Positions 1 to 64,000 of a DNA stretch of 64,000 nt are shown piece after piece. Each line of letters opens with the position of its first letter. The stretch's first letter is position 1. A program made the translations under genes and the position numbers. The notes beneath the pieces are model-generated. The model did not search any database, had not been told where the DNA came from, and saw only the letters and a program-made list of their open reading frames with translations. The DNA lies in contig JAOZFN010000012.1 of assembly GCA_027492205.1 (NCBI GenBank), forward strand, positions 1-64,000. The letters are read 5' to 3'. The DNA comes from Thermoproteota archaeon. GTDB lineage: Archaea; Korarchaeota; Korarchaeia; Korarchaeales; Korarchaeaceae.

Positions 1-2
1 CC

Positions 3-1193
3 CTGCTCGCCGAGGGCACGAGGGTCATGATGGGGGAGACTGCCTGGCTCATAGTGAGGGCCAGGCTGGAGGCCATGGCAAGGCAGACGTGGACCGACCG
101 GGTGGACCACCTCGACGTGGAGACCTTCAGGACGGGAGACGAACTCAGGGTGGGGGCGTTCAGGCTCAGGCCAGTACACGTCGACCACTCCATCCCGGGC
201 GCCTACGGCCTCTTGGTGGAGTGCGATGGGGGTCGGAGGCTCGTCTACACGGGCGACCTCAGGAGGCACGGGGAGGCGGCGAGGCTGACCGAGGACTTCG
301 TGCGGGAGGCCTCGGGCTGGGACGCGGACGTGGCCCTCGTGGAGGGGACGAGGGTCGCGCCAGAGGCGGACCCCGAGGCTGCGGCGGCGAGGCTGTTTGA
401 GCAGATGCTCGCCCTCAGGCTGGGCGACAGGATCCCGAAGAGGGTCGCGAAGGAGGCCAGGAGGGAGGGGGACGTGCTCCAGGAGCTAGTGGCCGTGGCC
501 GACGACCATCCCGAAAACCTCCTCATGGTCGAGGCCGCCTGGGCCGACGTAGACAGGGCCCGGACCGTCTGGCGAGCCTCCCTCGAATCTGGCAGGAGGC
601 TCATAGTCGACGAGAGGGAGGCGTACCTCCTCCACAGGATGCGCGGGGATCCGGGCCTCCAGGGGCTCCCTGTGGCCGGCGACCTTACGGTGATGGTCTG
701 GCGGAGGAGGAGATCCTCTGGGCCGGCGAGCAGGCGCCTGGCGGAGGCGCTGGAGGAGATCGAGGATGCTGGCGGTGAGGTTCTGGACGCCGAGTCCGCG
801 GCCAGGGAGGTCTGGTCCAATCCCGGCGGGTTCATGTTCCTGACGGGGCACCCAACGAGGGCCCTGAAGGACCTAATGGCGTCCGGCCGCGAGTGCCGCG
901 GCAGGCTGACCTACGTGATGAGCCGGTCCGAGCCCTTCACAGAGGAGATGGTGATCGGCCTTGACAGGCTCCTCAACTGGCTGGCCCTCTACGGCGTCAG
1001 GAGCTACTACAGGATCCACGTGTCCGGGCACGCCTCCCCGGAGGAGCTGAGGGATATCGTCGAGCAGATCGATCCCGGCGCCGTCATCCCCATGCACACC
1101 GAGCACCCGGACCTGTTCAGGCTGTACGTCCCGAGGGAGATCAGGGAGTCTCTGATCGTGCCGTCCCTCGGCGAGCCAATATCGCTGGGCTGA
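3..1193 (+). CDS. Metallo-beta-lactamase/beta-CASP (RNase J-like) hydrolase, 5' end truncated by window
   Basis: Motifs VDHSIPGA, YTGDLR, EGT, HVSGHAS, IPMHTEH; frame is open to the window start and the HxHxDH motif is not inside the window. Confidence 0.75.
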   Translation: MLAEGTRVMMGETAWLIVRARLEAMARQTWTDRVDHLDVETFRTGDELRVGAFRLRPVHVDHSIPGAYGLLVECDGGRRLVYTGDLRRHGEAARLTEDFVREASGWDADVALVEGTRVAPEADPEAAAARLFEQMLALRLGDRIPKRVAKEARREGDVLQELVAVADDHPENLLMVEAAWADVDRARTVWRASLESGRRLIVDEREAYLLHRMRGDPGLQGLPVAGDLTVMVWRRRRSSGPASRRLAEALEEIEDAGGEVLDAESAAREVWSNPGGFMFLTGHPTRALKDLMASGRECRGRLTYVMSRSEPFTEEMVIGLDRLLNWLALYGVRSYYRIHVSGHASPEELRDIVEQIDPGAVIPMHTEHPDLFRLYVPREIRESLIVPSLGEPISLG

Positions 1194-1245
1194 GCTGACT
1201 TGGGAGCCGTGCGAGACCTATAACGTGTTGGCGTTGAGAGGATCG

Positions 1246-2373
1246 ATGGGCACCTGCCGACTCTGCGGGAGGAGCGACGTCACGATCAGCGACGTCGTGG
1301 GGGTCTGCGCCGACTGCCTGAGGGAGATGCCAAGGGAGGCGCTTGAGGTCGCCCTGGAAGCCCACAGGAGGTGGAGGTCGCGCGCCGGCCTCCCGCCAGA
1401 GCCGCCAAGGGACCCCGGCGGGGTGAGGTGCGAGTCCTGCGTCAACGGCTGCTCCATTCCAGAGGGGGGCAGGGGGTACTGCGGGTTCGTGATCAACGAG
1501 GGCGGGAGGCTGAGGAACTCTACCGGGAGGTGGGACGTCGCGCCCGGACTCTGGTACTACGACCCCCACCCGACCAACTGCGTCTCGGCGCCCTTCTGCC
1601 CCGGGGCCACGTGCAGGGGCTTCCCAGCATTCACGGAGCACTGTGGGCCCGAGACGGGGAAGGTCAACCTGGCAGTCTTCTACGGCGGCTGCGGGCTCGA
1701 CTGCCTGTTCTGCCAGAACTAGGAGCACAAGCAGATGGCCCTCAGCCTGGACAGGGTCGTGTCGGTGGATGGCCTGGTGTCGGCGGGGCTCGACCGCAGG
1801 GTCACGTGCGTCTGCTACTTCGGGGGAGACCCGGCGCCCTTCGGCTCGCACTCGCTCGCGGTCGCCAGGAGGCTGATCGAAGAGGCCGAGAGGTACGAGA
1901 GGAAGTTCAGGGCCTGCTGGGAGACCAACGGCACCGTCAACCCCAGGGTCGCGTGGGCCTGGATGGAGCTCGCCCTCAGGAGCGGGGGGAACGTCAAGAT
2001 AGACTTCAAGGCCTGGACGCCCTCCATCTACCAGGCCCTGACCGGGGTCGATGCCCGGGACAGGGTGCTGGAGAACCTGAGGCTGCTCTCCAAGGCCGTG
2101 GAGGAGAGGCCGGACCCTCCCCCCCTCACCGTCAGCGTGCTCCTGGTTCCCGGATACGTCGACGCGAGCGAGGTCAGGCAGATAGCCAGGGAGGTCGCAA
2201 GGCTCGATCCCAGGATCCCCATGGTCCTCCTGGGGTTCAAGCCCGACTTCCTCCTGAGGGACCTCCCGACAACCAGCAGGTCCCACGCCAGGCGGGCGGC
2301 TGAGGCCGCAGAGGAGGAGGGGGTGGAGGAGGTCTACGTCGGAAACCCCTGGCTCCTAGGATCTGCCTACTGA
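1246..2373 (+). pseudogene. Radical SAM protein (PflA/COG1180-like with N-terminal Cys-rich region) interrupted by in-frame TAG at 1720-1722
   Basis: ORFs 1225..1722 and 1735..2373 are in the same frame: CGLDCLFCQN-TAG-EHKQMAL...; downstream half has YFGGDP, WETNG, KIDFKA, LLVPGY; homologs read CQNW. Confidence 0.8.
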
Positions 2374-2382
2374 CCGAGGGAC

Positions 2383-2832
2383 TCACTCAGTGAGCACCTT
2401 GATCACTCCGTAGAGTATCAGGAGGCCCACCACTATGAAGGCCAGGTCGTAGATCACGTTTGCGACTCCGGCCACCTGCGGGTAGAGCCTGAGTATCTCC
2501 ACCACCGGGGACCTCAGGGCCACGTACAGTATGGCAAGGGCCACCAGGTCCAGCAGGCTCCCGGTGACGCCTGACGCGGCCTTGGCCCTGCTCGGTATGC
2601 TCTCCCTGTAGATGGACTCCAACGGGCCCCCCAGGCCCTTCACCAGGCCGGCCATCACGATGGCCAGCAGGATGGCCAGCCCGTCCGGGAGGGTCACGTG
2701 AGGCCTGGAGACCAGGACTACCCCGCTGAGCTGATCGTAGAATACCACCCTGAGTATCCACCAGAGGATGAACGCGATCACTATGGCGGAGATCTGCCTA
2801 ACCAGCCGCTTGGCCCCACTCCTGGCGGACAT
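2383..2832 (-). CDS. Hypothetical integral membrane protein (~4 TM)
   Basis: 149-aa ORF with four hydrophobic segments and genome-typical codon usage. Confidence 0.6.
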   Translation of the reverse strand: MSARSGAKRLVRQISAIVIAFILWWILRVVFYDQLSGVVLVSRPHVTLPDGLAILLAIVMAGLVKGLGGPLESIYRESIPSRAKAASGVTGSLLDLVALAILYVALRSPVVEILRLYPQVAGVANVIYDLAFIVVGLLILYGVIKVLTE

Positions 2833-2867
2833 GTTATCGCCTACCTGCCCCGGTGAGGGTGATTATT

Positions 2868-5800
2868 TTAAGTGGATCCCGAGGCCCGCGGGCGTCCCTT
2901 ACTCCTCCCCTCAAGCTCCCTGAGCGCCAGGTATAGCTTCATCAGCAGGACGGAGTTCTCCCTCACGTACTCCTCGGCCCTGGCCCTCAGGTACTTGGTG
3001 AACCTCGGCCAGGAGGCCTCGCCCCTCTCCTGGAGGAGGCCCGTGGACCTCTCCAGCTCCCTCCTCACTGCGTCCAGCGGGACCTCCTTGCCCCAGCCTA
3101 TCGCCTCGGTGAGCGACTCGAGGGGTGCGATCTCTAGGTCCAGGAGGCGCCTCGCCATGGGGAGGACCTCGACCACCCTCCCCCGCTCCCTCAGCCCGGA
3201 CAGCATGAAGGCCAGGGAGGCCGACCCCGACTCCTGGAGGGTCTTCATGGCCGAGTCCGCGTCGTAGACCACGAAGGTGAAGCCCGAGTCTATGAGGGAG
3301 CCGATCGCTCGGGGGATCTCCTCCCAACCGCCGGGACGGAAGAACTCCCTCCACCCGACCTCGCTCGTGACGACCTCGCCGTCGTACACCGCGGCCGCCA
3401 CGAGGTTCACCTGCTCGCCTACGGGCAGGGTCACCGCGTCGAGCGCCGCGAGCTTGAGGGCCCTCGAGGGCTTCGGGACAGGGACCTCAACCCCGGCCAG
3501 CCTCAGAACGATCCTCTCCCTGAGGAGCATGTACTCGACCGCCCTCCGAGCCCAGGTCTTGGCCAGATCCCACCTGCCCGAGCTGAGGAGCGTGAGCCTG
3601 GCCTGCTCATCCAGCTGCTCCATCAGGACATCCGCCACGTCGTCGGGCTGGAAGGCCTCGACCTCCTCGAGGACCACGCTCCAGTCGAGCGTCTCGAGGA
3701 GGCCGGCGCTCTCGGGCTCGTGCAGGGACATCACCTTCCTGTCGCCCACGTTGGCGAGGCTGTAGACTATGGACTCGAGCTCGATCCCCATCCTGAGCCT
3801 GAGGACCACCATCAGGGTGGCCAGGCCCACCCTCATCCACTCGAGGTCCTCGCCGGGCTCCAGCTCGACCACGATCCCGTAGGTGTAGTCCCTGTACCTA
3901 CCCCCGGTGGGCCCGATGACGGGGAGGCTCCGCCTGTCCACCACGAAGTAGGTCCTGTCGCCGGCCGCGACCGGCCTGTACCTGCCAGACCTGACGACCC
4001 AGTAGACGCGGTTCGGCGCCTTCACCAGGAGGCCGAACCCCCTCCTCGGCGGGTCGACGACGCATATCACCTCGCTGTGGAGTCGGCCCCTGTAGTAGTC
4101 TCCCACCACGTCCGGCTCCTCTCCCCAGCCCATCTTGACCCTGGCGTACTCCTCGTACGCGTGGGCCAGGGGGTCGTAGGAGAGGACGGTCCTCGTGTTG
4201 AGGGGCCTCTCCACCACGCCGGTGATGACCCGTCCCCTCTTGAGCAGGTCCACCACGACGGCGTTGGCCGAGTAGTCGATGCTCCCCGGCTGGAACCTCT
4301 CCACTAGGTCGCAGTGCCCTATGTCCTCCAGGTAGCGCTGCTCGCCGTCCTCTACCAGTAGGCGCTTCATCCCGTAGGGCGGGCCGAACTCGTAGAAGTT
4401 CATGTAGGACCAGGTCCTCTTCCCCTTCTGGGTAAGCCCCCCCGGCTCTATGAGGCCCAACTCCCCCAGGAGCTCGACCTCTTCCTCGGTCAGCGTTCCC
4501 CTCAGCTCCGGGGAGGCCGCCTTGAACAGCCCCTCGAACAGGGTGCAGTACTTGTTCCTCGGGTTTATGAGGGCCTTCTCCAGGGGGAGCTCCACCCAGC
4601 TCTGGAGCGTCTCCGCCCCCCTGAGCAGGAGCTCCCTGTCCCAGCTCGACAGCGGTATGATGATGGACTCCGTGAACTCTATCTCCTCCCTCCGCCCCTT
4701 CCTGCCCTCTCTCTGCCTGAACTCCCTCACCGTGGGCGGGAGCCCCACGTGGATGACTCTAATCACTCCCCCGATGTCGATCCCCTGGGCGAGGGTCCTG
4801 GGGGAGATGAGGACCGAGACCTCGCCCTCCCTCGCCCCCCTCTCGATCTCTGCCCTCTCCCCCTTCGGCACCAGGTGGTGGTGCGCGGCGACCCTCTCGG
4901 CCATATCACCGAGCTCGAGGGCCGCCCTCCTCCTGAGCTCCTCGGCGTACCTTATGCTCCTCGTGAAGACCAGGGTTACTCCCTCGTCGGGCGCGTACCG
5001 GGACACGATTTCCGACGGGTCCACGGCTGGGCTTGGGACCTGGATGCCCGCCCACTTGGCCGCCTCTATGACCTTGTAGGCGGAGGCCCTGAACTCGTCA
5101 AAGTCCTCGAGGGCCCTCAGCACGTCCTCGCCCACGTCCGCCTGTACGAGGTCCTCCCTCCTGTCCCTCAGCATCTCCCAGATGGCCCTGAGGTTCTTGC
5201 CCAGGACCACGTAGACCCTGTTCTCCGTCCTGAAGGGCCTCCCGGAGATCACCCTGGTCTTCCTGCCGTTGATCTGGGTCAGGAACTCGGCCAGCTCCTC
5301 CGGATTGCCGAGGGTGGCCGTCAGCGCGGCCACCCGGAAGCTCCTCCCACTGAGGAGCCTCATTATCTTCATCATGGAGAGGAGGAGGGCCAGCTCCCTC
5401 GGCCCGTAGAAGTCCAGCTCGTCCAGAACCAAGAGACCGAGGTCCTGACAGAATCCCCTGAGCAGGGCTCTGCCTGAGACCCACCTCTTGAGCTCGTTCA
5501 GGAGAAAGGCCGGGTTAGTCACGAGGATATGGGACTGCGATATGGCAGATCTGAGGCCCCTAGTGCCGAGTTTCGACCTCATGGCGTTTCTCCTGGCTGC
5601 GTCGATGGCGAGAACCCTGATGCCCAGGGAGTCGGAGTAGTCCTCCAGCCTCCTCAGCTGATCGTTGGCGAGGGCCAGGGTGGGGTAGACGGCCATCGCC
5701 CTGACGCCGGAGCGGGCCGCGTGGACGAACCACGACTCGGTCTTGCCGCTCCCGGCCCCGGAGATGAGTATCACGTTTTCCCCGCTCTCCAGGGCCTCTA

Positions 5801-5987
5801 TGGCCTCGAGCTGGTGCCTGTATAGCCTCTTCCCAGAGATGGCCCTCGAGAGCGGGCCCCCCGACGACAGTCCGGGGAGGAGGTCCGCGAAGGTCTTCTC
5901 CGTCCTCTCGGGCCTCTCCGGAGGTTCAGTGAAGCTGTAGAACTCGTATCCAAGCTCACTCAGGAGGCGACCGGAGTCGACGGGCAC
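2868..5987 (-). CDS. SF2 DEAD/DEAH-box helicase (MrfA/Hrq1/SftH-like) with C-terminal extension
   Basis: LYRHQ Q-motif, GAGSGKTE, LDELD, TAT, GIDIG, QREGRKGR; true start is likely the GTG at 5987 after GGAGG (ORF-track 5' extension overlaps the opposite-strand peptidase). Confidence 0.85.
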   Translation of the reverse strand: MPVDSGRLLSELGYEFYSFTEPPERPERTEKTFADLLPGLSSGGPLSRAISGKRLYRHQLEAIEALESGENVILISGAGSGKTESWFVHAARSGVRAMAVYPTLALANDQLRRLEDYSDSLGIRVLAIDAARRNAMRSKLGTRGLRSAISQSHILVTNPAFLLNELKRWVSGRALLRGFCQDLGLLVLDELDFYGPRELALLLSMMKIMRLLSGRSFRVAALTATLGNPEELAEFLTQINGRKTRVISGRPFRTENRVYVVLGKNLRAIWEMLRDRREDLVQADVGEDVLRALEDFDEFRASAYKVIEAAKWAGIQVPSPAVDPSEIVSRYAPDEGVTLVFTRSIRYAEELRRRAALELGDMAERVAAHHHLVPKGERAEIERGAREGEVSVLISPRTLAQGIDIGGVIRVIHVGLPPTVREFRQREGRKGRREEIEFTESIIIPLSSWDRELLLRGAETLQSWVELPLEKALINPRNKYCTLFEGLFKAASPELRGTLTEEEVELLGELGLIEPGGLTQKGKRTWSYMNFYEFGPPYGMKRLLVEDGEQRYLEDIGHCDLVERFQPGSIDYSANAVVVDLLKRGRVITGVVERPLNTRTVLSYDPLAHAYEEYARVKMGWGEEPDVVGDYYRGRLHSEVICVVDPPRRGFGLLVKAPNRVYWVVRSGRYRPVAAGDRTYFVVDRRSLPVIGPTGGRYRDYTYGIVVELEPGEDLEWMRVGLATLMVVLRLRMGIELESIVYSLANVGDRKVMSLHEPESAGLLETLDWSVVLEEVEAFQPDDVADVLMEQLDEQARLTLLSSGRWDLAKTWARRAVEYMLLRERIVLRLAGVEVPVPKPSRALKLAALDAVTLPVGEQVNLVAAAVYDGEVVTSEVGWREFFRPGGWEEIPRAIGSLIDSGFTFVVYDADSAMKTLQESGSASLAFMLSGLRERGRVVEVLPMARRLLDLEIAPLESLTEAIGWGKEVPLDAVRRELERSTGLLQERGEASWPRFTKYLRARAEEYVRENSVLLMKLYLALRELEGRSKGRPRASGST

Positions 5988-6060
5988 AACCGACCTCCGG
6001 AACCCACCGGGCGGCGAGCGGATTAAATGATCTGGTCTCCCTCCTCGAGGGGTGCGCGCC

Positions 6061-7209
6061 TTGGACGTTGATGTGAGGGAGTATGAGGAAAGGATATCCC
6101 GGCTGAGGAGCTGGATGGAGGAGAATAGGGTTGACGTGGCCATGATGGGCCCTGGAAGCAACATGAGGTACCTATCCGGTACGGAGAACGCTGGCCTGCT
6201 TGTGGTACCCGCCGAGGGAGACCCGTTCCTCATGGCCCAGTACGCCTTCGGAGACGAGCTGGCCAGGCAGGAGTCCTTCCTCGAGGTCGTCGTGGTGAGG
6301 CCGAGGTACGGGACCTCTCCGAAGGACGTCGTCAAGCCTAACCTGGCGGCGGAGGCCGCCAAGAGGCTCCGAGAGACCGGCCTGAGGATCAGGAGGGTGG
6401 GCGTGGAGAGGGACAAGGGGCAGGACCACCTGTCCAAGATCAGGAAGGGGCTCAGGAGGGGAGGGCGGAGGCCCACTCTGGTGGACGTGGGAAGGGCCAT
6501 GAGGGAGCTCAGGGCCGAGAAGTCGGAGGCCGAGGTGGAGCTCATCAAGAGGAGCTCCGAGATTGCCATAGAGGCGTTCGAGAGGACGGTGGCAGACCTG
6601 GGGGAGGGTCAGACCGAGGCGCACGTGGCGAACAGGCTGGAGTTCGAGATGAGGGAGCTCGGGGCTGAGGGGCCGAGCTTCCCCTCGATCGTCGCCTTCG
6701 GCGAGCACACGTTCAACGCGCACCACGTCCCGACCCAGAAGAGGCTGAAGAAGGGACAACTGGTGCTCTTCGACTTCGGGGCGAGGTACAGGGGCTACTG
6801 CAGCGACATGACCCGGACGTTCGTCTTCGGGGCTGAGCCGAGGGGGGAGATCAGGGAGAGGTTGGAGGCCGTCTTGAAGGCCCAGGAGGCCGGCAAGGCG
6901 GCCGTCAGGGACGGGGTCCCCGTTATGGAGCCAGACTTGGAGGCCAGAAGGGTGCTCGAGGGTTACGGCGACCTGGTCGACTACTTCGTCCACAGCCTCG
7001 GACACGGGGTCGGCCTGGACATCCACGAGTACCCCAGGCTCATCGTGGGGGCCGACGGGACGCTCAAGTCCGGGATGGTCGTCACGGTGGAGCCAGGGGT
7101 TTACATCAGGGGCTGGGGAGGCGTGAGGTTCGAGGACACCGTCGTCGTGAGGCGCGAGGGGGTTGAGGTGCTCACCGACCGGCTGACGAGGGATTTCAGG
7201 CTCGGGTGA
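6061..7209 (+). CDS. pepQ: Xaa-Pro peptidase/prolidase (M24B)
   Basis: Creatinase-like N-terminus; [29 protein letters not shown] metal ligands. Confidence 0.9.
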
Positions 7210-8414
7210 GCCCTTTGTCGGGCGAGTTCACCCCCTCGGGCAGGGTCGTGATATTCGGGGAGGGGGTGGACCGCCTGAGGAGGGGGGAGAGGAACGTCTA
7301 CCTGAAGTGGCTCAGGAGGAGGGAGGGAGCCGTCGAGCCCGGCGACCTGGTCGAGGTCGTGGACGACTCAGGCGAGTTCCTGGCCTGGGGGTTCTACGAG
7401 GGCGTAGGCGCCATGGCCGTCAGGGTGCTCTCGCTGGACAGGGGGGAAAGGCCCAGCGAGGACTGGCTGAGGTCTTCCCTCGAGGGGGCCCTGAGGTTAA
7501 GGGAGAGGCTCAACCTCGGGAACTTCTTCAGGCTGGTCCACAGCGAGGCGGACGGACTCCCGGGGCTCATAGTCGACGTGTACTCCAACCTGGGGGTCGT
7601 GACGTCGACCTCGGTGGGGATGGACAGGAGGCTCGGGGCGATCGCCGAGATCCTCTCCGAGCTCCTGGGGCTGGACGCGATCTACGCCAGGAACGACGCG
7701 AGGACCAGGAGGGAGGTGGGCCTGCCGACCTGGAGGGGGAGGCTCATCGGAGAGGCCGGTCCCACGGCCCAGATTGACGAGGGAGGCGTGAGGTTCGAGG
7801 TCGACGTGATCAGGGGACAGAAGACGGGTTTCTTCATAGACCAGAGGGAGAACCGCCTGCTCCTGCAGAGATACGCCCCGAGGGGCGGCAGGGTCCTCGA
7901 CCTGTTCTCCTACACCGGCGGCTTCGGACTCCACGCCCTGGCCGGCGGGGCCGCGGGGGCCGTGCTGGTGGACGAGTCGGAGTACGCCGTGGAGGCGGCC
8001 TTGAGGAATGCAGAGCTGAACGGCCTCTCGGGCAGGGTCAGCGCGGTCAGGAGCAGGGTGAGGGAGTTCTTGGAGTCCGCCAGGGAGAGGGGCGACCGGT
8101 ACGACGCCGTGGTGGTCGACCCGCCGGCGCTGGTGCCCAGCAGGGAGAGGCTCCCCATGGGGCTGAAGACCTACGTGGCCGTGAACGCCGCAGCCATGGA
8201 GGTCCTGGAGCCCGGGGGGCTCATGATCTCCACCAGCTGCAGCCAGTTCGTCGACGCCGGGAGGCTCAGGAGGGTCCTGATCACGGCGGCCTCGAAGGCC
8301 GGGAGGCGAGTGAGGTTCCTGGGGGGCGTACTGGGCCAGTCGCCCGACCACCCGGTCGACCCGCTGCACCCGTGGACGGGCTACCTGAAGGGTTTCGCTC
8401 TCGTGGTGGATTGA
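7206..8414 (+). CDS. RlmI-like class I SAM-dependent RNA m5C methyltransferase with PUA domain
   Basis: SEADGLPGLIVDVY, GQKTGFFIDQREN, LDLFSYTGGF, DPP, TSCS catalytic Cys, YLK. Confidence 0.9.
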   Translation: MSPLSGEFTPSGRVVIFGEGVDRLRRGERNVYLKWLRRREGAVEPGDLVEVVDDSGEFLAWGFYEGVGAMAVRVLSLDRGERPSEDWLRSSLEGALRLRERLNLGNFFRLVHSEADGLPGLIVDVYSNLGVVTSTSVGMDRRLGAIAEILSELLGLDAIYARNDARTRREVGLPTWRGRLIGEAGPTAQIDEGGVRFEVDVIRGQKTGFFIDQRENRLLLQRYAPRGGRVLDLFSYTGGFGLHALAGGAAGAVLVDESEYAVEAALRNAELNGLSGRVSAVRSRVREFLESARERGDRYDAVVVDPPALVPSRERLPMGLKTYVAVNAAAMEVLEPGGLMISTSCSQFVDAGRLRRVLITAASKAGRRVRFLGGVLGQSPDHPVDPLHPWTGYLKGFALVVD

Positions 8415-8427
8415 CCGCCCTGGCCGC

Positions 8428-8643
8428 TCAGAAGAGCGTGGTCTGCCGACCGCGCGTCGGGGGGCGCCTCGGTCTCGGGACGTAGACTATCCTCCCATCC
8501 TCGAGCCGGACCTCCAGGCGATCCCCCTTCTCCAGGCCCAGCCTGTCCACGAAGGGCTTGGGCACCGTGACGTGGTAGGTCCTGTACCTCCTTCCGTCCC
8601 TCACCCAGCTCTTCTCCTGGAGTCTCACCACCAGCCGGGGCAC
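8428..8643 (-). CDS. AbrB/MazE/SpoVT-family DNA-binding protein
   Basis: YHVTVPKPFVDRLGLEKGDRLEVRLEDGRIV signature. Confidence 0.8.
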   Translation of the reverse strand: MPRLVVRLQEKSWVRDGRRYRTYHVTVPKPFVDRLGLEKGDRLEVRLEDGRIVYVPRPRRPPTRGRQTTLF

Positions 8644-8672
8644 GGGGAGATCACCCCTCCTCTCAACTCGGC

Positions 8673-9038
8673 TCAGTTGTTCGGCCTGGTCAGCCAGAGG
8701 CCGGCCTCAGACAGGGGGTTCGACAGCTCGCCCGACACGTATGCCTTCACCAGCTCCATGGGGTCCGAGAAGGTCGAGCTCATCACGGCAATGTCCCGCT
8801 CCACCAGGGCCTCCGCCAGCGTCGGAGACATGGAGCCGACGACCAGGTCAACCTCCAGCTCCTCCGCGAGGGCTAGGAGTTCGTCGGAGCAGCCCCCGGA
8901 GAGGCCGAAGAACTCCGCCTCCTCGATGAGTCCGGAGTCTCCGATCTCGACGTATAGTAGGCCCGAGCAGTCCGCGCAATCCCTGCAGACCTCAACGCCA
9001 GCGTCGCCGTAGGACACGAGTATTGCCAGCCTGATCAA
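8673..9038 (-). CDS. NifB/NifX (FeMo-cofactor-binding fold)-like protein
   Basis: MIRLAI start, EVDLVVGSMSP..AEALVERDIAV, ELVKAYVSGEL end pattern; CxxCxxC. Confidence 0.55.
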   Translation of the reverse strand: MIRLAILVSYGDAGVEVCRDCADCSGLLYVEIGDSGLIEEAEFFGLSGGCSDELLALAEELEVDLVVGSMSPTLAEALVERDIAVMSSTFSDPMELVKAYVSGELSNPLSEAGLWLTRPNN

Positions 9039-9140
9039 CTTTCGCTCGAAGGGGGCTGGGTCGACCGCTTAAAGACTTGCGCTCGTTGACGGTCGGGGTC
9101 GCAGACCGATTTTTTGTAATTGGGAGGACGGTGGGGCGGG

Positions 9141-12100
9141 ATGATCCCGGCCGTATTCCGGCGCCTCTGCCCAGACTGCGACGAGGATCTAGTGACCCAC
9201 GGGGATGCATGCGTCAGCTGTCTGCCTCGCTCGAGGGTCTGGAAGGTCAGGGGGCTTCTGAAGCGGTACGAGGGGTTCTTCAGGGCCTGCGTTGGCTCTG
9301 AGCCCTGGTCGGTCCAGAGGACTTGGGCGAAGAGGGTGCTCCTGAGGGAGAGCTTTGCCATGCTCGCGCCGACGGGCGTGGGCAAGACGGCATTCGGCAT
9401 GGTGACGTCCCTCTTCCACTGCGCCCAGGGGTGGGGCCGGTCGTACATCATCCTGCCCACGGTCCTGCTGGTCCAGCAGGTTAGGGGGGACCTCGAGGTC
9501 TACGCGGCCAGGGCGCGGGAGGCAGGCCTCCTGGATGCGGAGCCGAGGATCGTCGCGTACTGGGGCGGGATGAAGAAGGCGGAGAGGGAGGAGGCCCTGC
9601 GCGCGATAGAGTCGGGGGAGTTCGACGTACTGATCACCACCTCACAGTTCCTCTCGAGGAACCTGGACCTGCTGCTGGGCAAGGAGTACGCGTTCATCTT
9701 CGTGGACGACGTGGACTCGCTCCTGAGGAACTCCAGGAACATCGATCGCGTGCTCGTGCTGGTCGGGTTCACGCAGGAGGAGATCGCCAAGGCGCTCGGG
9801 GATCCGACCTACAGGCCGGAGAGAGACCCCGGGGGCATACTGGTCCTCTCGACTGCCACCGGCCGTCCGGGACCCAGGGCCATCCTGTTCAGGAGGCTCC
9901 TCGGTTTCGACATAGGCGCCCTCAGGGGCACGACCCTCAGGAACGTGGAGGACGTTGTGGCTCGGGGTGGCCTGGAGAGGGTCCGAGAGATACTGGAGAG
10001 GATGGGCGGAGGCGCCATACTCCTGCTGGCGGACATGGCCCTCGCCGACAGGGTGAGGGAGGCGGCCGAGTCGGTCGGCCTCAGGGCGGAGGTGGTGTCC
10101 GGCTCGGAGGAGGGGGCGATCAGGGCGTTCGCAGAAGGCGAGCTGGACGTTCTCATAGGGGCGGCGAAGCCCTACGGCGTGCTGGTCAGGGGGATAGACC
10201 TCCCGGAGCGGATAAGGTACGCAACGTTCGTGGGAACGCCCAGGTTCACGGCGACCCTCGCGGACGTGGCCGAGCTGAGTGATAGGGCCCTCGCCACATT
10301 CCTCGGGATCCTGTCGCCCGTTCTGGGCGCCAGGGCGGTTGCGCTCTCCAGGAGGCTCAGGCTAGGCAGGGCGGCCGAGGGGGAGGTTCAAGAGGCCCGC
10401 TCGCTGGTCGAGAGGGTGTTCAGAGAGCCGGAGCTCCTCGAGAGAGTCTCCAAGATGTCCACGGTCGTGGTGGAAGAGGTCGGGGGGGCGGTGAGGCTCT
10501 CCATACCGGACGTGAGGACCTACATCCAGGGGTCGGGCAGGACCTCGAGGCTCTACCCCGGCGGGCTCACCAGGGGCGCGGCGTTCCTCGTGGACGAAGG
10601 CCCCATACTGGACGCGTTCGTCAGGAGGGCCAGCGCCTACGAACTCGAGTTCAAGCCCATCGAGGAGGTTGACCTGGAGGCACTGAAGGCCGAGATCGAT
10701 AGGGACAGGGAGATGGTGCGTGAGGCCGAGAGGAGGGCCGCCAGGGCCGCGGAGCTCCTCAAGATATCGCTCTTCGTGGTCGAGAGCCCCAACAAGGCCA
10801 GGACGATCGCCAGGTTCTTCGGAACCCCCACCCGTAGAATGGTGGACGGCATCCCCGTCTACGAGGTCTGCGCCGGAGACGTGCTGCTAACTGTTGCGGC
10901 CAGCGGCGGGCACGTGGTGGATCTCACCACCCAGGGCGGGTACCACGGCGTGCTGGTGGAGGGCGGCCTCTTCGTCCCGGTCTTCACAACCAGGAAGAGG
11001 TGCAGGTCGTGCGGGTACCAGTTCACCGACTTCGACAGGTGCCCGATCTGCGGCTCTGAGGACTTGTTCGACTCCGCCTCGACGATCGAGGTGCTGAGGC
11101 GACTGGCCTTCGAGGCCGGGAGGGTGATCATCGCCACCGACCCCGACACCGAGGGCGAGAAGATCGCGTGGGACCTGCAGCAGCTCCTCTCGACGCACGC
11201 CGAGTCCATCGTCAGGGCCGAGTTCCACGAGGTGACCAAGAGGGCGATCTCGGAGGCCCTGAGGGAACTCCACTCCGTGAGCGAGCCCAGGGTGAGGGCG
11301 CAGATAGTGAGGAGGGTGGAGGACAGGTGGATCGGGTTCGAGCTGAGCCAGGAGCTCCAGAGGGTGTTCAAGGACAGAAATCTGTCGGCCGGGAGGGCCC
11401 AGACGCCGACGCTAGGCTGGATAATCGAGAGGTACAGGGAGCACAGGAGGAGGAAGGACGTCACGCTTGTCGTCGCGGGAGACCTGCTCCGCCTCAGGGT
11501 GGAGGGCAAAGTGGGGGAGCCGGGGCCGACCAAGGTGAGGGTTACCCTCCTCAGGGAGGAGGAGTCCGAGGTCCCTCCCCCGCCGCCGTTCACCACGGAC
11601 GAGATGCTCAGGGAGGCGAGCAGGGTCCTGAAGCTCGGGGCGAAGGAGACCATGGCTCTGGCCCAGGATCTCTTCGAGGCGGGCCTCATCACCTATCACA
11701 GGACGGACAGCACCAGGGTGTCGGACGCTGGCCTCAGGGTGGCCAGGGAGTACCTCGGAGTGGAGTTCAGCCCGAGGAGGTGGGGCGAGGGCGGGGCCCA
11801 CGAGTGCATCAGGCCGACCAAGCCGCTGCCGGTGGAAGAACTCGTCCAGTACCTGAGGGAGGGCCTGATCCCGTCGGAGGGCATGACGAGGAACCACCTC
11901 AGGCTCTACAGGCTCATCTTCGGGAGGTTCATGGCCTCTCAGTCGAGGCCGGCCCGCGTCAGGAGGGCGGCATATAGAGTGGAGGTGGGCGGCGCCTCTG
12001 TCGACCTGGAGCGCGTGGTAGGGGTGATCGAGCCCGGCTGGACGAGGCACCACCCCTTCGCCATGAGGGTGGAGCCGCCCCTCGAGGAGGGGCACATCGA

Positions 12101-12476
12101 GGCGGAGATCAGGCACCTGAAGGTTCCTGGCGTCCCCCTGTACACCCAGGGAGACGTCATCAGGCTGATGAAGGAGAGGGGGATCGGGAGGCCCTCCACC
12201 TACGCCACGATCGTGGACAGGCTCCTCACCAGGAGGTACGTCGTCGACAGGAGGGGGAGGCTCGTACCCACCAAGCGGGGGATCGCGGTCTACGAGTACC
12301 TGGTAGAGAGGTACACCGACCTGGTCAGCGAGGAGAGGACTGCCGACCTGGAGAGGAGGATGGAGGCAGTCGAGTCGGGTCAGCTCGACTACCAAGATGT
12401 GCTGGCTGAGGTGTACCGAGAGATCAAGACAAAGGTGGGAGGGGGGACCGGTCAGGCACCCTCCTCCAGCGTGTAG
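9141..12476 (+). CDS. rgy: Reverse gyrase
   Basis: N-terminal Zn finger CPDC..CVSC, APTGVGKT, DDVD, YIQGSGRTSR, Toprim VESPNKA and ATDPDTEGEKIA, second Zn finger, active-site GLITYHRTDS, GIGRPSTY. Confidence 0.98.
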   Translation: MIPAVFRRLCPDCDEDLVTHGDACVSCLPRSRVWKVRGLLKRYEGFFRACVGSEPWSVQRTWAKRVLLRESFAMLAPTGVGKTAFGMVTSLFHCAQGWGRSYIILPTVLLVQQVRGDLEVYAARAREAGLLDAEPRIVAYWGGMKKAEREEALRAIESGEFDVLITTSQFLSRNLDLLLGKEYAFIFVDDVDSLLRNSRNIDRVLVLVGFTQEEIAKALGDPTYRPERDPGGILVLSTATGRPGPRAILFRRLLGFDIGALRGTTLRNVEDVVARGGLERVREILERMGGGAILLLADMALADRVREAAESVGLRAEVVSGSEEGAIRAFAEGELDVLIGAAKPYGVLVRGIDLPERIRYATFVGTPRFTATLADVAELSDRALATFLGILSPVLGARAVALSRRLRLGRAAEGEVQEARSLVERVFREPELLERVSKMSTVVVEEVGGAVRLSIPDVRTYIQGSGRTSRLYPGGLTRGAAFLVDEGPILDAFVRRASAYELEFKPIEEVDLEALKAEIDRDREMVREAERRAARAAELLKISLFVVESPNKARTIARFFGTPTRRMVDGIPVYEVCAGDVLLTVAASGGHVVDLTTQGGYHGVLVEGGLFVPVFTTRKRCRSCGYQFTDFDRCPICGSEDLFDSASTIEVLRRLAFEAGRVIIATDPDTEGEKIAWDLQQLLSTHAESIVRAEFHEVTKRAISEALRELHSVSEPRVRAQIVRRVEDRWIGFELSQELQRVFKDRNLSAGRAQTPTLGWIIERYREHRRRKDVTLVVAGDLLRLRVEGKVGEPGPTKVRVTLLREEESEVPPPPPFTTDEMLREASRVLKLGAKETMALAQDLFEAGLITYHRTDSTRVSDAGLRVAREYLGVEFSPRRWGEGGAHECIRPTKPLPVEELVQYLREGLIPSEGMTRNHLRLYRLIFGRFMASQSRPARVRRAAYRVEVGGASVDLERVVGVIEPGWTRHHPFAMRVEPPLEEGHIEAEIRHLKVPGVPLYTQGDVIRLMKERGIGRPSTYATIVDRLLTRRYVVDRRGRLVPTKRGIAVYEYLVERYTDLVSEERTADLERRMEAVESGQLDYQDVLAEVYREIKTKVGGGTGQAPSSSV

Positions 12477-15352
12477 AGCTCGTCCCCCCTGAGCTCCAGC
12501 CTCATCTCAGGGTGCAGCTTGACGAACCTGGCCAGAGCCGCCATCCTCAGCTCGGAGGGTATCATGGTCAGCATGGACGCGGGCGCGCGGCCCCAGACCC
12601 TCAGCATCGTCGCGATCCTCTTCTCGACGTTGGGCCACACGTCGCCCATCAGTATCTCCCTGAACTGGCGCACCGTCTCCTCGAGGGCCTTGACGGATTC
12701 CCCGACCTCCCTTACTATCTTCTGGGACTCCTCGAGATCCCCTATGTCCATCAAAACCTCGGCCCTCGCCAGCTTCCTCTCAACGACGGCGGCCCTCTCG
12801 TCCACCCCGACCAAGCCCTCGCCCTCCAGCTCCTTGGCCTCAGCAACGATCTTCTGCAGACTCTCCTTGAGCATGCCTATTGTGGAGGCGAGCTCCTCGG
12901 CTCTCACGGCTGGCGCGGCCGGTCTGACTTCCCCCTCCGGAGGCGCCCTCGGCCTCTCCTCTGCGCGGACCTCCCGCTCCGGCCTGGCTGTCACCGCCTC
13001 CCTCTCTGGCGCGGCCCTGGGCGGGGCGGCCTCAGGCGCCTCCCTCACCTCGGGAGCTGGAGCGGGGGTCAGCGCCCCCCTCGGCGGGACCTCCTCCTCG
13101 AAGATCCTGCGCGGGGAGGCCCCGCGCAGCTCGACCCTCGGCCTGGGTGACGGCGGTACCCTCCTCAGCTCGGGCGACGGGCGCGGCCTCCTCTTGAAGA
13201 TCATGACCCCTAACGCGCCGGCCACCACGGCCGCGAGTAAGAAGGGCAGGTAGTCCAACATCGGCTCTGGGATCCTCGAGAGGAGACCGGCGCCCGGCCC
13301 CGTGGTGGGGGGCGTGGTCGTGCCCGCCTGGGGGGCGACCACGGTGATCGCCCCAGGGAGCGTTATGGAGTCCACCAACGTGCTTCCCACCGAGACCGTC
13401 ACCGTTACGTCCTTGGTCCCCGTGCCTGTGACCCTCCCGGCAACGGAGACCTGCCTCTCCTCACCCGCGGCCAGGGGACCGACCTGCGTCGCCTCGCCGA
13501 CCACTCCCTGCCCGCCCACGCTCACGGTGAAGGTCGCCCCGTCCTCGTACCTGTTGACGAGAGTCAGCTTGACGGTGAACTTCCCCCCCTCCCTAACCCT
13601 CTGGGGGGAGACCTCGGGCGCCCCCTCGATGGCCGCCCCTCTCTCGACCTTCAGCGAGAACTCCTCCTCGTGCACGACCTCAGACTCGATCACCAAAGCC
13701 GCCTTGCACGGGAGATCTCCCGACCTCTTCGGGAGGAGTTCTACCTCGAACGTCCTCGACGCCCCGACGGCTATGTACCCCTCCTCGGACCTCACCTTAT
13801 CCAGCCCCTCGCAGTCGACGGATACGTACGCGAGCCCCTCCCTCCAGCCGTTGGTCACGGCTATCGAGATCTCCGCGAGCTCTCCGACCACGAGCGACGG
13901 CGGGGCGCCTACGGTCATTCCCGGCTGGGCCGGCGGCTGGGGCGGGGCCTCCTCGGCCAGCTCAACGGTTACCGGTGGACTCTGGAGGCCCATCCCCGAG
14001 AGCTGGAACTCTACCTCTCTGGAGGATCCGACCTCGAAGGAGGCGGTTCGGAGGAAGCAGCCCGCGCCGTACACGAAGATAGTGTCCGAGAAGAGTTCCC
14101 TACCGAGGTCGTCCCTCGCGACTAGCCTCAAGTCCCCCTCCCCCCCGGGGAAGGCGCAAACCAGAAGGTCGGCGGTGAGCTCGCCGTCCCTCATCTGATA
14201 ATCCCTAACCTGCACCGAGTAGAGCGGGACGCTGAGCGCGACGAGCCTGCCGTCGGAGAGGTAGAACATGGCCACCTGGGAGATCGGGTCGAATCCGACT
14301 CCGGAGACGAACCTGGCCCCCACCGGGTACTCGAACGCCACGTCGACGGGCGAAGGGACGGCCGGCACGCCGAGCAGGATTCCCTGGACAGTCCACATGA
14401 GCATCAGGTAGTTCGACATCTCCGGCTGGGCCATGGGGTTCTGCTCGAGGTAGATTACGTCGAGCCTCCTGAAGCTCCTCATCCCCACCGGGTAGATCCT
14501 CGCGCGCCTGGTCACGACGTAGAGTATGTCGGGGCCGGCCTTGATCTCGCCCGGGGCCGGGTCGGGCGTGGGGAGCTTCAGACTCCTCACAGCCCTGCCA
14601 GTGGCGAAATCCAGCTCGTAGAGGATACCTGCATCTGTGACGGCGAACACCGACGACCCAGCTATCGCCGCGGACCTCACCGGGGAGCCGAACGTAGCAT
14701 TCCACAGCACCACCCCGGAGACGGGGTCCACTGCCGCGACCCCGGAGCCGTGACCCGCCACCACACTCCCTCCCCCGCCGAGGATCAGCGTGACCCGCCG
14801 GGGGAGCTCGATCCGCCACTTGATCTTGCCAGTGGACCCATCGAGGCCGATGAGCCCATTTCCAGAGGAGAAGACAACAGCGCCGGAGGCGTAGGCCGGC
14901 CGAATCGAGACGTCGACCCCCTCTACCTCGATGCCCTTGGAGTCGAAGACGACCGTGCCGTCCAGGAGCTTGAGGCCGTACACCCTCCCCCACTCGGTGA
15001 GGACGTACACAGACCCTCCGCCAACAACGATCTGTGCCGGCGTGGACTCCACCCTGAACGTCCAGCTCGCGGAGAAAGTGGACGGGTTGACGAGGGACAC
15101 GGATCCCAAGTCCGGGTAGACGCATACGAATCCGACGCTGGTCGCCACCGGGGAAGGTAGCCTCATCCCGGCCGGAATGTAGCCGGACACCGTGTGGTTC
15201 CACACAATCCTGACGGGGCCGCTCTGTGGGGCAGACTGCTCAGCGGGCTGCGTGGCCCGGATCGTGTGGGCCGAGACCGTCAGCAGAACCACCAGACTCA
15301 TTGAGAGGAGCTGGCGGGAGGGCGCGTGCGGGTGAGGCCTCATCATTCTCAC
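12452..15352 (-). CDS. Surface protein: signal peptide, PQQ-like beta-propeller, Ig-like/CARDB domains, TM helix, long cytoplasmic tail (start uncertain)
   Basis: Repeats GRVYGLKLLDGTVVF, LIGLDGSTGKIKWR, AAVDPVSGVVLWN, LYELDFATGRAV; TM LPFLLAAVVAGALGVMIF followed by KRRPR; Pro/Glu-rich linker and coiled coil. Confidence 0.75.
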   Translation of the reverse strand: MRMMRPHPHAPSRQLLSMSLVVLLTVSAHTIRATQPAEQSAPQSGPVRIVWNHTVSGYIPAGMRLPSPVATSVGFVCVYPDLGSVSLVNPSTFSASWTFRVESTPAQIVVGGGSVYVLTEWGRVYGLKLLDGTVVFDSKGIEVEGVDVSIRPAYASGAVVFSSGNGLIGLDGSTGKIKWRIELPRRVTLILGGGGSVVAGHGSGVAAVDPVSGVVLWNATFGSPVRSAAIAGSSVFAVTDAGILYELDFATGRAVRSLKLPTPDPAPGEIKAGPDILYVVTRRARIYPVGMRSFRRLDVIYLEQNPMAQPEMSNYLMLMWTVQGILLGVPAVPSPVDVAFEYPVGARFVSGVGFDPISQVAMFYLSDGRLVALSVPLYSVQVRDYQMRDGELTADLLVCAFPGGEGDLRLVARDDLGRELFSDTIFVYGAGCFLRTASFEVGSSREVEFQLSGMGLQSPPVTVELAEEAPPQPPAQPGMTVGAPPSLVVGELAEISIAVTNGWREGLAYVSVDCEGLDKVRSEEGYIAVGASRTFEVELLPKRSGDLPCKAALVIESEVVHEEEFSLKVERGAAIEGAPEVSPQRVREGGKFTVKLTLVNRYEDGATFTVSVGGQGVVGEATQVGPLAAGEERQVSVAGRVTGTGTKDVTVTVSVGSTLVDSITLPGAITVVAPQAGTTTPPTTGPGAGLLSRIPEPMLDYLPFLLAAVVAGALGVMIFKRRPRPSPELRRVPPSPRPRVELRGASPRRIFEEEVPPRGALTPAPAPEVREAPEAAPPRAAPEREAVTARPEREVRAEERPRAPPEGEVRPAAPAVRAEELASTIGMLKESLQKIVAEAKELEGEGLVGVDERAAVVERKLARAEVLMDIGDLEESQKIVREVGESVKALEETVRQFREILMGDVWPNVEKRIATMLRVWGRAPASMLTMIPSELRMAALARFVKLHPEMRLELRGDELYTLEEGA

Positions 15353-15431
15353 CGAATAGCAGGATCACTCGGTCAGCGCACCATGACCCTCCTGAACCCA
15401 TTTTAACTTGCCTACGCCAGAAATCGAGGGC

Positions 15432-16277
15432 ATGGACAACGAGGACTACCTCGACGAGTTCGTGACTTGGATGGAGGTCAAGGGCTACAGGCCGGGCACG
15501 ATCCGTCAGTACGCATACGACGTGAGGCGATTCCTGAGGTGGATCGACAAGGACGCCGCCGACGCGACGCCCGACGACATCTGGAGTTACCTGACCCACC
15601 TCAGGAGGAAGAGGGGGCTGGCCGACAGGACCCTCCTGAGACGGATCGCATCTCTGAGGACGTTCTACAGGTTCATGGAACAGAGGCGCTTCGTCGAGCA
15701 GAACCCCGTCGAGGTGGAGAGGCCCCGCGTCAGGCGGGCCCTGCCCTCGGTCCTCACCCGAGAAGAGGTGGAGAGGCTCATAGAGGCCGCGGGGGACGAC
15801 CGGTCCCGCCTGATCCTCAGGACACTCTACGTGACCGGAATGAGGGTGGGCGAGCTCTGCGAGCTCACGTGGGATCGGGTTAACCTGGACGACGGCGTCA
15901 TCCTCGTCAGGGGCGGGAAGGGCGGGAAGGATCGCGTGGTCCTGATAGACCCGCAGACGGCCGGAGAGCTCAGGGCGCTGAAGGAGAGCGTGGGGGACTC
16001 GAACGGGAGGATCTTCGGAGTCAGCCCGAGGACGGTCCAGAGGATCGTGAAGGCCGCGGCGGAGAGGGCGGGCATTCAGAAGAGGGTCACGCCCCACACC
16101 CTGAGGCACTCCCTCGCGACCCACCTGCTGGAGGCCGGGGCCGACATAAGGGCGATCCAAGAATTGCTGGGGCACGCCAGCCTGAGCACGACGCAGATCT
16201 ACACGCACGTCAGCACCAGGCACCTCAAGAGGGAGTACGAGAAGCTCTTCAGGACGCGCGTGCGGTCGGGAGCGTAA
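15432..16277 (+). CDS. xerA: Tyrosine recombinase XerA (chromosome dimer resolution)
   Basis: TGMRVGE, GKGGKDR, TPHTLRHSLATHLL, IQELLGHASLSTTQIYTHV. Confidence 0.9.
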   Translation: MDNEDYLDEFVTWMEVKGYRPGTIRQYAYDVRRFLRWIDKDAADATPDDIWSYLTHLRRKRGLADRTLLRRIASLRTFYRFMEQRRFVEQNPVEVERPRVRRALPSVLTREEVERLIEAAGDDRSRLILRTLYVTGMRVGELCELTWDRVNLDDGVILVRGGKGGKDRVVLIDPQTAGELRALKESVGDSNGRIFGVSPRTVQRIVKAAAERAGIQKRVTPHTLRHSLATHLLEAGADIRAIQELLGHASLSTTQIYTHVSTRHLKREYEKLFRTRVRSGA

Positions 16278-16320
16278 AAACCTTTAATTCTACGGTCAGA
16301 GGCCCGTCCCGGGGTCCCAT

Positions 16321-17505
16321 TTGGCTGACCTGGTCATAGTGGGAGCCGGGCTCGGCGGGCTGGCCGCAGCATGGGACGCGGCCAGGTTCCTGCCCGACTA
16401 CAAGATCAAGGTGATCGGAGACGAGCCCCCCTACGTGAGGCACAAGCTCAGGGTCGCGGTGGCCGGCAGGGACATCATGGTGCCGACGAAGCACGTCGAG
16501 AACCTGGGCGTCGAGTTCATCTGGGACGAGGTCGAGCGAATAAGGCGAGAGCAGAAGGAGGTCGTGCTGAAGAGCGGCCAGACGCTGAGGTACGACTACC
16601 TCATCCTCGCCACGGGGTCTCAGCCCAGCAGGCCCAGAAAGATAGAGGGAATAGAGAAGGCCATGGGGTTCAGGAGGCTCGAGGACGCTAGGAGGATCCG
16701 GGAGGAGAAGCCCAGCACCGTCGCGATAATCGGGGCCAGCTTCGTCGCCCTCCACGTGGCCGACTCCGCCCTGGCCGTCGGGGCCGAGCCCATCATCATC
16801 GTCAGGTCGAGGCTCGTCAGGAAGTCGCTCGAGCCAGAGCTGTCTCAGATCCTCGAGGAGAGGCTGAGGCAGATAGGGGTCAGGTTCGTCCACGCCACTC
16901 CCAAGAGGGTTAAAGACGGCGCCGTCGAGGCGGACGGCCGAGAGGTGAAGGCCGACCTCATAGTCGCCGCGGCGGGCGTCGACCCGGACGTCAGGCTGGC
17001 GAGGGAGGCGGGGCTCGAGCTCATCTGGGACTGGGCGGTCAAGGTCGACGAGCAGGGTCGAACGTCGGACCCGAGCATATTCGCCATCGGCGACGTGGCC
17101 AACTGCCACTGCCCCGTCACGAACAAGCCCGATTATCTGGGCATAGGGACCGCCGCCACCCTGATGGCCTTCAACGCCATCAAGGCCATCCAAGGCAGCA
17201 AGGCCGCCGTCAAGACCCCCGCGTACATCAAGGACGCCTTCATGGGCGGCAACTTCGTGTTCAGGGCCGGGCTGGTGAGCACCGAGGCTGAGAAGGCCGG
17301 CTTCAACGTGGAGAGGGTGGACGTCAGCGGGACCGAGTTCGGGGACCACGCGTACGTCGTCTACGAAAGAGACACCAGGCGGGTGATAGGCTTCAGCTCG
17401 GTGTCCAGCAGGGACATAGGGCCCAGGGCCGTGGAGATGGAGAAGGCCATCGTCATCAAGCGCAAGATCGACCAGGTGCTCCCCGAGGGAGTGGGAGGTG
17501 GTTGA
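16321..17505 (+). CDS. FAD-dependent pyridine nucleotide-disulfide oxidoreductase family protein
   Basis: IVGAGLGG, YDYLILATGS, TSDPSIFAIGD. Confidence 0.85.
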   Translation: MADLVIVGAGLGGLAAAWDAARFLPDYKIKVIGDEPPYVRHKLRVAVAGRDIMVPTKHVENLGVEFIWDEVERIRREQKEVVLKSGQTLRYDYLILATGSQPSRPRKIEGIEKAMGFRRLEDARRIREEKPSTVAIIGASFVALHVADSALAVGAEPIIIVRSRLVRKSLEPELSQILEERLRQIGVRFVHATPKRVKDGAVEADGREVKADLIVAAAGVDPDVRLAREAGLELIWDWAVKVDEQGRTSDPSIFAIGDVANCHCPVTNKPDYLGIGTAATLMAFNAIKAIQGSKAAVKTPAYIKDAFMGGNFVFRAGLVSTEAEKAGFNVERVDVSGTEFGDHAYVVYERDTRRVIGFSSVSSRDIGPRAVEMEKAIVIKRKIDQVLPEGVGGG

Positions 17506-17743
17506 CGTGCCCGCGATCAGGGAGATGGTCCACGAGGTCAGGGTTCAGATCGACCTGGACAGGTGCATAGGCTGCGGACTCTGCACCCAGGTCTGCCCGG
17601 TGGACAACTTCGAGATCAGGGAGGTGGACGGGGCCAAGAAGGCCTTCGCCACGGAGGGCGCCAACGAGCGCTGCTTCTGCTGCAAGGCCTGCGAGGTCAT
17701 CTGCCCGACCCAAGCCGTCGTGATCTTCGAGGGGCTCAGGTGA
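17498..17743 (+). CDS. 2[4Fe-4S] ferredoxin
   Basis: CIGCGLCTQVCP and CFCCKACEVICP; overlaps the upstream stop, preceded by GGAGG. Confidence 0.9.
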   Translation: MVDVPAIREMVHEVRVQIDLDRCIGCGLCTQVCPVDNFEIREVDGAKKAFATEGANERCFCCKACEVICPTQAVVIFEGLR

Positions 17744-18698
17744 GGAGCCCCTTCGGCCTCTCTTTCTTCACGCCCCCCTCGACCCAGCCGTCGCCGCCGG
17801 CGGCCCAGAACAGGCCGTATCCGGTCTGCGCCACCCCTATCTCTCCGTCGGCGCGGACGGAGATGAAGCCGAAAGCGTAGCCCGTCGTCCTGTGTATCTC
17901 CACCAGGACCTCCTCCGCGGCCTCCTGAGGGCTCTTCCCATCCCCGATCCACTTGACCACCCTGTAGGCTCCGAGCACCAGCATCGCGGCCTCCCCTATT
18001 CCCGTTCCGGAGCAGGCGGCGGTCCTGCTGGCGTAGGTGCCCGCGCCGATTATGGCCGAGTCTCCCACCCTCCCGGGGAGCTTGAGCGTGAGCCCCCCGG
18101 TCGAAGTCGCGGCCGCGAGCCTGCCCTCGGAGTCCACCGCCACTGCCCCGACGGTGTCGGCGACGCCGTACATGGGCATCAGGTCGAGCAGGCTCCTGAG
18201 CCTCTTCGGCCCCCCTCCAGACCTGAGGGCCTCCAGCACTCTCCTCCTATACTCTGCCCTCTTTTCGTGGATCAGGTCATCGTCTCCCCCTAGCCCGAGC
18301 TTTCTGGCGAATTCCCTGGCCCCCTCCCCGACCAGGAGGATGTGGGGGGTGCGCTCCATGACCGCCCTCGCGAGTGACACGGCGTGGCGGACGCCCTTTA
18401 CTCCGCCAACGGCGCCGGCCCTCATCCGGTGGCCGTCCATTATTGAAGCGTCCACCTCGACCTCCCCGAGGAGGTTCAGGGCCGACCCGTAGCCCGCGTT
18501 GAACCTGGGGTCGTCCTCCATGAGCCTGACCGCGAGCTCGACCGCGTCCAGGGCGCTTCCACCGGCCTCCATGGCCCTGTAGGCCGACTGGGCTATCCAC
18601 CTGAGCCTGTCGACAGCCTCCTCGTCGGCCTCCGGGTCCTCAGCCCTGGGGGCGGACACGCGAACTCCGCCGTGAACCACAACGACGGGTGTGGGCAT
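17736..18698 (-). CDS. Isoaspartyl peptidase/L-asparaginase (Ntn hydrolase)
   Basis: VVHGG, FNAGYGS, DASIMDG, D-TVGAVA autocleavage site, TSTGG, GRVGDS, GTGIGE. Confidence 0.93.
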   Translation of the reverse strand: MPTPVVVVHGGVRVSAPRAEDPEADEEAVDRLRWIAQSAYRAMEAGGSALDAVELAVRLMEDDPRFNAGYGSALNLLGEVEVDASIMDGHRMRAGAVGGVKGVRHAVSLARAVMERTPHILLVGEGAREFARKLGLGGDDDLIHEKRAEYRRRVLEALRSGGGPKRLRSLLDLMPMYGVADTVGAVAVDSEGRLAAATSTGGLTLKLPGRVGDSAIIGAGTYASRTAACSGTGIGEAAMLVLGAYRVVKWIGDGKSPQEAAEEVLVEIHRTTGYAFGFISVRADGEIGVAQTGYGLFWAAGGDGWVEGGVKKERPKGLLT

Positions 18699-18713
18699 GG
18701 CTGACCGTCGAGC

Positions 18714-20462
18714 TCAGCCGTGAGAGCGTATCAACCTGACGGTCTCCCCGTCCCTCCCGTCCACCCGGGCGAACCCGAACCTGATCAGCTGGACGAGATC
18801 TCCCTCCCGGAGTTCGGACATGGCCGGCTCGCCGAACCCCCCCATGGACTCGAAGCTGTAGGCGGACGTGGGGGATATGGCCACGGCCGGGACGGCCCCC
18901 TCGACGGGAGCCCAGTGGATGATCTTCACGTCGGTCCTGACCTCGGGCAGGTACGTGAGCGCGAGGCCGTCGGGCATGACGCTCCTCACCCTGACGTTCG
19001 CCAGGCCCCTCAGTCTGATCTCCTGTCCAGGCTCCAGAGATCTGTGGTCAGACCAGGAGACGTAGACCCTCGCGACCCCGTCGCTAGCCGGGACCTCGAT
19101 CCTGCGGGTGCCCATCTCAGGCCTGTCCGGGTGGACCCTGACCTCGGCCACGAGGTCCCCCGGTACGCCCTCTATCTCGGCCTTGATGGGGTCGGCCACA
19201 AACATGTACCTCGGCACCCTCGGGTCGAGCCACTTCCGGTTGTAGGCCGCGATGGCGTCCATGGTCACGGTCGCGTCGACCTTGCTTGGCCCCATGTCGT
19301 ACATGAGCAGGACGAGGGCCTCTGGCGTTATGCCCCTCCTCTTCAGCCCCTTCAGCGTGGGGATCCGCGGGTCGTCCCAGCCCCAAAGTATGCCTGCCGA
19401 GATAAGCGGGCGTATGTGCCTCTTGGACAGTGGGAGACCCTCCACCGTTATCCTGCCGAACTGGATCATCTCGTACTGTCTGAGCCCCAGCTTCTCCAGG
19501 ATGGCCCTCTGAACGTCCACGTGTGGCTCGAACTCCTTGCTCCTGAACGCGTGGGTCACGCCGGTGAGCGAGTCCATCACGCTGACGGCGAAGTCGTAGT
19601 TGGGGTAGACGCGGTACCTGTCCCCGTGGATCGGGTGGGGGTGCTCGATGATCCTGAAGATGCCGGGGTCCCTCATGGTCAGGTTGGGGTGCCTCATGTC
19701 AGTCTTCAGCCTGAGGTGGGCCTCCCCCTCCCCAAACCTCCCCTCCAGCATCCCGTGCCACAGCTCCAGGTTCTCCTCGACGGACTGGCTCCTGTGGGGG
19801 CACTCCCTCCCCCGGGCCCTGTTGAGCCTCACCTCTCTGGCGGGGCAGGTGCAGACGTACGCGTCGCCCTGCCTGATGAGCTGCTCCGCGTAGCCATACA
19901 GCTCGGGGAGGTGGTCGGACTCGACTATCTCGCGGTCCCACCTACCGGGCGCGAGTCCGAGGACCCTCTCCGCCGCCTCGGTGATCGAGAGGAACTCCTC
20001 CCTTATGGCGTCGTAGAACTCGAGCCTCTCGACCCTGGGGTTGGTGTCCTCGAACCTGAGGTGGAACTCTCCGCCGTACCGCCTGGCGTAGACGAAGGGG
20101 ACCATGAGGCCCTTCACGTGCCCCAGAGTTGGATACCCGTTGGGCTCGGGGGCCACCCGAGTGACGATCCTCTCGTACTTCTCGGCGTTCGGCAGGGGAG
20201 GCCACTTCCTCTCCTCCTTCCCCCTCTTCTCCTCCCTCAGGACGCCCAGCTCCTCGGCGATCCTCTGGATCTCCCCCTCGGGCTTGGAGTTGACCTCCTC
20301 GACGACCTGCTGAACTATCTCCCTGACCTCGGCGATCCTCTGCTTGAGGTCCGGCCGATCCGCCAGGACCTTTCCGATGACTGGGCCCGGCCTCGCCTTT
20401 CCGTACTTGAGGGCGTTCCTTATCGCGTGTACGAGGGCGAGCCTGCGTATCTCCTCGTCCAT
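18714..20462 (-). CDS. gltX: Glutamate--tRNA ligase (archaeal type)
   Basis: RVAPEPNGYPTLGH, RFEDTNP, AYVCTC, GVTHAFR, LSKR, GWDDPRIPT. Confidence 0.95.
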   Translation of the reverse strand: MDEEIRRLALVHAIRNALKYGKARPGPVIGKVLADRPDLKQRIAEVREIVQQVVEEVNSKPEGEIQRIAEELGVLREEKRGKEERKWPPLPNAEKYERIVTRVAPEPNGYPTLGHVKGLMVPFVYARRYGGEFHLRFEDTNPRVERLEFYDAIREEFLSITEAAERVLGLAPGRWDREIVESDHLPELYGYAEQLIRQGDAYVCTCPAREVRLNRARGRECPHRSQSVEENLELWHGMLEGRFGEGEAHLRLKTDMRHPNLTMRDPGIFRIIEHPHPIHGDRYRVYPNYDFAVSVMDSLTGVTHAFRSKEFEPHVDVQRAILEKLGLRQYEMIQFGRITVEGLPLSKRHIRPLISAGILWGWDDPRIPTLKGLKRRGITPEALVLLMYDMGPSKVDATVTMDAIAAYNRKWLDPRVPRYMFVADPIKAEIEGVPGDLVAEVRVHPDRPEMGTRRIEVPASDGVARVYVSWSDHRSLEPGQEIRLRGLANVRVRSVMPDGLALTYLPEVRTDVKIIHWAPVEGAVPAVAISPTSAYSFESMGGFGEPAMSELREGDLVQLIRFGFARVDGRDGETVRLIRSHG

Positions 20463-20468
20463 CGTGGC

Positions 20469-21989
20469 TCAGGGTGAGTATGCCACAACTGAATCATAAA
20501 GGCCGACCCTCGCGACGCTGCAGGCGGTCAGCCTGCTCGCGTCCAGGGACCCGCCTGGAGTCAGGAGGCCGACGCACACCGGGACTGCTATGGGCCCCTC
20601 CTTGGCCAGGAACAGCCTGTCCCCCTGGAGGTCCAGGAAAAGCCCCAGGGACTTGCTGAGGCGCAGCTCGTCCCCCACCTCGGCGGGGTCGGAGAGGTTC
20701 AGACGCCCGCCCTCGCCCAGCTCCAGCCTGAAGGACACCCTCATGGTCAGCCACCCTCGCGTGGGGTCTCGATCCAGGAGCTCAACACTCACCACGGTGG
20801 GGGTCCCGTCGGGCCCCGCGTCGAGGGGGACGTCGAAGTACCAGACCTCCGTCACGTTGACGGTGGTCCAGTTGAAGACCAGCTCGTCGGGCATGACGTA
20901 GAACGCGAACTCCGCCAGTCCGTCGGGCCGAAGCGTGTTGAGCTTGACCGCGATCCTCCCGCCCGTCCACGGGATCGTCACCACGTCGTCGACGAATATC
21001 CTGTCGCTGTCCGCGTACAGGGAGACCCACCCCCTGCCCGGCACGGCGGAGAGCCAGGCGTCGTTCCACCTGAGGAGGTCCTCCGGGACCAGCCGGATCT
21101 TCGCCGTGTATCCGTCGGCCTCGGCGTACACCCCGAGGTAGATCTTGGCGTGGGATTCGGTGGCGTTGGCGACGTAGATCGCGTTGAACCTAGAGTCTAT
21201 GGGGAAGGAGTCCTGCCCCACCATGCAGGGGACTAGCCAGCCGCGGTAGGAGGCGTTGATCATCCAGACCCTCTCCTCGGCGTCGGTCATGAGGACGGCG
21301 GAGCAGTTCGTGTGTGCGTTCAGGAAGGCGGCGGACATGGGCGGGGAACTCCACACTGCGGGCCTCCTCGGAGCGAGGAACTCGTCCCTAACCCTGACCC
21401 TGCCGTCGTCGTAGGTGGCGAAGAGCACCGCGCCGACCCTGGCGTTCCGGCACTCGTACGCGAGGAGGCCCCTGGCCGCCCCCAGGGTTCCGTACCTGTC
21501 GACGCCCGCCACCCAGAGGAGTGGAAGCTCGGGGTTCCAAGGGTTCGTCGTGGCCTGGGCGAATCCGAAGTGGTACATCCCCCCGAAGTGCCTGTTGTCT
21601 GGGGTGCGAACGGTCCAGAGGTTCCCGACCTTGACGAACCTTAGCGGGGCGGCCTCGTTGGGCAGCTCGGCGTACCTGTTGGCCACCGGCCCCCCTATGA
21701 TTATCAGCGGCCTGTCCCGCAGGTCTGAGGGCGCGACGCTCGAGGCGTTGAGCACCGCGACCTCTCCGCCCAGCCTGAACCTTATGAAGTCGGCCAGCTC
21801 CGCGGCCGCGTCCCAGTCCTCCTCTGCCGCCGAGTCCCCAACTATTATCGTCGCCTGAGGATAGCCTGAGGTCGTGAGCAGCGCCGAGAGAGGGCAGATC
21901 CCCCTCAGCTCCAGCGGCTGCGAGTGCAGCGGAACTGCCGAAGCTGCGAAAGCGAGCAGGGTGATAGCGGCGGCAAGTCGCGCCTTCAT
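20469..21989 (-). CDS. Secreted protein with S-layer-type domain
   Basis: Signal peptide; IIVGDSAAEEDWDAA, LIIIGGPVANRYA and LWVAGVDRYGT motifs of archaeal S-layer family domains. Confidence 0.65.
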   Translation of the reverse strand: MKARLAAAITLLAFAASAVPLHSQPLELRGICPLSALLTTSGYPQATIIVGDSAAEEDWDAAAELADFIRFRLGGEVAVLNASSVAPSDLRDRPLIIIGGPVANRYAELPNEAAPLRFVKVGNLWTVRTPDNRHFGGMYHFGFAQATTNPWNPELPLLWVAGVDRYGTLGAARGLLAYECRNARVGAVLFATYDDGRVRVRDEFLAPRRPAVWSSPPMSAAFLNAHTNCSAVLMTDAEERVWMINASYRGWLVPCMVGQDSFPIDSRFNAIYVANATESHAKIYLGVYAEADGYTAKIRLVPEDLLRWNDAWLSAVPGRGWVSLYADSDRIFVDDVVTIPWTGGRIAVKLNTLRPDGLAEFAFYVMPDELVFNWTTVNVTEVWYFDVPLDAGPDGTPTVVSVELLDRDPTRGWLTMRVSFRLELGEGGRLNLSDPAEVGDELRLSKSLGLFLDLQGDRLFLAKEGPIAVPVCVGLLTPGGSLDASRLTACSVARVGLYDSVVAYSP

Positions 21990-22166
21990 GGACAGGTCTG
22001 CGTCACGGCCTCACGCTATAAGCATGAGCCGCCAGGCGGCGAACAGTAGTTTCGGGGTCCGTTACCCCAGGTGCGATCACTGCTCACTCTGGGATGGCTT
22101 CTTCATCCCCTCCCGTTACCGCGATAGCTCGGTATAAAAGGTAAGCCCGTAGCAATCCCTTGGCCG

Positions 22167-23474
22167 GTGGCTCTCATGAGGGTGATGAGGGGAGACGAGG
22201 CCTGGAAGTACGTCGCGTCCCTGGAAACGAGAGATATAGAGAGCTGGCTTTTCAGACAGGCGGTCGAGCCCGTCATCAGGGACGTGAGGATAAGGGGCGA
22301 CACGGCGATCGCAGAACACCTGGTCAAGGCATACGGCGTGGAGATCACCCCGGAGGATTTCCGGGTCTCGAGGTGGGAGATCGAGGATGCCACTTCAAAG
22401 CTCTCTCCCCAGAACAGGAGGCTCATCGAGGAGTCCATCGAGGTGATCGAGGACTTCCACAGGGGTCAGATGCCGCAGACCTACTCCAAGAGCTATCCCT
22501 GGGGTGAGGCGTGGATCTCCTGGGAGCCCCTCGACAGGGTCGGGGTTCACGTGCCCGAGTACGACGAGGTGGCCTACGTGTCCACCCTCCTGTTCGCAGC
22601 CGTCCCGGCGAAGGTTGCCGGGGTCAGGGAGGTGGCCGTCTTCACGCCCCCGCTGGGAGGCGGGAGAATCCACCCGGTCCTCCTGGCCGCCTGCGGCATC
22701 CTGGGGATAGAGGAAGTCTACAGGATAGGGGGGGCCGTGGCCGTGGCCGCCATGGCCTACGGCACCTCCAAGATCCCGGCGGTCGAGAAGATATTCGGGT
22801 CGGGGGACAGCTACTTCATGGCGGCCAAGCAGATCGTAGCGCCCGATGTGCCGGTTGACATGCCCTCCGGGCCGTCGGAGACCGTCGTCCTCGCCGACTC
22901 CTCGGCGGATCCGAGGGTCGTCGCGGCGGAGATGGTCGCCCAGGCTGAGCACGACGTGGACTCCATGGTGCTGCTCCTCACCGACGACGAGGGGCTAGTT
23001 GAGGAGGTGTTGAACATCATCGAGGAGATGGCCAGTTCTCTGGACAGGGGCGGGGTTGCCAGGGAGGCACTGAATGGTAGAGGGGCCGTGCTGGTGTTTG
23101 AGAACCTCGACGAGGCGGTAGAGGCCGTTAACGTCATCGCCCCCGAGAGGGTGACGGTCCTCTCGTTCAAGGACTCGTCTCTCGCCGCCGAGATAAAGAA
23201 GGCCGGCGCCGTCTTCGTGGGGCCCTACACCGTCAGCGCCTTTGGAGACTACGCCCTGGGCATAAACCAGCTCCTGCCCAGCGGCGGACACGCGAGGAGG
23301 TTCGGGGCGCTGACGGTGCACAGCTTCCTCCGACCCGTGGCGCACGGGAGGGTCAGCCTCGACGGGGCCAAGGAGCTCGCCGACCTGGTGGCTGGGCTGG
23401 CCAGGTTGGAGGGACTCACGGCGCACGCCGAGGCCGTCAGGATCGCCACTTCCTCCCCGTCAGCCCGGACCTGA
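22167..23474 (+). CDS. Histidinol dehydrogenase homolog with substituted catalytic residues
   Basis: PAKVAGV, GGAVAVAAMAYGT, DMPSGPSET, QAEHD, GDY, EGLTAH; but APER instead of APEH and GINQLLP instead of GxNHVLP. Confidence 0.85.
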   Translation: MALMRVMRGDEAWKYVASLETRDIESWLFRQAVEPVIRDVRIRGDTAIAEHLVKAYGVEITPEDFRVSRWEIEDATSKLSPQNRRLIEESIEVIEDFHRGQMPQTYSKSYPWGEAWISWEPLDRVGVHVPEYDEVAYVSTLLFAAVPAKVAGVREVAVFTPPLGGGRIHPVLLAACGILGIEEVYRIGGAVAVAAMAYGTSKIPAVEKIFGSGDSYFMAAKQIVAPDVPVDMPSGPSETVVLADSSADPRVVAAEMVAQAEHDVDSMVLLLTDDEGLVEEVLNIIEEMASSLDRGGVAREALNGRGAVLVFENLDEAVEAVNVIAPERVTVLSFKDSSLAAEIKKAGAVFVGPYTVSAFGDYALGINQLLPSGGHARRFGALTVHSFLRPVAHGRVSLDGAKELADLVAGLARLEGLTAHAEAVRIATSSPSART

Positions 23475-24171
23475 GGGCCTCGTCCCTCTTGGCCCTCGCG
23501 AGGACGCTCGCCGCCGCCACCGAGGGGAACCTCTCGTCCGCCTTGGGCTCGACGACGAGGGTCGCGCCCGGCGGAACGAGGCTCCTGAGCCGGGACTCCA
23601 GGGCCCCGGAGTCGAACGCGTCCACCGCCACCACGTCCACGCGCTCCAGTCTCTCCAGCACCTCCCCCAGCACCTCGAGGTGCCACTCGGCCAGCAGCCT
23701 GTTCAGGGTCCCCCTGACCCACACCTCGGAGAACTCCTCCGGGGTCACTAGCCGAACCGCTCGATCTAAGCACCTCTCCTCGATCCTCGCTGCGACGGCC
23801 CGGATCATCCCCCTGGGAATGGACTTCGTCTCGGTCATCCCCCTGGCCCTGAGCCACGCGGCCGACTCCGGGTCCAGGGCCACGGCGGCCACCACGATAG
23901 GCCCCTCATCCTCCCCCTTTCCCGCCTCGTCAGAGCCGACCTCGATTCCCCTGGGCCTGAGCAGGGAGCGCTCGACCAGGGGGATGAGCCCCTCGTGGTA
24001 GACCGCCTTCCCTGTCCTGTAGACCACCACCAGGTCCCCTCCGAGCCGGGCCCGAAGGACCTCGTACCTCCCCGGCTCTTGGAACTCGGCGCCCTCCTCC
24101 TCGAGCAGGGAGGCGAGCCTCTCGACCTCCGCCTCCAGCAGCCTAGTGCTTACCTGCCTTCTTCGCGCCAA
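23437..24171 (-). CDS. Ribonuclease HIII-like (type 2 RNase H with TBP-like N-terminal domain)
   Basis: N-terminal RARLGGDLVVVYRTGKAV; GSDEAGKGE..GPIVVAAV, VAVDAF, EPKADE, SVAAASVLAR. Confidence 0.75.
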   Translation of the reverse strand: MARRRQVSTRLLEAEVERLASLLEEEGAEFQEPGRYEVLRARLGGDLVVVYRTGKAVYHEGLIPLVERSLLRPRGIEVGSDEAGKGEDEGPIVVAAVALDPESAAWLRARGMTETKSIPRGMIRAVAARIEERCLDRAVRLVTPEEFSEVWVRGTLNRLLAEWHLEVLGEVLERLERVDVVAVDAFDSGALESRLRSLVPPGATLVVEPKADERFPSVAAASVLARAKRDEALRSGLTGRKWRS

Positions 24172-25444
24172 CGAGCCTCACCGCCGCGGCGACCATCCCT
24201 GCGGCGAGGGCGACGGCCACGATGGTCTTGGCCGGGACGCGGGCCTGCGCCACCACGGTAACGGGGATCTGGACGGTGGCGTTTAGCTCCTCGGCCGGGT
24301 AGGGGTTCACCCACGTGACCGTGGCGCGCACGGTGTAGTTTCCCGGCTCGGGGGCGGTTAGGGTGACAGAGACTACCTCAACCTGATAGGGGCCGAGAGG
24401 CCCCATCTGGACCTCTCTCCTGAGGTCCCCCAGCTCCACGCTTAGCACGGCGGAGGACACGTTCCAGGGGGAGTCGTTCGACACCCGGAGGGTGAGGTTC
24501 AGGACGCCCCCGGCCTGAACCTCCGAGGGACTGTCTATGGCCTGTAGCGACAGTTGAGAGTTCTTCACGATCCTGACCTCCCTCGTCAGCATGGCGGCGT
24601 AGGTGGCGTCGTCGTACCGGTAGTTGAACAGAAGTATCAGGGTGTGCCTGCCAGCCTGAACGTCCGGGTTGATCACGAACGACCGGCTCACCAGCTTGAC
24701 CTCCGATGGCCCGATCGGGCCCACCTCCTCCTGCACCAGCTTGCTCAGGAGGGTCGACCTGATTGTCAGGTTGGAGTCGGTTATCGGCACGCTCGTCCTG
24801 ACGAGTCCTCCCGTCTCTGGATCGATCTCCCAGGCCTCCTCGGTGTTGGCGATCGTCAGCTTGATGGTCAGCGTCCCAGGCGGCTCAAACTCCCCTGGCT
24901 GCACCTCAAGGGTCACCTGGGGGCCCCAGGGTGCCACGGAGAGCCTCTCCTCCCTCGAGTGATCCACGGTGATGAGCGTGCCGTTTGGAGTCTCCTCCAG
25001 CGCCTGGGCCTTGACGTAGATAGTGTAGTCACCCGGGGGGGTCGAGAGGGGGATTATCACCCTCGCCCTGACGGAGACGACCCCGATCTTCTGGGCCGAG
25101 ACCCTGATGGTGGACCCCTCCACCGACACGTTGGTGATCTCGTTGAGGTCAGGGTCCAGGGCGACGACCCGGGTTATGTTGTATGGCATGCTTATGGGGA
25201 TCATCAGGCTTATCTCGGCGCTCTTCAGGGTGTTTGTGGACGTCACAGTGCCTCCACCCACGAGAACGCTCTTGGAGAGGTTGTACTCGACCATCACCTC
25301 ACCGCCCTGCCTCACGGACTCCGGGTAGACCCACAGGACCGGCAGATACGGCCGTATCCGCTGAGCCGAGACCGGCCTGACGGGCGGTAAGGCGAGCGGC
25401 GCGAGGACCGTGACGGCGATCAGCAGGGCCCCCCTGACCCTCAT
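24143..25444 (-). CDS. Membrane-anchored surface protein with Ig-like/CARDB (COG1361-like) domains
   Basis: Signal peptide, beta-rich repeats (PLSTPPGDYTI, LTLRVSND, PEPGNYTVRA), C-terminal TM plus basic tail. Confidence 0.7.
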   Translation of the reverse strand: MRVRGALLIAVTVLAPLALPPVRPVSAQRIRPYLPVLWVYPESVRQGGEVMVEYNLSKSVLVGGGTVTSTNTLKSAEISLMIPISMPYNITRVVALDPDLNEITNVSVEGSTIRVSAQKIGVVSVRARVIIPLSTPPGDYTIYVKAQALEETPNGTLITVDHSREERLSVAPWGPQVTLEVQPGEFEPPGTLTIKLTIANTEEAWEIDPETGGLVRTSVPITDSNLTIRSTLLSKLVQEEVGPIGPSEVKLVSRSFVINPDVQAGRHTLILLFNYRYDDATYAAMLTREVRIVKNSQLSLQAIDSPSEVQAGGVLNLTLRVSNDSPWNVSSAVLSVELGDLRREVQMGPLGPYQVEVVSVTLTAPEPGNYTVRATVTWVNPYPAEELNATVQIPVTVVAQARVPAKTIVAVALAAGMVAAAVRLVGAKKAGKH

Positions 25445-25500
25445 CTCGTCCCCTCCACCGACCACAGTTTTAAGCAGCTCGCGACGCCAGTCAGGCGAGG

Positions 25501-26235
25501 ATGCCGGCGCTCGAGGTACTTCGACTTACGAAGCGGTTCGGGGACTTCACGGCGGTGGACGGGGTCACGTTTCAGGTCGAGGAGGGGGAGATATTCGGCT
25601 TCCTCGGCCCCAACGGGGCCGGGAAGACCACGACCCTCCGGATGATCTACGGGGTCCTCACGCCGACGGCCGGGGAAGTCCTGGTCAGGGGTAAGAGCGT
25701 TCGCGAGGATCCGGAGGGGGCCAAGGCGCACCTGGGGGTGATGCCCGAGGACGCGGGCATCTACTCCAGGCTGACAACGGAGGAGAACCTGGTGTACTTC
25801 GGCAAGCTCAGGGGGATCCCCGAGGGGGAGCTGAGGGGGAGGATCCCCCAGCTGCTTGCCAGGCTCGGGCTGACAGAGAAGAGGTACGTGCTGGCCGACA
25901 AGCTCTCCAAGGGGATGAAGCGCAAGCTGTCCTTCGCCAGGGCGATCCTACACGAGCCCGACATACTCCTGCTCGACGAGCCGACCTCGGGCGTCGACGT
26001 CATGAGCGCCAGGGAGATCAGGTCGATGATCTCGGACTACGCCTCGGGAGGGAGGACCGTCGTGATCAGCACCCACAACATGTGGGAGGTCCAGCAGCTC
26101 TGCACGCGGGTGGGAATAATCAACCGCGGCCGGCTGATCTACGTCGGCTCTGTCGAGGAGCTGGAGAGGTTGACGGGAGAGGAGGAGTTCGAGGAGGTCT
26201 TCGTGAGGCTGATAAGGGGGGAGGTGGCAGAGTGA
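25501..26235 (+). CDS. ABC transporter ATP-binding protein (NatA-like)
   Basis: GPNGAGKTT, LSKGM signature, LLLDEPTSGVD, STH. Confidence 0.93.
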   Translation: MPALEVLRLTKRFGDFTAVDGVTFQVEEGEIFGFLGPNGAGKTTTLRMIYGVLTPTAGEVLVRGKSVREDPEGAKAHLGVMPEDAGIYSRLTTEENLVYFGKLRGIPEGELRGRIPQLLARLGLTEKRYVLADKLSKGMKRKLSFARAILHEPDILLLDEPTSGVDVMSAREIRSMISDYASGGRTVVISTHNMWEVQQLCTRVGIINRGRLIYVGSVEELERLTGEEEFEEVFVRLIRGEVAE

Positions 26236-27572
26236 GGCTCCGGAGACCCCGATCCGGCTCAGAGGGGGTCGTTAGGTTCACCAGGGGCCTGGCCGACCTG
26301 GGCTACTCCCTGCCCAACAGGCCCTGGCTCGTCGTCGCGTGGAAGGAGCTCACCGAGGCCCTCAGGGACAGGAGGACGATCATCAACGCGGTCCTCCTCC
26401 CGATGATCCTCATGCCCATCGCCGTGGGGCTGCCCATGCTCTTCCTCAGCCCGAAGACCTCCCCGCCCAGGATAGCGATAGTGCCTGCCGACCCCGGGGC
26501 CCTCCCCCTCGTGGAGAGGATAACAAGCGAGGTCCCCGGAAACTTCACCATAAGGACGCCCGAGTTCAACGCGACGGACGCCATTCTGAAGGGCCTCGTC
26601 GACTTGGTCGTCGTGATACCCGAGGGCTTCTCCGCCAACATCTCCCAGGGCGGGTCTGCGAGGGTGATCTACCTCTACGACCCCTATCAGCTGAAGTCCT
26701 CCACGGCCATGGGCCTCGTTCAGGGGGTCGTCGACGAGTACAGCAAGGAGATCGTGAGCGAGAGGCTGAGGAGTCTCAACCTGTCGGAGGAGTTCGTGGA
26801 GCCGATTAGGGCGGTCAGCTACCAGGTCACGGCAACGGGCGCCGCGGCCACGGCCGAGTCCATGTTCGGCGTCATGCTCCTCCCAATGATGGTCGGGGTG
26901 CTTGCGATCACGGGAGCTAGCTCCTTCGCCCTGGACATGGTCGCCGGTGAGAGGGAGAGGAAGACCATCGAGGCCCTGCTGACCGCTCCTGTGAGGAGGA
27001 TCTCCATCCTCGCGGGCAAGTACGTCGCCCTGACCGTCCTCGCGGCAGTAATGGGTGTCTCGACCATAGCGTCGGTCGTGCTCAGCGTCGGCGTCATGGC
27101 GGTCGCCGTCCCGGTGGAGGAGCTCGTCCCCCCTCAGGCCGCCCAGGCGGCGGAGAGGGCCGGGATAGGCCTCGCCTCGCTCTCCAAGATATTCCCGCAG
27201 GGGACCAGCCCGACCGTCATCCTGCTGGGGATAGGGGCCGCCATGCTCCTGGCCGCCCTCACGGGAAACGCCATCGTAGTCATGGGGGCCAGCTTCGCCA
27301 AGAGCTTCAAGGAGGCCCAGCAGTACGTCGGCGCCATCACCGGCATCATGGTCCTGCCGATGATCGCGGTCCCCTACGCGCCAGCCAGACTCCTGGGGCC
27401 GATGAGGTTCCTGCCCATAACATCCGTCGCGATGCTGGCCAGAGACCTGATCGTGAACCCCGGCGACGTGGCGGCGCTGACGACCTCCGGCCTGGCCTCC
27501 GTCGTGTATCTGGTGGCATTCTTGTTGGCCAGCGCGAAGCTGTTTGGTAGGGAGTCGGTTGTGTTCGACTGA
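26232..27572 (+). CDS. ABC-2 type permease (NatB-like)
   Basis: WKELTEALRDRRT, AGERERKTIEALLTAPV..ILAGK, AKSFKEAQ; GTG start overlaps the ATPase stop. Confidence 0.88.
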   Translation: MRLRRPRSGSEGVVRFTRGLADLGYSLPNRPWLVVAWKELTEALRDRRTIINAVLLPMILMPIAVGLPMLFLSPKTSPPRIAIVPADPGALPLVERITSEVPGNFTIRTPEFNATDAILKGLVDLVVVIPEGFSANISQGGSARVIYLYDPYQLKSSTAMGLVQGVVDEYSKEIVSERLRSLNLSEEFVEPIRAVSYQVTATGAAATAESMFGVMLLPMMVGVLAITGASSFALDMVAGERERKTIEALLTAPVRRISILAGKYVALTVLAAVMGVSTIASVVLSVGVMAVAVPVEELVPPQAAQAAERAGIGLASLSKIFPQGTSPTVILLGIGAAMLLAALTGNAIVVMGASFAKSFKEAQQYVGAITGIMVLPMIAVPYAPARLLGPMRFLPITSVAMLARDLIVNPGDVAALTTSGLASVVYLVAFLLASAKLFGRESVVFD

Positions 27573-27601
27573 TGTCGGCGCGACGTTCGGGGCGGCTAGC
27601 G

Positions 27602-28387
27602 TCAGGAGATCACCGCCAGCGCCACCACCAGCCCCAGGAGGCCAAAGGAGACCGCAAACACCCCGGGGCTGACCCTCCTAGACAGCCTCATGAGGGCGTG
27701 CATGGACGCGTAGCCGGCGCCCGCCGCGGCTGCGGCTGAGAGGATCTGCGCGACGCCGACATCCACAGCACCGGTGAGCGCCACCAGGCCGGCGGCGCCG
27801 AGAGAGGCCGGTATGGAGAGCAGGAAGGACAGCTTCAGGGCCCTCTCGGCTTCCAGTCCCATTAACATGAGGCCCAACACCGTGATCCCAGACCTGCTGA
27901 CTCCCGGGAGCGCGGCAACGCCCTGAAGGGATCCCACGAGCGCCCCCAGCTTGACGGGATCCGCAGGCCCGACCTCGACCGCCCTACCCTCCGCTAGTAG
28001 GAGCGCGAGTCCGAGGGCGGTGAGCAGGGTGGGGGTCACCAGCGCGAGGGCGGCGCTCGACGGCACCCTCGTGGCGAGCAGGTAGAATGGGACGCCGGTG
28101 AAGGCGGTGACGGCCGTGCCGACCAGTAGGTACTTGAACGCCGCTGGGTCCCCGCCCTCGGCGCGGAGGGGCCACATGACGGCCGCGGCGAGCTCCGACC
28201 TGAGGTAGGCCGCGGCCGCGAGAGACGTCCCGAGGTGGAGCCAGAGGGCGGTCGACACGGCCGAGGCCGGGGGCGCGCCCGCTAGCATCGAGAGGAGGAC
28301 GGAGACCTGCCCCTCGCTGCTGACCGGCAGCCACTCCAGCACGCCCTGAACGAGGCCCGCCAGTATCGTTGCGACGGTGGGGTTCAA
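27602..28387 (-). CDS. uppP: Undecaprenyl-diphosphate phosphatase (UppP/BacA family)
   Basis: VQGVLEWLPVSSEG, LHLGT, ALPGVSRSGIT, SFLLSIP. Confidence 0.88.
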   Translation of the reverse strand: MNPTVATILAGLVQGVLEWLPVSSEGQVSVLLSMLAGAPPASAVSTALWLHLGTSLAAAAYLRSELAAAVMWPLRAEGGDPAAFKYLLVGTAVTAFTGVPFYLLATRVPSSAALALVTPTLLTALGLALLLAEGRAVEVGPADPVKLGALVGSLQGVAALPGVSRSGITVLGLMLMGLEAERALKLSFLLSIPASLGAAGLVALTGAVDVGVAQILSAAAAAGAGYASMHALMRLSRRVSPGVFAVSFGLLGLVVALAVIS

Positions 28388-28830
28388 CGCCGCCCACCGC
28401 CCTGAACCACCCTCTTGGCCACAGAGGACATCAGATACACGCCTCGGAGGGTCTCTCCCCTGGTCTCCATCTGCCTAATGTCCTCGACGGTGAACCATCC
28501 CCAGTCGTCGTGTTCCTCCGGCCTGAGCACCGGCTCGCCGCTGTGGAAGGCGGCGTAGAGCGGTATGATGAACTGAACGGAGCCGTAGCCGTAGACGAAG
28601 GAGAACGTGTCCACCGGGATCAGGTCGACTGGTCGCAGCTTGAACCCAGTCTCCTCCTCCAGCTCCCTCGACGCGGCCTCCCGCGGGGTCTCGCCGAACT
28701 TCAGGCTCCCCCCGGGTATCTCCCACTTGCCGCCGTACCTCTTCTTCTTTGACCTCTTTAGGAGGAGCACCTCCCCCCGTCCGTTGAAGACAACGACGCA
28801 GGGGACCACGTGAATTCTCCTCTTCTTCAA
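28384..28830 (-). CDS. NUDIX hydrolase
   Basis: Nudix box GGSLKFGETPREAASRELEEETG. Confidence 0.92.
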   Translation of the reverse strand: MKKRRIHVVPCVVVFNGRGEVLLLKRSKKKRYGGKWEIPGGSLKFGETPREAASRELEEETGFKLRPVDLIPVDTFSFVYGYGSVQFIIPLYAAFHSGEPVLRPEEHDDWGWFTVEDIRQMETRGETLRGVYLMSSVAKRVVQGGGRR

Positions 28831-28849
28831 TCCCCCCGCCTCGACGCCC

Positions 28850-29284
28850 TCAGAACAGGGGCCGCCTCGCTTGCTTCCTCGGCCTCTTCGCGTAGATGGC
28901 GGCCACGAACATAGAGCCTCCGCACTTGGGACAGGCCTCCCCCGTCTTCAGGCCCACGTACTCTCCCTCCCTGAACTCCCTCTCCTTCCAGTGCCCACAG
29001 TCGACGCACTGAAGCCGAGAAACTATTGTGGGCTCCTCCTCCTCGGGCGAGATCTTCATCCTGAGCACATCGTAGACCATCTTCAGCGACAGCATCAGCC
29101 CCGTGACGCCGAACAGCACCTGAAACCATGCGTCCATTCCCGGCGTCTCGGTCCTAGACCCCGCCGCCCTGATGCCGTAGTAGATTATTATCAGAGAGAA
29201 GGCCGCCAAGCCCAGCGACATGACTATCATCAGGGCCGTCGCTGCGAGCGTCGGACCCTCCTTGGCCTCCCTCTCCTCAGGCAA
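28850..29284 (-). CDS. Conserved archaeal membrane protein with C-terminal Zn ribbon
   Basis: Two TM helices, then CVDC..REFREGEYV..CPKCGG..VAAIY; coupled to the DUF1512-like gene. Confidence 0.7.
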   Translation of the reverse strand: MPEEREAKEGPTLAATALMIVMSLGLAAFSLIIIYYGIRAAGSRTETPGMDAWFQVLFGVTGLMLSLKMVYDVLRMKISPEEEEPTIVSRLQCVDCGHWKEREFREGEYVGLKTGEACPKCGGSMFVAAIYAKRPRKQARRPLF

Positions 29285-30458
29285 CGGCCATCACCTCTGC
29301 CCTCCCCAGGGTATTGCCCACCCCGACCGTGTTCCCTATACCGGCAACGATGACCACGTCACCGGGCTTCGTCCCCTCCCTTATCGTTCTCCTGACCCTC
29401 TCGATGACCTTGTCGACGGCCTCGGCTATCTCCTGAGCCATCGGGGTGATGGCCTCAAGCAGGTCCTGCTTGATCACTATGGAGTGTACGGGGATCGAGT
29501 ACTGAGAGGCGACCTCCTCGATCTTCCACTTCTCCGGGCCGGGGTCCCCGATGGCCGCGCCGGAGCCCTCGGCCACCTCGCCGGTGGGCTCGCCCTCCAG
29601 CTTCGTTGCCGCGTCTATCATGACGATCTTCGCCACCTTTCCGCCCCTGGACTCCACGATTCTCCTGATGGCCTCTCCCGGCTTGCCGACTTCCCCTCCG
29701 GGCCCCTTGGCCTTGACGACGATGACCCTCCTGTCCTCCAGCTCCACCTCAGCGGCGACCACGTTCTTGGCGACCTCCTCCACGGGGGCATCCCCTATCA
29801 GCCTGAGGGCGATCAGGGGGCCTATGCTGTCTCCAACAGGCACTCCCTTCTGAAACGCCGTCGAGGAGCGCCAGTAGGCCCTGGCGATTCGCATGATCTC
29901 CGGCAGCTGCATCTGGACCTGAGCGATGTAGATCCAGTTCTGGGTCTTCCTGCCCAGCAGATAGAAGTGCCTGACTATCCTGAAGATCAGGTCGAGGACT
30001 ATGACGCCCTCGAGCTGATCCCTCAGGTTAGCCCTCTTCACGCTGTCGGCCTTGGGGGCTGCCCTCTCCACGAACCTGTTGAGGGAGTCCTCGGCCTCGT
30101 CCAAGATGTTCTCGAGCCTCCTTATGGCGCCGGTCGGGTCGAGCGTGACGGGCGAGATTGTGAAGAATCCCTTAGCCTCCTGGAGGATCTTCTTAACCCT
30201 CTCTCCGTCCCCGCCGAACTTGGAGGCCTCTTGGAGGAAAGTGTCGGAGGCCTCCCTGGTCAGCTGCTGCAGCTGGCCCAGCGCCCTGGCTATCTGGTTC
30301 ATCCACATCTGGACCTGCAGCTTGCTGCCGTAGATGTTCAGCACGGCGATCATGATCATGAAGATTATCCAGTTCAGCCAGCTGTCACCCAAGTCGCCCG
30401 CCTGGGCGCCCGTAAGTCCTTCGAGCAGTCCCTTTTCCAACAACCAACTGGGGAGCAA
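29277..30458 (-). CDS. DUF1512-family protein
   Basis: PVTLDPTG, GVPVGDSIGP, KAKGPGGEVGKPGE, IDAATKLEGE, GIGNTVGVG; start placed at TTG after GGGGAGGG. Confidence 0.8.
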   Translation of the reverse strand: MLPSWLLEKGLLEGLTGAQAGDLGDSWLNWIIFMIMIAVLNIYGSKLQVQMWMNQIARALGQLQQLTREASDTFLQEASKFGGDGERVKKILQEAKGFFTISPVTLDPTGAIRRLENILDEAEDSLNRFVERAAPKADSVKRANLRDQLEGVIVLDLIFRIVRHFYLLGRKTQNWIYIAQVQMQLPEIMRIARAYWRSSTAFQKGVPVGDSIGPLIALRLIGDAPVEEVAKNVVAAEVELEDRRVIVVKAKGPGGEVGKPGEAIRRIVESRGGKVAKIVMIDAATKLEGEPTGEVAEGSGAAIGDPGPEKWKIEEVASQYSIPVHSIVIKQDLLEAITPMAQEIAEAVDKVIERVRRTIREGTKPGDVVIVAGIGNTVGVGNTLGRAEVMAVA

Positions 30459-30542
30459 CCCATTCCCTCCCCAAACTTTTCGAGACTGGGGCCAGCCAAC
30501 GCACATTTAAAGATCAGAGGGAGAAGGGCGGCCTCGATCGGG

Positions 30543-30749
30543 ATGATCGAGGAGAAGTACTGTCCGTTATTCAGCATGGGTAGCGGATCGCCCGTCAGGT
30601 GCCTGGGAGAGAGGTGCGTGTTCTACCAGAGGGCGGACGGGATGGAGGGGACCTGCGCCATGCTGGAGGGGCTGTTGGCAGTTCAAGACCTCTCCCAGCT
30701 CGCGGAGGAGATCGTGGCCGCCCAGAGGGTCGAGGAAGAGGGCACTTAA
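30543..30749 (+). CDS. Small Cys-rich hypothetical protein (68 aa)
   Basis: MIEEKYCPLF...CLGERCVFY...GTCAM; ATG about 35 nt after an ATTTAAA box. Confidence 0.6.
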   Translation: MIEEKYCPLFSMGSGSPVRCLGERCVFYQRADGMEGTCAMLEGLLAVQDLSQLAEEIVAAQRVEEEGT

Positions 30750-30772
30750 GCCGGGAAATAGGGGATCACCCG

Positions 30773-31102
30773 TTGAGGGAGCCAGAAGGCGAAGGGGAGG
30801 GAGGGGCGCGGGGGACGGAGGCGGACCCCTGCGCGCTGGTTGAGATGGCGCTCCTCGCATACCTCAGAGTTCACGGACGGCGGATACTGGAGGTCGCAGC
30901 GCCCTCCGGACAGTCGGAGGTTAGGATAGCGCTGAGGGCTCTGTTCCGGTACTTCTCCCCCTCAGGGAGGTACAGGAGGCTTGTGGAAGCCCTCAGCGAC
31001 TGCGACGAGCTTCCCCTGAGGATAGTGGAGGAGGACGGGGAGCCATCTGCCGTAGTCCCCCTCGAGTACGTGAGGAGGGCGGTTCGGAGTGAGGGAATGT
31101 GA
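30773..31102 (+). CDS. Hypothetical protein
   Basis: Genome-typical codon usage; overlaps the start of the HAD gene; start uncertain. Confidence 0.45.
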   Translation: MREPEGEGEGGARGTEADPCALVEMALLAYLRVHGRRILEVAAPSGQSEVRIALRALFRYFSPSGRYRRLVEALSDCDELPLRIVEEDGEPSAVVPLEYVRRAVRSEGM

Positions 31103-31757
31103 GGGGCTCGTGGCCTTCGACATGGACGGAACGCTCGTGAGGCTCGAGAGCTCATGGGCGCTCATCCACGGGGCCATGGGGACCGAGGAGGAAGCGAGGG
31201 TCAACATGGAGAGGTACTACAGGGGCGAGCTCTCCTACGACGAGTGGGCTGAGCTCGACGTGGCTCTGTGGATGGGCAAGGACTTCTCCCCGGCACTGAG
31301 GGCGATTGAGGAGGTGGAGCCCGTCGACGGCGCCGGTGAGGCATTGAGGGCGCTCAGGGTGGCAGGGCTCACCGTTGGCGTCATCAGCTCCGGGCTCGAC
31401 CTGATCCTCAGGAGGTTGGAGTCGCTCCTCGGGTTTCGATTCGACTTTGCTGTGACCAACGAGCTCATCATTGATGGGAGTAGGCTCGTCGGCTGGAGGG
31501 TGAACGTGCCCTTTCACTCCAAGGGTGACGTGCTCCTCCGGGTGGTCAGGCGACTCGCCGTTCCCCTCTCCAAGGTTGCGGTGGTTGGAGACGCGGAGAA
31601 CGACCTAGGGATGTTCAGGCTGCCGGTGGGGCTAAGGGTGGCGTTCAACCCGGCCTCCCACAGGCTGGAGAGAGGGGCAGACGTGGTAGTCAAGTCCGAG
31701 AGTCTCATCGACGTCGCGAAGGCCATTGCAGACTGGTGCGAGGGAGATCGCACCTGA
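31089..31757 (+). CDS. HAD-IB phosphatase (phosphoserine phosphatase-like)
   Basis: FDMDGTL, ISSG, K, VGDAEND, VAFNP. Confidence 0.85.
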   Translation: MRECEGLVAFDMDGTLVRLESSWALIHGAMGTEEEARVNMERYYRGELSYDEWAELDVALWMGKDFSPALRAIEEVEPVDGAGEALRALRVAGLTVGVISSGLDLILRRLESLLGFRFDFAVTNELIIDGSRLVGWRVNVPFHSKGDVLLRVVRRLAVPLSKVAVVGDAENDLGMFRLPVGLRVAFNPASHRLERGADVVVKSESLIDVAKAIADWCEGDRT

Positions 31758-31796
31758 TCCGGCAAGGTAATATGGGCGGGTCGCGCCCTCTTCGAG

Positions 31797-32573
31797 ATGG
31801 AGAGACCCGCGGTCATGGGACTCGACGACCCTGCCATCGAGATCCTCGGTTCCGTGCTCGCCAACGAAACTGGTAGGAGGGTTCTGGCGGCCCTAGCGAG
31901 TGGGCCGAAGAGCCCGAGCGACATAGCCAGGGAGCTGGGCCTCCCGCTGACGACCGTCAAGCACCACGTCGACAGGCTCGTCTCGGCGGGGATCGTCCAA
32001 CTCGTCGAGACCTCTCCGGGCAGAAAGGGGAGGAAGAGGATCTACGCCCTCAGGTCGCCCGCGCTCGTGATAATCCCCTCGAGCAGCGAGGGGGCCGCCA
32101 TCAGGGCGATCCGCGGTTGGGTCATGGAGAGGGCCAGCGCGGTGATCTCCCTCAGGAGGCCGATACTGGCTGGCGTGCTGGCCGCCATAGTGGTTGGGAT
32201 TGGGTCCGGACTGCTGGCCACCCACGCGTTTCTGGCAGCTCCCCCGCCCATGCCGTCGGTTCAGGCCGGTGTGAGTGCGAAGGGGGTCCCGGCAGCCACT
32301 TCAGAGGTCCCCCCGTCACCAACCGAGCCGCTGTATCAGACCCCAGAGGAAAAAGCCGGACTTGACGAACTTGCGACACCCAGAGGGGCCTCAGGGGGCG
32401 AGTTAACGGCCATCGCCGTGGCCGTGGTCTGCTCGTCGGCGGCCGGGGCAGCGGTCTTCTGGGCGGCGACCAGGTCACGGCTGGAAGTCGGGCGGAAGGG
32501 GGTCGCCCCTGCAGTGAACGACCCCTCTGTACCTCCGGACGAAGTTGGGGCAGGCGTAGCAGAAGATGAATGA
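31797..32573 (+). CDS. ArsR-family winged-helix regulator with two C-terminal TM helices
   Basis: LANETGRRVLAAL..SPSDIARELGLPLTTVKHHVDRLVSAGIV; hydrophobic segments ILAGVLAAIVVGIG and AIAVAVVCSSAAGAAVFW. Confidence 0.8.
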   Translation: MERPAVMGLDDPAIEILGSVLANETGRRVLAALASGPKSPSDIARELGLPLTTVKHHVDRLVSAGIVQLVETSPGRKGRKRIYALRSPALVIIPSSSEGAAIRAIRGWVMERASAVISLRRPILAGVLAAIVVGIGSGLLATHAFLAAPPPMPSVQAGVSAKGVPAATSEVPPSPTEPLYQTPEEKAGLDELATPRGASGGELTAIAVAVVCSSAAGAAVFWAATRSRLEVGRKGVAPAVNDPSVPPDEVGAGVAEDE

Positions 32574-32735
32574 CACCCTCTTTCCCAGCACGGGACAGTC
32601 GACGGCGTCCTTGGCGAACTTTCTGACGGTGCTCTTGCCGAGCATGTCCTCTATCTTCTTCTTGAGCTCCCTCCTCACCCTCAGCGCCCTCTCCAGCTTG
32701 ACGACCTCGACCTCGTACTTGTGATCGGCGGACAT
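32475..32735 (-). CDS. Small conserved Cys-motif protein
   Basis: VDCPVLG..SFIFCYACPNF..VHC; own AT-rich promoter near 32765. Confidence 0.65.
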   Translation of the reverse strand: MSADHKYEVEVVKLERALRVRRELKKKIEDMLGKSTVRKFAKDAVDCPVLGKRVSFIFCYACPNFVRRYRGVVHCRGDPLPPDFQP

Positions 32736-32796
32736 CCCGTCTTCGGGCCCGCGCACCCCTACCAATTTTTAGGGGTTCGCCCCGACCCGCCGAGAG

Positions 32797-33510
32797 ATGA
32801 GGTCTGTCATATTCGACGTCTGGCACACGCTGATCGAGCCAGCAGCGGGGGACGAGGAGTATTACGGCCTCAGGGTTCGTCGACTGCTCGAGAGCTGCGG
32901 GCTCAACCCTTCTCCCGACCAGCTCTCCCGCGCCTTGGAGGTCTACAGCGAGGTCAGGTCAGAGGTTGAGGCCAAGAGGAGGGCCACCCTGATCGAGGTG
33001 CCCGCCGAGGAGGAGATCTCCCTGTTCTTTCGGAGGCTGGGCATCGACTGCGCGGTGGGGCCCGAGCAGCTGAGGGCGTACGCCGAGCCCTTCCTGAGGC
33101 TAACGGTCCTGAAGGAGGGAGCCAGGGAGGTCGTCGAGTTCCTGCACCGAGCCGGGCTTGCCCTGGGCGCGCTGGCGAACTCACCCTACGGGGAGATGGT
33201 TAGGCTTCGGCTGCGGGAGGCGGGCCTCTCCGGGCACTTCAGGGCGATCGTGTGCTCCGGCGACGTGGGGCGTCGGAAGCCCCATCCCGTGGCCTTTCAG
33301 GCAGTGCTGCGCGGGCTCAACTCTTCCCCAAGTGAGGCCCTCATGGTGGGTGACGACCCGGGGGCCGACGTCGGCGGGGCAAAGTCAATAGGCATGAGGG
33401 CGGTTTGGGTGTTGAGGCCAGGTGTAGCTCCCCCCGACGACGCCGACGGCGTCGTCGTGGACCTGAGAGACCTTCTGAAGGTCGTTCGGGATGTGGGGTG
33501 GTTGACTTGA
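32797..33510 (+). CDS. HAD-family hydrolase
   Basis: IFDVWHTL, LAN, KPHP, MVGDDPGADVGGA..GM. Confidence 0.88.
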   Translation: MRSVIFDVWHTLIEPAAGDEEYYGLRVRRLLESCGLNPSPDQLSRALEVYSEVRSEVEAKRRATLIEVPAEEEISLFFRRLGIDCAVGPEQLRAYAEPFLRLTVLKEGAREVVEFLHRAGLALGALANSPYGEMVRLRLREAGLSGHFRAIVCSGDVGRRKPHPVAFQAVLRGLNSSPSEALMVGDDPGADVGGAKSIGMRAVWVLRPGVAPPDDADGVVVDLRDLLKVVRDVGWLT

Positions 33511-33788
33511 GGAGGAGGCTCCTCGACGTTCTAGCCTGCCCCGCCTGCCATCACCACCCGCTCAAGCTCGAGGTCCACTCTGAGGAGGAGGTCGAGTGGA
33601 GTGGTCAGAAGCCAACGAGGCCCCTCTGCGAGCGCTACTGCGCCATGAGCGGCGGCCCCCTGCCGGAGGATCCTGAGACGTGCGTAGAATGTATGAGGCG
33701 GGACGTGATGGCCGGGTCGCTCGTGTGCGAGGGGTGCGGGAGGAGGTACGGGATATCGGAGGGAGTCCCCGACCTCCTGATCCCCTGA
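33507..33788 (+). CDS. Trm112-family methyltransferase activator
   Basis: LLDVLACPAC..PLKL...GSLVCEGCGRRYGISEGVPDLL; TTG overlaps the upstream stop. Confidence 0.85.
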   Translation: MRRRLLDVLACPACHHHPLKLEVHSEEEVEWSGQKPTRPLCERYCAMSGGPLPEDPETCVECMRRDVMAGSLVCEGCGRRYGISEGVPDLLIP

Positions 33789-33797
33789 CCGAGAACC

Positions 33798-33805
33798 TTT
33801 TATTT
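33798..33805 (+). promoter_or_regulatory. TATA box of tRNA-Tyr
   Basis: TTTTATTT preceded by GAGAA, 23-30 nt upstream of the tRNA. Confidence 0.65.
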
Positions 33806-33827
33806 CGAGGTCGAAGGGGGTGACGGG

Positions 33828-33948
33828 CCCCCGGTAGCTCAGTGGCAGAGCGGCCGGCTGTAGGGTTAGGCGAACTCGCCGACCTCCGTCGGCGGCCGCT
33901 CGCGCAGTAACCGGCAGGTCCCGGGTTCAAATCCCGGCCGGGGGACCA
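33828..33948 (+). tRNA. tRNA-Tyr(GTA) with 46-nt intron at 37/38 (33864-33909), CCA encoded
   Basis: Acceptor CCCCCGG/CCGGGGG with C1:G72 and A73, D arm GCTC/GAGC, anticodon stem GCCGG/CCGGC, T loop TTCAAAT; BHB helix CTGT/GCAG with 3-nt bulges AGG and TAA. Confidence 0.95.
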
Positions 33949-33962
33949 CCCCCCAGAACAAT

Positions 33963-34361
33963 TCACTCGCCCTCGAGCGCGTGGAGCTTGCGGAGCACCT
34001 CCCTCCCCAGGGTGGTAGTTTCTAGGTCGGCCCCCACCACGGCCCCGGCCGCCGCCCTTAGGTCGTCGATCTTCATCAGGCTTAGCACGCGCCTAGCCAT
34101 CCTCCGGAGGATCTCCCACCTGTCTGCCAGTTGATAGAGGTCGACGTCGCCGACCACCAGGCCCGAGCGTATCAGCTTCTCCCACGCCGCCTTAAACGCC
34201 TGGTCGCTCAGCAGCTCTAGGCCATCCCGATCGAGCGAGGCAAGAATCGACCAGGCCTCCGCCGAGACATGCGGGGGCGCTGCGTCGTCCCCCAACATCA
34301 GCCCTCGGAGGATTTCTACCAGCCTCGACCTGGTTGAAGGATCCCTCACGCGAACGTCCAC
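33963..34361 (-). CDS. Hypothetical protein
   Basis: 132-aa ORF downstream of and co-oriented with the V4R gene. Confidence 0.55.
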   Translation of the reverse strand: MDVRVRDPSTRSRLVEILRGLMLGDDAAPPHVSAEAWSILASLDRDGLELLSDQAFKAAWEKLIRSGLVVGDVDLYQLADRWEILRRMARRVLSLMKIDDLRAAAGAVVGADLETTTLGREVLRKLHALEGE

Positions 34362-34379
34362 CCACTGGGAGTCCAGGGA

Positions 34380-35171
34380 CTAGATCCTCATTGCCCTGAC
34401 GGAGATCTCGTCGTAAGGATCGCCTAGGGCCTCGCACCTGACCTCCTCACCGACCGTGGGGATTCTCCATATCGCCGAGATGAAGCCCGTGAGTATCCCC
34501 CTGAGTATGTTGCTCCTCTTCGTCTCGCCCCGCTGACCCGAGCACTCGAATGACCCCCGGAGCCTGACAACTGCCCTTCCCTCCTCCGAGAACTCGACGA
34601 TCTCGTACCAGCTCATCCACCCGCAGCTCCTGAGGGTCCCCAAAAAGAGTTCCAGCATCTCCCTCCCGTCCAGCGCGGCAATCTTGACCAGTTTCCGGTA
34701 GGAGTCCTTCCCCGCGGCCACTCCCATGTGATAGAGGAAGGCCTCACCCGCCGGACCCCAGTACCTCCTCACCGCCTCGAACAGGGATCGGGTGGAGTCC
34801 AGCGGTATCACCCCGGCCCTTTCTCCCAGGAGCAGGAGGCCGCTGAGGACGTCGTTCACCCACAGGCCGCCGACCCTCGAGCCGCCCGCGCGGACCTCAA
34901 GTACGCCCTCAATTTCGGCGATCTTGGTCCTCAACTCATCGGCTCGAGCCCCCGGGGGGGCCTCTATCACGAACGTCGCGGTGTACTCCGGGCCCACGCT
35001 GCCCTGAATGCCGCCCAGGACTCTAGCGCCCTCCTCCTCGAGGGCCCTCATGATCTCGGAGAGCGGGGGATCGTCTGGCTTCAGTTTGAGACCTAAGATG
35101 ACCACGTCGCCCTCTCGAGGGCGCGCCAGGGCCGGAAACGGGACGCCAAACATCGAATGGCCCCCCATCAC
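34380..35171 (-). CDS. ACT-like + V4R (4-vinyl reductase) domain protein
   Basis: N-terminal ACT-like (LRTKIAEIEGVLEV); AFLYHMG..AG, GW, SFEC, ILRGILTG, EEVRCEALGDPYDEI. Confidence 0.8.
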   Translation of the reverse strand: MMGGHSMFGVPFPALARPREGDVVILGLKLKPDDPPLSEIMRALEEEGARVLGGIQGSVGPEYTATFVIEAPPGARADELRTKIAEIEGVLEVRAGGSRVGGLWVNDVLSGLLLLGERAGVIPLDSTRSLFEAVRRYWGPAGEAFLYHMGVAAGKDSYRKLVKIAALDGREMLELFLGTLRSCGWMSWYEIVEFSEEGRAVVRLRGSFECSGQRGETKRSNILRGILTGFISAIWRIPTVGEEVRCEALGDPYDEISVRAMRI

Positions 35172-35866
35172 TCGAGCCTCATGGGGCCGAGCACTATGAA
35201 GCCTGAGTCGGTGATCGCCACCCCGTAGTGCTCCCTGCTGTGCCTAGAGAGCCTCAGCTTCACCACGTTGATCCTGGTGGTCAGGCCCTCCCTCGTCTCC
35301 TCGTGCCTGAGGATGATCAGGCCGTCGGCGATGAACTCCTCCACACCTGACAGGCGAACGGGCCCCAGCATGGGGAGCTCGGCTATCAGGAGGGTGAGCA
35401 TCCCGACGTCGTGGGTGATTCTAACGATCATGCTCAGGAGGGGCCTGACCTGCTCCGGCGGGAGGAACTGAAGCATGGCCGAGACGCTGTCCACCACCAA
35501 GAGGTCTGGCTTGGTAGACTCCACCCTGGCGATCATGTTCTCGAGGGCCGTCCGTACGTACTCGGTGGATGCCGTGAAGGGGATCAGCTCCTGAAACGTG
35601 GCCAGCTTCCTCTCCTCCAGCTCGTGTAAGTCCATGCCGAGCAGCCTGAAGTGGAGGCGGATCTGGTCAGCCGGCTCCGACAGGGTCATGTAGAAGAACC
35701 TCTCGCCGTGGCGAGTGGCCCTGTGGTAGGCGATCTGACCCGCGAGCGTGGTCTTCCCTGTCCCCGGGTTTCCGGCTAGCAGGATGGCCGAGGGCCTCGG
35801 GAGCCCGCCTCCCACTATCTCGTCGAAGCCCGGGACTCCCGTGTCAACCCTCTTTATCTCGGCCAC
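35168..35866 (-). CDS. KaiC/RAD55-family ATPase (single domain)
   Basis: TGVPGFDEIVGGGLP, GNPGTGKT, VVDSV, EEFIADGLIIL, VVKLRLSRH. Confidence 0.9.
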   Translation of the reverse strand: MAEIKRVDTGVPGFDEIVGGGLPRPSAILLAGNPGTGKTTLAGQIAYHRATRHGERFFYMTLSEPADQIRLHFRLLGMDLHELEERKLATFQELIPFTASTEYVRTALENMIARVESTKPDLLVVDSVSAMLQFLPPEQVRPLLSMIVRITHDVGMLTLLIAELPMLGPVRLSGVEEFIADGLIILRHEETREGLTTRINVVKLRLSRHSREHYGVAITDSGFIVLGPMRLE

Positions 35867-36045
35867 TCTCTCCCCTGACAAACCCACCACCACCGATTTA
35901 AGGGGCCTCGGGCCTTTCGAGCCTCATCATATCTCGGTGATCACCTCCAACCTCATTGGCCCCCGGACACCCTTTGAGGATATATATTCAATTTTCCCGG
36001 GGGGCGATGGGCAGCTAATCCACGCTACGTCGGTGATTGGGTTCC

Positions 36046-37455
36046 TCATCTTTTCCGGGCGGAGAGCGCCTCCTCTTTCGGTTTACTTGTCGCGCTTGAA
36101 AGCCTCAGATCGACGATCTCGCTGGCGATCATCTCAAATTCGGCGAGTTCGCTCTCTGAGTGAGCCTCGGGGAATATCGTCGCGAACATGATCGCCCCAG
36201 ACGACTCCAACTTGGGTCGGACGGAGGACAACATCTCCACAACTCTCTCGTGGCCGTTGACCGCCACCAGGTCGGTCAGGCTGTCCAGAATTATCACCGC
36301 CCCCTTCACCTCGGCCAGCCTGTGCAGAGCCCCGCTGACGTGCTGGACGTCAACCGGGATCCTGAACGTCCGGACCCCGGGGTTCCCATGGTCGCGCCCG
36401 TCGGCAAACGTCGACAGGTGAATGACCAGCTCCGCCTCTTCAGTTAGGGGCTCAAATAAATCCAGTAGAGAGCCCCTCCGCGTCACCAAGATTGTTGGGC
36501 GGCCATCGGGTAGAGACGTCTTTAGGGAGAGGTACAGCCTCTCGATGAACCGGGTTCCCGGCGTCCCCTTCACCAGGTAGACCCCAGCCTTATCGACCTG
36601 GAACTCCACCGGAGAGGGGGTCAGCAGGGACGTCGAGCCCGAAAAGTAGAGGAGTGGCGGGAGGGCCAGGGCGCCCGATGCCACTACGGAGCCGTGCCCC
36701 CAGATGCTGACCAGGATGGGGGGGAGGTAGAACAGGTCGTCCGCCAGCATGACCAGCGAGGCGGCCAGCCCGGTCAGGTACCCGCCAAGCAGGCTGGATA
36801 TGAGCCACCTGCCCGGGCCCCTCATCCCAGGCACGATCGTCGACAGTCTCATCGCGGGCAAGGAGAGCATCAGGACGAACGCCAGGTGAACGAGGGCGTC
36901 CGGCATCTCCGGCGTTGGTCTGAGGCCGTACTCCCACCCGAGGAGACTCTGCGCCGCCGCCGCGGCCGGGGCTCCCAGCACCCATATGACCGAGGCTCCC
37001 AGGAGGTTGACCCTGGGGGGCGGCCTCAGGTACCGCAAGAAGGCGGCCAACTTTGTGACGGCAGCTGAGATGAACCACGACATCCCCAGCGCGCCGGCCA
37101 CGAGGCTGGCCGCCCCCAGCGCCCTGGTCGCGGGCGTGAGTTCGAACACGGCGCGCATCAGCATGACGTAGATTCCGAAGGCCAGCAGCAGGGCGCTAGA
37201 CAGGGAGCGACCCCAGTCGGGCAGGAGGAAGGATTCGATTCTCTCCTTCCAAGTCACAAAGAATGTGAATAGGAGAACCATGGTCAACATCGTCGCGCCC
37301 GCCCTCAGGAGGAGGGCCATCGGGTCAAAGGACTTGGGAATCCAGTTTTGAGAATCGTAGATAGTATACGCAAATGCGGCGGCTATCCAGGCTCCCGAGA
37401 GACCTAGCGAGATCACTACCGTCCTGAGGGGGGCCCTGTGGGCTAGATGGCTCAT
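36046..37455 (-). CDS. Multi-pass membrane protein with C-terminal DUF835-like (inactive KaiC-type) domain
   Basis: About 8 TM helices, then GVYLVKG, ILVTR, AVIILDSLTDL...NG, FPEAHSESELA. Confidence 0.7.
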   Translation of the reverse strand: MSHLAHRAPLRTVVISLGLSGAWIAAAFAYTIYDSQNWIPKSFDPMALLLRAGATMLTMVLLFTFFVTWKERIESFLLPDWGRSLSSALLLAFGIYVMLMRAVFELTPATRALGAASLVAGALGMSWFISAAVTKLAAFLRYLRPPPRVNLLGASVIWVLGAPAAAAAQSLLGWEYGLRPTPEMPDALVHLAFVLMLSLPAMRLSTIVPGMRGPGRWLISSLLGGYLTGLAASLVMLADDLFYLPPILVSIWGHGSVVASGALALPPLLYFSGSTSLLTPSPVEFQVDKAGVYLVKGTPGTRFIERLYLSLKTSLPDGRPTILVTRRGSLLDLFEPLTEEAELVIHLSTFADGRDHGNPGVRTFRIPVDVQHVSGALHRLAEVKGAVIILDSLTDLVAVNGHERVVEMLSSVRPKLESSGAIMFATIFPEAHSESELAEFEMIASEIVDLRLSSATSKPKEEALSARKR

Positions 37456-37584
37456 CGTCTAATCCTCTCCTTTCACGGGGCCATACTCTTACACTTTTTT
37501 GATTAATGCTCGCGGTCAAATAATTAAGTCTTTTGAGTCAATGTTAAACCGGAGGCTTGCAAATAGCCACCCGGGAGCTCGCTG

Positions 37585-38541
37585 CTAAGGTCTGAGGAGC
37601 ACCACCCTCTTGGAGCGGCTCCTGACGATCTCGAGGAGTCTGGGGAGGTCTCTCTCGAGCAAGGTGAATCCGGCGGCGTTCGGATGACCTCCTCCCCCGA
37701 ACGACCTGGCTATCTCGAGAGCGTCTATGGGCCCGCCGCGTCGAGATCTCAGGGACACGCGCGAGTCGTTGCCCCTCCACCTCCCAAGCGTGACGATCAG
37801 GTCGACTCGATCCCGAAGGGCCTGGTGTATCAGGGGGGACAAATAGCCCGGAATTCTCCTGGCGTCCACGACGGCGACCAGCCCGGCAGGTCCAGCGTCT
37901 CCGACGCGCGACGGCAGCGACGATATCCACCTTATCTCCTCCGAGTTCACCCTCTCAACCTCGGCCCAAGCTCTCTTGACCTCTGGAATCTCCAGCAGCT
38001 CCTCCTCTCGCTCGGGTCTGAGCTCCAAGAGGGATCTCACAATGGAGCCCAGGACCCGATCTCTCTTGCCCGTCCAGAATATCCTCTTGACGGCAGACGT
38101 GAAGGCGGCGGCGCAGAAGCCCACGTCTCCCGAGTCAACCCTGGACGTCAGCTCCACGAGCCCTCCCAGTTCTGGAACGTCTATCCTGCCAGCGAACTCT
38201 CTCCATATCACGCTCGCAGCCGACGGGGCCCTCGGATCGAGGATCGCCACCTCGGCCCTCTCCCGCGCCAGATCCACGTTGGACTGATGGTGATCGAAAA
38301 GGATCAGGCTGCCGCCAGCGGGCGGAGGCAGGTCGGCGACCACGTGAAAGCTCTTCCGAGACCTCTGAGCCCTGTCCGGGCTCTCAAACCTCATGCTCAC
38401 CTCGCCCCCCAGCGCGGCGTAGATCAGGGCGGCGGATACCAGCCCGTCCAAGTCCTCCCCGTGAGAGAGAACTGAGTACGGCGGATCCACGCTCGCGGTG
38501 AGCCAGTCCAGGATCTCGACGCCGCGAGGGGGCAAGGCCAA
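37585..38541 (-). CDS. DHH/DHHA1 phosphoesterase (NrnA-like)
   Basis: SHGEDLDG, VADL, FDHH, VSLRS, FGGGGHPNAAG. Confidence 0.88.
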   Translation of the reverse strand: MALPPRGVEILDWLTASVDPPYSVLSHGEDLDGLVSAALIYAALGGEVSMRFESPDRAQRSRKSFHVVADLPPPAGGSLILFDHHQSNVDLARERAEVAILDPRAPSAASVIWREFAGRIDVPELGGLVELTSRVDSGDVGFCAAAFTSAVKRIFWTGKRDRVLGSIVRSLLELRPEREEELLEIPEVKRAWAEVERVNSEEIRWISSLPSRVGDAGPAGLVAVVDARRIPGYLSPLIHQALRDRVDLIVTLGRWRGNDSRVSLRSRRGGPIDALEIARSFGGGGHPNAAGFTLLERDLPRLLEIVRSRSKRVVLLRP

Positions 38542-38607
38542 CTCCTCCGCGGCCGGTCCAGCGCGCGGGGTAAAAATAGTTCGCGTGGGTCACCGGCCGG
38601 GAATCGC

Positions 38608-39057
38608 ATGGGGAGAAAGGTGCTGGTCGCCGGAACCTTCGACATCCTCCACCCCGGCCACGCCAGAATGCTTCAGCACGCCAAGAAGCTCGCCGGACCC
38701 GACGGAGAGCTGGTCGTAGTCGTCGCGAGAGACGCGAACGTGAGGGTGTTCAAGGGGAGGGAGCCCATTCTCCCGGAGGAGGAGAGGGTGTTCATGGTCT
38801 CCTGCCTGAAGCCCGTTGACAGGGCCATCCTGGGGGATCCAGAAGATCCACTAGCCACGGTGGAGAGGGAGAGGCCGGATATCGTCGCGCTGGGGTATGA
38901 CCAGTGGCCGGACGAGGACTGGATCAGGGGCGAGCTGAAGAGGAGGGGCCTGGACTGTGAAGTCGTGAGGCTGCCGAAGTTCGGATCCCCGCACAACTCC
39001 ACAACCGACATAGTTCGTCGAATAGTCGAGGTGTTCTGCGGGGGGGCGCCCTCATAG
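38608..39057 (+). CDS. ribL: FAD synthase (archaeal cytidylyltransferase family)
   Basis: GTFDILHPGH, VVVARD, PDIVALGYDQ, STTDI. Confidence 0.85.
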   Translation: MGRKVLVAGTFDILHPGHARMLQHAKKLAGPDGELVVVVARDANVRVFKGREPILPEEERVFMVSCLKPVDRAILGDPEDPLATVERERPDIVALGYDQWPDEDWIRGELKRRGLDCEVVRLPKFGSPHNSTTDIVRRIVEVFCGGAPS

Positions 39058-39096
39058 GAGGGTAAGACTATTATCGGCTCTCAGGGATCATTCGCT

Positions 39097-39162
39097 GGCG
39101 GCCGGGGCGGGTGCTGGCAGACCTCTGAGGGGCTTCGCCCTTGCGATTGACCCCCGGCCGCA
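39097..39162 (+). ncRNA. Candidate small structured RNA of unknown class
   Basis: Perfect 10-bp terminal stem GCGGCCGGGG(39098-107)/CCCCGGCCGC(39152-161), inner hairpin AGGGGC-TTC-GCCCTT, TATA-like ACTATTAT about 25 nt upstream. Confidence 0.4.
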
Positions 39163-39249
39163 ACCCCCTTCTTCAGGGCCCGCCCGAGATCAATGTTATT
39201 ATGGCACGGGCGGTGGACCAGCCCCAAGTCCGGCGGGAGGTGCGAGGAC

Positions 39250-40944
39250 CTGGGGAGGTGGATAGTGGCCAGCGCGTGGCCCTACGTCTACTCGCTCCCC
39301 CACCTGGGAAACCTGATAGGCGCCCCCCTCTCGGCCGACGTCTACGCTAGGTTCCTCAGGAGGAAGGGGGAGGAGGTCGTCTTCGTCTCCGGGAGCGACG
39401 AGCACGGCACCCCCATAGAGGCCGAGGCGCGCAGGAGGGGGATCCGGCCGAGGCAGCTGACCGACGAGATGCACGAGAAGATCTCCTCGCTGTTCGAGGC
39501 ATTCAGGATCAGCTACGACAACTACACCAGGACCGAGAGCCCCGTGCACGTTAGGTTCGTACAGGAGTTCTACTCCAGGGTCTACGAGAACGGGCACATA
39601 TTCGACGAAGAGATAGAGCAGCTCTACTGCGAGAACTGCGGCATATTTCTCCCCGACAGGTTCGTCGTGGGGACTTGCCCGTACTGCGGCAACCCGAAGG
39701 CCTACGGGGACCAGTGCGAGGTCTGCGGTAGACTCCTCACCCCGCTCGACCTCATCGGGCCAAAGTGCGCGTTCTGCGGGTCGACTCCAGTCGTTAAAAA
39801 GACGAGGCACTGGTTCTTCGACCTGCCGAAGTTCTCCGACGAGCTGAGAGAGTTCATAGAGCTGAACAAGAACTTCCCGGAGAACGCGAGGAACATGTCC
39901 CTTGCCATGATAAGGGAGGGCCTCAAGCCCAGGTCCGTCACGAGGGACAACGAGTGGGGCATCCCCGCGCCGTTCCCCGGGGCGGAGGGGAAGACCATAT
40001 ACGTCTGGATGGAGGCGGTCTTGGGCTACGTGTCGGCCGTGAAGGAGTGGGCCGAGAGGCGGGGGAAGCCCGAGCTGTTCGACGAGTTCTGGAAGGACCC
40101 CCAGACGAGGAGCGTGTACTTCATCGGGAAGGACAACATCCCGTTCCACACGATAATATTCCCCGCCCTCCTGATGGCCAGCGGCCAGGGCTACGTGCTT
40201 CCCTACAACGTCAGCTCCACCGAGTTCCTCATGTACGAGGGACAGAAGTTCTCCAAGTCCAAGGGCATCGGGATATGGATGGACGAGGCCCTCGAACTCC
40301 TGGAGGCGGACTACTGGAGGTACTACCTGATCGCCACCAGGCCGGAGACCAAGGACTCCAGCTTCGCGTGGGCCGACTTCGAGGCCAAGATCAACAACGA
40401 GCTCAACGACGTGCTGGGGAACTTCGTCCACCGCACCCTCACGTTCACGGCCAGCAGGTTTGGAGGTGAGGTCCCCGCCCTAGACCCCTCGGACGAGGAG
40501 GCAAGGTCCGCGATATCAAGGGCAGAGGAGCTGGCCGAGAGGGCCGAGGACAGCCTGTGGAGGTTCAGGATGAGGGAGGCCCTCGCAAGGGTAATGGACA
40601 TCGCCAGGGAGGGTAACGCCTTCCTCAACTCCAGGGCCCCCTGGGCAGACCTCAAGGAGGGCAGGGTCGAGAGGGCCGGGAGCACGATATCAGCCGCCCT
40701 CACGCTGGTGAAGGGCCTGGCGCACTACCTGGAGCCGTTCCTGCCCGACACGTCCGAGAGGCTTTGGGAGATGCTCAGGCTCGACGGCAGCCCCCACGAG
40801 GCCACCTGGGACCGCGCCTTCGAGCCCCTGCCTGAGGGGCACCGGATAGGGGATCCCAAGCCCCTGTTCAGAAAGGTGAAGAAAGAGGAACTCATCGAGA
40901 GGCTGGTGGAGGTCAGGGCTGCTCGGGCTCAACCCGAATCTTGA
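39250..40944 (+). CDS. metG: Methionine--tRNA ligase (short form without C-terminal tRNA-binding domain)
   Basis: SAWPYV..PHLGN, SGSDEHG, Zn knuckles CENC/CPYC/CEVC/CAFC, YVWMEA, GKDNIPFH, KFSKS; start proposed at CTG after GGAGGTG. Confidence 0.95.
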   Translation: MGRWIVASAWPYVYSLPHLGNLIGAPLSADVYARFLRRKGEEVVFVSGSDEHGTPIEAEARRRGIRPRQLTDEMHEKISSLFEAFRISYDNYTRTESPVHVRFVQEFYSRVYENGHIFDEEIEQLYCENCGIFLPDRFVVGTCPYCGNPKAYGDQCEVCGRLLTPLDLIGPKCAFCGSTPVVKKTRHWFFDLPKFSDELREFIELNKNFPENARNMSLAMIREGLKPRSVTRDNEWGIPAPFPGAEGKTIYVWMEAVLGYVSAVKEWAERRGKPELFDEFWKDPQTRSVYFIGKDNIPFHTIIFPALLMASGQGYVLPYNVSSTEFLMYEGQKFSKSKGIGIWMDEALELLEADYWRYYLIATRPETKDSSFAWADFEAKINNELNDVLGNFVHRTLTFTASRFGGEVPALDPSDEEARSAISRAEELAERAEDSLWRFRMREALARVMDIAREGNAFLNSRAPWADLKEGRVERAGSTISAALTLVKGLAHYLEPFLPDTSERLWEMLRLDGSPHEATWDRAFEPLPEGHRIGDPKPLFRKVKKEELIERLVEVRAARAQPES

Positions 40945-41671
40945 TCTCCACGCTCGCCCTGGCCAGGGGGTGCCCCGGGGCGCCGATCACCAGGCCGACC
41001 GAGTCCGTCACGTTGCTGGCGGTGGCGTTGGCGGGCACGGTCAGGGTCCAGCTGATGGTTGCCACGCCGTCCGGGCCGGTCTTCGCCGGGTTGGGCGTGA
41101 ACGTGGCGATCCCCGCCCCGCCGGCCATGGACTTCGCGAACACCAGGGCCCCCGCCACCGGCCTGCCCAGCTCGTTCCTCACGGTGACCGTGATCGTCGC
41201 CGAGACGTTCACCGACGTGTTGGCCTGGGAGTGGGCGACGACCTCCTCCGGGCTGACCTCCGCCCGCACCTGCAGCTCGCCGCCGTAGTAGACGGAGAAC
41301 GGGACCTCGGCCGTGACCTCCCTCCCCCCCACGGTGGCCACCACCCTGGCGACGTGGAGGCCCACCGAGTAGACCCCCTCCTCCAGGAAGACCTGAACCG
41401 AGGACTCCCTAGACCGCCCCAGATCGAACGCCTGCACCGGCTTAAGCTCCGGGCCCTGGAGTATCTCCAGCCTGGCGGTGGACGGGACCTCGTCGAACCT
41501 GACGGTGATGGTCACGTTTCCGTTCAGGGGGACGTCCTGAGGGTCGGCGATCACCTCCACGCCCGCGCCCCTCATCGCCAGCGGGGGTACCAGGAGCAGG
41601 AGGGCGAGCGCGACATTGAGGGCTAAGGCAAGCTGGAGCTTCCTGTTTCTGGCGAGGCTCACCGAACTCAC
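40913..41671 (-). CDS. Secreted/anchored Ig-like (Big_1-type) domain protein
   Basis: N-terminal hydrophobic LQLALALNVALALLLLV; VTVRNELGRPVAGALV..TGPDGVAT; N-x-S/T sequons. Confidence 0.65.
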   Translation of the reverse strand: MSSVSLARNRKLQLALALNVALALLLLVPPLAMRGAGVEVIADPQDVPLNGNVTITVRFDEVPSTARLEILQGPELKPVQAFDLGRSRESSVQVFLEEGVYSVGLHVARVVATVGGREVTAEVPFSVYYGGELQVRAEVSPEEVVAHSQANTSVNVSATITVTVRNELGRPVAGALVFAKSMAGGAGIATFTPNPAKTGPDGVATISWTLTVPANATASNVTDSVGLVIGAPGHPLARASVEIKIRVEPEQP

Positions 41672-41752
41672 GGGTCGGACCTGAGATCCCCCAAAATTAA
41701 GGTTGACCAGTGGGAACCGTTTTTTACCGCGGGTCCCAGGACAACACGACGG

Positions 41753-42874
41753 ATGTTGAGAGGACTCGGCGAGAAGTACGTGGGCGATCTGGAGCTGATA
41801 GAGAGCCCCCGCTACATATTCTTCGGCCCCGACGCCCTGAAGAAGACCAGCGAGACCCTGAGGTCGCTGGAACTCGAGGGGAAGGCCCTCATAGTGACGG
41901 GCGGGGAGCGCACCTCCAAGATAGCCTGGAGGCTGGGCGAGTTCATCGAGGGTGACGGGTACGAGTTCCACGTGCACCAGGTGACCTCCCGCCACCCCGA
42001 CGTCAGGGACGTGGAGGCGGCGTTCAAGAGACTCAGGGAGTTCGGCGCGGGATTCGTGATAGGGGTCGGCGGAGGCCGAGTGCTGGATGTGGCAAAGCTG
42101 ACCGCCCACTGGGCCGGCGTGAGGTACGTCAGCGTGCCGACCAGCGCGAGCCACGACGGGATAGCCTCTCCGTCCATTAGCTTCCTTCTGGCAGAGACCG
42201 TCAAGGCCGTCAAGGGAGAGAGGTGGGCGAAGCCCGAGTCTCCCACGGCTGTGATCGCCGACACGAGGGTGATAACCCAGGCCCCGGACGTCACGAGGAA
42301 GTCCGGCTTCGGCGACCTGGTCGCCAAGATAACGGCGGTTAGGGATTGGGAGCTGGCCCACAAGTTAAAGGACGAGCCGTACAGCGAGTATGCCGCCAGC
42401 ATGTCCCTCCTAAGCGCCCAGCTGGCCATGCAGCACGCCGAGGACATAAGGCCTGGGACGGAGGAGTCCACCAGGCTCCTGGTGAAGGCCCTCATAGGGA
42501 GCGGCGTCGCCATCAGCATAGCCGGCAGCAGCCGGCCTGCCAGTGGAAGCGAACACCTGTTCAGCCACGCCCTAGACAAGCTCGCGAGGGAGGAGGGATT
42601 CAGGAACGCGCCTCACGGCATACAGTGCGGCCTGGGCGCGATAATGATGGCCTACCTCCAGGGACAGGAATGGGAGAGAATAAGGGACAGCTTGAAGGCA
42701 GTCGGGGCTCCTGTGACCGCCGAAGAGGCCGGGCTCGATCCACACGTGGTCGTGAAGGCCCTCACAATCGCTCACACAATCAGGAAGAGGTACACAATCC
42801 TTGGAGAAACTGGACTCACCGAGAACGCCGCCAGGAAGCTTGCGATCAGGACGGGCGTCATCCGCCAGTTCTGA
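41753..42874 (+). CDS. egsA: sn-glycerol-1-phosphate dehydrogenase
   Basis: GVGGGRVLDVAK, VPTSASHDGIASP, SGFGD, SSRPASGSEHLFSHALD, HGIQC, RYTIL. Confidence 0.96.
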   Translation: MLRGLGEKYVGDLELIESPRYIFFGPDALKKTSETLRSLELEGKALIVTGGERTSKIAWRLGEFIEGDGYEFHVHQVTSRHPDVRDVEAAFKRLREFGAGFVIGVGGGRVLDVAKLTAHWAGVRYVSVPTSASHDGIASPSISFLLAETVKAVKGERWAKPESPTAVIADTRVITQAPDVTRKSGFGDLVAKITAVRDWELAHKLKDEPYSEYAASMSLLSAQLAMQHAEDIRPGTEESTRLLVKALIGSGVAISIAGSSRPASGSEHLFSHALDKLAREEGFRNAPHGIQCGLGAIMMAYLQGQEWERIRDSLKAVGAPVTAEEAGLDPHVVVKALTIAHTIRKRYTILGETGLTENAARKLAIRTGVIRQF

Positions 42875-42899
42875 GGCTTCCCGTACGCGCCGGCTCCGG

Positions 42900-44690
42900 T
42901 CAGACGTAGTATCGGCCTGAGGCTCTGGCCTCCACGTCCAGCCTAGAACCCGGCTTGTTAACCCTAGGCCTACCCGTCCTTGGATCTCTCCTGAACGTTA
43001 TGCCCACCTCACGCAGGAACTCGTTCATGCCCCTCTCCACCGGCATGGGGCTCGAGGCGTGCCCCTCAACCCCGGGATCCCCCGTGAAGAGGATTATGCG
43101 GTCCGCCAGCGCCTCTATGGTGATCAGGTCGTGCTCGACGACTATGGCGGCCCTGTCCTCGCCCTCGACCCTCCGCTTGATGGCCTTGGCGAGGGCCAGC
43201 CTCATCTCAACATCCAAGAAGGCGCTCGGCTCGTCCAAGAGGTAGATGTCGGCGTCCATCCCCAGCGTCGCCGCCACGGCCACCCTCTGGAGCTCCCCTC
43301 CGCTCAGCTCAGAGAGCCTGCGGTCCATCAGCCCGTCCACGCCGAGCCTGTGGAGGACCTCGGCCCTGAAGAAGCTCGAGCTCAGCTGTGAGCCCGCCAT
43401 CGACCTCAGAAGGGAGTAAACCGTGCCGTCCTGCTCCGGCCTGACGTACTGGGGCTTGTAGGCCACCTTGACGTCCTCGGCCAGGACCTCCCCGCTGGTG
43501 GGCTCTGTCGCCCCGGCAAGCATGGAGACGAACGTGGTCTTTCCTATGCCGTTGGGCCCGACGGCCACGACCACCTCCCCCGCCCTCAGCTCCCCGGGCT
43601 CCACGGTGAGCCGGAAGGCGGAGTCGTACTCCTTGGCGAGTCCGCTGTAGCTCACCAGCGGGGGGGTCTCCACCTTCCCGGCCGTCGACCTCCTGCCGAA
43701 TGAGATGCTGTACTCCCTGAACCTGACGTTGTCGTCCGGCAGGTAGCCGTCCAGGAAGATGTTGATGCCCTCCCTGGTCCCGTGGGGGTGGCTCACCACG
43801 CCGAACACGCCCCTCACGCCGTAGAGGATGTGGATGTAGTCGCTCAGGTAGTCGAGGACCGCCAGGTCGTGCTCGACCACCAGCACGCCCTTCCCGGCCT
43901 CCGCCAGGCCCCTGATCACGGACGCGATCCTCATCCTCTGGAAGACGTCCAGGTAGTTGCAGGGCTCGTCGAACATGTAGACGTCGGCCTCCTTCGAGGA
44001 GGCGGCGATCACTGCGACCCTCTGGAGCTCTCCCCCGCTCAGCTCAGAGAGCCTTCGATCCATGAGATCCGACAGGCCCAGCGTCTCCGCCAGCTCCCTC
44101 GCCACCCCCCTCTCGTCAGCCCTCTCCAGGGCCTCCCTCAGCGTTCCCGGGAAGGCCCTGGGAAGGAGGTCGATCCTCTCCGGCTTGTGGACCACCCTGA
44201 CCCGGCCGCCGGCCAGCCTCTCTAGGTAGTTCTGGATCTCGGTGCCGCGGAACCTCCTGATGACCTCGTCCCAGTCCAGCTCGGCGTGGGGGTCGCCCAG
44301 GTTGGGGACGAGCTCGCCCGACAGTATCCTCATGATCGTGGTCTTTCCTATGCCGTTGGGCCCGACGAGGCCCACGACGCCCCCCATCCTCACGATGGGG
44401 AGCCTGAACAGGACGAACCCGTTGACCCCGTACCTGTGGATCTCCTCCCCCTCGAGCGGGGCCGGCAGGTTGACTATGGACAGTGCGGAGAACGGGCACT
44501 TCTTGACGCAGATGCCGCAGCCCACGCACAGATCCTCGTCTATCACCAGGAAGCCGTCCTCCAACCTGATGGTGTCCTCCTCGCCTGCCCTGACGCGCGG
44601 GCAGAACTTGATGCACTCCTGGCCGCACTTCCTCGGGTTGCACCGATCCCTGTCGACCACCGCTATCCTTCTTGCGTCCACCGCCGGCAC
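42900..44690 (-). CDS. ABCE1/RLI ribosome recycling ATPase
   Basis: Two N-terminal 4Fe-4S motifs, two GPNGIGKT and LSGGELQR, TFRRDP..GRPRVNK..S..D. Confidence 0.97.
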   Translation of the reverse strand: MPAVDARRIAVVDRDRCNPRKCGQECIKFCPRVRAGEEDTIRLEDGFLVIDEDLCVGCGICVKKCPFSALSIVNLPAPLEGEEIHRYGVNGFVLFRLPIVRMGGVVGLVGPNGIGKTTIMRILSGELVPNLGDPHAELDWDEVIRRFRGTEIQNYLERLAGGRVRVVHKPERIDLLPRAFPGTLREALERADERGVARELAETLGLSDLMDRRLSELSGGELQRVAVIAASSKEADVYMFDEPCNYLDVFQRMRIASVIRGLAEAGKGVLVVEHDLAVLDYLSDYIHILYGVRGVFGVVSHPHGTREGINIFLDGYLPDDNVRFREYSISFGRRSTAGKVETPPLVSYSGLAKEYDSAFRLTVEPGELRAGEVVVAVGPNGIGKTTFVSMLAGATEPTSGEVLAEDVKVAYKPQYVRPEQDGTVYSLLRSMAGSQLSSSFFRAEVLHRLGVDGLMDRRLSELSGGELQRVAVAATLGMDADIYLLDEPSAFLDVEMRLALAKAIKRRVEGEDRAAIVVEHDLITIEALADRIILFTGDPGVEGHASSPMPVERGMNEFLREVGITFRRDPRTGRPRVNKPGSRLDVEARASGRYYV

Positions 44691-44706
44691 CCGCTCGGGG
44701 TTCGGC

Positions 44707-45306
44707 TCAGCGCTTTAGAATCTCTTCCCTCCCCATGTCGAAGGCCCGGAGGTTCAGCTCCAGGTACCTCCTCGGAGCCTCCTTCTCCAGCGCCCTCCTA
44801 AGGGCTCCCTCCTCGAACGGCAGCACTCCGAGGGCGTCCACGGCCCCAAGCAGGACCGAGTTCGTCACGACGATGTCGCCGGCCCTCTCGGCCACCTCCA
44901 CCGCGTTGAGCGCCTCGAGCCTCCTGGGCTCGAGGGTCTGCAGGGCCTCCAGGATCTCCTCGACCCTGGGGATCCTCTTCCTCTCGAGATAGGCGCCTAT
45001 AGGGGCCACCAGGTGGGTGTTCATTACTATCGAGGTCCTCTCGGTTATGTAGCTGGCGTACCTCAGGGCCTCTATGGGCTCCAGGGCGACCAGGAGGTCG
45101 AGAGTCCCCTCCATTATCAGCGGGCTCACCACGTCCCTTCCCATCCTGATCTCGGTCTTGATGGAACCGTACCTCTGGGCCAGGCCGTGGACCTCGCTCT
45201 GCACGAAGTTCAGCCCCGAGTCGAGGGCGGCGCGTGTGATCACCCGGCTGGAGAACAGGATGCCCTGCCCCCCGACGCCGGCTATGATGACGTTGAACTC
45301 GGACAC
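44707..45306 (-). CDS. iorB: Indolepyruvate:ferredoxin oxidoreductase beta subunit
   Basis: AGVGGQG, SEVHGLAQRYGS, ALEPIEALR, N..AF..G. Confidence 0.93.
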   Translation of the reverse strand: MSEFNVIIAGVGGQGILFSSRVITRAALDSGLNFVQSEVHGLAQRYGSIKTEIRMGRDVVSPLIMEGTLDLLVALEPIEALRYASYITERTSIVMNTHLVAPIGAYLERKRIPRVEEILEALQTLEPRRLEALNAVEVAERAGDIVVTNSVLLGAVDALGVLPFEEGALRRALEKEAPRRYLELNLRAFDMGREEILKR

Positions 45307-45307
45307 G

Positions 45308-47203
45308 TCAGACGCCAATCTTCTCACCCCTCCAATCCAGGGAGCCCTCCATCGGCTCTATCGCCCCGTACGGGCACACGTCGACGCAGGAGCCGCAGCC
45401 GAAGCACACGGTAGGATCTATCTCCACGACCTTGCCGGTGTCCACGAAGGCCGGGCAGGCGTAGGTGTTGATGCAGACCCTGCAGTAGGTGCACTTCTCC
45501 GGGTCGACGCGGTAGGGGACGATCTTGACGCCCTCCCTCCTCAGCCTCCTCACGGTGAGCAGGGCGCACTCCCTGCGCATTATCACGACGGACACTCCGT
45601 CGTGCTTCATGGCCTCCCTTACAGCGTTCTCGGCGGCCTTGAAGTCGAAGGGATCGACGACCTGAACGTGCTCCACGCCCAAGCCTCGCACCACCTTCTC
45701 TATGTCCAGTGCCGGCACCTCCTCGCCAGTGGCCGAGACCGGCACTCCTGGGTGCGGCTGGTGGCCCGTCATGGCGGTTATCCTGTTGTCGAGCACCACC
45801 AGGAGGAACTTCCTCTTGTGGTGCACCGCGTTGATCAGCGCCGGGATGCCCGCGTGGAAGAACGTGGAGTCCCCTATCAGGGCGACGGTCTTCTGGTCCG
45901 TGGCGAGGCTGATGCCGTTGGCGAAGCCAACCCCGGATCCCATGGCGTGGGTCACGTCTCCCAGGTTGAAGGGCCTCTGGAACAGGAGGGCGTAGCAGCC
46001 GATGTCGTTCAGGTAGACCGCAGTTCCGGCGGCGCGCCTTATCACGTAGCCCGAGGCCCTGTGCGGGCAGGCTGGGCACATCACCGGTGGCCTGCTCACG
46101 GCCAGCTCCAGCGCCGGCTTGGCCCTCTCCTCCAGGGCCGAGAAGTCGATCGGCGACGGCCTGCCAGTCACCCTCGATAGCGCTCCCACGACCAGCCTGA
46201 TGTTCAGCTCCCCGACCCTCGGCAGGAGTCCCTGGGCCTTCCCCAGTATCTCCACGTCCGGGGCGGTGTCCTTAGCTATCGCCTTGACTCTCTCCTCCAG
46301 GTACGGGTCGAGCTCCTCGACTATCAGAACCCTCTGGAGGCCGCGGAGGAACTCGCCGATCCTCTCCGCCGGCAGGGGGTTGGTCATGGTCAGCTTGAGT
46401 ATGGGGACGTCGAGCCCCATGGCCCTAGCGGCCTCGAGGACGTACGCGTAGGCCACTCCAGAGGTTATCACGCCAAGGTCCCCGCTCCCGCCCCTGACCT
46501 CCGCCAGCTCTGGGGCCAGCTCCCTCTCAATCCTGGTCAGCTTCTCCAGGAGCTCCCTGTGATGCTTCCTTGCTATGGCGCCGACCTGCACGTACCTGTC
46601 CGGCTCGGGGGGCTTGAACCTGCCCTTCCCCCTCCTCTCCCTGATCTCGCCCAGCCTCACGGGCGCCCTGGTGTGGCTTATCCTGGTGGTGGACCTGACC
46701 AGGAACGGCAGGGCGTACCTCTCCGAGAGGTCGAAGGCCCTGTACACCAGATCCTTGGCCTCCTGAGGCGTGGAGGGCTCGAGCATCGGCAGGCCCATTG
46801 CCACGGCGTAGTGCCTGTTGTCCTGCTCGTTCTGGCTGCTGTGGGCGTGGGGGTCGTCGGCGCTGACGACGACGAGCCCGCCTATGGTGCCCGCGTAGGT
46901 GAGCGTGAAGAGCGCGTCCGCCGCCACGTTCACGCCGACGTGCTTCATGAAGCACATGGCCCTCAGGCCGGACCACGCGGCGCCTATCGCAACCTCAGAG
47001 GCCACCTTTTCGTTGGTCGCCCACTCGAAGTGGAACCCCAGCTCTCTGGCGGCCTCCGCCAGGGTCTCTCCGATCTCGGTGCTGGGGGTCCCCGGGTAGG
47101 CCGCGGCCACGTCCAAACCGGCCTCTATGGCCCCCCTGGCAATCGCCTCGTTCCCAAGAAGTGGTACAATCGAACCAGGGGGGGAGAGAACCGCCTTTGA
47201 CAT
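45308..47203 (-). CDS. iorA: Indolepyruvate:ferredoxin oxidoreductase alpha subunit
   Basis: LGNEAIARG, YPGTPSTE, MKHVGVNVAAD, SSQNEQD, RPPVMCPACPH, GDSTFFHAG, AMTGHQ, two C-terminal 4Fe-4S motifs. Confidence 0.96.
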   Translation of the reverse strand: MSKAVLSPPGSIVPLLGNEAIARGAIEAGLDVAAAYPGTPSTEIGETLAEAARELGFHFEWATNEKVASEVAIGAAWSGLRAMCFMKHVGVNVAADALFTLTYAGTIGGLVVVSADDPHAHSSQNEQDNRHYAVAMGLPMLEPSTPQEAKDLVYRAFDLSERYALPFLVRSTTRISHTRAPVRLGEIRERRGKGRFKPPEPDRYVQVGAIARKHHRELLEKLTRIERELAPELAEVRGGSGDLGVITSGVAYAYVLEAARAMGLDVPILKLTMTNPLPAERIGEFLRGLQRVLIVEELDPYLEERVKAIAKDTAPDVEILGKAQGLLPRVGELNIRLVVGALSRVTGRPSPIDFSALEERAKPALELAVSRPPVMCPACPHRASGYVIRRAAGTAVYLNDIGCYALLFQRPFNLGDVTHAMGSGVGFANGISLATDQKTVALIGDSTFFHAGIPALINAVHHKRKFLLVVLDNRITAMTGHQPHPGVPVSATGEEVPALDIEKVVRGLGVEHVQVVDPFDFKAAENAVREAMKHDGVSVVIMRRECALLTVRRLRREGVKIVPYRVDPEKCTYCRVCINTYACPAFVDTGKVVEIDPTVCFGCGSCVDVCPYGAIEPMEGSLDWRGEKIGV

Positions 47204-47341
47204 ACTATCAGCTCCCCCGCGAGCCTCGGGGGGATTTGGTTTAAACTTTGAGCAATTTTTGGGGGCCCCGCCTCCCGGTGTCCGGATGGCTCCCACGCGG
47301 CCTCAGGCCGGGGCCCGATCCCTCTGACCTCTGGCACACGG

Positions 47342-48745
47342 TCAGAGACTCTTGGTCCTCTTCCACCACTCGACCATGGCGGCCACGGCGCCGACGGCCC
47401 TCTCCGGGGTCGGGAACGCGGGTACCCCCCTGGAGTTGAGCAGGTCGGCGGCCCGCTCGGACCTCTCCCCTCCCATGAGCATGACTGCCATGGGCTTGTC
47501 GGTCCCCTCGGCCGCCCTCAGAACGGCCCTGGCTATCCCCTCGGGGTCGGTGACGGCGGTCTCGCAGTAGAGCACGATCACGTTGTCCACCGACTCGTGC
47601 TCCAGCGCAGCTCTAACGGCCCCCTCGAACTCCGGCTCGGCCGCCTGGCCGGTGAGGTCGACGGGGTTCTTCGGGCTCCCGAAGGGAGGCATGTAGGAGC
47701 GGAAGGTCTCCTTGAGGTCCTCGGGCGGGTCTATGAGGTCGAGCCCCGATAGCTCGGCGGCGTCGGTGGCCAAGACGCCGGCGCCTCCCCCGTTGGTCAC
47801 TATGACCGTCCTGGTCCCCCTCGGGACCCTCCTGGACGCGAAGGCCCTGGCCCAGTCGAAGGCCTGCTCGACGCTGTAGGCCCTCAGGATCCCGGTCTGC
47901 CTGAAGACGGACTCGTAGACCGCGTCCATGCCGGCCAGGGAGCCCGTGTGGGACGAGGCCGCCATGCTGCCCCTCGCGCTCCTCCCCGCCTTGAGGACGA
48001 TCACGGGCTTCCTCGGGGTTACCCTCCTGGCGACCTCCATGAACCTCCTGCCCTCCTTGACCCCCTCCATGTAGACCAGGATCACGTCCGTGTCCTCGTC
48101 CTCAGAGAGCCAGAGCAGGAGGTCGGAGTCCTCGATGTCTGACTTGTTGCCCACGCTCACCACGGCAGAGAGGCCTATCCTCTCGGTTATCGTCCAGCCC
48201 ATCAGGGCGATTCCGAGGGCCCCGGACTGCGTGATGAAGGCTATGGATCCCGGGAGGACCTTCGTCGGCCCGAACGTGGCGTTCATCCTCGCCGGGGTGT
48301 AGACGACGCCGAATATGTTGGGCCCCAGGACCCTCATCCCCCTCTCGTGGGCCCTCCTGACGAGCTCCTCCTCGAGCTCCCTCTCTCCAACCTCCGAGAA
48401 CCCGCTGGATATCACGGCCACCGCCCTCGCCCCCTTCTCGCCGAGGTCGTCTATCGCGTCCAGAACGTACCTGGCCGGGATGGAGACGACCCCCAGGTCA
48501 ACGGTCCCCGGGATCTCGGAGACGGAGTGGTAGCACCTGAGGCCCAGGATCTCGTCCGCCTTCGGGTTCACGGGGTATATCCTCCCCCGATACCCGTACT
48601 CGACGAGGTTCTTGAGGATCTCGTGTCCTATCTTTCCAGGGGTCCTAGAGGCCCCGATCACAGCGATCGATGACGGCCTGAACAGAGCGTCCAGGGCCCT
48701 GACCGATTCCAACGCCCGCGACCTCCTCGCGGGCGAAAGCGCCAC
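47342..48745 (-). CDS. acdA: Acyl-CoA synthetase (ADP-forming) alpha subunit
   Basis: IAVIGAS, GPN, QSGALG, GNKSD, phospho-His SHTGSL, NGGGAGVLATD, NPVDLTG. Confidence 0.92.
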   Translation of the reverse strand: MALSPARRSRALESVRALDALFRPSSIAVIGASRTPGKIGHEILKNLVEYGYRGRIYPVNPKADEILGLRCYHSVSEIPGTVDLGVVSIPARYVLDAIDDLGEKGARAVAVISSGFSEVGERELEEELVRRAHERGMRVLGPNIFGVVYTPARMNATFGPTKVLPGSIAFITQSGALGIALMGWTITERIGLSAVVSVGNKSDIEDSDLLLWLSEDEDTDVILVYMEGVKEGRRFMEVARRVTPRKPVIVLKAGRSARGSMAASSHTGSLAGMDAVYESVFRQTGILRAYSVEQAFDWARAFASRRVPRGTRTVIVTNGGGAGVLATDAAELSGLDLIDPPEDLKETFRSYMPPFGSPKNPVDLTGQAAEPEFEGAVRAALEHESVDNVIVLYCETAVTDPEGIARAVLRAAEGTDKPMAVMLMGGERSERAADLLNSRGVPAFPTPERAVGAVAAMVEWWKRTKSL

Positions 48746-48773
48746 ATGGGTAAAATCTTTTCCATCGATGGGG

Positions 48774-49289
48774 TCATCCGCTCAGGAGGTCTCGAATCAC
48801 TTCGGTGGCCCTGTCTTTGGCGTGATGGATGTTTTTAACGCTCTTACCTCTCTCTTTCATCTCAGAAGCCGACCTCAGGGCGTATCCAACTGCCAGGGGG
48901 GCGCCGTACCTCTCGTCCACCACGACCACAAGGTCCCCCTCCTCGACGTCGTCGTCCACGTCCACTACGCCCGGCCCCATCACGTCCGCCCCGTTCAGGA
49001 TGAACCTGACCGCGCCCTGGTCCACCACGACCCTCTTCACCCTGACCCCCTCCCTGAGGGCGCCGACGAATGGAACGACCTCCCCGGTGGCCTTCTGAAC
49101 CAGCACCGGCCTGCCCTCGTACAGCAGGACCCTCTCGGTCCCCTTGCCCGTCTCGTACTCCACGGCCTCCAGCGAAACCTTCAGCCTTGGGAAGAGGGTC
49201 GCCAGCTCTGGGTGTCGCTCTATGAGCGAGCCCACTATCTCCCTGCTCTCCCTAGCGGAGATGAAGTACCTCTTCTGCTTAGCCGGCAT
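48774..49289 (-). CDS. PUA-domain RNA-binding protein (MCT-1/Tma20, DUF1947-like)
   Basis: VVVDQGAVRFILNGADVMGPG, G..VKNIHH..D. Confidence 0.88.
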   Translation of the reverse strand: MPAKQKRYFISARESREIVGSLIERHPELATLFPRLKVSLEAVEYETGKGTERVLLYEGRPVLVQKATGEVVPFVGALREGVRVKRVVVDQGAVRFILNGADVMGPGVVDVDDDVEEGDLVVVVDERYGAPLAVGYALRSASEMKERGKSVKNIHHAKDRATEVIRDLLSG

Positions 49290-49310
49290 CCCGGCCGGGT
49301 CGCGCGGGCT

Positions 49311-49320
49311 AAATTTATAT
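49311..49320. promoter_or_regulatory. AT-rich TATA element between the divergent PUA gene and tRNA-Asp
   Basis: AAATTTATAT is the only AT-rich patch in the 58-nt gap, about 22-30 nt from both starts. Confidence 0.6.
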
Positions 49321-49347
49321 TCCGGATCACCGGGCGGCCCACGCGGT

Positions 49348-49424
49348 GCCCGGGTGGTGTAGCCAGGCTAGCATAGGAGCCTGTCGAGCTCCAGACCCGG
49401 GTTCAAATCCCGGCCCGGGCGCCA
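49348..49424 (+). tRNA. tRNA-Asp(GTC), no intron, CCA encoded
   Basis: Acceptor GCCCGGG/CCCGGGC, G73, anticodon stem GGAGC/GCTCC with loop CT-GTC-GA, T loop TTCAAAT. Confidence 0.97.
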
Positions 49425-49780
49425 CCCACTCCCTCCATCGACCCGCCGCCCCCTCACGAGCGGCGGCCCACGCCCGGCCGTCCGTCCCTCAGTCGATTTC
49501 CGGGTGACGTTGGCCGAACATAGGTTGCGACTCGGTCTCGCCGCCAGGGTGCGTGCACGTCTTGCGCTTTCCAGGCCTACCCAAGCCTGAGAAGGCCCCT
49601 CTCACGGCCCCCCGCGTCGCTCGGGGGGTTCCAGTGACGAGGGCCGAGGCCGAGACCGGGAGGTCCACCGCTCGCGGGTTCGCGGAGGCCGGAGCTTCGA
49701 CGTAGACTAGGGAGGGCTAGAGGGGGTCAAGAGAGAGCCCCCGATCTCGGCGTCTCCCTGGGGGACGGGTTCCTGCCCGC

Positions 49781-50971
49781 CTAGGACCCGCTCCCGGCGG
49801 ACGCCCAGCCCAGCCTCCCAATCCAGGTGAGGGAAGCCGCGGCCGAGAAGGCGGCGAGGAGGAGGCCAGACGTGATTGCGGTCTCGACCACCCCAACCGA
49901 GTCCCCGAGCCGGCCGCCGGCCGCGATGCCCGCGGCGAGCGCCACGGAGAGCACCGAGTCCACGACCGCGAGACCCCTGCCCCTAGAGCCCTCCGGGAGG
50001 TGTGCCAAGAGGTAGCTCCTCCACGAGACCCAAAGCACCGCCTCGAGAACGCCAAAGAGGGCGCCGACCACGTAGGGGTTGGGGAACACGGGGAACAGAA
50101 TCGTCGTGACGCCTTGAAGGCCAAAGGCCATCGAGATCAGGGTTCCCGTCCTCCTCGACGTGTCGACGCCCTCCATGGCGACGTAGGCGGCCGCCGAGGC
50201 CAACGACATGGACAGGAAGAGGTCTCCGTAGGCCCCCGGCCCCAGGTCCGAGAGTACGGGGGCCCAGAGCGCCCTCCCCATCCCGAACAGGGCGTTCCCC
50301 GCGAGCCCGTAGGCCACCAAGGGGACAATCTCTGGGGTGAGCAGGGGGCGGATTCCCGGGATCCGCTCCCTCCGACCATCCCCACGCCCCCCGTCGACCG
50401 AGGGGCCTAGGGAGCCCGCCCCCAGCCGAGCGAAGAGGGTTCCCGAGACGAGGAACAGGGCGGCAGACAGCAAGGCGGCCGGCCGGTGGCGCTCCTGGGC
50501 CTCTAGGACCCTCCCTCCCAGGGAGTAACCAACCCCGCTCCCCACCGAGTCGGCCAGGCTTATTCTGGAGACCAGCCTCTGAAGGGCCGGGCTCACCCCG
50601 CCCGACACCTCCGGGAGGGAGGCCTCGAGGCCGTAGCCCCAGAGGTCGAGGGGCAGGGAGGCGGCGACGGCGGCGGCCCACGCGCCGGCCGTCCCGAGGT
50701 CCAGCATACGCTGCGACGCGGCCGACACCACCGACGCGAGGAGGAGGCCTAGGAGCGCCGCCCTCCTGGCGCCAAGCCTGTCCACGACCCAGCCGGCAAC
50801 GACGGACGTGACGACGTATGGGATCATCTCGAAGACGAGGGTGAGCCCGTAGCCCAGCGAAGTCCCGGTGGCCTCGTATCCAACCCACTCTATCGCCACG
50901 TAGAGGACGCCGGACGCCACCGACGCGGTGAGCGTCGCTGCCAGCAGCGCCAAGACCTCCCTCCACCGCAA
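49781..50971 (-). CDS. MFS transporter (efflux/DHA3-like)
   Basis: About 12 hydrophobic segments, motif A AGWVVDRLGARR, PEGSRGR; TTG start after GGGAGG. Confidence 0.8.
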   Translation of the reverse strand: MRWREVLALLAATLTASVASGVLYVAIEWVGYEATGTSLGYGLTLVFEMIPYVVTSVVAGWVVDRLGARRAALLGLLLASVVSAASQRMLDLGTAGAWAAAVAASLPLDLWGYGLEASLPEVSGGVSPALQRLVSRISLADSVGSGVGYSLGGRVLEAQERHRPAALLSAALFLVSGTLFARLGAGSLGPSVDGGRGDGRRERIPGIRPLLTPEIVPLVAYGLAGNALFGMGRALWAPVLSDLGPGAYGDLFLSMSLASAAAYVAMEGVDTSRRTGTLISMAFGLQGVTTILFPVFPNPYVVGALFGVLEAVLWVSWRSYLLAHLPEGSRGRGLAVVDSVLSVALAAGIAAGGRLGDSVGVVETAITSGLLLAAFSAAASLTWIGRLGWASAGSGS

Positions 50972-51136
50972 CCAGGCCTCCCTCCCGGTGGCCCCGCCGA
51001 GGAGATCAGCGGGTATCCAGCCCGCGCCGCGCGGCCGAACGAGGGCTCTCGGGCGCCCTCCAGCAGCGGGGCAGCTGGTCCGGCTTGCCCCCAACTCGAC
51101 TTAATTATCCCCCCGACAGCCGTCGGCTGAGGCGGG

Positions 51137-54100
51137 TTGAGGGTCCAGTCGCTGCCTCTGCTGGCGCTGCTCCTCTTCTCCACTCTGGCGGCCGGAGGCG
51201 GGCCCCCGTCGGCGGTCCATCAGGGGGCGGAGGGCCCCGAGCTCGGCGTCTACGAGCCCTGCCCCTCCCCCGGGGACTGCGACGTGAGGGCGGGCCTCAG
51301 GAGGATCGTGGAGGCCGGGGGGAACGCCGTCCTGGTGACGGTGGTCGACGGCGAGAGCGCCCTCTACCCCTCGAGGGTCCTTCCGATGGCGGACTACGCC
51401 GACCCGGGATACGTCTCGAGCGTGGTGAGGGAGGCGCACCGCCTGGGCCTGAGGGTCTACGCCTGGGTCAACATCCCGCACGAGCACTGGCTTAGGGATC
51501 ACCCGGACTGGATCGCGGTGCTTTCCGACGGGAGGCCGGCGGACTTCTACGAGGACGACTACTTCCACAGGATAGTCTCCCCGGCAAGGCTCGTGAGGGA
51601 GCCCGAGTGCGTCTCGACCCTCAGGGCCCTCTTCAGGGAGATCGCGTCCATGGGCTTCGACGGCGTGGACGTGAACGACAACTTCCAGTTCTCCGACCAG
51701 TACATCGAGTCCCAGGACGTCTCGCTACTCACGAGCTACGACGAGTTCACCGTGAGGGCGTTCGAGGAGGACACGGGCATCCACGTCCCCGGATCCGGCC
51801 CGAGGGAGTGGGCAAGGTTCCTGGAGTCCGACGAGGACGCCTGGCGGGCCTGGGTGAGGTGGAGGGCTAGGCAGGTCACGAGGCTGATCGAGACCATCGC
51901 CGGCGCGGTCCACGAGGTAGACCCGAACCTGCCGGTTAGGCCTCACCTGCTGATCTGGGACCCCCTCGCCACCTACGGGCTTGACTACGCCGCCCTGGCG
52001 GAGGCGACCGGGACGGGAACCCTCTACGTGATGGTCCCGTCGGAGGAGCCGAGGGCCTGGCACGTGCGGGCCGTGACCCAGGCCAGGCGCGCCGGGGCGA
52101 GGGTCGTGGTGGCCTCCACGTACCTCCACGGGATCTCCGACTCGGAGGACCCGGTGGGCGAGGCGAGGAGGAGGGGGATGTGGCTGGCGGAGGCGGGGGC
52201 CGACGCCCTGTACGTCCACTGGTTCGGGGACGCCGAGGGCCTCTCCCTCTGGGACGCGGTTCGCGCCGTCTTCCAGGGGTTCTTGGAGGTGAAGTCGGCC
52301 GGGGAGAGGTTTCGATGGCTCTACGGGGCAAGGGCCGTCTCGCTCTGGATGGGACCGGAGGAGGCGGCCGAGGCTGACGTGGCCTCGGTCGTGGGGAGGC
52401 TGGCCGGCCAGGGGGTGAGCCTCATCGAGCTGGACGTGGGACTCAGCTCCTACAGCCTGATGTACGACGATCGCGGGTTCGAGGAAGTCCTGCGGGTGGT
52501 CAGGGAGGTCGCCGACGAGGCGCACGGGAGGGGACTCAGGGTGGCCGTTTACCTCCCGGCGCTCGAGGTGGTGTCAGACGCGACCGCCGGACGGACGTTC
52601 TGGGTCGAGCACGGGGGGTGGGTGCAGAGGGCGCTGGACGGTACACCTCTCCTGGCCACCGGGAGGGAGCTGGACGTGGTCTGGGTGGGGCCTTACGAGG
52701 AGGACGCCTGGGTCTCTCCAGCGTCCCCCCACAGGTGGGTGATAGCGGACCGGGCCAGGAGGCTCGTGGAGGAGGGTGGGGCCGACGCGGTGTGGCTGGA
52801 CGTCCCCCACATGCCCTCCTACCTGACGGAGGAGCTGAGCGACCTGTGGCCCGACGCCTCCGAGTGGGGGGCCCGGTCGTTCGGGGAGCTCTACTGGGAC
52901 GACCCGCCGTCGAAGCCCGACTGGGACGACCCGGCCTTCAGGAAGTGGCTGGCGTGGAGACACGAGGTCACGCTGGACTTCGTCCTCGAGGTGGCCGAGG
53001 CCGTCTACGAGGCTGGAGGCGTGCTGATGGTCGAGACCTCGGCCAACGACGCCTCGGGCAACGAGCTGGGCTTCGACCCCACGCTGCTGAGGTGGTGCCC
53101 CATAGTGGCGCTGGTTCCCGAGATAGGCCCGCCGGCCTGGGGAGAGCGGGCCGGGGCGGATGTTAGGGCCTGGTCGGACTACCTGGCCATGCTTAAGCAC
53201 GCCAGGTCCTGCACCCCGGGCAGGCCGGTCCTGCCGCTGACCTACGGCGTTAACCCGGCGGACGCTGCCAGGCAGCTGGCCCTCGTGCTCGCCTCGGCGG
53301 ACGGGTTCTTCGAGACGAACTTCGACGGCTACATGACCGGGTCCGTCGGTCCCGAGTTCAGGGAGAGGGCCTTCAGGCTCGTCAGCCTCCTCTCGGGGCC
53401 GAGGCTGTCCGAGGCAAGGGTGGCCGTGCTCTTCTCCAGGGCCTCGAGGGACTACGTGGACGGCTACGTCAACGACATCTACGACGCGTCGGGCACGACC
53501 CACATGGCCGCCTTCAGGGGGGCGGTGGAGGCGCTGGTGAGGGCGGGGGTGCAGTTTGACGTCCTCCCGGTGGAGGAGCTGGGGCCCGGGGAGCTCGATG
53601 GGTACGAGGCCGTCGTGGCGCCTCAGGTGAGGTGCCTTGGCGAAGGCGCCAGGCGCGCCCTCTTGGAGTATGGGGGGACCCTGCTCGTGATCGGAGAGCT
53701 CGGGTCTATGGATGAACTGGGAGGCCCAGCTGAGCCGCTGGAGGTGGGGGTGAAGGTGACGGTAGGAGACCTCGCAGACCTCCTGGCGGAGTACGCCTCG
53801 GAGGTTGAGGCGCCCGGGGGTGTGGTGGTCGAGGAGTTCTCGATCCCCGGGTGCAGGCTCGCGGCGGTCGTGGCCACCGCCGGCGCCGGCGGTGAGTTCC
53901 GGGTGCCCGAAGGCTCCTGGGTCCTGAGCCTGGACTCCTGGTCGGCCTGGCCGTCCGACGGGGCCGAGCCCACCCCTGACTCGGCCGCCCTCGTGATCTT
54001 GGAGGCGTTGCCGGGCGGCGGGAATCTGGACCTGGGCCGAGCCTTGGCCTGGGCCCCCTCGTCGGTGGACTCGGACCTCAACCCCGAGGCGCGGCGCCTC

Positions 54101-54463
54101 ACGGGAACCGAGCTCCCCTCCACGGTGATAGCCCTGGGAGGCCCCCAGGTCTATCCCGGAGTGTGGAAGGGATCGGAGGTCGAGTTCCTGAGGGACGGAG
54201 GGCCCTATCACGCCCTCAGATACCCCAACGGCACGCTGGAGTCCTCCTTCGGCTCGGAGGACTACGCGGTCGTGTGGGTGAGCAGGTGCGGCGGGATCAC
54301 GCTGGTCAGGGTGGCGGGGGTGACGAGGTTCGGCACCCGGGCCGGTCTCCTCTGGCTGCTGAGCCGCGGCGAGGTGGACGGGGAGTACACGGTTCTCAGG
54401 TGGGTGGACGACGGGGACGGCGCGGTTGAGCTCACGGAGGTCGAGGTCGTGGCCTCCTGGTAG
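51137..54463 (+). CDS. Large secreted protein: two TIM-barrel glycoside-hydrolase-like domains, beta-galactosidase-trimerisation-like domain, C-terminal S-layer-type anchoring domain
   Basis: Signal peptide; EAHRLGLRVYAW/HPDW/GFDGVDVND; second barrel EAHGRGLRVAVY/ADAVWLD; RVAVLFS...GVQFDVL..YEAVVAP; RVAGVTRFGTRAG...WVDDGDGAVELTEV. Confidence 0.75.
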   Translation: MRVQSLPLLALLLFSTLAAGGGPPSAVHQGAEGPELGVYEPCPSPGDCDVRAGLRRIVEAGGNAVLVTVVDGESALYPSRVLPMADYADPGYVSSVVREAHRLGLRVYAWVNIPHEHWLRDHPDWIAVLSDGRPADFYEDDYFHRIVSPARLVREPECVSTLRALFREIASMGFDGVDVNDNFQFSDQYIESQDVSLLTSYDEFTVRAFEEDTGIHVPGSGPREWARFLESDEDAWRAWVRWRARQVTRLIETIAGAVHEVDPNLPVRPHLLIWDPLATYGLDYAALAEATGTGTLYVMVPSEEPRAWHVRAVTQARRAGARVVVASTYLHGISDSEDPVGEARRRGMWLAEAGADALYVHWFGDAEGLSLWDAVRAVFQGFLEVKSAGERFRWLYGARAVSLWMGPEEAAEADVASVVGRLAGQGVSLIELDVGLSSYSLMYDDRGFEEVLRVVREVADEAHGRGLRVAVYLPALEVVSDATAGRTFWVEHGGWVQRALDGTPLLATGRELDVVWVGPYEEDAWVSPASPHRWVIADRARRLVEEGGADAVWLDVPHMPSYLTEELSDLWPDASEWGARSFGELYWDDPPSKPDWDDPAFRKWLAWRHEVTLDFVLEVAEAVYEAGGVLMVETSANDASGNELGFDPTLLRWCPIVALVPEIGPPAWGERAGADVRAWSDYLAMLKHARSCTPGRPVLPLTYGVNPADAARQLALVLASADGFFETNFDGYMTGSVGPEFRERAFRLVSLLSGPRLSEARVAVLFSRASRDYVDGYVNDIYDASGTTHMAAFRGAVEALVRAGVQFDVLPVEELGPGELDGYEAVVAPQVRCLGEGARRALLEYGGTLLVIGELGSMDELGGPAEPLEVGVKVTVGDLADLLAEYASEVEAPGGVVVEEFSIPGCRLAAVVATAGAGGEFRVPEGSWVLSLDSWSAWPSDGAEPTPDSAALVILEALPGGGNLDLGRALAWAPSSVDSDLNPEARRLTGTELPSTVIALGGPQVYPGVWKGSEVEFLRDGGPYHALRYPNGTLESSFGSEDYAVVWVSRCGGITLVRVAGVTRFGTRAGLLWLLSRGEVDGEYTVLRWVDDGDGAVELTEVEVVASW

Positions 54464-54518
54464 TCGTCCGGGACATCCCGGGGCCGCCGTGGGCGCCGCC
54501 TCGGGGCCGACCTGACGC

Positions 54519-55025
54519 TCAGCCGCGGGGCTCGGATCTCGGTATCAGGTTCTCGAAGAGGCAGGGGACGTCGGGGACGAGGCCCCTCACCCGACTGGCA
54601 TACTCCTCGTACTCCCTCCCGAACTTCCGCCTGACCTCCGGCTCCTCCACCAGGTAGACGAAGGCCACCACCCCGAGCACCTGGACGGGGGTCGCGACGA
54701 TGAGGTGCGAGAGGGAGTCCAGGGCGAGGGCCAGCCCGACCGAGAGAACCGCCAGGCCGAGGTGGTTCGGGTGCCTCACGCAAGAGTATATTCCCACGGT
54801 GACGAGTCGATCGATCTGGCCGAACCCGCCGGGGCGCGACTTCCCGTACAGCCTCAGGTGCCTCCCGGCCGAGGCGCTGAGCGCGAACGCCAGGCCGATC
54901 AGGAGGAAACCGAGCACCCTTGAGGGGAGGCCCAAGAGGCCTCCCCAGTTCATCCTGGCCGAGACTGCGAGCCCGAAGCCGTAGAGAGCCAGCCAGTAGG
55001 CGAGCTTCCAGGCCTGAGATCTCAC
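54519..55025 (-). CDS. Isoprenylcysteine carboxyl methyltransferase (ICMT/PEMT)-family membrane protein
   Basis: LVTVGIYSCVRHPNH, EE..V..KFG.EY.EY...V. Confidence 0.82.
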   Translation of the reverse strand: MRSQAWKLAYWLALYGFGLAVSARMNWGGLLGLPSRVLGFLLIGLAFALSASAGRHLRLYGKSRPGGFGQIDRLVTVGIYSCVRHPNHLGLAVLSVGLALALDSLSHLIVATPVQVLGVVAFVYLVEEPEVRRKFGREYEEYASRVRGLVPDVPCLFENLIPRSEPRG

Positions 55026-55103
55026 GCGATCGACCTCCAGCCTCGGAACCGAACGGGGCGCGGACTCAACCGGATCGGCCCGGGTTGGGCCCGAACCCCC
55101 GGG

Positions 55104-55617
55104 TCACAGGTAAGCACGGATAGCCCTGCTGCCCTCGGGCCCGAAGATCTCAACTATAAACCTCTCGGATGGGTCCTGGACGCCTGACGGCACGTAGACT
55201 ACCCATAACTCGCCAGGTTCCAGCCTCGGATCCGCTGAGCTGTCCCAGGGCAGGCCCTTGCAGTCCAGGTAGCACGGCGACAGTGTGTAGGTGCCCGTGG
55301 AGTTCCTGAGCACCAGGGCCCAGTCCTGCTCACACCTGTACTCCTCTATAGGCTCGTCTCCAACGTTCTTTATAGCGACGGATAGGGCCTCCGCCCCTGC
55401 AGGGGGCGGGAACCCAGGGGTAGCCCGGGACCGTGTCCCTCGGGTTCACCGAGACTATCCCCAGCTGATACTTGACGTGGCTCCTGACCACCGCGCGGTG
55501 GACGGCGCCCGTTATGACCTGCCCCACCGGGCTGAATAGGGGCAGGGAGACGGCCACGGCTATGACCAGCAGGACGACCTCCGCGGCGACCCTCGATATT
55601 CCGGCTCCCCTGTTCAT
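55104..55617 (-). pseudogene. Archaeal type IV pilin-like protein, frameshifted near 55385-55410
   Basis: Class III signal peptide MNRGAG-ISRVAAEVVLLVIAVAV; the +1 frame continues ALSVAIKNVGDEPI...LEPGE...FIVEIFGPEGS to the stop at 55104. Confidence 0.7.
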
Positions 55618-55623
55618 TAATTA

Positions 55624-55644
55624 ACCCAGTACACAATATTGGGT
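55624..55644. promoter_or_regulatory. Imperfect inverted repeat (candidate operator) upstream of the pilin-like gene
   Basis: ACCCAGTA-cacaa-TATTGGGT (7/8 match) in an AT-rich patch. Confidence 0.35.
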
Positions 55645-55668
55645 CGATTCCGGACATGACGTTGCCGC

Positions 55669-56559
55669 CTAATTAGCCACGCCCCCGACTAGGTGTCTGT
55701 CGAGGAACCCGAGCACCCTGGAGAGGTAGGTCCCTCCCTCGAGCTTTATCGTCCTGACGTGCTCCGCGTCTGTCTCCCAGAGCTCAACGTCGGGGTTCAC
55801 GCGCCTGGCCCTCTCGACGAACTCCCTCACCTCCTCGATCCGGACGAGCGGATCCCTCCGACCCGCCACCACCAGTAGGGGCTTCTTCACCCTCCCGGCG
55901 TACGCCATAACGTCGACGGCCCTGGCTCCGCTCAGCAGGAGCGCGATCGGCTTGACCAGCGGGTAGATCCACTCGGGCAGCCCGGCGAAGTACCTCAGCC
56001 CCCTGGCGCCGGTGCGGTCCATGTCGATGGGCGGGCTGTCCGCCACCGCGCACGCCACCCGGTCCCCCTCGGCTAGGGCCCTGATCGCCACCACGCCGCC
56101 CATCGAGAAGCCCACCAGGCCCACCCCGCGGGCGGCGCGGGGGTGGTTGGACTCCAGCCAGTCGAGCGCGGCCCGAAGGTCTTCCAACTCCCTGACGCCG
56201 AAGGTGGTCCTCGACCCGCCGCTCCTGCCGTGGGCCCTGAAGTCGAAGGCGAGGACGTTGTACCCCCGCCTGGCGGCGGCCTCCACCACCGGGGTGATGT
56301 AGAAGGCCCACCTGCTGGCGGTGTACCCGTGCAGGGGAATCACCGTGCGGTCAGACCCGCGGTCGACCCACCAGCCCGAGAGGGTGACCCCGTCGCCAGC
56401 GGCGAAGGTCACGTCCTCGTAATCCAGGCCGGCGTCGGCAGGGGTCCACTCCCCCACGTGCCTCGGCGGGGTGACGAGCCTGTAGCCCACGTAGGACAGG
56501 AAGGCCCCCGCCGCCAGGGCGACCGCGAGGGGGAGCGCCAGAGGAGTCACCGCGCCCAC
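55669..56559 (-). CDS. Alpha/beta hydrolase (lipase/esterase) with N-terminal membrane anchor
   Basis: LHGY, FDFRAHGRS, GFSMG nucleophile, GRRDPLV (Asp), AEH (His). Confidence 0.9.
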   Translation of the reverse strand: MGAVTPLALPLAVALAAGAFLSYVGYRLVTPPRHVGEWTPADAGLDYEDVTFAAGDGVTLSGWWVDRGSDRTVIPLHGYTASRWAFYITPVVEAAARRGYNVLAFDFRAHGRSGGSRTTFGVRELEDLRAALDWLESNHPRAARGVGLVGFSMGGVVAIRALAEGDRVACAVADSPPIDMDRTGARGLRYFAGLPEWIYPLVKPIALLLSGARAVDVMAYAGRVKKPLLVVAGRRDPLVRIEEVREFVERARRVNPDVELWETDAEHVRTIKLEGGTYLSRVLGFLDRHLVGGVAN

Positions 56560-57815
56560 TCACCCCCCGCCTCCAGTCTCCTCATCCCCCACACCAGGGG
56601 GAGCGCCGTGAACACCAGAAGGGCGCCCAGCGGGAAGAGGATCCTGTAGTTGCCGCCGAAGAGGTCTACCACCGCGCCGCCCAGGGTCCCGGCCAGCATG
56701 ACCGGGATGGACTTCGTGGCCTCGTAGACCCCGTAGTACCTGCCCGTGAACGCCTCCTTCTCGTACTCGGTGAGGAGGTCGCCCACAACCGGGTAGGAGG
56801 CGGCCATCAGCGCCCCCCAGCCGACCCCTCCCAGGAACAGGGCGGCCACTATCTCCCCCCTGGTGTGGACGAACCACCCCCAGGCCAGCGGGAGGGCGAA
56901 TATCAGGCCACCTATCACTATGCTGAGCCTCCTGCCCACCCTGTCGTAGACGTACCCTCCCGGGAGGGAGCCGAGGAGGACGGCGACGTTGAACAGGGCC
57001 ATCAGGTACAGCCCCAGGGGGGTGACGCTGTCCACGGCCTCCTTGGTGGCAGATCCGTGCAGTATGAAGGCCAGTATGCCGTAGAGGAAGATGGCCACGA
57101 ACTCGAAGCTCATCCACCACAGTATCTGGGCCACGTAGAATCTGAGGAAGTCCCTGTTGCCGAATATGCTAGCCAGGTACTCGCCGATACCCTCCTCCCC
57201 CTCCATCCCCGGCGGCTCGGGCTCCCTAACCTTCAGCACCGTGAAGACGGCGGCGCCGGCGAGAAATGCCGAGGCGATGGCGAACGGCCCGAAGTGGCCG
57301 GCCCCGTACTTCGCCGCCAGCACCCCGCCCACGCCGAACAGGAACAGGTTACCGGCCCACTCCCCGAGCGTGATGAACCCGCTCGCCTTCCCCCTCTGGC
57401 CCGACTCTATGGTGTCCGGCATGAGGGCCCTGAACTGAGCGGTGTAGACGTGCAGGGAGAGGTAGAGGAACCCGAGGGTCGCGGCGAATCCCCAGAGCGG
57501 GACGCCAAGCGCGTACGCCGTGTATATCGTGGCGGAGGCCACGCCCGCCAGGATGCCGCCCACCAAGATGAAGGGCCTCCGCCTGCCCATCCGAGAGCGG
57601 AGCGTGTCGCTGTAGTACCCCAGGAGGGGCGGCGCCGCCAGGCCGATTATGCCCTCCAGGGCGAGGATGGCCCCCTTCACGAACGCCGACTCGGTGTAGT
57701 GCGAGAGGAGCGGAAAGGAGAAGCCCTTGTTCAGGGCCCACCCAACGCTCCTGCTGAATCCAAGGATGGAAAGCCCCAGGATGACCCCCCAGTCGAACCT
57801 CCTCCCTCTTGTCAC
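56547..57815 (-). CDS. MFS transporter (SLC45/GPH sugar-porter-like)
   Basis: GYYSDTLRSRMGRRRPFI, ALMPD..QRGKA, GYVYDRVGRR. Confidence 0.88.
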   Translation of the reverse strand: MTRGRRFDWGVILGLSILGFSRSVGWALNKGFSFPLLSHYTESAFVKGAILALEGIIGLAAPPLLGYYSDTLRSRMGRRRPFILVGGILAGVASATIYTAYALGVPLWGFAATLGFLYLSLHVYTAQFRALMPDTIESGQRGKASGFITLGEWAGNLFLFGVGGVLAAKYGAGHFGPFAIASAFLAGAAVFTVLKVREPEPPGMEGEEGIGEYLASIFGNRDFLRFYVAQILWWMSFEFVAIFLYGILAFILHGSATKEAVDSVTPLGLYLMALFNVAVLLGSLPGGYVYDRVGRRLSIVIGGLIFALPLAWGWFVHTRGEIVAALFLGGVGWGALMAASYPVVGDLLTEYEKEAFTGRYYGVYEATKSIPVMLAGTLGGAVVDLFGGNYRILFPLGALLVFTALPLVWGMRRLEAGGEWAR

Positions 57816-57933
57816 GACAATCCCTCCGCGAAGGCGCGAGAGAGCCTGGCCGGTCGCGGGAGACGCGGCTTACTTATAACAGCCCCTCCGGCCCTCGGCC
57901 CCGTCGACGCCGCGGAAGGACCGGTGAGGTCAG

Positions 57934-59442
57934 ATGGGGGTCAGGGTGGTCGTGGTGGGCGCCGGAGTCGTGGGCGCCAGCGTGGCCAGGGTCCTCAGCA
58001 GGTACGAGGGGCTGGAGGTCCACCTCGTAGACGCCAACCCCGACGTGGGCTGGGGGGTGAGCAAGGCCAACACCGGCATAGTGCACGGCGGCTACGACGA
58101 CGACCCCGATCGCTTCCCGCTCAGGGCGGAGCTCTGCGCGCTCGGGAACGAGATCTGGCACAGGTGGGTCGAGGAGCTCGACGTCCCACACACCTGGAGC
58201 GGGGCGCTCGTGGTCGCCCTTGAGGGAGATCAGAGGAGGGAGCTGGAGTCGCTCCTGGAGAGGGGCAGGAGGAACGGCGTGCCGGAGTTGAGGATAGTCG
58301 AGCGGGAGGAGGCCCTGGCCATGGAGCCCAACCTGACCCAAGAAGTCGAGGCGGCGCTCTGGGCCCCCACGGTTGGGCAGATCCACCCGGTTCGTGCGAC
58401 GGTGGCCATCGTGGAGAACGCCGTGGACAACGGGGTCAGGGTCCACCTGGAGACCGAGGTGAGGGGCGTCAAGGTGGAGGGAGGGGAGGTCAGGGGGCTG
58501 GAGACATCCCGCGGATTCCTGGAGGCCGACGTCGTGGTCAACGCCGCGGGCCTCAGGGCCGACGAGCTCGCGGACATGGCCGGGGTTGAGTTCCCGAGGA
58601 TCAGGCCGAGGAGGGGAGAGTACTGGATATTCGACCGCTCCGCCGGGCCCAAGCCGAGGCGGGTCCTGTTCCCCACACCCACTCCGACCAGCAAGGGGGT
58701 GGTCGTGACGACGGAGGTGAGCGGGCACCTCATGATAGGCCCGAACGCAGAGGACCTCCCTCCGGACGCCAAGGGCGACGTGGGGAACACGGCGAAGGGA
58801 CTGGAGGAGGTATGGGAGAGGGCCGGGGAGCTCTGGCCCAGGCTGCCGCCCAGGAGGCTGGTCATAAGGACCTTCGCAGGGCTGAGGCCTGAGCCGGAGG
58901 GCGGGGACTTCGTGGTTGGTAATACGGAGGTCTGGGGGTTCGTGAACGCCGCGGGAACCAGGTCGCCAGGGCTCACGGCGGCCCCGGCCATCGCCCTGAG
59001 GGTGAGGGACGCGCTTGTCGAGCTCGGGATCGAGCTCAGGGAGAAGGGCGAGTGGAAGGCCACGAGGAGGGACATCGAGTCCACCATCGACCTGGGATGG
59101 CGGGAGAGGGTCGAGAGGGCCAGAGATGACCCGCTCAGGGGCAGGGTGGTCTGCAGGTGCAACCTCGTCACCGAGCGCGAGGTGCTGGAGGCGATCGAGA
59201 GGATGCGGGCGGTGGGCGTGAGGACCCCGAGCATCGACTCGGTGAAGTTCAGGACCGGGGCGACCTCGGGCACCTGCCAGGGGAGCTTCTGCAGGGTCAG
59301 GCTCGTCGAGCTCCTGGCCAGGGAGTTCGGCGTTCCCCCGTGGGGGGTCACGCTGAAGGGGAGGGGGAGCGAGGTGGGCGTCGGTGACGTGAAGGTCCTC
59401 CTCAGGGGGGCGAGCACGGGGGGTGAGGGGAGTGAGGAGTAG
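57934..59442 (+). CDS. FAD-dependent glycerol-3-phosphate dehydrogenase-like oxidoreductase with C-terminal BFD-like [2Fe-2S] domain
   Basis: VVGAGVVG, SKANTGIVHGG, INAAG-type VNAAG, SPGLTAAPAI, VCRC...VKFRT...GTCQGSFC. Confidence 0.85.
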   Translation: MGVRVVVVGAGVVGASVARVLSRYEGLEVHLVDANPDVGWGVSKANTGIVHGGYDDDPDRFPLRAELCALGNEIWHRWVEELDVPHTWSGALVVALEGDQRRELESLLERGRRNGVPELRIVEREEALAMEPNLTQEVEAALWAPTVGQIHPVRATVAIVENAVDNGVRVHLETEVRGVKVEGGEVRGLETSRGFLEADVVVNAAGLRADELADMAGVEFPRIRPRRGEYWIFDRSAGPKPRRVLFPTPTPTSKGVVVTTEVSGHLMIGPNAEDLPPDAKGDVGNTAKGLEEVWERAGELWPRLPPRRLVIRTFAGLRPEPEGGDFVVGNTEVWGFVNAAGTRSPGLTAAPAIALRVRDALVELGIELREKGEWKATRRDIESTIDLGWRERVERARDDPLRGRVVCRCNLVTEREVLEAIERMRAVGVRTPSIDSVKFRTGATSGTCQGSFCRVRLVELLAREFGVPPWGVTLKGRGSEVGVGDVKVLLRGASTGGEGSEE

Positions 59443-60706
59443 GGTCGAGGGGCGCAGGGACGTCGTGGTCGTCGGGGGCGGGCCGGCCGGGATGGCCGCC
59501 GCTGCCAGGGCCGCCGAGATGGGCCTAGACGTGCTGCTGGTGGATGAAGGAAGGAGGCTCGGCGGCATACTGCCGCAGTGCATCCACCCGGGGTTCGGCG
59601 TCCACTACCTGGGAGAGGAGCTCACCGGGCCCGAGTTCGCCCAGAGGCTGGCATCTCGCGTGGAGGACGCCGGCGTAGACTTACTGCTGGATGCGCACGT
59701 GCCGGAGGTCAGGTGGATCTCCCACGCGGAGAAGGGCGTGCGCGTGCTCTCCCCAGGCTTCTCGGGGGAGGTGAGGACCGGGGCGGTGATCTACGCCGCC
59801 GGGGCTAGGGAGAGGCACCGCTTCGAGATCGGGATCCTTGGGGACAGGGTGGCCGGGGTCTACACGGCCGGAGAGGCCCAGACGATGATGGACGTGTACG
59901 GTATCCTGCCGGGAAGGAGGGTGCTCGTCGTCGGCTCCGGCGACGTGGGGATGATCGTGGCAAGGAGGTTCGCCCTGGAGGGGGCCGAGGTGGTTGGAGT
60001 CGTCGAGATAATGCCCTACCCTGGCGGGCTCACGAGGAATGTGGTCCAGTGCCTGGAGGACTTCGACATCCCCCTCCTGCTGAGCCACAGGGTCGTCGCG
60101 GTCAGGGGGAGGGGGAGGGGGAGGGTGGAGAGGGCCGTCCTGGTGAGAGTTGACGAGGGGCTGAGAGACGTTCCCGGGACCGAGACGGAGGTGGAGTGCG
60201 ACACGGTGGTCGTGTCGGCCGGGCTGGTACCAAGGATGGAGGTCCTGCGAGAGCTGGGGGCGCTGATCGATCAAGCGACGGGAGGCCCGATGGTCAACGA
60301 CAGGCTGGAGACCACGGTACCGGGAGTCTTCGCCGCGGGGAACGCCCTCGTGATAAACGATCTGGTGGATCACGCCGCCGAGCAGGGCGAGCAGGCCGCC
60401 GAGGGGGCGGCCGAGTTCCTGAGGAGAGGGGGAATCCCTGCGACCGACTGGGTGAAGCTGAGGCCGGGCGAGGGAGTCAAGCTGACGGTACCTCAACTCC
60501 TCAGCGGGGAGAGGGACGTCTGGGTCTACTTGAGGGTCGCCAGGCCCGTCAGGAACGCGAGACTAAGCCTCAGGGGAGCGGGCAAGGAGGTCAGGCTCCC
60601 GGTGGTCAGGCCGGCGGAAATGGTCAGGGTCAAGCTCATGGCCGGGGAGGTCAGGCGGGCTAAGGTCGGGGGCCGGGAGGTCGTTGCGGAGGTGTACGGA
60701 GGTTGA
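59423..60706 (+). CDS. FAD/NAD(P)-dependent oxidoreductase partner subunit
   Basis: GGGPAG, GGILPQCIH.GFG, LTGPE, GSGDVG, GGLTRNVVQCLED, FAAGN. Confidence 0.88.
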   Translation: MRGVRSRVEGRRDVVVVGGGPAGMAAAARAAEMGLDVLLVDEGRRLGGILPQCIHPGFGVHYLGEELTGPEFAQRLASRVEDAGVDLLLDAHVPEVRWISHAEKGVRVLSPGFSGEVRTGAVIYAAGARERHRFEIGILGDRVAGVYTAGEAQTMMDVYGILPGRRVLVVGSGDVGMIVARRFALEGAEVVGVVEIMPYPGGLTRNVVQCLEDFDIPLLLSHRVVAVRGRGRGRVERAVLVRVDEGLRDVPGTETEVECDTVVVSAGLVPRMEVLRELGALIDQATGGPMVNDRLETTVPGVFAAGNALVINDLVDHAAEQGEQAAEGAAEFLRRGGIPATDWVKLRPGEGVKLTVPQLLSGERDVWVYLRVARPVRNARLSLRGAGKEVRLPVVRPAEMVRVKLMAGEVRRAKVGGREVVAEVYGG

Positions 60707-61116
60707 AGGATCGAAGGGAGGTCAGGAGGCTGACCTGCATCGTCTGCCCCCTGGGCTGCGAGATTGAGGTTCTGCTGGACCGCGGCCCGGGCGGAGATGT
60801 GAGGGTGCTCGAGGTTGAGGGGGCCGCTTGCCCCAGGGGGAGGGAGTGGGCCGCTCGGGAGGTGACAGACCCCAAGAGGGTCGTGATCACCGTGGTGCCG
60901 GTGAGGGGCGGAGACCCGCCGACCGTGAGCGTGAAGACGGACAGGCCGATCCCCAAGTCCAGGATCCCGGAGTTCATGAGGGCCCTGGCCGGGCTGGAGG
61001 TGGAGGCGCCCGTGAGGGTGGGTCAGGTCCTCGCCAGTGGGGTGCTCGACCTGGCGAACGTGGTGGCGACCAGGGAGTCAAGATCGATGGGGAGAAGTCT
61101 CGGAGAGAGGCCGTGA
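60703..61116 (+). CDS. DUF1667-family CxxC protein (third subunit of the G3PDH block)
   Basis: TCIVCPLGC, G.ACPRG..WA..E..DPKR, VSVKT..PIPK, APV..G.V. Confidence 0.85.
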   Translation: MKDRREVRRLTCIVCPLGCEIEVLLDRGPGGDVRVLEVEGAACPRGREWAAREVTDPKRVVITVVPVRGGDPPTVSVKTDRPIPKSRIPEFMRALAGLEVEAPVRVGQVLASGVLDLANVVATRESRSMGRSLGERP

Positions 61117-61300
61117 GGTCCCCTGCGGCCTACCACCTACCCTACCCCACGAACGGGGAACCGGGAGTATGGGGATCACGATTCCCGATATAGGGGAAGT
61201 AGCCCAGGCCGGATGGGCATCCGTGCTCTGGAGGCCCCCTCCCGCCATATCCAGACAAGGGTTCAACGCGTCGGCGGTCTTCGGCGTCTCAGTGAGCACG

Positions 61301-61316
61301 TCAGTACGAACCTGCG
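61301..61316 (+). promoter_or_regulatory. Conserved upstream motif, copy 1 (TCAGTACGAAcCTGCG)
   Basis: 15/16 identical to 61575-61590; begins exactly 70 nt before the ATG of precursor 1. Confidence 0.7.
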
Positions 61317-61370
61317 AGAAACCGTGTTATCAACGGGGGAGGATCCCCGCGCAGGTCCGGGTGGTTGAGC

Positions 61371-61487
61371 ATGGCCGTACTCTCCGCGTTCTTCGGGCTC
61401 GGCGCGGAGGACCTCAGAGCCTCCGTGACCGTCGCATCCTGCTCGGCCTGCTGCCTGGCGGGCGGAGGGGGGACCCTCATCGCCTAG
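61371..61487 (+). CDS. Putative RiPP precursor peptide 1 (38 aa) MAVLSAFFGLGAEDLRASVTVASCSACCLAGGGGTLIA
   Basis: Translated by hand (below the ORF-track cutoff); ATG after GGGTGG; ungapped paralog of precursor 2. Confidence 0.8.
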   Translation: MAVLSAFFGLGAEDLRASVTVASCSACCLAGGGGTLIA

Positions 61488-61503
61488 GCCCCCCACCTGC
61501 CAC

Positions 61504-61529
61504 TTTTTTCTCGATAAATCCGCTTTTTT
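61504..61529 (+). terminator. Oligo-T terminator tracts after precursor 1
   Basis: TTTTTT at 61504-61509 and 61524-61529, starting 17 nt after the stop. Confidence 0.55.
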
Positions 61530-61574
61530 CAGCCAATAGAGTAAGATCCGACTATGTATGGATATGTTATCACC

Positions 61575-61590
61575 TCAGTACGAATCTGCG
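61575..61590 (+). promoter_or_regulatory. Conserved upstream motif, copy 2 (TCAGTACGAAtCTGCG), followed by TATA-like ATTTTTA
   Basis: Begins exactly 70 nt before the ATG of precursor 2. Confidence 0.7.
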
Positions 61591-61644
61591 GATCATGATT
61601 TTTACTTCATACTGGCCGGAGCCTCAGCCCAAGGGGTGAGGTGT

Positions 61645-61764
61645 ATGGCGAGCGTGCTGGGCGAGTGGAGGGATGTGAGCGCCGCCGACATCGGCGACGG
61701 CGTGACGGCCTGGCCTTGCGCCTTCTGCTGCCTCCTGGCGGGAGGGGGCACCCTAATCACCTGA
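61645..61764 (+). CDS. Putative RiPP precursor peptide 2 (39 aa) MASVLGEWRDVSAADIGDGVTAWPCAFCCLLAGGGTLIT
   Basis: Strong SD GGGGTGAGGTG; directly upstream of the rSAM/SPASM gene; CxxCC core shared with precursor 1. Confidence 0.85.
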   Translation: MASVLGEWRDVSAADIGDGVTAWPCAFCCLLAGGGTLIT

Positions 61765-61781
61765 GGGTCCCTCTCTCCTCA

Positions 61782-61787
61782 TTTTTT
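61782..61787 (+). terminator. Oligo-T terminator/attenuator between precursor 2 and the maturase
   Basis: Pyrimidine run then TTTTTT, 18 nt after the stop. Confidence 0.5.
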
Positions 61788-61801
61788 GGGCGTGAACGGG
61801 G

Positions 61802-63210
61802 GTGTTCGGCGTGTCTAGGCCGGTCCTGAAGCCATTCGTCGGGATCAGGAGAGAGGATTTCGGGGTGATCCTCTACAGAGGAGGCTCCGACCAGATTCAG
61901 GCGGTCCACCCAGTCGCCGCGTACGTGCTCACCCTCATGGACGGGAGGAGGACTTTGAGGGAGATCTCAGAGGCCTTGGCGAGGGAGCTCGGCAGGGGCG
62001 TTGGGGACGCCACGGAGATAGTCGAGGTCGTGCTGGACAGGTACGCCGACTACGTCGACCTCGAGGGCTCCCACGTGAAGGACTTGCCGAGCCCGGAGGA
62101 GCTGCTCGAAGGAGTACCTGCTGAGATCCCCCCGGAGGAGGCCCTCCACGGCAGGCTCAGCGCCCCGACGGGCTTCGGCTACATCGTGACCCACGCCTGC
62201 CCCAACAGGTGCAGGTACTGCTACGCCGCCGCCTGGAGGAGGGCGAGGCTCGAGGACGACCTCGTTCCGCTGGACGTCATCCTCAGGACCGTGGACGAGG
62301 CGGCGGATGTCGGGGTCAAGACGATCCTGATGACCGGCGGCGAGCCGTTCATGAGGCCCGACCTGGTGGACATAGCCGAGAGGGCCCTGAAGAGGGACAT
62401 CTTCGTCTACATACCAACCAAGTCGCTGATAACGGAAGAGAAGGCCAGGAGGCTCAGCGAGGCCGGCTTGGGCTGGATCCAGGTGAGCATAGACTCGCCA
62501 AATCCGGAGACCGAGGACTTCCTCGTGGGGCCCGGGGCCCACGCGAGGCTGACGACCACGGTCAGGAACCTGGTCAGGCACGGGATCGACGTGAGGGTCA
62601 ACTCCGTCGTCACCTCGTACAACGTCGGGGAGGTTCCGAGGCTGATCGAGTGGCTCTACGAGATGGGGGTCAGCAGGATCTCCCTCTCACCGTATCAGTC
62701 CCCCCACGACAGGGTCGACGACGACCTCTTCCCCTCGGTGGGGGACTACGCCTGGCTGCTGGACAGGATCAAGGAGCTGCCGAGGCACCTGAGGGACGCG
62801 CTCGACCCGGCCGGAATACGGGCGATAGAGAACGCCGTGAGGGTCAACGAAGACGAGCTGGAGGATGTGGTGGCCCTGAGAAAGTGCTCCGCGGGAAGGA
62901 GTTCCCTCGTCATACTGCCGGACGCAGGGTTTCGTTCTGCGAGAGGGTGGCGCTGGACGAGAGGTTCGTCGTGGGAGACCTGAGGAAGCAGTCTCTCATG
63001 GATATATGGAGGTCGGAGAGGCTGGAGAGGCTGGTGTATCCACCGAGGGAGCTGTTCTCCGGCACGGCGTGCCACGACTGCCCCGTCTTCGACGAGTGCA
63101 CCAGGCTGGGGAAGAGGTGCTACGTGAGGGCCATGGACGCCTACGGGGAGCCCTTCGCCCCGGACCCGATATGCCCGGCCGCGCCGCGGGTGGAGGGCAG
63201 GTTCGTGTGA
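61802..63210 (+). CDS. RRE(PqqD)-radical SAM-SPASM peptide maturase; single-base frameshift at ~62924
   Basis: PqqD-like VAAYVLTLMDGRRTLREI; CPNRCRYC; TGGEP; QVSIDS; SPASM CSAG..LPD[G]RVSFCE..VGDLRKQSLMDIW..CHDC..EC..RC..DPICP split across ORFs 61802..62983 and 62209..63210. Confidence 0.9.
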
Positions 63211-63225
63211 CGGGGGGTGGGTGAG

Positions 63226-64000
63226 GTGGCGTCGGGCGTCGCGCGCGACGCGGTGATCGCCGAGAACCTGGTCAAGTACTACGGAGACTTCAAGGCGCTC
63301 GACGGCGTCTCTCTGAGGGTCGAGAGGGGAGAGGTCGTGGCCCTGCTGGGCCCCAACGGGGCTGGGAAGACCACCACCATCGGCATACTCTGCGGCCTCA
63401 TGTCCGCGGACGCCGGCAGGGCCTTCGTCCTCGGGGTCCCGTCGACCGACAAGGATGGGGTGAGCAGGCTGATCTCCTACGCCCCGCAGGAGACGGCCCT
63501 TGACTACCTGATGAGCGTGGAGGACAACCTGAGGTTCATCGGCTGGCTGAGGGGGCTTAGGGGCGGGCGGCTCAGGGAGCGGATCGAGCGGGCACTGAGA
63601 GAGTTCGGCCTCCTCGAGAAGAGGGGGGTCCCGGTCATAGCCCTCTCGGGTGGGCTGATGAGGAGGGTCCAGCTGGCCGGGGCCCTCATGCTGGAGCGGG
63701 AGGTGCTGGTGCTGGACGAGCCCACCCTCGGGCTTGACCCCATGGGCAAGATGACGGTCTGGCAGATGGTCAGGGAGAGGGCCAGGAGGGGGGCGGCCGT
63801 GCTGGTCGCCACCAACGACATGCACGAGGCCGAGGTGCTCGCGGACAGGATAGCCTTCCTAAACAGGGGCAGGATCGTCGCCTTCGACACGGCCGACAGG
63901 CTCAAGGCCCTGTCCGGTAGCTCCTACCTGAGGCTGCGGCTGGAGCCCGGCTGGGAAGACCTGGTCAGTCCGCCCCGGGGGTCGAGGGTCCTCGGGGACG
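63226..64000 (+). CDS. ABC transporter ATP-binding protein (DrrA/export type), 3' truncated by window
   Basis: Read by hand: ENLVKYYGDFKALDG, GPNGAGKTT, APQE, LSGG, LDEPTLGLDP; no stop before the window end. Confidence 0.9.
   Translation, partial: MASGVARDAVIAENLVKYYGDFKALDGVSLRVERGEVVALLGPNGAGKTTTIGILCGLMSADAGRAFVLGVPSTDKDGVSRLISYAPQETALDYLMSVEDNLRFIGWLRGLRGGRLRERIERALREFGLLEKRGVPVIALSGGLMRRVQLAGALMLEREVLVLDEPTLGLDPMGKMTVWQMVRERARRGAAVLVATNDMHEAEVLADRIAFLNRGRIVAFDTADRLKALSGSSYLRLRLEPGWEDLVSPPRGSRVLGD

Follow-up and report, generated by a model that had tools for sequence, protein, structure and literature searches.

At the end of the window, the 64,000-nucleotide stretch of DNA that was analysed, two short cysteine-bearing ORFs (preA and preB, Table 1) precede a radical SAM gene and an ABC ATPase gene. 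The question that this locus raises is whether the two ORFs encode the substrates of the neighboring enzyme and, if so, which chemistry modifies them. The host is an uncultured Korarchaeia-like archaeon. An earlier note on this DNA had proposed a RiPP-type cassette of precursors, RRE-radical SAM-SPASM enzyme and ABC export genes, and the analysis supports this proposal. From the sequences, we read preA and preB as part of a RiPP cassette whose peptides would be cross-linked at cysteine by a radical SAM-SPASM maturase, in the manner of sactipeptides or ranthipeptides, and we give this reading, chemistry included, a probability of roughly 0.55. Taken by its parts, a real RiPP cassette in this lineage is very likely, and cysteine thioether chemistry, given such a cassette, is somewhat favored.

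Table 1. Features of the preA/preB cassette and its surroundings (window positions, or C1 positions in the genome G000)
Feature	Position	Strand	Description
Upstream element A	61297-61337	+	Core TCAGTACGAACCTGCG at 61301-61316, then GTTATCA (TATA-like); candidate operator and promoter of preA
preA	61371-61487	+	Predicted 38-aa precursor MAVLSAFFGLGAEDLRASVTVASCSACCLAGGGGTLIA; paralog of preB
Two T6 runs	61504-61509, 61524-61529 (region 61504-61529)	+	38% GC spacer; archaeal-type terminator signal 3' of preA
Upstream element B	61560-61605	+	GTTATCA, core TCAGTACGAATCTGCG at 61575-61590, then ATTTTTAC (TATA-like); candidate operator and promoter of preB
preB	61645-61764	+	Predicted 39-aa precursor MASVLGEWRDVSAADIGDGVTAWPCAFCCLLAGGGTLIT; GAGGTG (Shine-Dalgarno-like) 3 nt 5' of start
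T6 run	61782-61787	+	Between preB and maturase start; kept in G001 and L111
rSAM-SPASM maturase	61802-63210	+	Putative RRE (PqqD-like), radical SAM and SPASM; likely start GTG 61811
ABC ATPase (DrrA-like)	63217-64000, on to G000:C1:64209	+	TIGR01188 (DrrA) 219 bits, cut-off 312; PF00005 99.7 bits
ABC-2 permease	C1:64214-64960, just past the window		After the ATPase; PF01061 35.2 bits vs 26.9
EarA-like regulator	G000 C1:66031-66375		PF07381 79.2 bits vs cut-off 22

Two paralogous peptide genes

The two CxxCC ORFs described in the earlier note were confirmed in position and sequence. In a single BLASTP comparison the peptides align without gaps (16 of 36 residues identical, E=1e-8), and 12 of their final 20 residues are identical when counted by eye. 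Both carry the core motif CxxCCLxxGGGTLI followed by A or T, and a six-frame regular-expression search of the 1.94-Mb genome found two copies of the motif, preA and preB only. In the cores, W and F are confined to preB, and no aromatic is conserved between the paralogs, as had been noted. An alternative TTG start of preA at 61365 is not kept in L111, and the extension of preB to ATG 61558 made by the ORF lister is kept in neither L111 nor G002.

The peptides recur in the genomes G001 and G002 and on the metagenome contig L111, which goes beyond what chance would give. Relative to preA of the window, the G001 ortholog has one amino acid change and the L111 ortholog seven, none of these seven within the 15-aa core; preB is identical in G001 and has four leader changes in L111 and P0154, with an identical core in L111. 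Compared with the window's genome (G000), the preA core codons show no synonymous change in G001 and three in L111, the preB core codons two and four, giving 9 synonymous and 0 non-synonymous core changes in total, against 12 non-synonymous and 5 synonymous in the leader codons. The further peptide variant of G002 retains CxxCCL and GGGTLIA, and the C-terminal GGGTLI is the most invariant block of the peptides. The synonymous-only core changes in G001 and L111 show selection at the level of translation. On this codon evidence, and with the T6 runs after each ORF and the conserved box before it, preA and preB are to be regarded as real coding genes under selection. The order preA-preB-maturase-ABC is found in all three loci with enough flank (G000, G001 and L111), and the same pieces are split over two cut contigs in G002. 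From G003, a complete genome of the same genus (97% complete), both the maturase and the peptides are missing; the cassette is thus dispensable in the genus.

The precursor family was unfamiliar to the author of the note, and the searches agree. No Pfam or NCBIfam family matched preA or preB at E<=1, hhalign gave a probability of 0.6% (no profile similarity) against the precursors of related maturases, and among 5.8 billion called proteins the family forms one cluster only. As judged from these searches, the window precursors occur only in the window's genus and match no other precursor. Related maturase loci with flanks (n=7, L029 and L031-L036, maturases of 25-37% identity) all have a same-strand short ORF at most 300 nt from the maturase whose final 25 residues hold 2-6 Cys. 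All four ORFs with at least 5 Cys at these loci are maturase-adjacent ones, and small ORFs with two or more Cys in this C-terminal stretch make up 9 of 19 adjacent ORFs versus 40 of 263 elsewhere. The adjacent Cys-bearing ORFs point to cysteine chemistry in the family.

These data also bear on whether the small ORFs are substrates of the enzyme at all. They could be independent Cys peptides (metal-binding, membrane or regulatory) or untranslated, with the enzyme acting elsewhere. Their leaders are short and lack the motif L-x-x-[LI]-[KR]-x-x-h-x-x-x-G-[LI] that is common to the other precursors of the family, and by eye VASC in preA is lipobox-like. Against this stand the synonymous-only core changes, the conserved peptide-peptide-maturase order, the adjacent C-terminal-Cys ORF at every related locus and a putative RRE domain, which would imply a peptide substrate. 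Moreover, preB is without a lipobox, and both leaders are unlike signal peptides because acidic residues lie mid-leader in each. We consider it very unlikely that preA and preB are not substrates.

The maturase, its frame and its likely chemistry

The radical SAM domain of the window maturase scored 99.7 bits against PF04055 (cut-off 29.5), with CPNRCRYC as the CxxxCxxC motif and C133, C137 and C140 invariant in 7 sequences. SPASM PF13186 scored 32.6 bits on the C-terminal piece of the window protein, whereas the G001 ortholog, which is intact, reached 49.3 bits, and seven SPASM cysteines are invariant (C362, C380, C424, C427, C433, C440 and C458 in the G001 protein). The N-terminus reached 22.7-22.8 bits with PqqD PF05402, just under the gathering score of 23.4; PF05402 is among the precomputed domains of P0001, and the AF2 model gives this domain a beta-beta-beta-alpha-alpha-alpha order (E13-18, E21-26, E32-35, H37-44, H52-63, H67-80; pLDDT ~60-88). 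The earlier note's description of a CxxxCxxC core and a seven-Cys SPASM domain followed by an export-type ABC ATPase is borne out by these scores, and for its PqqD/RRE-like domain the score is borderline.

As the note implied in speaking of a repaired maturase, the gene lies in two frames (61802-62983, then a frame ending at 63210). An uncompensated 1-nt deletion falls between 62923 and 62924, and a stop closes the first frame after 19 further codons. An extra G follows 62923 in G001 and in all three covering metagenome runs, which came from relatives, mostly 90-95% alike, and not from the window's strain. The maturase is intact in G001, G002, L111 and the three runs; the intact orthologs are 466-469 aa long (G001, 96%; P0001/L111; G002, 87%, contig-cut). 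By eye, the deletion site shows no slippery heptamer of the kind that programmed -1 shifting needs.

Downstream of the deletion, six of the seven SPASM Cys are no longer in frame and the SPASM domain is split; if the deletion is real, it would inactivate the maturase. The window cassette could then be a decaying remnant, its enzyme left without auxiliary clusters and its peptides unmodified or unmade, as the lack of compensation, the extra G of G001 and the covering runs, and the absence of the cassette from G003 would suggest. On the other hand, errors that drop a single G are common in assemblies and consensus sequences. Apart from the deletion nothing in the cassette is damaged, its identity to G001 is 95% over 28.6 kb, neither peptide core has changed, and the covering runs do not represent the window's own strain. 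We regard decay as a serious possibility, although we lean against it; it would apply to this strain alone and is compatible with either chemistry.

Which chemistry the intact enzyme performs was approached through its relatives. It reached no NCBIfam family cut-off. An intact ortholog scored best with the mycofactocin maturase (TIGR03962, 103.1 bits, cut-off 265), reached 94.8 bits with the PqqE model TIGR02109 (cut-off 381), and had PqqE as its best PDB profile match (116.7 bits, full length). SuiB was the top Foldseek match of the AF2 model, and PqqE, CteB, BlsE and SkfB were also among the top matches. The StsB model NF045574 gave 86-94 bits, which, with a cut-off of 625, places the maturase outside the StsB family of sactisynthases; SkfB (76 bits) and CteB (45.6 bits) were found in the PDB profile search. 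NCBIfam contains SCIFF/ranthipeptide models, and no SCIFF-maturase model was among the 17 of its families that matched the intact enzyme at E<=1e-20. Since the C-C formers (PqqE, SuiB, MftC) and the thioether formers (StsB, SkfB, CteB) are about equally distant from the maturase in sequence and fold, as is BlsE, enzyme similarity cannot discriminate between the chemistries.

The same cassette might install something other than a thioether at the C-terminus: a C-C or C-O cross-link, an epimerisation, or MftC/PqqE-like oxidative processing of the GGGTLI tail and the A or T after it, the cysteines being Fe-S or metal ligands or disulfides. The mycofactocin, PqqE and SuiB matches and the invariance of GGGTLI speak for this. 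The scores, however, lie far under the cut-offs, no aromatic is conserved between the paralogs, every related locus examined has Cys in the C-terminal part of the adjacent peptide, and the peptides are without the Val-Tyr or Glu...Tyr features that MftA and PqqA bear. We consider such chemistry unlikely. The thioether reading is supported by the seven-Cys SPASM pattern that the maturase shares with CrpC, where it is read as leaving the AuxI iron open for a substrate cysteine (PMC13692751).

Proposed transcription control and export, and significance

A 40-45 nt box precedes each peptide ORF and is conserved in three relatives. Element A is near-invariant in G001, L111 and G002, whereas the stretch from it to the ATG diverges. 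With 0-1 mismatch the 16-nt box core occurs genome-wide only at 61301 and 61575; the other 15 genome matches have 3 mismatches each. Runs of T6 or longer number 91 on the plus strand of the 1.94 Mb (0.047 per kb), and 3 of them lie within 300 nt here. A winged-helix EarA-like regulator is encoded near the maturase in G000, G001 and L032, the last of genus g2 (PF07381, 84.5 bits, above the gathering score of 22). A homologous 350-365-aa protein is near the maturase in these three and also in L014, whose flank ends short of the regulator position; this co-conserved 350-aa protein is a winged-HTH protein. According to PMC5512572, EarA is an activator that binds directly upstream of BRE/TATA. The cassette is probably under the control of the co-conserved EarA-like regulator, as judged from gene and box positions.

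The ABC ATPase lies directly 3' of the maturase stop in 4 of 4 genus-g1 loci (G000, G001, G002 and L111), and a permease, which the note had suggested looking for in the next window, is there (Table 1). In genus g2 the ABC genes do not adjoin the maturase and lie outside the module. Neither a leader peptidase in the cluster nor other cofactor-pathway genes near the cassette were found.

We propose that preA and preB would each have a separate promoter and give short transcripts that stop at oligo-T, and that the maturase would bind both peptides through its N-terminal RRE/PqqD-like domain. The radical SAM core and two SPASM auxiliary Fe-S clusters would then modify the invariant C-terminal core, most likely by Cys-sulfur-to-carbon thioether cross-links, sactionine or ranthionine. 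The earlier note pictured the product as a hairpin that would have 3 Cys donors, a GGG turn and TLI acceptors. The DrrA-type ATPase and the ABC-2 permease may export the product or protect the producer. The EarA-like regulator would probably drive both precursor promoters via the box upstream of the TATA-like elements. A wider model, speculative and rather improbable, is that Korarchaeia use the cassette for signalling or antagonism through two peptides, with regulation by the system itself. Minimal thioether-bridged peptides, made by one maturase and exported by the ABC genes, would feed back on the unique operator box of each precursor gene, and the EarA-like activator would mediate this together with the winged-HTH protein of 350 aa. 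If true, it would mean a quorum-sensing or bacteriocin circuit based on peptides in an archaeon of the TACK group, as well as precursors whose leaders are recognised in another way than in the rest of the maturase family.

By sequence comparison, the cassette is of a familiar general kind of modified-peptide cluster with precursors new to Pfam and NCBIfam. It offers a compact test case, with two 38-39-aa substrates and one enzyme in a lineage of which hardly any members are in culture, and natural intact maturase orthologs exist for expression. It is also an entry point to a large, mostly non-archaeal maturase family without a curated NCBIfam model (at least 150 clusters at 50% identity above 280 bits; 1999 proteins at E<=1e-30). 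The paired candidate operator boxes and the EarA-like regulator make pathway-specific transcription control testable in Korarchaeia. The view that characterised radical SAM RiPPs from hyperthermophilic archaea are rare at best was overstated in the earlier note: archaeal clusters with ranthipeptide or sactipeptide calls are already widely predicted (PMC12144867), and one archaeal SPASM enzyme, CrpC, is characterised as thioether-forming and acts on a protein (PMC13692751). Validated archaeal RiPPs are only lanthipeptides from Haloarchaea (PMC12144867), and, going by PMC12144867 and PMC13692751, no archaeal peptide modified by a radical SAM enzyme has been isolated.

Comparison with known systems

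PqqE/PqqA and MftC/MftA give the highest radical SAM-SPASM sequence scores and share with the cassette a small precursor whose C-terminus is conserved; a PqqD-like RRE is putative in the window maturase. Unlike them, it has two paralogous peptides, Cys instead of Tyr/Glu, and ABC export genes, and its scores are far below the cut-offs.

Similar to sactipeptides (subtilosin A/AlbA, thuricin CD TrnA/B with TrnC/D, thurincin H, SkfA/SkfB, StsB), the Cys donors are N-terminal to a turn and possible acceptors, the cluster holds an ABC-type export/immunity pair, and SkfB matches the window-type maturase in structure and sequence. The two paralogous peptides resemble thuricin CD, which is a two-peptide system. 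The differences are the missed StsB cut-off, one maturase for two peptides, the archaeal host and a core of 15-20 aa, far shorter than known sactipeptide cores.

With the ranthipeptides/SCIFF and their CteB-type maturases (thermocellin, freyrasin/PapB, NxxC), the cassette shares a short precursor with a C-terminal Cys core adjoining a radical SAM and seven-Cys SPASM enzyme, which in the window has a putative RRE. CteB is Foldseek rank 6 (E 9.7e-16), and the precursors at L031, L033 and L035 are SCIFF-like (5-6 Cys in the last 25 residues). However, CteB gave a low profile score, no NCBIfam precursor or maturase model was reached, and the window core has three Cys (CxxCC), then a Gly run and TLI. 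It has no acceptor residue (Asp, Asn or Gln) placed as in C-x-x-x-D or C-x-x-Q/D, the ranthipeptide acceptor motifs (PMC13692751).

The archaeal comparison is with CrpC/CrpA of Methanococcus voltae (PMC13692751). Unlike the 38-39-aa peptides of the window, CrpA has a mass of 28.8 kDa and contains ten repeats of 17 residues, and CrpC is assigned there to TIGR04463, which was absent from the best 25 of 83 families and from all 17 at E<=1e-20 for the window maturase. Nevertheless, CrpC is likewise an archaeal radical SAM and seven-Cys SPASM enzyme, with an RRE that is putative in the window maturase, its substrates are Cys-rich and have paralogous partners with a common N-terminal region, and its ranthionine cross-links were demonstrated by experiment.

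The precursor pair and its upstream boxes

An earlier note on this DNA had described two paralogous short ORFs ahead of a radical SAM gene. When positions 60800-64000 were read and all ORFs listed, both were found as claimed: preA, encoding 38 aa, and preB, encoding 39 aa (see the table). The two peptides align without gaps at 16/36 identical positions (E 1e-8 for this single comparison), and 12 of their last 20 residues are identical. Their core is CxxCCLxxGGGTLI, and a six-frame search of the whole genome (G000) found the CxxCC...GGG motif in just these two places.

Orthologs of both peptides are known in three relatives. G001 is a genome of the same genus with 95.3% DNA identity to G000 over 28.6 kb; its preA departs from that of G000 at a single residue, and its preB is the same. 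A degenerate DNA pattern matched 12 stretches of a metagenome collection; one was L111, a contig of the genus g1 type, and the other 11 were unrelated long ORFs. L111 (3254 bp, 67% GC) carries preA and preB in tandem, then an intact maturase, then the start of an ABC ATPase. The third relative, G002, whose maturase is 87% identical, has a further preA variant (MAQLGEYAGLSTEDIRVSTSAAICATCCLVAGGGTLIA) and the first preB codons at the end of its contig. Compared with G000, the core codons of the relatives show 9 synonymous and no non-synonymous changes, and in the leader codons 12 changes are non-synonymous and 5 synonymous. This pattern of codon changes argues that preA and preB are translated and that purifying selection acts strongly on their C-terminal 15-20 residues. 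Two other fates of the peptides were considered and rejected. The VASC of preA recalls a lipoprotein signal, but nothing similar is present in preB, and both leaders are acidic. Prenylation of the CaaX type, prompted by the PEMT/ICMT-like gene downstream, was rejected because neither peptide ends in a CaaX; no link of this methyltransferase to the peptides was found.

Upstream of each ORF start, by 55-75 nt, lies a block of 40-45 nt that is near-invariant in G001, L111, and G002 while the adjoining sequence diverges. Its 16-nt core, TCAGTACGAAyCTGCG, occurs at ≤1 mismatch only at the two sites in the table, across the whole genome. In L111 another gene (DUF4097-type) stands to the left of the cassette and similarity begins at the conserved block, which places the left edge of the cassette there. 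The box sits 7-12 nt 5' of the TATA-like elements GTTATCA and ATTTTTAC. Rfam returned a single sub-threshold chance match over 61000-61900 (Twister-sister, 19 bits vs 34, E 0.33), so the boxes do not correspond to a known RNA. Behind preA and preB stand T6 runs, of which this strand of G000 holds just 91 (0.047 per kb); oligo-T is an archaeal termination signal. The GC content falls to 38% in the preA-preB spacer.

Coordinates of the features discussed (window positions unless C1, the contig in G000, or a metagenome contig is named)
Feature	Coordinates	Match or remark
DAO with BFD-like 2Fe-2S domain + Pyr_redox_2 + DUF1667	57934-61116	251.7 bits (DAO with BFD-like 2Fe-2S domain); immediately upstream
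Box cores	61301; 61575	16-nt core
preA	61371-61487	38 aa
T6 runs	61504-09; 61524-29; 61782-87	behind preA and preB
preB	61645-61764	39 aa
Maturase	61802/61811-63210	broken frame
ABC ATPase	63217 to C1:64209	directly behind maturase
ABC-2 permease	C1:64214-64960	PF01061
350-aa protein	C1:65001-66053	no Pfam match; behind permease
EarA-like winged-helix regulator	C1:66031-66375	PF07381, 79.2 bits; behind 350-aa gene
DUF4097 'toastrack' protein	C1:66372-67778	PF13349, 28.6 bits
PEMT/ICMT-type membrane methyltransferase	C1:68344-69135	PF04191, 29.5 bits; 4 kb downstream
Large CRISPR-like array	C1:71541-77790	beyond the window, about 7.5 kb 3' of the cassette
Imperfect palindrome TTCAAGAGTAC[G/T]CTA[C/T]TGAATATAAT	L032 2735-2760; L014 about 1230-1255	5' of the single genus g2 precursor

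The maturase and its interrupted frame

The gene proposed downstream of the peptides, with PqqD-like, radical SAM, and SPASM parts, is there, in a broken frame. Its first frame (61802-62983) meets a stop 19 codons past ...VILPD, and the remaining SPASM domain lies in the frame ending at 63210. One G is missing between 62923 and 62924, which places the break between the first and second of the seven SPASM cysteines. Intact orthologs of 466-469 aa are present in G001 (96% identical), in L111, and as the protein entry P0001, and the G002 copy is cut by its contig end; the intact orthologs read ...VILPDGRVSFCERV... across the break. The additional G was seen in G001 and in contigs of three public sequencing runs that cover the site (X2-X4, from one study); the contigs of X1 do not reach it. 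All four are DNA runs of one study, and no RNA run was listed beside them; their shares were small (0.06-0.07) and stem from relatives mostly 90-95% alike, not from this strain. A programmed -1 frameshift was rejected, as no slippery heptamer is present and the relatives are simply one G longer. The maturase indel is isolated and uncompensated, and most further 1-nt indels that separate G000 from G001 are intergenic or lie in close compensating pairs. More isolated ones were observed in the 28.6-kb alignment at window positions 47266, 55096, 59405, and others, and these bear on the reading of the maturase frameshift as an assembly artefact. The missing G may be an assembly error or the mark of a true pseudogene; in this assembly the enzyme is broken.

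The PqqD-like N-terminus scores 22.7 bits against PF05402, slightly below the gathering score of 23.4, and the Radical_SAM domain, with the motif CPNRCRYC, scores 99.7 bits. Seven C-terminal cysteines are invariant (C362, C380, C424, C427, C433, C440, and C458), a set that agrees with a SPASM domain carrying two auxiliary clusters. For the G001 maturase, AlphaFold2 gave a model (mean pLDDT 72) that begins with three strands followed by three helices, an order that we take to be the RRE/PqqD topology, and continues into the rSAM barrel. The best Foldseek matches of the model in the PDB were SuiB, PqqE, CteB, BlsE, and SkfB, and a PDB profile search ranked PqqE, BlsE, MoaA, SkfB, SuiB, and CteB. 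Curated NCBIfam cut-offs were not reached by the maturase (MftC 103 vs 265, PqqE 95 vs 381, StsB 94 vs 625), nor by the nine family members scanned. The architecture, in sequence and model, thus points to a peptide maturase; the similarity leaves the type of bond unspecified. The predicted complex of maturase and precursor scored 0.31 against a mark of 0.32 (runs 0.37, 0.24, and 0.31), with controls at 0.00-0.01, and counts neither for nor against their pairing.

Chemistry at cysteine is suggested by context: by the three invariant Cys of the precursors, by the Cys in the C-terminal part of the adjacent peptide at every related locus, and by the seven-Cys SPASM domain. In the most likely course, the maturase would bind the precursor through its RRE, a 5'-deoxyadenosyl radical would arise at the rSAM cluster, an acceptor carbon would lose a hydrogen, and a cysteine thiolate, which the open iron of AuxI may hold, would close the thioether. 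Such a thiolate is discussed for CteB and CrpC in the available text of PMC13692751. The invariant positions would allow the proposed nested hairpin, in which CxxCC is joined to T, L, and I over the run of Gly.

Neighbouring genes, proposed regulation, and distribution

The genome comprises 1.94 Mb in 17 contigs with 63% GC. The export-type ABC ATPase expected after the maturase is in place, and a search past the window for a permease or protease gave an ABC-2 permease; a leader peptidase is missing from the cluster, and the ABC-2 type pump itself contains no peptidase domain. The ATPase stands directly behind the maturase at 4/4 genus g1 loci and is absent from the loci of genus g2. Common to both genera are the precursor or precursors, the maturase, a protein of 350-365 aa (32-33% identical between them), and the EarA-like regulator. 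The AlphaFold2 model of the 350-aa protein has a mean pLDDT of 49.9, with only an N-terminal winged HTH predicted confidently and the rest all-helical at low confidence; the ESM Atlas gave leads to HTH proteins, all at scores ≤0.85. The gene set immediately upstream looks like an operon of the anaerobic glycerol-3-phosphate-dehydrogenase type and has no relation to the cassette. In G000 and G001 the DUF4097 gene lies 3' of the cassette; in L111 (reverse complement, 95-775) it is directly 5' of preA. It stays close to the cassette despite the differing order. The CRISPR-like array has a repeat of roughly 37 nt (CTTTCAATCTCTGCCCTTGGAGGGCTCTGATTGCTTC), a 24-mer of which was seen 78 times at a spacing of 75-88 nt, and it accounts for the recurrent 'FNLCPWRALIAS / FQSLPLEGSDCF' pseudo-ORFs of G000.

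In genus g2, the 350-365-aa gene and the EarA-like gene are divergently transcribed just 5' of the precursor, and an element of the AGAGTACnnnnCTGA type, similar to the window's box, precedes an ATATAAT. AGTAC...CTG is common to the genus g2 palindrome and the window's box, and the two may represent one type of operator. In Methanococcus, according to the available text of PMC5512572, EarA acts as an activator and binds repeats directly 5' of BRE/TATA. We infer that the EarA-like regulator acts at the window's boxes.

Maturase orthologs were detected at E≤1e-40 in 7/43 genomes of the phylum: in genus g1 in G000, G001, G002, and, as a fragment, G004, and in genus g2 in G005, G009, and G012 at 34-35% identity. 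No ortholog was found in G003, a genus g1 genome that is 97% complete, and the left flanks of G002, G003, and G004, when checked for synteny, showed no informative match at the DNA level. The precursor profile matched strongly only in G000, G001, and G002 (all others E≥0.018), and in 5.8 billion called proteins preB matched a single cluster, P0154, whose sequence is the same as preB of L111. The family to which the maturase belongs is large: 1999 proteins reached E≤1e-30 when 1.84 billion representatives were searched by profile, and the best 150 all exceed 280 bits, mostly with matches over the full length. The family is undercounted both in the contig scan, with at least 301 confirmed among at least 600 stretches, and in the word-based protein search, which scored 8000 candidates. 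The closest loci with flanks in the species-genome collection (best 80 of 301) belong to bacterial and archaeal MAGs at 25-37% identity, titled Dehalococcoidales, Desulfobaccales, Bacteroidales, Methanotrichaceae, 'uncultured bacterium', and 'Nitrososphaerota'; the last has the gene arrangement of genus g2.

Related maturases also have peptides beside them: among the matches listed, 7/7 loci carry a same-strand short ORF at ≤300 nt from the maturase whose last 25 residues contain 2-6 Cys, and at these 7 loci ORFs with ≥5 Cys in that stretch occur solely in the maturase-adjacent position. The adjacent ORFs were initially picked out by eye in complete ORF lists; the count came afterwards. A leader motif, approximately L-x-x-[LI]-[KR]-x-x-h-x-x-x-G-[LI], is common to their peptides and absent from preA and preB, and hhalign found no relation of these two to the other precursors. 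Judged from these comparisons, preA and preB form a separate precursor family restricted to one genus.

Comparison with known systems

The earlier note did not recognise the precursor family, and neither the precursors nor the maturase fall into any curated family tested. Among the papers listed that mention both korarchaea and RiPPs, none deals with a korarchaeal RiPP, judged from the listing; the BGC tables of PMC12144867 and PMC13692751 might list related clusters. Archaeal rSAM RiPP clusters have already been widely predicted, as stated in the available parts of PMC12144867 and PMC13635244, and an archaeal SPASM enzyme that forms thioethers on a protein substrate was characterised in 2026, by the available account in PMC13692751. 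The kind of system is therefore unsurprising, and the locus offers a clean, testable example from an almost uncultured lineage. What is unusual in the cassette is the very small invariant core in a genus-restricted precursor family, the leaders without the motif usual for the maturase family, and the paired candidate operator boxes with an EarA-like regulator. The cassette would work like a sactipeptide or ranthipeptide system.
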